DNA of 15,291 nt from assembly GCA_041677685.1 (NCBI GenBank), contig JBAYPN010000017.1, forward strand, positions 1 through 15,291, read 5' to 3'. The notes below the pieces were generated by a model. The model was not told where the DNA came from. It did not search any database and saw nothing but the letters and a program-made list of their open reading frames with translations. Of this stretch, positions 1 to 15,291 are shown piece after piece. The stretch is from an archaeon. Lineage in GTDB: Archaea; Iainarchaeota; Iainarchaeia; Iainarchaeales; CSSED10-239. The translations under genes were made by a program, and so were the position numbers. Each line of letters opens with the position of its first letter. Within the stretch, counting starts at the first letter, position 1.

Positions 1-128
1 AAACAAGTAGTGGAAAAATAATTAGAAGGATCTTAAGAGCAATTGCTTATGACTCAGAGGACTATGGAGATCTTTCAACCTTAGTAAACCCAGAGACAAT
101 TGAGCAAATTAAATTGAAGAAGTTGTAA
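1..128 (+). CDS. 3' end of an unidentified CDS (partial, runs off the left edge)
   Basis: Frame 3 is open from the window edge to TAA at 126-128 and translates to ...SSGKIIRRILRAIAYDSEDYGDLSTLVNPETIEQIKLKKL*. I recognise no family with confidence. The ORF track omits it because it is truncated. Confidence 0.4.
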   Translation, partial: TSSGKIIRRILRAIAYDSEDYGDLSTLVNPETIEQIKLKKL

Positions 129-276
129 AAAGAGGTTGTAAAGATAAGTTATAGGAAGAGATTTTTCTAATAATATAAGTTATTTTTTGAAAGAGAAACT
201 ATTCTTTACAAGAACAATTTAATTTTCCATCAACAAGGGGAGTTAACTTTGTCAACTCTTTTCTCTTCTTCTATTT

Positions 277-292
277 ACTTAGTTAACTAAGT
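277..292. repeat. perfect 16-nt palindrome ACTTAGTTAACTAAGT followed by CTTTTT
   Basis: Verified base by base as self-complementary. It shares an AGTTAAC core with an imperfect hairpin at 240-258 (GAGTTAAC-TTT-GTCAACTC, 7 of 8 pairs) that is followed by a T-rich run. It lies in the intergenic region between the partial CDS and ORF 375-677. It could be an operator or a terminator hairpin, and I cannot tell which. Confidence 0.5.
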
Positions 293-374
293 CTTTTTAT
301 ATTTTAATTTAGGTATTATTTATTATGTCAATTATTTTATAAGTTAAGATAATTTAAAAAGAGGTATTTTAAAT

Positions 375-677
375 ATGGTAAATATAAAATATAAGCAAGG
401 TGTAGATTATGGTCTTGCAAAGAAAAATACAAATGTTTCTTTGTCCTTAATTCTTTCTGATTTAAGAAAATTACAAAGATTACTTTCTACAAATATTGAG
501 CAGATGTCAAAAGTTCAATTAACAACTTTAAAAAAAGAAATTTTAAACTTACAATATAATCTTTCAGAAAATATTTCTAAAAAATCATTATCTAGTAATA
601 TTGTTTCTGAGTTTGAGAATTTAGATTACGATATTAAAGATAAGATTTTAGAGATTGATAAAAAGTTTTTAAATTAA
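375..677 (+). CDS. hypothetical small protein, probably helical or coiled-coil
   Basis: 100-aa ORF with ATG at 375, preceded by AAAGAGGT (GAGGT at 361-365, 9-nt spacer). No recognisable motifs, and the composition is Leu/Lys/Ser/Asn-rich. Confidence 0.5.
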   Translation: MVNIKYKQGVDYGLAKKNTNVSLSLILSDLRKLQRLLSTNIEQMSKVQLTTLKKEILNLQYNLSENISKKSLSSNIVSEFENLDYDIKDKILEIDKKFLN

Positions 678-921
678 TTTCTTTAATTTTCTTTACAATA
701 ATTAATTTAATATACGAGACATAATTATGAAAGAAATTTATAAACAAAAAAGAAAACAATTCTAAATTTTTAAATAAAATTCAGAAAGAAAAAATGAAAA
801 AGCTGTAGGATAATAAAGGAGATGAGGTTTGGGGTTAATTATAATTTTGGTTTTATTATAATTGCCTAAATTTAATTTATTGATAATTTTGATTTTGTAA
901 TTTAATTAATCGTTTTATAAA

Positions 922-1128
922 TCATTTTTTCTTTTTCAATTCATTTAGTTCTTTTAACAAACCCACTAAGTCAATATCGTACATCTCAGCAATCTGTCCA
1001 AGATTTAATAGATCAAGTTCCATTCTTGCCATTGGACAAGTAACACAAGGTACTGCAAACTTTGCTAAGATTTCTTGTCCTCTCTTAATATCATAAACTT
1101 CTCCAAGTTTTGTTTTTTCTGTAAACAT
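922..1128 (-). CDS. DUF1858 protein (hybrid-cluster-protein-associated redox disulfide domain, ScdA_N-like)
   Basis: 68 aa. The pattern L.E......G.EILAKF..PCVTCPMA....L.L..IAEMYDIDL..LL.ELN matches the DUF1858 pattern (...C.gCp.a..etl..aa..hgid...ll..ln). It has a CxxC pair. GAGG lies 8 nt upstream of the ATG. It is the last gene of the isc operon. Confidence 0.7.
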   Translation of the reverse strand: MFTEKTKLGEVYDIKRGQEILAKFAVPCVTCPMARMELDLLNLGQIAEMYDIDLVGLLKELNELKKKK

Positions 1129-1175
1129 ATTTTTGTCCTCTTTCTTCTTTTTTTAAAAAATGTCATATTTTTTTC

Positions 1176-1628
1176 TTAATGCTCACAACATCTGTAACAT
1201 GCGTCTTTTTTCTCAAGTTCAGAAATATCATAGCCTTGTTTTTTATAATAATCTTTAATTGCCATATGCAAAGTGTCTGCTGCCAAATTTGAACAGTGCA
1301 TTTTGATTGGAGGTAAACCATCAAGTTCTTTTGCAACACTTGCATTTGTGATTTTCATAGCTTTTTCTAAAGTTTTTCCTTTTGCAAGTTCTGTAATCAT
1401 AGAAGAGGTAGATATTGCTGCTGCACAACCCATTGTCTGAAATTTAATATCTTTTATGTATTCTACACCTTCTTTATCTTTTTCAACCTGGATGTAAACC
1501 TGCATGACATCTCCACACAAAAAATTTCCCATTTGACCAACACCATCTGCATTTTCAAGTTTCCCCATATTTCTAGGATTAAGGAAATGGTCTTTTACTT
1601 TTTCTGAATAGCTTGTGTTATTTACCAT
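1176..1628 (-). CDS. iscU: IscU/NifU-type Fe-S cluster assembly scaffold with a Cys-rich C-terminal tail
   Basis: The three canonical cluster-ligand motifs are present: GNFLCGDVM, FQTMGCAAAISTSS and PPIKMHCSNLAADTL. The N-terminus reads KVKDHFLNPRNMG. GTGATC lies 5 nt upstream of the ATG. An extra tail reads ...KKDACYRCCEH. Confidence 0.9.
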   Translation of the reverse strand: MVNNTSYSEKVKDHFLNPRNMGKLENADGVGQMGNFLCGDVMQVYIQVEKDKEGVEYIKDIKFQTMGCAAAISTSSMITELAKGKTLEKAMKITNASVAKELDGLPPIKMHCSNLAADTLHMAIKDYYKKQGYDISELEKKDACYRCCEH

Positions 1629-1635
1629 AAACTGA

Positions 1636-2442
1636 TCACATTTTTAATTGTCTTAATTCTTTATTTCTTTTTAATATGTAGGTTGTAAATTTTTTAGAAA
1701 CTGCGCTATACATCTCATTAGACATTTGTTTTTCTCCTCTAATACGACTAATAATATTTGCAATTTCTAAAAGATCTGTGTTTACTGTCATAAAATCTAA
1801 TTTATTATTTATTTTTTTAATTTTGTCAAAATCAATCAAATATACTTTTGGGTTTTTAGAAGAGATGTCTATTGCCCAATTTCCTAAATGAGGATGTGAG
1901 TGTGTATAATCATTTTTTAATAACTGTAATGTTATTTTTGTAATCTGTAAACTTATACTGTTTTTTTGTTCTTTTGTAAATTGAGAAATTACATTTTTTT
2001 CAATTAATCTTTCAATAGTTACAAGATTTTTTACAATAGATTGGTTGTCTTTTCCAAGTAAATATCTTTGTCCAATTGCTTTAGACTTAACTAACACCTG
2101 TCCTTTTTTAATTTCAAAATTATTTTCTTTTATTTCTTTTCTTATTTCTTTTAAAATTTTATTCCCTGTGCCCTCTATTTGCTCAACAGAAATTCCTTTG
2201 TCAAAAAGTTCTTTCCACATCCTGTATTTGTCTTTAGCCATGGTTTTATATACAAAACCTTCTTTATAAAATTTAAAGTTTGGTTCATGTACTGTTTGTT
2301 TTTGAATAACAAATACTTTTTTAGGTTTATTTCTACTAACTCTATATTTATTCTGTAGATCTTTTAATCCAAAAGTACTTTTCTTAAGTATCTCTTTATT
2401 CTTTTTAATTTCTTGCGGAGTTCTTCTTTTAATCTTCATCAT
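1636..2442 (-). CDS. hypothetical protein with a protein-kinase/APH-like catalytic core in which the catalytic Asp is replaced by His
   Basis: 268-aa ORF wedged 3 nt after the iscS stop and 7 nt before the iscU start. H181-S-H-P-H-L-G-N188 resembles the HGDLHPGN catalytic loop of the APH/Kdo/ABC1-type kinase fold, with H where the catalytic D should be. LIDFD (D204-F-D206) resembles the DFG/DFD Mg-binding motif. A candidate VAIK-type Lys is in GFVYKT. This is a motif-level call only. Confidence 0.55.
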   Translation of the reverse strand: MMKIKRRTPQEIKKNKEILKKSTFGLKDLQNKYRVSRNKPKKVFVIQKQTVHEPNFKFYKEGFVYKTMAKDKYRMWKELFDKGISVEQIEGTGNKILKEIRKEIKENNFEIKKGQVLVKSKAIGQRYLLGKDNQSIVKNLVTIERLIEKNVISQFTKEQKNSISLQITKITLQLLKNDYTHSHPHLGNWAIDISSKNPKVYLIDFDKIKKINNKLDFMTVNTDLLEIANIISRIRGEKQMSNEMYSAVSKKFTTYILKRNKELRQLKM

Positions 2443-2445
2443 CTC

Positions 2446-3597
2446 TCACTTTGAAAAAGGAGACATCTTTGTTAACTTCTCAATAATTATAGGTAAGACC
2501 TCTATTACCTTTTCAATTTCTTTTTTGGTTGTTTCTTTCCCTAAACTTATTCTTATGACCCCATTTGTTTCTTCAGGCTTAACATCAATAGCTTTAATTA
2601 CATGATTTGTTTGTAAGGTATTTGAGGAGCAAGCAGAACCAGTTGAAACCTTAATTCCTAAAAGATCTAAATGTAAAAGAATTGATTCTCCCTCAATATA
2701 ATTAAATCTAAAATTTATATTATTGCACAGTCTATTTTCTTTAGGTCCATTTAATTTAGCAGAAGGAATTTTTTTAAGAACTTTAGAAATTAAATAATCT
2801 CTAAGTTCAGTCATCCTAATAACATCTTCTTTAGTAATCACTTCAGTTGCTTTTGAAAAACCAACAATCCCAGAAACATTTAAAGTTCCACTTCTAAGAT
2901 TATATTCATGCCCCCCACCATGTAGCAAAGGTGTAATTTTAATTCCGTTCTTAACTAATAAAGCTCCAACACCTTTAGGTCCATAGATCTTATGAGCATT
3001 AATTGTAATTAAGGAAATATTATCTTCTTCTAAGTCAATTGGTATCTTTGTAAAACTTTGGCAAGCATCTGTATGGAATAATGTTTCTTTCTCTTTACAG
3101 ATTCTACCAATTTCTTTAATATTTTGAACAGTTCCAATCTCATTATTTGCATGAATTATTGAAACTAGAATTGTGTCTTTTCTAATTTTCTTTTTTAAAG
3201 TTTCTAAGTCAATAAAGCCTTCTTTGTTAACATCTAAGTAAGTAACTTCAAAGCCCTCTTTTTCTAAAAACTTTGCAGTATTTAGTATACAGTCATGCTC
3301 AATTTTACTAACAATTATGTGTTTTCCTTTTTCCTTATAACTATTTGCAATTCCTTTAAGTGCAAGGTTATTACTTTCTGTCCCTCCAGAAGTAAATATT
3401 AATTTGTAATTGTTTGCATTTAGTTTTTTTTTAATGTTTTCTCTTGCATCTTCTACCCTTTCTTTGGCATAGTTGCCTAAAGAGTGTAAGCTTGCAGAAT
3501 TTCCATAGTGATCAGTAAGAAAAGGTTTTATCTCTTTGTAAACATCTTTGTCAAGAGGTGTTGTTGCTGCATAATCTAAATATATAATTTCTGTCAT
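2446..3597 (-). CDS. iscS: cysteine desulfurase (IscS/NifS type, PLP-dependent)
   Basis: The protein starts MTEIIYLDYAATTPLD. Other motifs are TSGGTESNN, the PLP-Lys motif NAHKIYGPKGVGAL, and the active-site loop STGSACSS. I place the start at ATG 3597 (383 aa) rather than the ORF-track start at 3669. ATG 3597 is preceded by GTGAT with a 6-nt spacer and gives the canonical N-terminus. The longer version would overlap the arsR 3' end and has no ribosome-binding site. Confidence 0.9.
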   Translation of the reverse strand: MTEIIYLDYAATTPLDKDVYKEIKPFLTDHYGNSASLHSLGNYAKERVEDARENIKKKLNANNYKLIFTSGGTESNNLALKGIANSYKEKGKHIIVSKIEHDCILNTAKFLEKEGFEVTYLDVNKEGFIDLETLKKKIRKDTILVSIIHANNEIGTVQNIKEIGRICKEKETLFHTDACQSFTKIPIDLEEDNISLITINAHKIYGPKGVGALLVKNGIKITPLLHGGGHEYNLRSGTLNVSGIVGFSKATEVITKEDVIRMTELRDYLISKVLKKIPSAKLNGPKENRLCNNINFRFNYIEGESILLHLDLLGIKVSTGSACSSNTLQTNHVIKAIDVKPEETNGVIRISLGKETTKKEIEKVIEVLPIIIEKLTKMSPFSK

Positions 3598-3604
3598 AAG
3601 ATTA

Positions 3605-3907
3605 TCACTTTTCTGTAATATTACATTTCCCTTTACAAAAGTTAGCTGTATGTTTGTTAACAATTTCAACTAGGGGCTTAATTGTTTCTTTATTTAAAGA
3701 ATATTTAATATATTTGCCTTCCCTTTTTGAAAAAACAATATTACAGTTTGATAATGTTTTAAGATTGTGACTAACTTTTGATTGTTCCTCATCAATATCT
3801 TTACAGATGTCTTGTACAAACTTGTCAGACAAATATAAGGAATTAATGATTTTCCACCTTGTTTTGTTTGAAAGAACATTAAACAAAAAGTATGATTTGC
3901 ATTTCAT
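3605..3907 (-). CDS. ArsR/SmtB-family winged-helix transcriptional regulator, Cys-rich
   Basis: 100 aa. The pattern NVLSNKTRWKIINSL....FVQDICKDIDEEQSKVSHNLKTLSNCNIVFSKREGKYIKYSL is the typical ArsR HTH plus wing. It has five Cys, including a C-terminal FCKGKC. It is the first gene of the isc operon and has no ribosome-binding site, so it is probably leaderless. Confidence 0.8.
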   Translation of the reverse strand: MKCKSYFLFNVLSNKTRWKIINSLYLSDKFVQDICKDIDEEQSKVSHNLKTLSNCNIVFSKREGKYIKYSLNKETIKPLVEIVNKHTANFCKGKCNITEK

Positions 3908-3909
3908 AT

Positions 3910-3938
3910 ATAAGCTTATGATTAAAAAGTATTTTAAA
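3910..3938 (-). promoter_or_regulatory. putative leaderless promoter of the arsR-isc operon: a TATA-like box plus a 10-nt palindrome
   Basis: On the minus strand, TTTAAAAT (plus-strand coordinates 3931-3938) is centred about 27 nt upstream of the arsR ATG at 3907. The perfect palindrome ATAAGCTTAT (3910-3919) sits between the box and the ATG. A 10-nt palindrome is not statistically remarkable in DNA this AT-rich. Only its position is suggestive. Confidence 0.3.
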
Positions 3939-4020
3939 CATATTTGTTGTTTAGGAAAAAATTTAAATAAAATGTTTAAGTTGGTTTTTTTAAATATAAT
4001 TTCTATCTTAAATCAAAATT

Positions 4021-5217
4021 TTAAATTTTAGAATCTTTATCTAAAATAATATCTTTTGCTTTTTCAAGATCTTTATTATACAATAATTCAAATAGTCTTT
4101 GGCTATCAAAAGAATTAGAAAATTGTGTCTGCTTTAGTTGTTCAAAAAATATTTCTCTAGAGATTCCCTCAACATTAGCTTTTTTAGTTTGTAGTTCTTT
4201 TAGCTTTTCTAAGCTTTCCTTAAGCCTCTTCTCATCAATCTTATTTGAAAAAGAAAGGTAAAGTTCAGGAAACTCAAGTTCTATTTTTTTCAAATCTAAA
4301 TCCTTTGAAAAATATCCTTCTTCTAAGTCCCCTTTAATCCTTACCCTTACCATTGGTTTTTTATTATATTTTTTATTATTTATTTCTGTAAGTCTTTTTC
4401 TAATCTCTAAGGTTATTGTTTGTATGTCTACTTTATTAAATTTTAAATCAATATAAAAGATAGGTCTTGTGTTTTTAATTTCTTCAAAAACTAAATTGTT
4501 GGTGTTTGTGTCAAGCAAGTAAAAGCCCTTAGGTTTGTCTGCTTCTAATTTTTTATTTTGAGTAGACACTGTTGAGCCTGGCATCATAAATTTACCACCT
4601 TGTTCTAGATCAACAACAATGTTCCAATGAAGATGCCCATTAATAATTAAATTAAAATTAGCTGGGAGGTTTGATAAAGAAAGCATGTCCTCTGAGTCAA
4701 ACGGTAGATATTCTTTAAAAGATTGATGAACCATCAAAATATTATATTCATTTGGAACTGGTAGAGGATTAAACTTATTTAAAATATCTTTTGCATATCT
4801 GTCAGGAACCCCCCCTAAACCAAAGACATTAACATCTCCTATTTTTACAGAAGTTGCATGTAAGACTTTTAAAAAGCCAATAACTTCTAAAAGCTCAACT
4901 GTTGATTTATAGTCTTTACCTTTAAATTCATGATTTCCAAAAATAGAGAGCATTGGTATTTTTAATATCATACCTTCTGCATTTTTTAAATTAATTTTGT
5001 TTTCAGTATCTACATTGTTTAGTAATTTTATAGCTTCATAGTAGACCTCATGGTTAGGATCTTTTTTATCAAACAAATCTCCAGCAACAAGAATCAAGTC
5101 AACATCTTTACTTTTAATTTGTTCAAAGGCTTGTGACAACTGTGCAAAAGAATCAAATTCTAAATCACTACCCCAGTTAAGTCCAAGGTGCCAATCACTA
5201 ATTATTGCAATTTTCAT
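4021..5217 (-). CDS. mre11: Mre11-type DNA double-strand-break repair nuclease (calcineurin-like metallophosphoesterase)
   Basis: The phosphoesterase motifs occur in order: IISDWHLG, LILVAGDLFD, IFGNHE, MVHQ and INGHLH. A KGFYLLD capping-domain segment and a helical C-terminal tail follow. The protein is collinear by eye with Pyrococcus Mre11 as I remember it. Confidence 0.85.
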   Translation of the reverse strand: MKIAIISDWHLGLNWGSDLEFDSFAQLSQAFEQIKSKDVDLILVAGDLFDKKDPNHEVYYEAIKLLNNVDTENKINLKNAEGMILKIPMLSIFGNHEFKGKDYKSTVELLEVIGFLKVLHATSVKIGDVNVFGLGGVPDRYAKDILNKFNPLPVPNEYNILMVHQSFKEYLPFDSEDMLSLSNLPANFNLIINGHLHWNIVVDLEQGGKFMMPGSTVSTQNKKLEADKPKGFYLLDTNTNNLVFEEIKNTRPIFYIDLKFNKVDIQTITLEIRKRLTEINNKKYNKKPMVRVRIKGDLEEGYFSKDLDLKKIELEFPELYLSFSNKIDEKRLKESLEKLKELQTKKANVEGISREIFFEQLKQTQFSNSFDSQRLFELLYNKDLEKAKDIILDKDSKI

Positions 5218-5307
5218 AAACTTTTTTCCATTTTCTTTATAAATACTTCTAATAATAAATAATATATAGAGAGTAAGTAATTTATTAATTACTAATTCTT
5301 TTACAAA

Positions 5308-5378
5308 GCCAAGATGGCAGATCGGTTATGCCTCCGCCTGCAGAGCGGAAGAGTAGGGTTCGACTCCCTATCTTGGCT
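5308..5378 (+). tRNA. tRNA-Cys (anticodon GCA)
   Basis: Cloverleaf folded by hand. The acceptor stem is GCCAAGA/TCTTGGC. The D stem is GCAG/ATGC with a G-A mismatch, and the D-loop has GG. The anticodon stem is TCCGC/GCGGA with loop CTGCAGA (GCA at 5340-5342). The variable region is 4 nt. The T arm is TAGGG-TTCGACT-CCCTA. The discriminator is U73, the known Cys identity element. CCA is not encoded. A TTTATTAA box lies at 5281-5288. Confidence 0.9.
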
Positions 5379-5380
5379 CA

Positions 5381-5387
5381 TTTTTTT
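5381..5387 (+). terminator. oligo-T (T7) archaeal-type terminator after tRNA-Cys
   Basis: A T7 run begins 3 nt after the tRNA discriminator. Oligo-T tracts are the established archaeal termination signal. Confidence 0.5.
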
Positions 5388-5392
5388 AATTT

Positions 5393-7531
5393 CTAAATAG
5401 ATAAAAGATTTTTAAGTAGTTCTCTTTCTTTTTTGTAGATAGTTTCTTTTATTTGTAAGTTTTTATAATCTATGATTAAAGAATTTACTTTTAGTTCAAT
5501 TAATTCCTTTATTATTTCTTGAGAGTGATTGTTTACTTTTAAGATTCTTGTGATCTTATTCTCTTTACAGATCTCAAAAGCTCTTTTAAGCTCTAAAGAG
5601 TCTATTTTTTCTAGGTTAAAAATAAGTGAATCAATTCCTCTAGAGATATATTCTTCAATCAAAGTCTCTTTAATTGTTTCAATTGTTACACAAAGATTAT
5701 TATCTGTAACTTCTTTAATTGGGGTTATCTCATCAGAGGACTTTAAATTTTCAAGAACTATATTTATTTTAGGATTATTGATTTCAAGTAATGTTTCTAT
5801 CTCGTAGCTTGAGGTGTTTTTTGAAAGTAGATTGGAATTATGTAAATTAATCTTATAATATATAATTTCTTTATTTAACTTTTCAGAAAATAATTTTAAT
5901 TTACATTTAATCTTGTTTATGAAAATTGAATTGTCTTTTATAATCTCATTAAGCTCTTCTTCTTTAAACAAAGAGTTTACAGTTATTAAAAAACCATCAA
6001 CCTCATTTAAGTTAATATCTTTTAAGTCATCTAGATCTTTTAAATCAATTATAATTTTTGTAATTGTTTCAGGAAATTCTGGTTCCTTTCTTAAAAGTTT
6101 AATTTCTTCTTTTTTATTAAGGTTGTTTTTAGAGTCGTCCCTTATAACTAATTTTACACCTGTTAGCTTGTAGACTATTCCTGCACCCCCATTAAGCTGG
6201 ACACTATCTCCATTCTTTAATAGTTTGGTTGCATAGTCTGTATGAACAACACAAGGGATATCATATTTCTTAGAAATTAAGGCAGCATGGCAAATTGAAC
6301 TACCTGCATCTGTGATAATTCCTTTTGCAATTTTTAGGTAAGGGGTCATTTCTAAGGTTGTCATCTTAGTAACTAGTATGTGATTTTCTGTAATATCTTT
6401 AAGGTCTTCAGGTTTATTTATAACTTTTATAATTCCGTTAACCACTCCCTGGCAGATAGGTATTCCTTCTAAGAGAACTTCTTTTTTATAAGAGTCCATT
6501 TTGTCTTGAAGAGAAGCGTCCTTTTTCTTTTTAATTTTTAATTTTTTTAAATTTGGGTCAAGTGGGTCTGCACTTATTAAATGGATGTCTGCTTTTCCAA
6601 TAACCCAATCAATATAGAGAGGAGTTCCAAAATACAGTTCTAGTTTGTTTCCAATTTCAGTAAGTTCTTTTACATCTCTTAAGTCTAGTTTGTTTTTATC
6701 AAGAGTAGAAGGTTCAAGATTTATTTTTGTTGTTTTTCCTGTCAATCTTCTTATCATCCATTCTTGTTTTGATTTTGTTTTTTTAATAATTGAATAATTT
6801 TTTTTATTAATTTCATAGTGTTCAGGGGTAATCTCTGAAATAAGGCTTTTACCTCCAATACCGTAAATAACTTCTATGACTGTGCTTTTTTTATCTTGCA
6901 TTTCTTTTGTGGTAATTATTATTCCAGACTTACTTGCATTTATCATTTTTTGAATAACTATTGCATATCCAATTTTATTAATTTGTAAATTATTATCTTT
7001 AATATATTCTAGGACTTCTGGAGAATATAAAGATGCCCAGCATCCCTTGACTGACTTGTAGATGTTTTCAATTCCTTTAATATTAATAAATCCACTAAAT
7101 TGTTCTATAAAGTCTAAATCTTTTGGGCTTATCTCTTCGCTTGTTATTGAAAGTCTTATAGAAACAAATTCATCTACTTTGCTATTTAGCCAGCCAACCT
7201 TTTGTTCACCAATTTTTATATATGCTTTTCCAAGTTCTGCCTTAAAGTCATCTGTGAATTGGTTATTTAAAAATATTTTTTTAATCTCAATTGATTTTTT
7301 TTCTAAGTCTTTTTTATTTGTGTAATCTATTGTTTCTAAAAGCAGGTTTATTTTTTCTTTTAGATTATTTGTTTGTAAGAAAGAGAAATAGAATTTGTTA
7401 CCAATAACAAAAGCTCTAGGTATAGGGAAGTTAGCTCTTGAGAGTTCTGCAAGTCTTGCTGCTTTGTAACCTACCTCTTGTATATCATTATCTGTTATTT
7501 CTTTTAACCATTTTATGTTTTTACTGTCCAT
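5393..7531 (-). CDS. PEP synthase / pyruvate phosphate dikinase family protein with a divergent, apparently non-catalytic C-terminal domain
   Basis: The N-terminal PPDK_N/ATP-grasp signature is present (VGYKAARLAEL...FPIPRAFVI). The central swivel phosphohistidine domain reads ILVTKMTTLEMTPYLKIAKGIITDAGSSICHAALISKKYDIPCVV, with His415 at nt 6287-6289. The C-terminal 240 aa or so has an alternating beta/alpha character but lacks the NPMLG, (S/T)NDxTQ and catalytic-Cys motifs. Confidence 0.8.
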   Translation of the reverse strand: MDSKNIKWLKEITDNDIQEVGYKAARLAELSRANFPIPRAFVIGNKFYFSFLQTNNLKEKINLLLETIDYTNKKDLEKKSIEIKKIFLNNQFTDDFKAELGKAYIKIGEQKVGWLNSKVDEFVSIRLSITSEEISPKDLDFIEQFSGFINIKGIENIYKSVKGCWASLYSPEVLEYIKDNNLQINKIGYAIVIQKMINASKSGIIITTKEMQDKKSTVIEVIYGIGGKSLISEITPEHYEINKKNYSIIKKTKSKQEWMIRRLTGKTTKINLEPSTLDKNKLDLRDVKELTEIGNKLELYFGTPLYIDWVIGKADIHLISADPLDPNLKKLKIKKKKDASLQDKMDSYKKEVLLEGIPICQGVVNGIIKVINKPEDLKDITENHILVTKMTTLEMTPYLKIAKGIITDAGSSICHAALISKKYDIPCVVHTDYATKLLKNGDSVQLNGGAGIVYKLTGVKLVIRDDSKNNLNKKEEIKLLRKEPEFPETITKIIIDLKDLDDLKDINLNEVDGFLITVNSLFKEEELNEIIKDNSIFINKIKCKLKLFSEKLNKEIIYYKINLHNSNLLSKNTSSYEIETLLEINNPKINIVLENLKSSDEITPIKEVTDNNLCVTIETIKETLIEEYISRGIDSLIFNLEKIDSLELKRAFEICKENKITRILKVNNHSQEIIKELIELKVNSLIIDYKNLQIKETIYKKERELLKNLLSI

Positions 7532-7777
7532 TTTTAATCTTTTTTTATTTTTTTATATTTGTTTCTATTTTATATTATATAGAAAACTATTTATAGGTTT
7601 TTAGTTAGGTTTCTTTCTCGGCAAACTACCCCCCTCCAAAAGAGATATATAAGTTATTTACCATAATATTATTGTTAACCCAAGTTTAATACCTTACTTG
7701 TGGAAAATGATTTGTGAGACGAGAAACACAAGAAATAAAACGTGAAAAAAGATGAAAGGAAAAAAGGTGAAAAACAT

Positions 7778-8872
7778 ATGGCAAAAAAAAATAATTTTGA
7801 TGAAAAAGAATCAGAAGAAGTTGTTGATGAAACTTACGAGGATGACTTAGAGGATGAGGCTTTTGAGCAAGAGGTTGATGATGACTTTAAGACAGATGCT
7901 CCAAAGACAGAAGAGGAAAAACTTAAAGAAAAAATTAAACCTAAAGATATAGGCAAACTCCCTGGGATAGGGCCTACCTCTGCAGAGAAGCTAAGAGGAG
8001 CTGGTTATGATTCTTATGAGGCTATAGCTGTAGCTTCACCAATGGAACTTGTAGCTGTTGCTGGTTTAGGGGAAGGCACAGCCATTAAGGCTATTAAGGC
8101 TGCAAGAGACTCTCTAGACATGGGTTTTGAGAGTGCAGACAAGATTTTATTAAAAAGAAAGACAATCTCTAGGTTATCAATAGGTGCAGAGTCTTTAGAT
8201 GAACTTTTAGGTGGAGGTATAGAGAGCCAATCAATAACTGAAGTGTATGGTAAGTTTGCTTCTGGTAAAAGTCAGTGGTGTTTTCAACTTTGTGTTATGG
8301 CTCAATTGCCTAAGGACAAAGGTGGTCTAGGCGGTGCAGTTCTATATATTGATACAGAAAATTCATTTAGACCTGAAAGAGTTGCACAGATCTCTAAGCA
8401 TTTAGGGGTTGATCCTGATGAGATTATGAAAAATATTTATGTTGCAAGAGCATACAATAGTAACCATCAGATGTTACTTACAGAAAAGAGCGTTGATTTG
8501 ATTAAGGAGCATAATGTTAAATTATTGATTGTGGATTCTTTAACAAGTCAATTTAGATCTGAGTATACTGGTAGAGGGCAACTTTCAGACAGACAACAAA
8601 AGCTAAATCAACATATGAGGTTGTTACAGAAAGTTGCAGAGTTGTATAATGTTGTTGTCTTTGTAACCAACCAGGTTATGTCAAGACCTGACATTCTCTT
8701 TGGAGACCCTACAGATGCTATTGGGGGTAATGTTGTAAAGCATGCCTCAAAGACAAGAATTTATTTAAGAAAGGGAACTGGTTCAAAGAGGATTGCAAAA
8801 CTAGTAGATTCTCCTTCTCTTCCAGATGGTGAAGCAATATATAATGTTACTGAGAATGGTGTTGTTGATTAA
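7778..8872 (+). CDS. radA: RadA recombinase (archaeal Rad51/RecA homologue)
   Basis: The HhH domain reads LPGIGPTSAEKLRGAGYDSYEAIAVASPMEL. Walker A is GKFASGKSQ and Walker B is KLLIVDSLTS. Further matches are FRSEY.GRG.L..RQQKL, VFVTNQV and the ending RIAKLVDSPSLPDGEA. The protein is nearly collinear with Pyrococcus RadA. I prefer ATG 7778, with GGTGA at 7766-7770 and a 7-nt spacer, over the upstream in-frame GTG at 7742 used by the ORF track. Confidence 0.95.
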   Translation: MAKKNNFDEKESEEVVDETYEDDLEDEAFEQEVDDDFKTDAPKTEEEKLKEKIKPKDIGKLPGIGPTSAEKLRGAGYDSYEAIAVASPMELVAVAGLGEGTAIKAIKAARDSLDMGFESADKILLKRKTISRLSIGAESLDELLGGGIESQSITEVYGKFASGKSQWCFQLCVMAQLPKDKGGLGGAVLYIDTENSFRPERVAQISKHLGVDPDEIMKNIYVARAYNSNHQMLLTEKSVDLIKEHNVKLLIVDSLTSQFRSEYTGRGQLSDRQQKLNQHMRLLQKVAELYNVVVFVTNQVMSRPDILFGDPTDAIGGNVVKHASKTRIYLRKGTGSKRIAKLVDSPSLPDGEAIYNVTENGVVD

Positions 8873-8884
8873 GTTGTATAGCGC

Positions 8885-8920
8885 TTTTTCTCTTTTTCTT
8901 CCTTTTTTATTTTTCTTTTT
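8885..8920 (+). terminator. series of oligo-T runs terminating radA
   Basis: The sequence GCGCTTTTTCTCTTTTTCTTCCTTTTTTATTTTTCTTTTTT starts 10 nt after the radA stop and contains several T5-T6 tracts. Confidence 0.45.
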
Positions 8921-9790
8921 TTATAATTTTCTTCTAAGCTTTAGATCTTTATAATATTCAAATTTTCCAAAGTGTTCACCCATAGGTGTTTTTTTACATT
9001 CCTTTTTATAATCTAAAATTTTTTTTTTTTTTACTTCAAGTGAATCTTTTGACATAATTCCTGGACCACCAATACAGCCACCTTCACAAAAAAGAATATC
9101 TAAAAGTCTAATATTTTTATTTTTCTCCATTTTTTTAATTGCCAAATCAATTCCTTTTATTCCATCAGCAATAACTACTTGTTTCTTTTCTACAATTTCT
9201 TTGTAGTTCATGGTTTTTGCTACAGCTCCTGAAAGTGGATAGATTTTTGTATAATCATTATATAGCTTATTAAAGTCAACAGTCTTTGGGTCTATGTCAA
9301 TTTTTTTAAACAACTTTTTTTCAGCATAATAATCAAAAATTTCTTGTAATTCTTTAAAGGTTATAGCAAAATCGACCTCATGATTTTCAATAGCTTCTTG
9401 TTTTTTAGAAAGGCAAGGTCCAACAAATATCGTCTTATAGCTTGGGTATTCAGCATGTGAATATCTTCCCATGATTATCATTGGAGACGCCACATTAATT
9501 ATCTTAGCTTTATGCTGTGGGTATTTATTTTCTATATACTTAACAACACTTGGGCAATTAGCACAGATAAATTGTTTTTCTGGAAGTCTTTTAAGAATCT
9601 TACTATACCTTATACTTATTAATTTTGCAGCATAAGTGAGTTCTAGGATTTTAGAAAACCCAATTTTTTTAAGATCAATAATTATATCAGGGTATTTAAA
9701 GTCAACAGGAAAGGCAGGTGCTAACAAGCACACAGTCTTTTTAGTATTAATTATTTTTATTATTTTTTTTAAATTGTCTGAAAGTTCCAT
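8921..9790 (-). CDS. [FeFe]-hydrogenase catalytic (H-cluster) domain-only protein, minimal form
   Basis: 289 aa and collinear with the Fe_hyd_lg_C pattern. The matches are LLAPAFPV (APA.R region), LKKIGFSKILELTYAA (lkklGFd.v.d..fgAD), L1-like FICANCPSVVKYIENKYP (canonical ftSCCPgWv.y.Ek.yP), ASPM (SPqq), L2 VGPCLSKKQEA (MPCxxKKxE), VDFAITFKEL (vD.VlT..El) and L3 FCEGGCIGGPG (ACxGGCixGGGqp). The four cluster-ligand Cys positions are present (C79, C126, C235, C239). There is no ferredoxin-like accessory domain. AGGTAAT lies 8 nt upstream of the ATG. Confidence 0.75.
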   Translation of the reverse strand: MELSDNLKKIIKIINTKKTVCLLAPAFPVDFKYPDIIIDLKKIGFSKILELTYAAKLISIRYSKILKRLPEKQFICANCPSVVKYIENKYPQHKAKIINVASPMIIMGRYSHAEYPSYKTIFVGPCLSKKQEAIENHEVDFAITFKELQEIFDYYAEKKLFKKIDIDPKTVDFNKLYNDYTKIYPLSGAVAKTMNYKEIVEKKQVVIADGIKGIDLAIKKMEKNKNIRLLDILFCEGGCIGGPGIMSKDSLEVKKKKILDYKKECKKTPMGEHFGKFEYYKDLKLRRKL

Positions 9791-9835
9791 ACTCTATTAC
9801 CTTTTTTTCTTTTTTTAAATTAATTTTTTTTAACC

Positions 9836-10807
9836 CTAGTCTTTTATAAAATTTTTATATTTACTATTTTTATTTTTTAATAGAACAATTCTTGAAGCAA
9901 CTTGTTCATCAATAATTTTAAACTTAGAGGACTTCTTTTCAATCTCTTTTGCAAAGTTAGAAACTTCTTCATGGTTTGGCATGTTTTCAAATTTCAAATT
10001 TTCTCTAGAATATCCTAAAAACATGTACGATTTAATTTCTAAAAAATCAGAATCTGTTTTTTCAAACAATTTAACATATTCATCTAAATACTCTAAAGAA
10101 TCATTAATTCCTTTAATCATTGTAAATCTTAATACTCTTCTACAATTTAATTTTGGAAACAATTCTAAAGTTTTATTAAAAATTTCCCAACTATTCTTTA
10201 TTTTTGGTCTATTAATTTTAAAATGTAAATCTTTATTAGGTGCTTCAATTGAAAGATAAAGTTGTGTTGGTAAACAATTATTATTGTTTAGTTCTTCTAA
10301 TCTTTTAGGCTCTAAACCATTTGTTACGATAAATATACTTTTTATTTCTTTTTTAGATTTTAAGTAAGAAACCATTTCTCCAATCTTAGGATAGATTGTA
10401 GGTTCTCCAGCAAGAGAGATAGCAACATGAGAAGGTGTTAAGCTTTCTTCTAGTAGTTTAGAATTAACCTTTTGGTTTCCTCCAAAGCCACTTAATAGTT
10501 TTTGTCTTTTTATAAATAGACCTTCAATAATATCTTTAGGGTCATCAATTCTTTCACCCATTTCCCAAGCAGGCATATAGTTTGCTGGTCTCCAGCAGAA
10601 ACTACAATTTTGATGACACCATAAGACTGTAGGTGTTATCTGAGCACACCTATGACAATCAACATTATAAAATTTTTGTTTATAACAAACACCTTCTCCT
10701 CTTAGAGCCTTTTTGTTCCATTCGCAAATCTCTACTGCTGAATGTTCTCCAAAAATCCTATAGTGTTTATGTTCCAAATCTTTAAAGATTTCTTTTTTAT
10801 TTTCCAT
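9836..10807 (-). CDS. taw1: tRNA 4-demethylwyosine synthase Taw1/TYW1 (radical SAM)
   Basis: The protein matches archaeal Taw1 (for example the M. jannaschii enzyme as I remember it) from end to end. The matches are HSAVEICEW, CYKQKFYNVDCHRCAQITPTVLWCHQNCSFCWR (CxxxCxxC), HVAISLAGEPTIYP, PTQLYLSIEAP, LEIKSYMFLGYSR and SRIVLLKNKN. There is no ribosome-binding site. A TATA-like TTTATTTAAT on the minus strand (plus-strand 10831-10840) is centred about 28 nt upstream of the ATG, so the transcript is probably leaderless. Confidence 0.9.
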   Translation of the reverse strand: MENKKEIFKDLEHKHYRIFGEHSAVEICEWNKKALRGEGVCYKQKFYNVDCHRCAQITPTVLWCHQNCSFCWRPANYMPAWEMGERIDDPKDIIEGLFIKRQKLLSGFGGNQKVNSKLLEESLTPSHVAISLAGEPTIYPKIGEMVSYLKSKKEIKSIFIVTNGLEPKRLEELNNNNCLPTQLYLSIEAPNKDLHFKINRPKIKNSWEIFNKTLELFPKLNCRRVLRFTMIKGINDSLEYLDEYVKLFEKTDSDFLEIKSYMFLGYSRENLKFENMPNHEEVSNFAKEIEKKSSKFKIIDEQVASRIVLLKNKNSKYKNFIKD

Positions 10808-10901
10808 AATTAATATCTTGTAACATAATCATTAAATAAAGTATGTTTAAAAACATTTTGTCTAATTCTTATTTAATATATGTTATACTAAAGGTGATAA
10901 T

Positions 10902-12434
10902 TTGGTTAAAAAAAAGAAAATTATTAAAAAGAAGAAGGAAAATTTAAAAGAAACTTCTTCTAAAAAAGATAATTTAGAAAATAAACCTTCTTCTGATCAG
11001 AAGTTAGAAAAAGGAAAAGAAAAAGATATTAAAGTAACACATACTAAAGTTGCAGAAAATAAAAGCTGTAAAGATAAAAAAAGTTGTGTGTTCTCAAAAA
11101 AGAAAGACTTGATTACAATTTTAATACTTGTGATTTTAATTATTGTGATTGTTTTAATATCTGTTTTTACACCAGCAAACAATGACACAAATCCTCCAGT
11201 TGACACAAATGTACCTGTTGATGCAAATCTAGATACTAACACTACAATTCCAACAATTACACAAGAAGAATTTCAAGTAAAATCATTAGAATTGCAATTA
11301 AAGATTTTAAGAGAAGTTAAAGAAAAACAAACTGCTTTTTTAGAAACTAAATATACAGAATTGGATTTAGATGCAGAACAAATGGATCAATGTCTTTTAG
11401 AAAATGATTATGCAGATCCTGACATGAATGTTTTAGCATCAGACATAATTATGAAAATTCAAACAGATTCTTTCTTAGCAACAAATTTAGGTGTTAGTGG
11501 GACTCCTGGAATTTATGTAAATGGTTATTTTATAAATGGAGCTCAAGATTATAACTTTGTTTCTGAGAAAATAGAATTTGCATTAGCAGATCCTGTTATT
11601 GATTGGAACTATGAAAATAAATCATATAAATCTGATATAGATTCAGAACCAACATTAACAATTTTATATAATGATAGACATCAAATAACTAAAGACAACA
11701 CTACAGAGTTAATTGAGTTTATGAAAAGCTCTGAACAACTAACCCCTGAGATTAAAGAATTTTTTAACAAGTTATTTTCAGAAACAGAAGTTGTTTATTT
11801 ATCTTATGAAGATCCTTTTGCAAGAGATTTGATTGAAGCAGTTGGGTTGACTGTGATTCCTGGTTTCTACTTAGATGGAAATATTGAGGGTTTAGATATT
11901 ATGACTGATGAAAATCTATCTTACTTTTTTACAAATTTGTTTGTAGAGACATCAACTAATGGTTATGTGTTGTCTCCAAGTGTTGTTTCTGATTTGATTT
12001 CTGCAGCAAACATAACTACTCTAAATCAATTATTAAACTATGATATCATGGTTGACGAGTTAGACTATGTTATGGGGGATCCTGAAGCAAAAGTAAATAT
12101 CTATGTGTTTACAGATTATGATTGCCCATACTGTACGAAATTTGAGCAAGAAACACAATCTTTGGTTATAGAGAACTATGTGGATGCCAATAAAGCAAAC
12201 CTAGTAATTAAAGATTTTGTTGTTCATGAGATGTCAGCATTATTCCCTGCAATATTTTCTAGATGTGCAGAGAAACAAGGAAAATACTTAGAGACACATG
12301 AATTGTTGTTTAGTCTTAGAGAACAATTAGGTCAAAAAGCAATGGTAGATCCAGTAATGGAAAAATATAATGATGAAATTGAAGAACTAAACAAGCTTTA
12401 TCAGCAATTACTTGGGCAAGGCCAAGCTCAGTAA
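10902..12434 (+). CDS. membrane-anchored DsbA/thioredoxin_4-like thiol:disulfide oxidoreductase, multi-domain with an atypical domain order
   Basis: The start is TTG at 10902, preceded by AAGGTGAT with a 4-nt spacer. The next in-frame Met lies far downstream of the TM helix, so a non-ATG start is required. The layout is a Lys-rich N-terminal tail (aa 1-69), one TM helix (aa 70-89, LITILILVILIIVIVLISVF), a DTN/PV repeat linker, GVSGTPGIYVNG (the DsbA cis-Pro loop, aa 198-207), a Cys-less Trx-like middle part (GLTVIPGFYLDG), and the active site FTDYDCPYCTKFE (C408-C411, nt 12123-12134). Confidence 0.75.
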   Translation: MVKKKKIIKKKKENLKETSSKKDNLENKPSSDQKLEKGKEKDIKVTHTKVAENKSCKDKKSCVFSKKKDLITILILVILIIVIVLISVFTPANNDTNPPVDTNVPVDANLDTNTTIPTITQEEFQVKSLELQLKILREVKEKQTAFLETKYTELDLDAEQMDQCLLENDYADPDMNVLASDIIMKIQTDSFLATNLGVSGTPGIYVNGYFINGAQDYNFVSEKIEFALADPVIDWNYENKSYKSDIDSEPTLTILYNDRHQITKDNTTELIEFMKSSEQLTPEIKEFFNKLFSETEVVYLSYEDPFARDLIEAVGLTVIPGFYLDGNIEGLDIMTDENLSYFFTNLFVETSTNGYVLSPSVVSDLISAANITTLNQLLNYDIMVDELDYVMGDPEAKVNIYVFTDYDCPYCTKFEQETQSLVIENYVDANKANLVIKDFVVHEMSALFPAIFSRCAEKQGKYLETHELLFSLREQLGQKAMVDPVMEKYNDEIEELNKLYQQLLGQGQAQ

Positions 12435-12463
12435 TTTTTTCTTCTTTCTTTTTTTATTTTTTT
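12435..12463 (+). terminator. oligo-T tracts after the DsbA-like gene
   Basis: TTTTTTCTTCTTTCTTTTTTTATTTTTTT follows the TAA stop immediately. Confidence 0.45.
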
Positions 12464-12474
12464 AAATCTATCTA

Positions 12475-12482
12475 TTTATAAA
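12475..12482 (+). promoter_or_regulatory. TATA-like box (TTTATAAA) for tRNA-Arg
   Basis: It is centred about 30 nt upstream of the mature tRNA 5' end at 12509 and matches the archaeal TTTAWATA-type consensus. AT-rich background lowers specificity. Confidence 0.35.
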
Positions 12483-12508
12483 TATTTTCTTAGTCTATAT
12501 CTATAAGT

Positions 12509-12581
12509 GGGTCCGTGGCCTAGTGGATAGGGCAACAGCCTTCTAAGCTGTGGGTCGAGGGTTCGAATCCCTCCGGACTCG
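12509..12581 (+). tRNA. tRNA-Arg (anticodon UCU)
   Basis: 73-nt cloverleaf folded by hand. The acceptor stem is GGGTCCG/CGGACTC with one G-U pair. The D arm is GCCT-AGTGGATA-GGGC. The anticodon stem is ACAGC/GCTGT with loop CTTCTAA (TCT at 12542-12544). The variable region is GGGTC. The T arm is GAGGG-TTCGAAT-CCCTC. The discriminator is G. CCA is not encoded. Confidence 0.95.
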
Positions 12582-12582
12582 C

Positions 12583-12589
12583 TTTTTTT
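12583..12589 (+). terminator. oligo-T (T7) after tRNA-Arg, overlapping a possible TATA-like element for argS
   Basis: GC-TTTTTTT-AAATTA directly follows the tRNA. TTTTAAAT (12586-12593) is centred about 22 nt upstream of the argS ATG. Confidence 0.45.
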
Positions 12590-12611
12590 AAATTAGAGAT
12601 TACTGTGTGTT

Positions 12612-14315
12612 ATGGAATATAAAAGAGAAATATCTAAAATAATATTTGATTATTTTTCAAATAAAGAAATTACTGAAGAAAAAATCTATAAGTCTTTAGA
12701 AGTTCCACCTAACCAAGATCTTGGTAACTACTCTTTACCTTGCTTTTTCTTATCTAAGTTGCTTAAAAAATCTCCGGTGGTTATTGCAAAAGATCTAGCT
12801 GGTAGTTTAAGGTCTAAGGATTTTGAATTTTTTGAAGTTAATGGTTATCTAAACATAAAGATTAATTCTTTTTTATTATTTAAAAACACCATTTCAGATA
12901 TTTTAAACTTAAAAGAAAACTTTACAAAAAGAAATATTGATTCTAGGACATATGTGATTGACACCTTTAATCCAAATCCTCTAAAAACATTACATGTTGG
13001 ACACATAAGAAACGCAGTTACTGGCCAAGTAGTTTACAATCTCTTAAAAGAAATTGGTGCAAACCCAAAAGCTGTAACTTATAATGGAGATGTTGGAACT
13101 CATGTTTCTAAGTGGTTATGGTATTATTATAAATTTTTAGAAAAAAATAAAAAAGAGATTCCAAAAAGTTATGTAAGCAAATGGTTTGGTGAAATCTATA
13201 TTTCTGCAGGAAACAAGGTTGCTGAAAATCCTGACATCTACAAAAAAGAAATTGATGATTTGCAAGTTAAGCTGATGACAGATGAAAGTTTACAAAAAGA
13301 TCTAAAAAAATTTGTGACTGCAAGCTTTAATAGTTTTTTAGAGGTTGGAAAAGAACTAGGGATAACTGTTGACCACACGATTTTTGAAAGTCAAGCTGAA
13401 AAGAAGTTTTTAGAAATAAAGACAGACCTTTTTAAAAAATACAAAGACATTTTTGTAGAGGACGACGGAGCTATTGTTGCTGATCTTGGTTCAAAGGAAC
13501 TTGGAAACTTTATTTTAATCAAAGGTAATGGTGCTCTTCTCTATGGTGCAAAAGACATAGGCTTAATTAATTTAAAGAAAGAAAAATATCCTGACTGTAA
13601 TGATTTTTTATATGTTGTTGCCTGTGAGCAAGATTTTTATTTAAAACAGTTATTTAGATTATTTAAATTTATCTACCCTAACTTCAATAATCTACACATA
13701 AGTCATGGACTAATAAACACCCCAGAAGGAAAAATGAAATCAAGAGAAGGTGGAATGACTTTATATGAGGACTTTAGAGATGAAGTTTTTACAAAAGTTA
13801 ATAAAGTATTAACGGAGAATGGATTAGATTCAGATCAATCAACTCTAAAAAAAATATCCTTTGGAACAATAATTTTTGAGATGTTAAAAATAAATACTTC
13901 TAAAAATCTAGTCTTTGATCTAGATGTTGCAACAGACTTAGCAGGAGACTCTTGCTCTTATGTTCAATATACAGGTGTTAGAGCAAAGGGTATTTTAGAA
14001 AAAGCAAACCTAAGTAATATTAGCCTAAAAGATCTTTCTAAAGCTACTTTAGAAAATGAAGAGCTATTGTTAATAAACAAGTTTCAAGAGTTACAAGAAA
14101 AAATAGAATATTCAGCAAGAAACTATAAACCGCACATTATTGCAAACTATGCACTTGAGCTTGCACATCTGTTTAATAAATTTTACACCACTTGTCAAGT
14201 CTTGGTTGAAGATGAGGCTATTAAAAAAAATAGAGTTTTAATTATCAAAGCATATATTATAGTTTTAACAAAAACCCTTTCAATTTTAGGGATTGAAATG
14301 CCTGAAAAGATGTGA
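12612..14315 (+). CDS. argS: arginyl-tRNA synthetase
   Basis: The N-terminal additional domain is present (DLGNYSLPCFFLSKLLKKSPVVIAKDL). The HIGH motif reads NPNPLKTLHVGHIRNAVTG. The KMSKS-equivalent reads GKMKSREGG. The DALR anticodon-binding domain is present (YVQYTGVRAKGILEK, PHIIANYALELAHLFNKFY). The C-terminal residue is the characteristic Met (...PEKM). Confidence 0.95.
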   Translation: MEYKREISKIIFDYFSNKEITEEKIYKSLEVPPNQDLGNYSLPCFFLSKLLKKSPVVIAKDLAGSLRSKDFEFFEVNGYLNIKINSFLLFKNTISDILNLKENFTKRNIDSRTYVIDTFNPNPLKTLHVGHIRNAVTGQVVYNLLKEIGANPKAVTYNGDVGTHVSKWLWYYYKFLEKNKKEIPKSYVSKWFGEIYISAGNKVAENPDIYKKEIDDLQVKLMTDESLQKDLKKFVTASFNSFLEVGKELGITVDHTIFESQAEKKFLEIKTDLFKKYKDIFVEDDGAIVADLGSKELGNFILIKGNGALLYGAKDIGLINLKKEKYPDCNDFLYVVACEQDFYLKQLFRLFKFIYPNFNNLHISHGLINTPEGKMKSREGGMTLYEDFRDEVFTKVNKVLTENGLDSDQSTLKKISFGTIIFEMLKINTSKNLVFDLDVATDLAGDSCSYVQYTGVRAKGILEKANLSNISLKDLSKATLENEELLLINKFQELQEKIEYSARNYKPHIIANYALELAHLFNKFYTTCQVLVEDEAIKKNRVLIIKAYIIVLTKTLSILGIEMPEKM

Positions 14316-14932
14316 TTAAACAAATGGAATATTTTGATATAATTTATGAAGAGTTATTAGAAAATAATAGCTTTAAAAAAATTGAAGACACTTTCTTAAG
14401 TTTAGGCTATAAACATGTCTTTGTGGTAAGAGAGATTAACACCCAAGAAAGTCTAACCTCTCAGTTTCTTTTACCAAAATCTAAAAAATTAAAATTCCAT
14501 AAGTTATTTTTATTTTCTGATCTAAAATTATTAAATAAATATAAATCTTTAGAAAAAATAATCTATGTTGGTGGTAACTTAAAAGAAAACACTCTAGCAA
14601 TAAACAATTTAAAAGTAAATATTCTTTTAAACCCAATTTCAGAGAAGTTAAGTTTTGATGAGCAGTCTGCAAACATGATTAAACAACAAAATAAAATTGT
14701 TGCTTTTAAGACTTCTCTTTACACAGATAGGTTTGTACTTAGAAATTTAAAACAAACTCAGTTTATAATAGATTTGTTAAAAATAAAGCAAGCAGATTTT
14801 ATATTCTCTTCTTTTGCAAGAAACTATGAAGAACTAGTAGATATTAATATCTTAAAATCTTTTTTAATAAACTTTAATTTAGAGGAGCAATTTATAGATA
14901 GGTTGTTAGACAGAAAAATACTATTAGAATAA
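14312..14932 (+). CDS. rnp3: RNase P protein component 3 (Rpp30 family)
   Basis: About 200 aa. By eye it is collinear with Pyrococcus Rpp30 over VNILLNP...FDEQSANMIKQQNKIVAFKTSL......LRNLKQTQFIIDLLKIKQADFIFSSFARNYEELVDINILKSF. It is followed by the partner subunit Pop5, and these two subunits form a complex. The start is either GTG 14312, which overlaps the argS TGA in ATGTGA, or ATG 14324 (MEYFDI...). Confidence 0.7.
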   Translation: MIKQMEYFDIIYEELLENNSFKKIEDTFLSLGYKHVFVVREINTQESLTSQFLLPKSKKLKFHKLFLFSDLKLLNKYKSLEKIIYVGGNLKENTLAINNLKVNILLNPISEKLSFDEQSANMIKQQNKIVAFKTSLYTDRFVLRNLKQTQFIIDLLKIKQADFIFSSFARNYEELVDINILKSFLINFNLEEQFIDRLLDRKILLE

Positions 14933-14967
14933 TTGTTAGGTAAGAAAATTAAAATTTAAAATTAAAG

Positions 14968-14995
14968 TTGAAAACTAAGAATTGAAAACTAAGAA
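14968..14995. repeat. perfect tandem duplication of the 14-mer TTGAAAACTAAGAA
   Basis: Copies at 14968-14981 and 14982-14995 are identical. They lie in the 84-nt spacer between rnp3 and rnp2. Confidence 0.85.
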
Positions 14996-15016
14996 AAAAT
15001 AAAGTGATTGATAAAA

Positions 15017-15291
15017 ATGGTTGTAAATAAAAAGAAACTAAATGTGATCAGACCAACTTTAAGGCACAAGAAAAGATATGTGCATTTCTCTTTCTCAAAG
15101 GAAATATTGTCTGATCCTTACAATTTATTTACAATCTTGAATAATAATTTTCAAAAGGTCTTTGGTGTTTTTCTAACAGCCAAAGCAAATATAACAGTAA
15201 TAGATTTAGATCTAGAAAAAAGAGAAGTTATTGTAAGAGTAAATAAATTTTATTTAAATCAATTTTTAGGATCTTTATTTTTTTTAAAAAA
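15017..15291 (+). CDS. rnp2: RNase P protein component 2 (Pop5 family), 3'-truncated by the window edge
   Basis: I translated this frame by hand as MVVNKKKLNVIRPTLRHKKRYVHFSFSKE...VIVRVNKFYLNQFLGSLFFLK, and it stays open to the window end. RPTLRHKKRYVHFSF matches the Pop5 N-terminal signature (lpPtlReK.RYi.fei), and the (i)vRv.....l..aL motif follows. It is not in the ORF track because it has no stop within the window. Confidence 0.75.
   Translation, partial: MVVNKKKLNVIRPTLRHKKRYVHFSFSKEILSDPYNLFTILNNNFQKVFGVFLTAKANITVIDLDLEKREVIVRVNKFYLNQFLGSLFFLK

Follow-up and report, generated by a model that had tools for sequence, protein, structure and literature searches.

A predicted protein-kinase-fold protein with a histidine-substituted catalytic loop, encoded between iscS and iscU in low-GC DPANN archaea

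Gene organization of the locus

The DNA analysed here (the window, a stretch of 15,291 nucleotides from an archaeon) carries a tightly packed gene cluster on one strand, in the order ArsR, IscS/MisS, KIN, IscU/MisU and DUF1858. The first gene (3605..3907, minus strand) encodes an ArsR/SmtB-family winged-helix regulator with a C-terminal Cys motif (HTH_5; NF033788, E = 9e-17) and lies 7 nt upstream of IscS; ArsR was found at the same position in the loci L012, L014, L015 and L032. The second gene (2446..3597, minus strand, ATG at 3595-3597) encodes a cysteine desulfurase of the IscS/NifS/MisS type, 383 aa in length, which matched Pfam Aminotran_5 at E = 3.5e-84 and TIGR03402 (NifS) at E = 1.2e-144. 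This start agrees with the orthologues, which begin with MKEIYLDYAAT, and with the NCBI call, likewise of 383 aa. A longer ORF with a TTG start, extending up to 3669, runs into the ArsR gene and is unlikely to be real.

The next gene in the ORF list (1636..2442, minus strand) is a candidate kinase-fold ORF of 268 aa, hereafter KIN. When the sequence was read directly, its start codon (ATG, 2440-2442) was separated by 3 nt from the stop codon of IscS (TGA, 2446-2448), and its stop codon (TGA, 1636-1638) by 7 nt from the start codon of IscU (ATG, 1626-1628). These coordinates agree with a sequence-only reading made earlier, which had placed a 268-aa ORF 3 nt past the iscS stop and 7 nt ahead of iscU. 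The NCBI gene call takes the second Met as the start, giving 267 aa. In the orthologous locus L012, KIN overlaps both flanking genes by 4 nt. A 659-aa protein (P0039) that appeared to be an IscS-kinase fusion is an artefact of a gene call in which TGA was read as Trp, and not a Rosetta-stone fusion.

KIN is followed by the gene for an IscU/NifU_N-type Fe-S scaffold (MisU) of 150 aa with a C-terminal CYRCCEH tail (1176..1628, minus strand; NifU_N, E = 5e-45; TIGR03419, E = 3e-55). The final gene, 47 nt past IscU, encodes a 68-aa protein with a CxxC motif and a DUF1858/hybrid-cluster-protein-associated redox-disulfide domain (922..1128, minus strand; TIGR03980, E = 8e-7; PF08984, E = 8e-4). The translations contain the SACSS active-site loop and the HK PLP site of IscS, and the Cys/His ligands of IscU. 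By these sequence features, the adjacent desulfurase and scaffold genes with their catalytic residues fit an operon of the MIS/ISC type.

Size, composition and selection of the KIN family

The window protein is annotated as 'hypothetical protein' and had no family in Pfam, NCBIfam, PADLOC or PHROG, in line with the earlier suggestion that it is an undescribed component. The sole hit among these collections, UPF0738 at E = 0.22, is spurious. Since there was no PADLOC match, a defence-system identity was rejected, and since a scan of viral contigs gave no KIN relatives, an origin from a phage or mobile element was rejected as well.

A word-indexed homologue search recovered no more than 2-3 relatives, with a profile as well; the low complexity and Lys-richness of KIN are the probable cause. 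An exhaustive search of representatives worked and gave 34 representatives. The family amounts to about 34 clusters at 50% identity and is found in low-GC DPANN (Iainarchaeota-like) archaea; P0018, a multi-domain canonical kinase of 2846 aa, lies outside it. For the scan of KIN loci we used an alignment of 9 sequences, because the 33-sequence alignment was too diverse for this purpose.

The KIN family is small, fast-evolving and strongly basic. In the closest pair, KIN was 65% identical, compared with 91-95% for its neighbours. All members examined have a pI of 9.3-10.2, and the window protein, with a net charge of +31 and a pI of 10.06, is the most positive protein of the window; it contains no Cys and four His in total. 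The GC content of the genome is ~28%. Tandem paralogues of KIN occur. The orthologues are intact and dN/dS was 0.10-0.21 in the three closest pairs, and this result indicates that KIN is a real gene.

KIN is predicted to adopt a protein-kinase fold

When the profile of 33 KIN members was compared with the PDB, the matches were protein kinases (CK1δ, E = 3.6e-8). With the two members bearing Asp in place of His183 removed, the E-value was 5.6e-6, and 80 kinase chains were matched at E <= 1e-3. The homology spans the hinge, αE, the catalytic loop and the DFG motif. Alignment with DAPK1 by hhalign gave E = 3.4e-6, and a single-sequence phmmer search found a protein with four Pkinase domains at E = 1.8e-10. 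A broad alignment was needed for the PDB comparison, as a profile of the 9 closest KIN sequences gave no match there.

An alignment-based AlphaFold model of KIN reached a pLDDT of 86.9 and a pTM of 0.82; a single-sequence model with a pLDDT of 35 was discarded. Foldseek with the former placed Bud32 (4ww7_A) first (E = 3.7e-6, TM 0.44-0.49), and the best 50 of the 613 matches at E <= 1e-3 were all protein-kinase-fold chains. The elements of the model follow the kinase order; five strands and αC make up the N-lobe, and the C-lobe is short. The link from D206 to the next long helix, αF (215-235), is only ~8 residues long, and KIN is for this reason predicted to have no activation segment or peptide-binding platform. 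The PDB profile, the AlphaFold model, Foldseek and phmmer all agree with the kinase fold that had been proposed from the letters of the window, with Bud32 on top in the structural comparison. Judged from the model, KIN belongs to the protein-kinase-like (PKL) fold superfamily and is a small member of it, Bud32/RIO-like in size and truncated shape.

Residues kept and lost in the active site

Codon-by-codon reading located the predicted catalytic loop H181-S-H183-P-H185-L-G-N188, the counterpart of kinase HRDxKxxN, at 1879..1902 (minus strand), where it stands in the context Y-T-H181-S-H183-P-H185-L-G-N188. The DFG-equivalent metal-binding motif L202-I-D204-F-D206 was located in the same way at 1825..1839 (minus strand). 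HMM alignment placed H-x-H-x-H-x-x-N onto HRDVKPDN of CK1δ and LIDFD onto IIDFG, and hhalign placed the KIN catalytic loop onto HFDLKPEN of DAPK1. From these alignments, His183 occupies the position of the catalytic Asp and His185 that of the catalytic-loop Lys; N188 and D204 align with the catalytic-loop Asn and the DFG Asp of kinases.

In the 33-sequence alignment, N188 and D204 were invariant (33/33), and H181 (32/33), H183 (31/33) and H185 (31/33) nearly so. The replacement of the catalytic Asp by His183, which the sequence-only reading had described, is therefore a property of the family. The same reading had emphasized an IDFD loop, and here D204 stood whereas D206 was variable, being present in only 19 of the 33 sequences. 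Position 183 is Asp in two members, P0017 and P0024, and in P0024 the loop is fully canonical (HTDLKPGN).

For the N-lobe, K66 (2245..2247, minus strand), in predicted β3 (63-69), was taken from the topology of the model as the putative equivalent of the VAIK lysine; this position holds Arg in 24 of the 33 sequences and Lys in 6. E78 in αC was not conserved, and a nearly invariant Glu, E87, lies outside the predicted αC, just before β4. In the hhalign comparison with DAPK1 the KIN N-lobe was unaligned, and there was no significant N-lobe match to kinases of known structure; for the former reason the assignments of the αC Glu and the β3 Lys are tentative. The β1-β2 turn (residues 48-56, KQTVHEPNF) had no conserved Gly in the 33-sequence alignment and no GxGxxG, in agreement with the earlier remark that a Gly-rich loop is not apparent.

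At the level of the alignment, KIN retains Asn188 and Asp204 (the metal/nucleotide ligands), a basic β3 residue (K66) and the hinge Gly124, and the family has lost the Asp that serves as phosphotransfer base, the γ-phosphate Lys and the Gly-rich loop, so that the predicted loop has turned from H-R-D-x-K-x-x-N into H-x-H-P-H-x-G-N. A sequence is defined as a pseudokinase when one or more of three residues, namely the β3 Lys, the HRD Asp and the DFG Asp, are missing (PMC4718504), and KIN, with His183 in place of the HRD Asp, falls under this sequence definition. The near-invariance of a loop with His for Asp and His for Lys suggests a repurposing of the chemistry and not its decay.

Activity by atypical mechanisms is kept in some presumed pseudokinases (PMC4718504, PMC9403797), and KIN might be an active atypical protein or small-molecule kinase, in which His183 would either act as general base or form a phospho-His intermediate, with IscS, IscU, the ArsR regulator or a metabolite as the substrate. 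Asn188, Asp204 and the basic β3 residue would serve such an enzyme, and the members with Asp at position 183, one of them with the loop HTDLKPGN, indicate that the KIN scaffold was derived from active kinases. We nevertheless consider this activity very unlikely, because the Gly-rich loop, the catalytic-loop Lys, the activation segment and the P+1 substrate platform are all missing and because, under the standard definition, a kinase without the HRD Asp is a predicted pseudokinase (PMC4718504).

The same residues could instead form a binding pocket for Fe(II) or Zn(II), either alone or together with nucleotide, through which KIN would deliver iron to IscU or sense it. The kinase residues that correspond to H183 and H185 face the active site, beside the equivalents of Asn188 and Asp204. 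Two His and one carboxylate in KIN would thus resemble a 2-His-1-carboxylate metal site, and conservation is in accordance with that, H183 and H185 each being present in 31 of 33 sequences and N188 and D204 in all. Moreover, position 183 is either His or, in P0017 and P0024, Asp, an exchange typical of metal ligands and acid-base residues. The gene is linked to an Fe-S assembly operon, and MIS has no known iron donor (PMC13066941). On the other hand, KIN lacks Cys and contains no more than four His, and the His motif is also present in members unlinked to isc. We know of no kinase-fold metallochaperone that would serve as a precedent, and metal delivery or sensing as the main function appears unlikely.

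Linkage of the KIN family to IscS-IscU

Among the 15 clusters examined, 10 were linked to IscS-IscU, in three gene arrangements. Arrangement A, IscS-KIN-IscU, was found in the window and in five independent contigs, with KIN 36-65% identical, and the insertion between iscS and iscU therefore recurs in related loci. Arrangement B, ArsR-KIN-IscS, was represented by L032. In arrangement C, found in four contigs, an NFACT-like gene is followed by KIN, which is convergent with DUF1858-IscU-IscS and is therefore not co-transcribed with these genes; IscU was 40-46% identical to the window IscU in the three of the four contigs that bear it. DUF1858 comes after IscU in both lineages, and an IscU-DUF1858 fusion was found in L031. 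Clades A and C of KIN were separate in the neighbour-joining tree and 26-34% identical, and the identity of IscS across the three arrangements went down to ~46-55%. One further member lies between genes for Fe-S proteins, TYW1 and a Fe-hydrogenase-like gene.

The remaining 5 of the 15 clusters shared the His motif but lay away from isc genes, namely after an MFS transporter gene or beside a serpin, SerRS, DNA ligase/HAD or dCMP-deaminase fusion gene. The core activity of the family can therefore not be isc-specific. In addition, all isc-linked loci are from related low-GC archaea, and the linkage may for that reason be in part inherited synteny and not a set of independent events. The association with isc that had been proposed from the window thus holds for two clades and three gene orders, but a third of the clusters examined do not share it.

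KIN may accordingly be read as a fast-evolving, lineage-specific gene that came to lie in or near the isc cluster, that inherited synteny has kept there and whose function, for example general signalling or host interaction in DPANN symbionts, is unrelated to Fe-S clusters. Besides the clusters in unrelated contexts, tandem paralogues would fit this explanation, and another KIN paralogue is wedged between two genes that directly adjoin each other in the window, which suggests that KIN genes move. KIN also diverges much faster than IscS and IscU, and all loci are from related low-GC archaea. However, three gene orders keep KIN at the isc locus while IscS identity falls to ~46-55%, the spacers of 3-7 nt and the 4-nt overlaps imply obligatory co-expression, and KIN is under purifying selection. 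We therefore regard a function unrelated to Fe-S assembly as a minor but real possibility.

Several neighbours of KIN genes, TYW1, the NFACT-like gene and SerRS, are related to tRNA. KIN might then be a Bud32/RIO-like ATPase directed at RNA or tRNA, which would connect tRNA modification, rather than cluster assembly itself, with IscS-derived sulfur or with Fe-S enzymes; in bacteria, the sulfur for tRNA thiolation comes from IscS. The strong basicity (pI 9.3-10.2 in the members examined, +31 for the window protein) would suit such a ligand. The nearest fold is that of Bud32, whose ATPase is tRNA-driven (PMC11621456). However, the richness in Lys is partly compositional in a genome of ~28% GC, no RNA-binding domain was detected in KIN, and ThiI, MnmA and Ncs6, the genes of tRNA thiolation, are not adjacent. 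As the list of neighbours is also short and was picked after the fact, we hold a role directed at RNA to be improbable.

Possible role of KIN and its significance

A 2026 review describes MIS as the least studied system of Fe-S biogenesis, made up of MisS and MisU alone, with no carrier, chaperone or other accessory component, and as the presumed ancestor of ISC and NIF (PMC13066941). The KIN gene, found repeatedly inside or beside this two-gene machinery, is a candidate third component. Although our confidence falls somewhat short of even, we infer that KIN is most likely a Bud32/RIO-like nucleotide-/metal-binding accessory factor or regulator of the MIS module and not a conventional kinase.

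According to this proposal, KIN would be co-translated with IscS and IscU and would form an accessory or regulatory subunit of their module. The remodelled pocket would hold a nucleotide and a divalent metal, and KIN, as a nucleotide-dependent switch or an ATPase, would gate either the transfer of sulfur or the release of clusters. The missing Gly-rich loop and the position of E87 outside the predicted αC speak against nucleotide binding. By analogy, it would work on the module as Bud32 does on Kae1, with no protein-kinase activity. The ATP-using partners in ISC and SUF are HscA and SufC, respectively, and KIN could be such a partner in these lineages for MIS, which has none that is known. In a more specific form, which we consider distinctly improbable, the pocket made of His183, His185, Asp204 and Asn188 would bind Fe(II) under the control of a nucleotide, and KIN would be the iron donor or ATP-driven metallochaperone of MisS-MisU. 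If true, KIN would be the first kinase-fold metallochaperone and a previously unseen third component of MIS.

A conserved and presumably co-translated third gene provides a concrete hypothesis on iron, electrons and directionality in the two-protein MIS. Whatever its role in Fe-S assembly, KIN extends the repertoire of pseudokinases and atypical kinases by an archaeal branch. The reach of these proposals is limited, since this is a small family, known from a few uncultured DPANN lineages only, and some of its members lie away from isc.

Comparison with known kinases and Fe-S assembly factors

The APH, Kdo (WaaP) and ABC1-UbiB families have HGDLHPGN...IDFD, which resembles KIN, including the His at the position of H185, and the sequence-only reading had compared KIN with this branch. 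The Pfam matches in the 33 members were weak (ABC1 in 9, APH in 7 and Kdo in 6; best E of ~4e-4 to 2e-3), and the window protein itself had no APH, Kdo or ABC1 match. KIN lacks the Asp of the Brenner motif (HxDxxxxN) of these families, and no family-specific elements were detected. A placement in this branch is thus not established; the best sequence matches are eukaryotic-type Ser/Thr kinases and the best fold match is Bud32.

The best sequence matches are kinases of the eukaryotic Ser/Thr type (CK1, CDPK, DAPK), with which KIN shares the His of HRD, the Asn of the catalytic loop and the Asp of DFG. Compared with them, KIN has His for the HRD Asp, His for the catalytic-loop Lys and mostly Arg for the β3 Lys, and it is predicted to be without the Gly-rich loop, the activation segment with the APE motif and P+1 loop, and the αG-αI substrate-binding lobe. 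Individual members matched Pfam Pkinase at E = 1e-4 at best, none of them strongly. Pseudokinases such as bacterial ActPs2, JAK JH2 and HER3 have an altered HRD Asp or β3 Lys, and KIN resembles them in its lack of the catalytic Asp. ActPs2 provides a precedent for the change of the β3 Lys to Arg; its HRD Asp is replaced by Asn (PMC12599244), whereas KIN has His and, in addition, a second His. KIN further differs from these pseudokinases in being archaeal (DPANN), minimal in size and encoded within an operon of metabolic enzymes. As in pseudokinases, its role is likely to be regulatory and not phosphotransfer.

Bud32 (PRPK, of the KEOPS complex of archaea and eukaryotes) is similar to KIN in size, in its truncated C-lobe and in the absence of an activation segment, and both occur in archaea. 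Bud32 is an atypical kinase/ATPase that regulates a partner enzyme (PMC3814370, PMC11621456). It acts on this enzyme as a regulatory ATPase rather than as a signalling kinase, and the role proposed for KIN would be similar. Bud32 retains the catalytic Asp, which is His in the KIN family. Although first in fold, Bud32 was missing from the best 60 PDB sequence matches to the KIN profile. Its partner is Kae1, whereas the gene partners of KIN are IscS and IscU; a Kae1-like gene was absent next to KIN in all 15 clusters examined, and no fusion was found. A divergent Bud32 orthologue was ruled out by the lack of linkage to Kae1, the lack of the Asp and the multiple paralogues.

With regard to Fe-S assembly, KIN had no homology in Pfam or NCBIfam to HscA/B, Fdx, IscA, CyaY/frataxin, IscX or SufC/D/E/T, and the fold matches listed were kinases only, with no known Fe-S accessory factor among them. 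Literature linking pseudokinases, archaea and IscU yielded nothing relevant, and to our knowledge, as in the literature searched, there is no precedent for a kinase fold as an accessory of Fe-S assembly. Nevertheless, KIN could contribute a step of nucleotide-dependent or metal-handling character that is absent from the two-gene MIS (PMC13066941), and it resembles the known Fe-S accessory factors in that it is encoded within a desulfurase-scaffold operon.

KIN in the IscS-IscU gene cluster

The kinase-fold protein (KIN, 268 aa; 1636-2442, minus strand) is encoded in a compact cluster of five genes, all on the minus strand, in which an ArsR-family regulator (3605-3907) and a NifS/IscS-type cysteine desulfurase (2446-3597) precede it, and a NifU_N/IscU scaffold (1176-1628) and a DUF1858 redox-disulfide protein (922-1128) follow. 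The desulfurase start was set at the ATG at 3595-3597, in agreement with orthologues and the 383-aa NCBI call; a 407-aa, TTG-started IscS ORF overlapping ArsR is probably an artefact that arose when ORFs were called mechanically. When the sequence was read, the spacer from the IscS TGA to the KIN start was 3 nt and that from the KIN stop to the IscU ATG was 7 nt. The sequence-only reading had given the same spacers and the same two motifs, the catalytic loop YTH181-S-H183-P-H185-L-G-N188 (1879-1902, minus strand) and L-I-D204-F-D206 (1825-1839, minus strand); its description is accurate and omits only the strand (minus). We infer that KIN would be produced together with IscS and IscU and act on the IscS-IscU module.

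A public gene call presenting an IscS-kinase fusion (P0039, 659 aa; about 1610-3597, minus strand) was rejected as a genetic-code artefact of the gene caller, which translated the TGA stops of IscS and KIN as Trp; this read-through is also the reason why one 90% cluster mixes desulfurases with KIN. The cluster opens with the ArsR/SmtB regulator gene, 7 nt upstream of IscS; its product has a C-terminal Cys motif, FCKGKC in the window and shared by orthologues (CKGQCKLLKECK, FCKGNCKLCKEK, FCKGKCKACKN), and may act as a repressor that senses Fe-S or sulfur. The C-terminus of the window IscU (1176-1200, minus strand) carries an additional Cys-rich tail, DACYRCCEH, past the canonical three Cys and His cluster ligands, a feature that recurs in similar form in most orthologues (ACYKCCEH, ACYRCCHK, ACYRCCNK).

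Kinase fold and substituted active site

Comparison of the 33-sequence family profile with all PDB sequences ranked CK1δ first (E=3.6e-8), ahead of CDPK, DAPK and further kinases, and the match persisted (E=5.6e-6; 80 kinase chains at E<=1e-3) when the two members with Asp183 were removed. In these alignments H-x-H-x-H-x-x-N falls on H-R-D-V-K-P-D-N and LIDFD on IIDFG, and hhalign against DAPK1 placed the catalytic loop correspondingly. AlphaFold with the family alignment produced a confident model (pLDDT 86.9, pTM 0.82). Foldseek of this model against the PDB, a check proposed in the sequence-only reading, returned Bud32 first (E=3.7e-6) among 613 matches at E<=1e-3, the best 50 of which are all protein-kinase-fold chains. 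In addition, when 1.84 billion representative proteins were searched exhaustively with phmmer, no more than 34 relatives came up at E<=1e-3, one of them with four canonical Pkinase domains (E=1.8e-10). KIN therefore has the kinase fold that had been suspected from its motifs.

According to the model, from which the secondary-structure elements were taken, two N-terminal helices are followed by the N-lobe elements β1 (44-47), β2 (57-60), β3 (63-69) and αC (70-81), then by β4 (89-92), a small helical insert and β5 (115-121). The hinge, with the invariant G124, leads into a low-confidence variable loop (127-137); αD and αE (157-176) come next, and then the catalytic loop (181-188), β7, β8 and the DFD motif (204-206). 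Only about 8 residues separate DFD from a long helix (215-235), a C-terminal helix (243-267) ends the model, and the activation segment and substrate-binding sub-lobe are absent from it.

Column statistics over the 33-member alignment showed N188 and D204 in every member, W76, E87 and H181 in 32, H185 in 31 and D206 in 19. Position 66 in β3 is Arg in 24 members and Lys in 6, and no conserved Gly was found in the β1-β2 turn among the 33, which bears out the earlier remark that no Gly-rich loop is obvious. The proposed replacement of the catalytic Asp by His183 likewise holds on alignment to the kinase HRD, with His in 31/33. The two exceptions carry Asp183: P0017 reads HTDAHIGN, and in P0024 the loop, HTDLKPGN, is that of Ser/Thr kinases and fully canonical. 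They suggest that the family descends from active kinases, and show that His and Asp are interchangeable at this position. An active atypical kinase using His as the base is very improbable. By the standard definition (PMC4718504) KIN is a predicted pseudokinase. Arg in place of the β3 Lys and replacement of the HRD Asp both have bacterial precedents (PMC12599244), and the literature consulted makes no mention of an almost invariant His-x-His pair.

H183, H185 and D204 might build a transition-metal site, making KIN an iron donor or sensor, which we regard as improbable. KIN contains just four His and no Cys; it carries a net charge of +31 (pI 10.06), and every family member checked is basic (pI 9.3-10.2). 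This extreme basic charge, together with tRNA-related neighbour genes, would suit an RNA- or tRNA-directed function, to which we give an equally small chance.

Recurrence at the isc locus

Genomic context was examined for 15/34 representative clusters. Arrangement A, (Mre11-like)-ArsR-IscS-KIN-IscU-DUF1858, occurs in the window and five more independent metagenome contigs (L007 (=L011), L012, L013, L014, L015), across which identity is 36-65% for KIN, 64-95% for IscS and 64-91% for IscU; in L012, KIN overlaps its neighbours by 4 nt on either side. Arrangement B, ArsR-KIN-IscS, is found in L032, where the KIN gene (353-1094) is frameshifted into two pieces (P0029 and P0013 in the protein collection), which reflects either misassembly of an A-rich run or a pseudogene. 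Arrangement C, on four contigs (L026, L029-L031), has an NFACT-like gene, KIN and a convergent DUF1858-IscU-IscS, so that KIN and DUF1858 meet 3′ end to 3′ end. Its IscU is only 40-46% and its IscS 46-55% identical to those of the window, the genes on L030 excepted, a short contig in which only the DUF1858 end is visible. Clades A and C are 26-34% identical in KIN and separate in a neighbour-joining tree.

Packing around KIN is tight and its isc linkage, for which a survey of related archaea had been suggested, is recurrent. That a gene stays at the same locus but changes place and orientation there is a classical sign of functional coupling. Since all genomes concerned are related low-GC archaea, the three gene orders may have arisen by local rearrangement from one ancestral adjacency. 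The dN/dS (Nei-Gojobori) of KIN was 0.10-0.21 in its three closest pairs and 0.34 between the window and L007, compared with 0.04-0.11 for IscU and about 0.12 for IscS in the same pairs, indicating that KIN is under purifying selection but changes several times faster than the genes beside it.

The DUF1858 (hybrid-cluster-protein-associated) redox-disulfide protein with CxxC lies 3′ of IscU in both lineages (window 922-1128, minus strand; L026 1463-1750; L029 1505-1777), and in L031 (1069-1758) an in-frame fusion joins it to IscU, giving one NifU_N product of 229 aa. Because its IscS-IscU link is more constant than that of KIN, it may itself be an unrecognised accessory of the minimal Fe-S system (MIS; MisS desulfurase and MisU scaffold).

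Family members elsewhere

Some members lack an Fe-S link: P0002 and P0011 follow an MFS transporter gene, P0007 (Iainarchaeota MAGs, tandem copies) adjoins a dCMP-deaminase fusion, P0006 a serpin, P0008 SerRS and P0021 DNA ligase/HAD. The existence of such members shows that the core biochemical activity is generic; what is specific to clades A to C would be the partner. That KIN is a passenger whose role has nothing specific to do with isc is conceivable, though unlikely.

In L022 (1-1480), P0009 (254 aa) is flanked by the genes for a TYW1 radical-SAM protein and an Fe-hydrogenase-like (Fe_hyd_lg_C) protein, which at the window counterpart (8921-10807) are directly adjacent with a 45-nt spacer; this makes two cases in which a family member separates tightly spaced genes for Fe-S proteins. 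On two Iainarchaeota MAG contigs (L008 1597-3436; L016) two paralogues stand in tandem, with a conserved 140-aa protein before and a nucleotide-kinase-like/dCMP-deaminase fusion after them. More distant relatives of about 490 aa (L010 1433-2914, L019 418-1878, L020 872-2332) have C-terminal HEAT repeats and keep an HGHPHLGNW catalytic loop; HEAT repeats also occur in one member of the family alignment, and the family members P0032 and P0033 cluster together in the tree. L009, an Iainarchaeota contig also bearing a family member, encodes a separate kinase-like ORF (252-1091, plus strand; 279 aa) with a canonical-looking D-L-K-P-E-N loop and no family-HMM match.

KIN matched no curated family in Pfam, NCBIfam, PADLOC or PHROGs, and is annotated at NCBI as a hypothetical protein of an uncultured archaeon; one record of an IscU identical to that of the window is assigned to 'Candidatus ainarchaeum sp.' (Iainarchaeota/DPANN). 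A scan for mobile-element origin found no relatives in viral contigs. Members are restricted to a small number of uncultured DPANN lineages. The fold is already known; as far as available databases and literature show, neither the family nor its catalytic loop with His substitutions nor its placement inside a minimal Fe-S operon has been described.

Other genes in the window

The window DNA is low in GC (22-36%) and archaeal in gene content, with Pfam matches to RadA/Rad51, a calcineurin-type (Mre11-like) phosphoesterase, TYW1 and ArgRS. A very basic 289-aa protein (8921-9790, minus strand; net charge +21) adjoining TYW1 consists of the Fe-only-hydrogenase large-subunit C-terminal domain alone (E=1e-37), and resembles Nar1-type proteins of eukaryotic cytosolic Fe-S assembly more than a full hydrogenase. 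tRNA-Cys(GCA) (5308-5379, plus strand) lies between the Mre11-like and PPDK-like genes, and tRNA-Arg(TCT) (12509-12582, plus strand) directly upstream of the arginyl-tRNA synthetase gene. The PPDK-like protein (5393-7531, minus strand; 712 aa) has PPDK_N and PEP-utilizers mobile domains, and no Pfam match was found in its C-terminal ~260 residues, where the PEP-utilizers_C TIM barrel is expected.

Comparison with Bud32 and RIO kinases

KIN would be a concrete, testable candidate for a third component of the least understood Fe-S system, and a predicted, unusual archaeal pseudokinase. Its truncation is shared with Bud32, the nearest structure, and with the RIO kinases. We favour a role as a Bud32/RIO-like switch or ATPase that would bind nucleotide and metal and regulate a partner enzyme, rather than protein phosphorylation, because the peptide-substrate apparatus, Gly-rich loop, catalytic Asp and catalytic Lys are absent while the ligands for metal and nucleotide show no variation. 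The same reading is suggested by the description of MIS without any accessory or energy-coupling component (PMC13066941), and by Bud32 itself, a nucleotide- and metal-binding ATPase that regulates a partner enzyme (PMC3814370, PMC11621456).

Follow-up and report, generated by a model that had tools for sequence, protein, structure and literature searches.

A probable group E ultraminimal [FeFe] hydrogenase of an archaeon and the radical-SAM genes that adjoin its family

The gene at positions 8921..9790 (minus strand) of the window, by which we mean the whole 15,291-nucleotide archaeal stretch analysed, is very probably orthologous to the group E 'ultraminimal' [FeFe] hydrogenase already published from DPANN archaea, to judge by its sequence. 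As such it joins a family whose description and biochemical validation date from 2024, and its deviations from the canonical motifs are lineage traits that would not surprise a specialist. What is new here is that the hydrogenase gene adjoins radical-SAM genes in archaea and in ultra-small bacteria. This arrangement suggests a functional tie to radical-SAM enzymes, either as their reductant or in maturation of the hydrogenase, and it bears both on the reductant of radical-SAM enzymes in organisms without flavodoxin-type partners and on the maturation of [FeFe] hydrogenases without HydEFG.

The reading frame starts with ATG and encodes a 289-aa protein of 33.4 kDa and pI 9.5 (both computed), with Cys at positions 21, 76, 79, 126, 235, 239 and 265. 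A preliminary description had taken this protein to be collinear with the catalytic domain (H-domain) of [FeFe] hydrogenases, and a Pfam search bore this out: Fe_hyd_lg_C (PF02906) matches residues 17-243 over the full profile (positions 1-245 of 245; E=1e-37, 130.5 bits). PF02906 is the only Pfam domain found, with no Fer4, PF04060 or signalling domain, and the F-cluster ferredoxin domain is missing, as had been noted. Structural comparison points the same way. The AF2 model is of high confidence (pLDDT 91.0, pTM 0.89), all of the best 50 PDB matches listed by Foldseek are [FeFe] hydrogenases (query-normalised TM 0.70-0.77), and a PDB search with the family profile matched [FeFe] hydrogenases only, with E down to 1.6e-20. 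The single polypeptide would be expected to fold as an H-domain alone, without accessory Fe-S clusters; its H-cluster would then lie near the surface, and electrons would be exchanged directly with an external partner. The plus-strand reading of 8921-9790 contains stops only and was rejected, and a chance ORF is ruled out by the PF02906 E-value together with 294 homologues.

Our point of reference is Fm, a 33 kDa 'ultraminimal' hydrogenase of group E that comes from Ca. Forterrea multitransposorum and has been purified (Greening et al., Cell 2024; PMC11216029). Fm binds an H-cluster: it contains 4.2 Fe per protein and, once loaded with synthetic [2Fe]adt, gives the FTIR bands of the H-cluster. 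Its catalysis is bidirectional with a bias to H2 evolution; activity in the family was shown only after artificial maturation, H2 turnover being published for Fm and in lysate assays (PMC11216029). Aligned over 288 aa, our protein and P0027 share 54% identity (E=5e-117); P0027 has 286 aa and 33.46 kDa, carries ICGNCP and is encoded on a contig of 839,632 bp that recurs in many samples. P0027 is very probably Fm, an identification that comes from size, genome length and sampling and not from an accession; the closed genome of Ca. Forterrea multitransposorum is about 840 kb, with 42 kb corresponding to 5% of it (PMC5905446). The query and P0027 loci are syntenic over about 15 kb and have the gene order ArgRS-thioredoxin-TYW1-HYD...RadA-PPDK-Mre11 in common, HYD being the hydrogenase gene. 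The likeness to Fm extends to (i) an H-domain-only architecture (289 aa in the query, 286 aa in Fm); (ii) an archaeal host, probably of the DPANN; (iii) the motifs C-x-N-C-P, G-P-C-x-x-K-K-x-E and C-x-G-G-C and (iv) the gene neighbourhood. The query differs in having Ala and not Ser at the equivalent of S232, in a relay helix without an acid, in a locus without the NifU-SufDBC block that adjoins the Forterrea gene, and in being known from its sequence alone. An H-domain-only enzyme of the type reported from DPANN archaea had been suspected from the start, and the identity to the probable Fm supports this. By analogy with Fm, we infer H2 activity like that of Fm, and maturation in vivo without HydEFG, for the query protein.

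The active-site motifs were placed in CpI numbering from HMMER alignments to TmHydA and CpI, and conservation was counted in 75 distinct relatives, 66 of which form the core clade and the rest a distant clade. Four stretches of the minus strand hold the residues of interest. The A24-P25-A26 loop (9713..9721), identified by alignment to TmHydA and CpI, corresponds to A230-P231-S232 of CpI, a loop that in CpI hydrogen-bonds a CN ligand of the [2Fe] subsite; its first two residues are invariant (75/75), and the third is Ser in 73 of the 75, the query having Ala as in the algal APA motif. The L1 motif C76-A77-N78-C79-P80 (CANCP, 9551..9565; exact sequence and alignment) aligns C76 with T297, N78 with C299 and C79 with the cubane ligand C300. 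By alignment, S102-P103-M104 (9479..9487) matches S323-P324-Q325, the loop around the distal CN ligand, with Ser and Pro invariant (75/75) and M104 present in 74/75. The L2 motif G124-P-C126-L-S-K129-K130-Q-E132 (GPCLSKKQE, 9395..9421) and the L3 motif L233-F-C235-E-G-G-C239 (LFCEGGC, residues 233-239, 9074..9094), both located by exact sequence and alignment, supply the remaining positions: G124 equals M353, C126 the cubane ligand C355, K129 the distal-CN contact K358 and E132 equals E361, while L233, F234, C235 and C239 align with M497, A498, C499 and C503, of which C499 is a cubane ligand position and C503 the ligand bridging to the [2Fe] subsite.

What had been read by eye stands on this alignment. 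The four H-cluster Cys (C79, C126, C235 and C239) fall on C300, C355, C499 and C503 and are retained in 75/75 relatives, as are K129 and E132 of the Lys-Lys-x-Glu in L2; Asn does occupy the place of the proton-relay Cys, and Gly that of the Met in MPC. The residue standing for the Met before the L3 Cys had been given as Leu or Phe, and it is the Leu (L233), Phe (F234) being the next residue along. From homology, C79, C126, C235 and C239 would hold the [4Fe-4S] part of the H-cluster, with C239 bridging to the di-iron subsite, and A24-P25, S102-P103, K129 and E132 would form the pocket for the CN/CO-ligated [2Fe] unit. The substitutions, Asn for Cys among them, are traits of the whole clade and not a peculiarity of a single gene: N78 is found in 66/66 and C76 in 65/66 core members (the sole exception has Ala), and G124 is Gly in 66/66, whereas the distant clade has P, T or V at 299, A, S or T at 297 and Ser at 353.

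The conservation of the [2Fe] pocket bears on whether the protein works in vivo with the [4Fe-4S] cluster only, as a ferredoxin-like carrier or a Nar1-like Fe-S carrier, its H2 activity then being an artefact of artificial maturation. There is precedent for an H-domain protein of this kind. Nar1/NARFL are eukaryotic H-domain proteins that act in Fe-S protein assembly without a [2Fe] unit or HydEFG. Genes for NifS (2446-3669) and NifU (1176-1628) were found by Pfam search of the window, and NifU-SufD-SufB-SufC adjoin the gene in Forterrea-type loci, which is a likeness to the Nar1 setting; the maturases are missing from the relative's closed genome as well (PMC11216029). However, the adjacency to NifU/Suf is confined to one sub-lineage. 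An Fe-S-only role is hard to sustain because the residues that contact only the [2Fe] unit (the equivalents of K358, E361, A230-P231 and S323-P324) are invariant in 75/75 relatives from two domains of life, and the environment in which Fm accommodates [2Fe]adt is well defined (PMC11216029). Nar1-type proteins, compared here by description and with no reference sequence, are moreover larger and carry an extra N-terminal Cys cluster, whereas the query has only C21 ahead of the L1 motif and strictly keeps the [2Fe]-pocket residues. We therefore give little credence to a [4Fe-4S]-only protein, and the pocket disfavours the Fe-S or sensor protein that the preliminary description had offered as its alternative.

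One reservation about an active hydrogenase concerns protons, as the entire canonical path is missing: C299 is replaced by N78, S319 by I98 and E282 by K64, and there is no counterpart of E279, which falls in an alignment insert, or of R286. The relay helix TYAAKLISIRYSKILKRL had been described as lacking acidic residues and indeed contains no D or E. This last feature is specific to the query, as E or D stands at the E282 equivalent in 17 of 33 archaeal members besides it. The Cys-Glu-Ser-Glu-Arg relay, being absent, would be unusable for protons in this enzyme, and in prototypical enzymes exchange of C299 for anything but Asp nearly abolishes activity (PMC10055695). Asn78 is no argument against hydrogenase chemistry, because it is clade-invariant and the clade includes an enzyme active in vitro. 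The best candidate for the start of an alternative proton route may be the invariant Asn78 with Cys76 at -2, next to the bridgehead amine; a literature search on proton transfer in group E gave nothing relevant beyond the papers cited here. Asn at the relay position with Cys at -2 constitutes a defined variant of the active-site surroundings in the clade of an active enzyme.

The query was also compared with the other groups of [FeFe] hydrogenases. Membership of group A was rejected (TIGR02512, 54.3 bits against a cut-off of 405.95; the TSCCP motif and the E279/S319/E282/R286 path are missing), and so was group B: TIGR04105 (monomeric [FeFe] hydrogenase), although the best NCBIfam match and ahead of the group A model, covers the H-domain part only (model positions 212-461) with 135.7 bits against a cut-off of 450. 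The query shares with CpI and CrHydA1 of group A the fold (TM 0.72-0.77 on the query), the four Cys ligands and the CN-binding pocket, but identity is about 19%, the F-domain is absent and the loops are shortened; CrHydA1, the smallest enzyme characterised before group E, has 457 aa against 289. After the H-domain-only clusters, the profile search next returned sensory-type multidomain proteins, the nearest of which combine Fer4, H-domain and PF04060, mostly followed by signalling domains (HisKA/HATPase, MCP, sigma-54 activator or PAS). That the nearest multidomain relatives are of sensory type is in keeping with the literature, which sets group E beside group C (PMC11216029).

Given these relatives, the protein could be imagined as a stand-alone H2 sensor that descends from group C/D, has lost its output domains and works through a separate signalling partner. 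Positions 299, 353 and 497 are exactly those that differ in the sensory group C/D enzymes (PMC10055695), C299, M353 and M497 being replaced in both, and by alignment the changes of M353 to Gly and M497 to Leu follow the pattern known for those enzymes. Gly at 353 is shared with TmHydS, and the absence of the canonical proton path with these sensory enzymes (PMC10055695, PMC10407848). We nevertheless regard a sensor as highly improbable. Group C/D enzymes have N-terminal [4Fe-4S] domains and a C-terminal cluster, and those of group C also a PAS or other signalling module, whereas the query lacks a signalling domain, the C-terminal cluster of PF04060 and an N-terminal Fer4; regulator genes are not among the conserved neighbours of the hydrogenase gene; position 299 is mostly Ala in group C/D as against invariant Asn with Cys at -2 in the query clade; and Fm evolves H2 substantially and has the opposite bias to TmHydS, which favours H2 oxidation (PMC11216029).

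Returning to the orthologue of Fm and its surroundings, the host is clearly archaeal, as seen from RadA/Rad51, a TYW1 equivalog and an Mre11-like gene in the window and from an identical protein labelled 'archaeon' at NCBI. The GC content of the window is 22-36%, and a 59%-identical relative apparently bears the label Iainarchaeum. Directly upstream of the hydrogenase gene, on the same strand, lies the gene for TYW1 (4-demethylwyosine synthase; 9836..10807, minus strand), a radical-SAM enzyme with an auxiliary [4Fe-4S] cluster that was identified by PF04055, PF08608 and the equivalog model TIGR03972 (367 bits, cut-off 318). The two genes are separated by an A-rich spacer of 45 bp from the TYW1 stop to the hydrogenase ATG (9791..9835, minus strand) in which AGGT, 9 nt ahead of the ATG, resembles a Shine-Dalgarno element and a terminator scan found no terminator-like hairpin. 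From this arrangement we infer that TYW1 and the hydrogenase gene are co-transcribed. Scans for sigma-70 promoters and terminators around the gene were uninformative in this AT-rich archaeal DNA.

The published view is that ferredoxin is the electron partner of the group E enzyme. Counting against a fermentative role of the orthologue, neither the window nor the related loci contain a gene for ferredoxin or for 2-oxoacid:ferredoxin oxidoreductase, which would be expected nearby under a fermentative model. The conserved pairing with TYW1 would favour radical-SAM enzymes no less than fermentation.

The pairing was followed through the clade. A scan of metagenomes with the family alignment yielded 80 loci; a scan of a genome collection with the single protein yielded 5, its patterns being too specific. 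About half of the clade resides in code-25 CPR bacteria (SR1/Absconditabacteria), code 25 being supported by 5-11 in-frame TGA in each of five CPR genes counted. A literature search on [FeFe] hydrogenases in Absconditabacteria, SR1 and Gracilibacteria did not turn up a statement that CPR members of this clade exist. The clade is not archaea-specific, which bears on the origin of group E.

Among archaea, where we counted distinct loci whose upstream flank spans 1 kb or more, TYW1 is upstream and co-directional in 31/31, at 52 bp or less in 25 of them. The spacing ranges to a 0-bp gap (L016) and a 4-bp overlap (L017), two loci in which the upstream flank otherwise differs, and TYW1-HYD is the best-kept junction (24/30, against 8/29 for HYD-RadA). 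CPR loci have other radical-SAM neighbours: a MiaB/RimO-family methylthiotransferase (a family member above the subfamily cut-off) is directly adjacent on either side in 12/21, and a HemW-like radical-SAM gene lies directly downstream in 10/21. One or both adjoin the hydrogenase gene in 16/21 loci, and four of the five others have one within 1-3 kb.

One way of linking these neighbours to the hydrogenase is maturation. No HydE, HydF or HydG gene is present in the 15-kb window or in the 16.5-kb loci L008-L011, and none is reported from the closed Forterrea genome (PMC11216029). This counts against reading the query as an active orthologue, in that its [2Fe] subsite in vivo is presumed. Some maturation route should exist, because the [2Fe]-pocket residues are strictly conserved, and it has been stated that most archaeal genomes with these genes lack the maturases and that an alternative pathway is likely (PMC11216029). 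The radical-SAM neighbours (TYW1, or methylthiotransferase and HemW-like protein) might act as surrogate maturases that build the di-iron subsite; each would bring a SAM cluster, and TYW1 and the methylthiotransferase an open-site auxiliary cluster as well. The same synteny favours such a role, and so does the nature of the standard maturases, as HydE and HydG also belong to the radical-SAM enzymes and have auxiliary clusters. The archaeal neighbour is not HydE or HydG under another name, an identity excluded by its assignment as a TYW1 equivalog. Yet surrogate maturation strikes us as quite improbable, given that the archaeal neighbour scores as a true TYW1 (367 vs 318 bits) and the CPR neighbour a MiaB/RimO-family member above cut-off, both looking like housekeeping copies, that no HydF-like GTPase scaffold is encoded nearby and that archaea and bacteria would each need to have recruited a different family of radical-SAM enzymes.

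A broader proposal, which we put forward tentatively and hold to be rather doubtful, is that the C-x-N-C-P clade, in symbionts with reduced genomes from both domains, is dedicated to partnering radical-SAM enzymes and is not a fermentative H2 valve. Its partner would be TYW1 in DPANN, often translationally coupled, and a RimO/MiaB-type methylthiotransferase together with a HemW-like protein in code-25 CPR bacteria, and two mechanisms would be open to it: H2-derived or relayed electrons delivered to the SAM cluster, or the replacement of HydE/HydG by the neighbours. As part of this proposal, recent inter-domain gene transfer would follow from the clade being divided almost equally between archaea and CPR bacteria.

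According to the first mechanism, the mini-hydrogenase would reduce the SAM-binding [4Fe-4S] cluster of TYW1, of the RimO/MiaB-type methylthiotransferase or of the HemW-like protein, either from H2 or as a one-cluster carrier. If true, a hydrogenase-type protein would for the first time be known as a reductant of radical-SAM enzymes. In its favour are the placement of TYW1 in every archaeal locus counted, at the best-kept junction, and the radical-SAM gene beside most CPR copies; furthermore, the flavodoxin domain through which eukaryotic TYW1 is reduced is missing from archaeal TYW1, there are only two systems for which the cognate reductant of a radical-SAM enzyme is known (PMC8941971), and TYW1 shares with MiaB and RimO membership of a small class that has an auxiliary [4Fe-4S] cluster (PMC5352715). 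Several points speak against it, and overall we think it unlikely, though worth entertaining. The observation is post hoc; the pairing occurs in only two or three independent lineages; and gene order is broadly conserved within each lineage, small genomes packing unrelated genes co-directionally. No radical-SAM neighbours were found in the distant ultraminimal clade(s) (34-43% identity), and none of the best 150 representatives is fused to a radical-SAM domain, the longer ones being of sensory type. As a reductant of radical-SAM clusters, H2 is marginal at the pressures found in the environment. Fm is, in addition, biased towards H+ reduction in vitro (PMC11216029).

Literature on a link between TYW1 and hydrogenases offered nothing relevant beyond the papers cited. 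The flavodoxin domain of eukaryotic TYW1 (PMC8941971) provides an analogy only: it is a dedicated reductant tied to TYW1, as the hydrogenase would be here through gene order, but the folds are unrelated, the cofactor is FMN in one and the H-cluster in the other, and the tie there is a fusion whereas here it is adjacency. Electron delivery to radical-SAM enzymes is compatible with the family assignment and would alter only the physiological role, from fermentative H2 release to an H2-driven or relayed activation of radical-SAM enzymes.

The gene under study is a 289-aa ORF at 8921-9790 on the minus strand, with Cys residues at positions 21, 76, 79, 126, 235, 239 and 265; the plus-strand frame of the same interval is packed with stops and was rejected. 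The preliminary description had proposed a search with the Fe_hyd_lg_C profile (PF02906), and this proved to be the sole Pfam domain in the protein (E=1e-37, 130.5 bits), with residues 17-243 spanning profile positions 1-245 of 245. The top NCBIfam match was to the H-domain portion of TIGR04105, monomeric [FeFe] hydrogenase (model positions 212-461), at 135.7 bits, far under that model's full-length cut-off of 450, and the group A model gave only 54 bits. Sequence searches of the PDB, whether with the single protein or with a 77-sequence family profile, returned [FeFe] hydrogenases only. Furthermore, a confident AlphaFold2 model built from the family alignment (mean pLDDT 91.0, pTM 0.89) was compared with the PDB by Foldseek, and the best 50 matches listed were all [FeFe] hydrogenases, including CbA5H, CpI, HydA of HydABC and HydA2 of HDCR, with TM-scores of 0.69-0.77 normalised to query length. 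The H-domain homology is real and well above chance. An identical protein is present in GenBank as '[Fe-Fe] hydrogenase large subunit C-terminal domain-containing protein [archaeon]', and the contig is also found within GCA_028708135.1 and GCA_028702685.1.

The L1, L2 and L3 motifs originally read by eye (CANCP, GPCLSKKQE and FCEGGCIGGPG) match the protein exactly, and HMMER alignments to CpI and TmHydA bore out the reading of their residues. The four H-cluster Cys are all kept, C79, C126, C235 and C239 corresponding to CpI C300, C355, C499 and C503, as are P80 (P301), K129 (K358) and E132 (E361); A24-P25-A26 aligns with A230-P231-S232, and S102-P103-M104 with S323-P324-Q325. The deviations also fell where they had been placed: Asn78 aligns with the proton-relay Cys C299, Gly124 with M353 (the Met of MPC), and L233 and F234 with M497 and A498 ahead of the L3 Cys. 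C76, A77 and I98 align with T297, S298 and S319, respectively. The helix before L1, described as free of acidic residues, has E279 in an alignment insert, K64 in place of E282 and no counterpart of R286. The protein therefore retains each of the four cluster ligands along with the CN-holding residues, and lacks the entire canonical proton path (C299, E279, S319, E282 and R286).

A search of 5.8 billion proteins gave 294 homologues, nearly all of 283-299 aa with PF02906 only. Together with 80 metagenome loci and loci from exact look-up, these yielded 75 distinct full-length relatives, classified by gene context and genetic code; they comprise a core clade (33 archaeal and 33 bacterial sequences, 47-100% identity) and a distant clade (n=9, 34-43% identity). 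The four Cys and the equivalents of A230, P231, S323, P324, K358 and E361 are invariant in 75/75. At position 299 the core clade has Asn in 66/66 and the distant clade Pro, Thr or Val; at 297 the respective residues are Cys (65/66) and Ala, Ser or Thr, at 353 Gly (66/66) and mostly Ser, and at 497 Leu in both (63/66 and 8/9). Asn78 and Cys76 thus co-vary, the distant clade losing both together. An exhaustive representative search revealed at least 24 additional H-domain-only clusters of 255-320 aa in none of which position 299 is Cys; the residues there are A, V, P, N, T, S, H or D. There is precedent for these changes in sensory group C/D enzymes, where the same three positions (299, 353 and 497) are altered, Gly occupying 353 in about half and 299 being mostly Ala (PMC10055695; PMC10407848). 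As judged from these alignments, the odd residues are a signature of the clade and of the family's sensory-related branch, and no peculiarity of a single gene.

Greening et al. (Cell 2024) described such enzymes from DPANN archaea as group E 'ultraminimal' [FeFe] hydrogenases, which average 286 residues and differ in their proton-transfer residues; HydEFG are missing even in the closed Forterrea genome (PMC11216029). The purified enzyme of Ca. Forterrea multitransposorum (Fm) is a 33-kDa protein with 4.2 Fe per protein; with synthetic [2Fe]adt it gave H-cluster FTIR states and bidirectional catalysis biased towards proton reduction (PMC11216029). A 286-aa, 33.46-kDa relative that recurs in many samples (P0027) is very probably Fm; the Forterrea genome comes from a Crystal Geyser time series (PMC5905446). 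Our protein is 54% identical to P0027 across 288 residues, which supports the earlier view of a genuine minimal [FeFe] hydrogenase. Gene order at both loci runs ArgRS - thioredoxin-like - TYW1 - hydrogenase ... RadA - PPDK-like - Mre11-like. P0027 has I-C-G-N-C-P at L1. Beyond the H-domain-only clusters, the next relatives in the exhaustive search were multidomain sensory-type proteins (Fer4, H-domain and PF04060), most with added HisKA/HATPase, MCP, sigma-54 activator or PAS modules, in agreement with the published placement of group E beside group C (PMC11216029). The sequence comparisons support the gene being a further orthologue within the already described group E family; as originally stated, the finding is of modest interest.

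By homology, C79, C126, C235 and C239 would bind the cubane, with C239 bridging to the di-iron subsite, and K129, E132, A24-P25 and S102-P103 would fix the CN ligands. As there are no accessory clusters, an external partner would have to deliver electrons directly. Protons would take a non-canonical route; Asn78, invariant in the clade, co-varies with Cys76, two residues earlier on the same strand side, and the pair appears to be the best candidate for the first step. In both domains of life the residues touching only the [2Fe] unit are strictly conserved, which suggests that this subsite is present in vivo even though no known maturase is encoded in the 15-kb window or in the 16.5-kb loci L008-L011.

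TYW1 (9836-10807, minus strand, in the window) immediately precedes the hydrogenase gene, co-directionally, in 31/31 distinct archaeal loci for which 1 kb or more of upstream flank is available (L002, L006-L011, L013-L017, L019-L045 and others). The window copy is a true equivalog (367 bits versus a cut-off of 318). The gap to the hydrogenase is 52 bp or less in 25/31 (45 bp in the window), zero in locus L016 and a 4-bp overlap in L017, despite an otherwise different upstream flank in the latter. In the other 6/31 the spacer is 291-776 bp, three of these holding an inserted ORF of ~255 aa; this co-directional ORF (MPLKKPLERRIFT...; no assigned function) is seen in one archaeal sub-lineage (L035, L036 and L065). 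TYW1-hydrogenase is the best-kept junction of the region (24/30, versus 8/29 for hydrogenase-RadA).

The bacterial half of the core clade is truly bacterial and uses code 25, with 5-11 in-frame TGA codons in the five genes counted; its source records carry the names candidate division SR1 and Absconditabacteria, among them a complete genome (L012 = CP006913.1, SR1 RAAC1). About half of the close relatives, at 47-57% identity, are in such CPR bacteria (L012, L015, L018, L022, L046-L084 and others). Across 21 distinct CPR loci with both flanks, a MiaB/RimO-family radical-SAM methylthiotransferase (TIGR00089, 280 bits versus a cut-off of 251; closest to RimO) is directly adjacent on either side in 12 and a HemW-like radical-SAM gene directly downstream in 10; one or both occur in 16/21, and within 1-3 kb in four of the other five. 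The CPR sequences surround the archaeal ones as a paraphyletic group in an NJ tree, though support is weak. Our literature search found no paper reporting the CPR distribution or the radical-SAM link.

A gene that crosses domains thus has one kind of radical-SAM neighbour in archaea and other kinds in CPR bacteria. Given this pairing in both domains, that archaeal TYW1 is without the flavodoxin domain that reduces eukaryotic TYW1 (PMC8941971), and that TYW1, MiaB and RimO fall into a single small class whose auxiliary cluster has an open site (PMC5352715), a link in function with radical-SAM enzymes is a serious hypothesis. The mini-hydrogenase might serve as reductant of radical-SAM enzymes, for which hardly any cognate partner of this kind is known (PMC8941971); we consider this possible but rather unlikely. 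That the radical-SAM neighbours instead act in hydrogenase maturation draws on the same pairing (31/31 and 16/21) and seems to us quite improbable. Weighing on both is that the observation was post hoc and comes from few independent lineages, with strong synteny inside each and small, tightly packed genomes; moreover, the best 150 matches of the exhaustive representative search showed no fusions to radical-SAM domains, and more distant ultraminimal clades have no radical-SAM neighbour. The cross-domain spread and this pairing raise the interest of the finding, as they bring two questions within experimental reach: what reduces radical-SAM enzymes in organisms that lack flavodoxin-type partners, and how [FeFe] hydrogenases mature in the absence of HydEFG.

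Several other arrangements were seen. At L085 (Ga0209417_1017558, 63-2879) the genes for the small (PF01058) and large (PF00374) [NiFe]-hydrogenase subunits flank an H-domain-only gene of 291 aa (38% identity), all three on the same strand and abutting or overlapping; the layout resembles the 'hybrid' arrangement in an unfused form. A conserved ~180-aa multi-pass membrane protein matching no Pfam or NCBIfam family (L003 7424-7969; L004 1923-2462; L086 4920-5489; L096 5475-5999) is encoded immediately upstream of H-domain-only genes of the distant clade, in an archaeon as well as on Parcubacteria-type contigs. P0136, a 4122-aa predicted protein of the representative library, carries at least seven tandem group-A-like H-domains, six at a 444-aa period and the first copy with FTSCCA in place of TSCCP; it is algal in appearance and could be a polyprotein, or else an artefact of assembly or of the gene model.

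Within the window, genes for Fe-S assembly occupy 1176-3669 on the minus strand, not far from the hydrogenase gene: NifS (2446-3669), a 268-aa ORF with no Pfam match (1636-2442) and NifU/IscU (1176-1628). At Forterrea-type loci, a NifU-SufD-SufB-SufC block on the opposite strand reaches right up to the stop codon of the hydrogenase gene (L006 8865-12383). The 712-aa product of 5393-7531 (minus strand) has only PPDK_N (18-325) and the PEP-utilizers mobile domain (381-451) at E<=0.01; no Pfam family covers the C-terminal ~260 residues, and it is therefore no standard PEP synthase or PPDK. Its gene adjoins RadA in all related archaeal loci. Two plus-strand tRNA genes were also noted, tRNA-Cys(GCA) at 5308-5379, between the PPDK-like and Mre11-like genes, and tRNA-Arg(TCT) at 12509-12582, which precedes the arginyl-tRNA synthetase gene (12612-14315) by ~30 bp.
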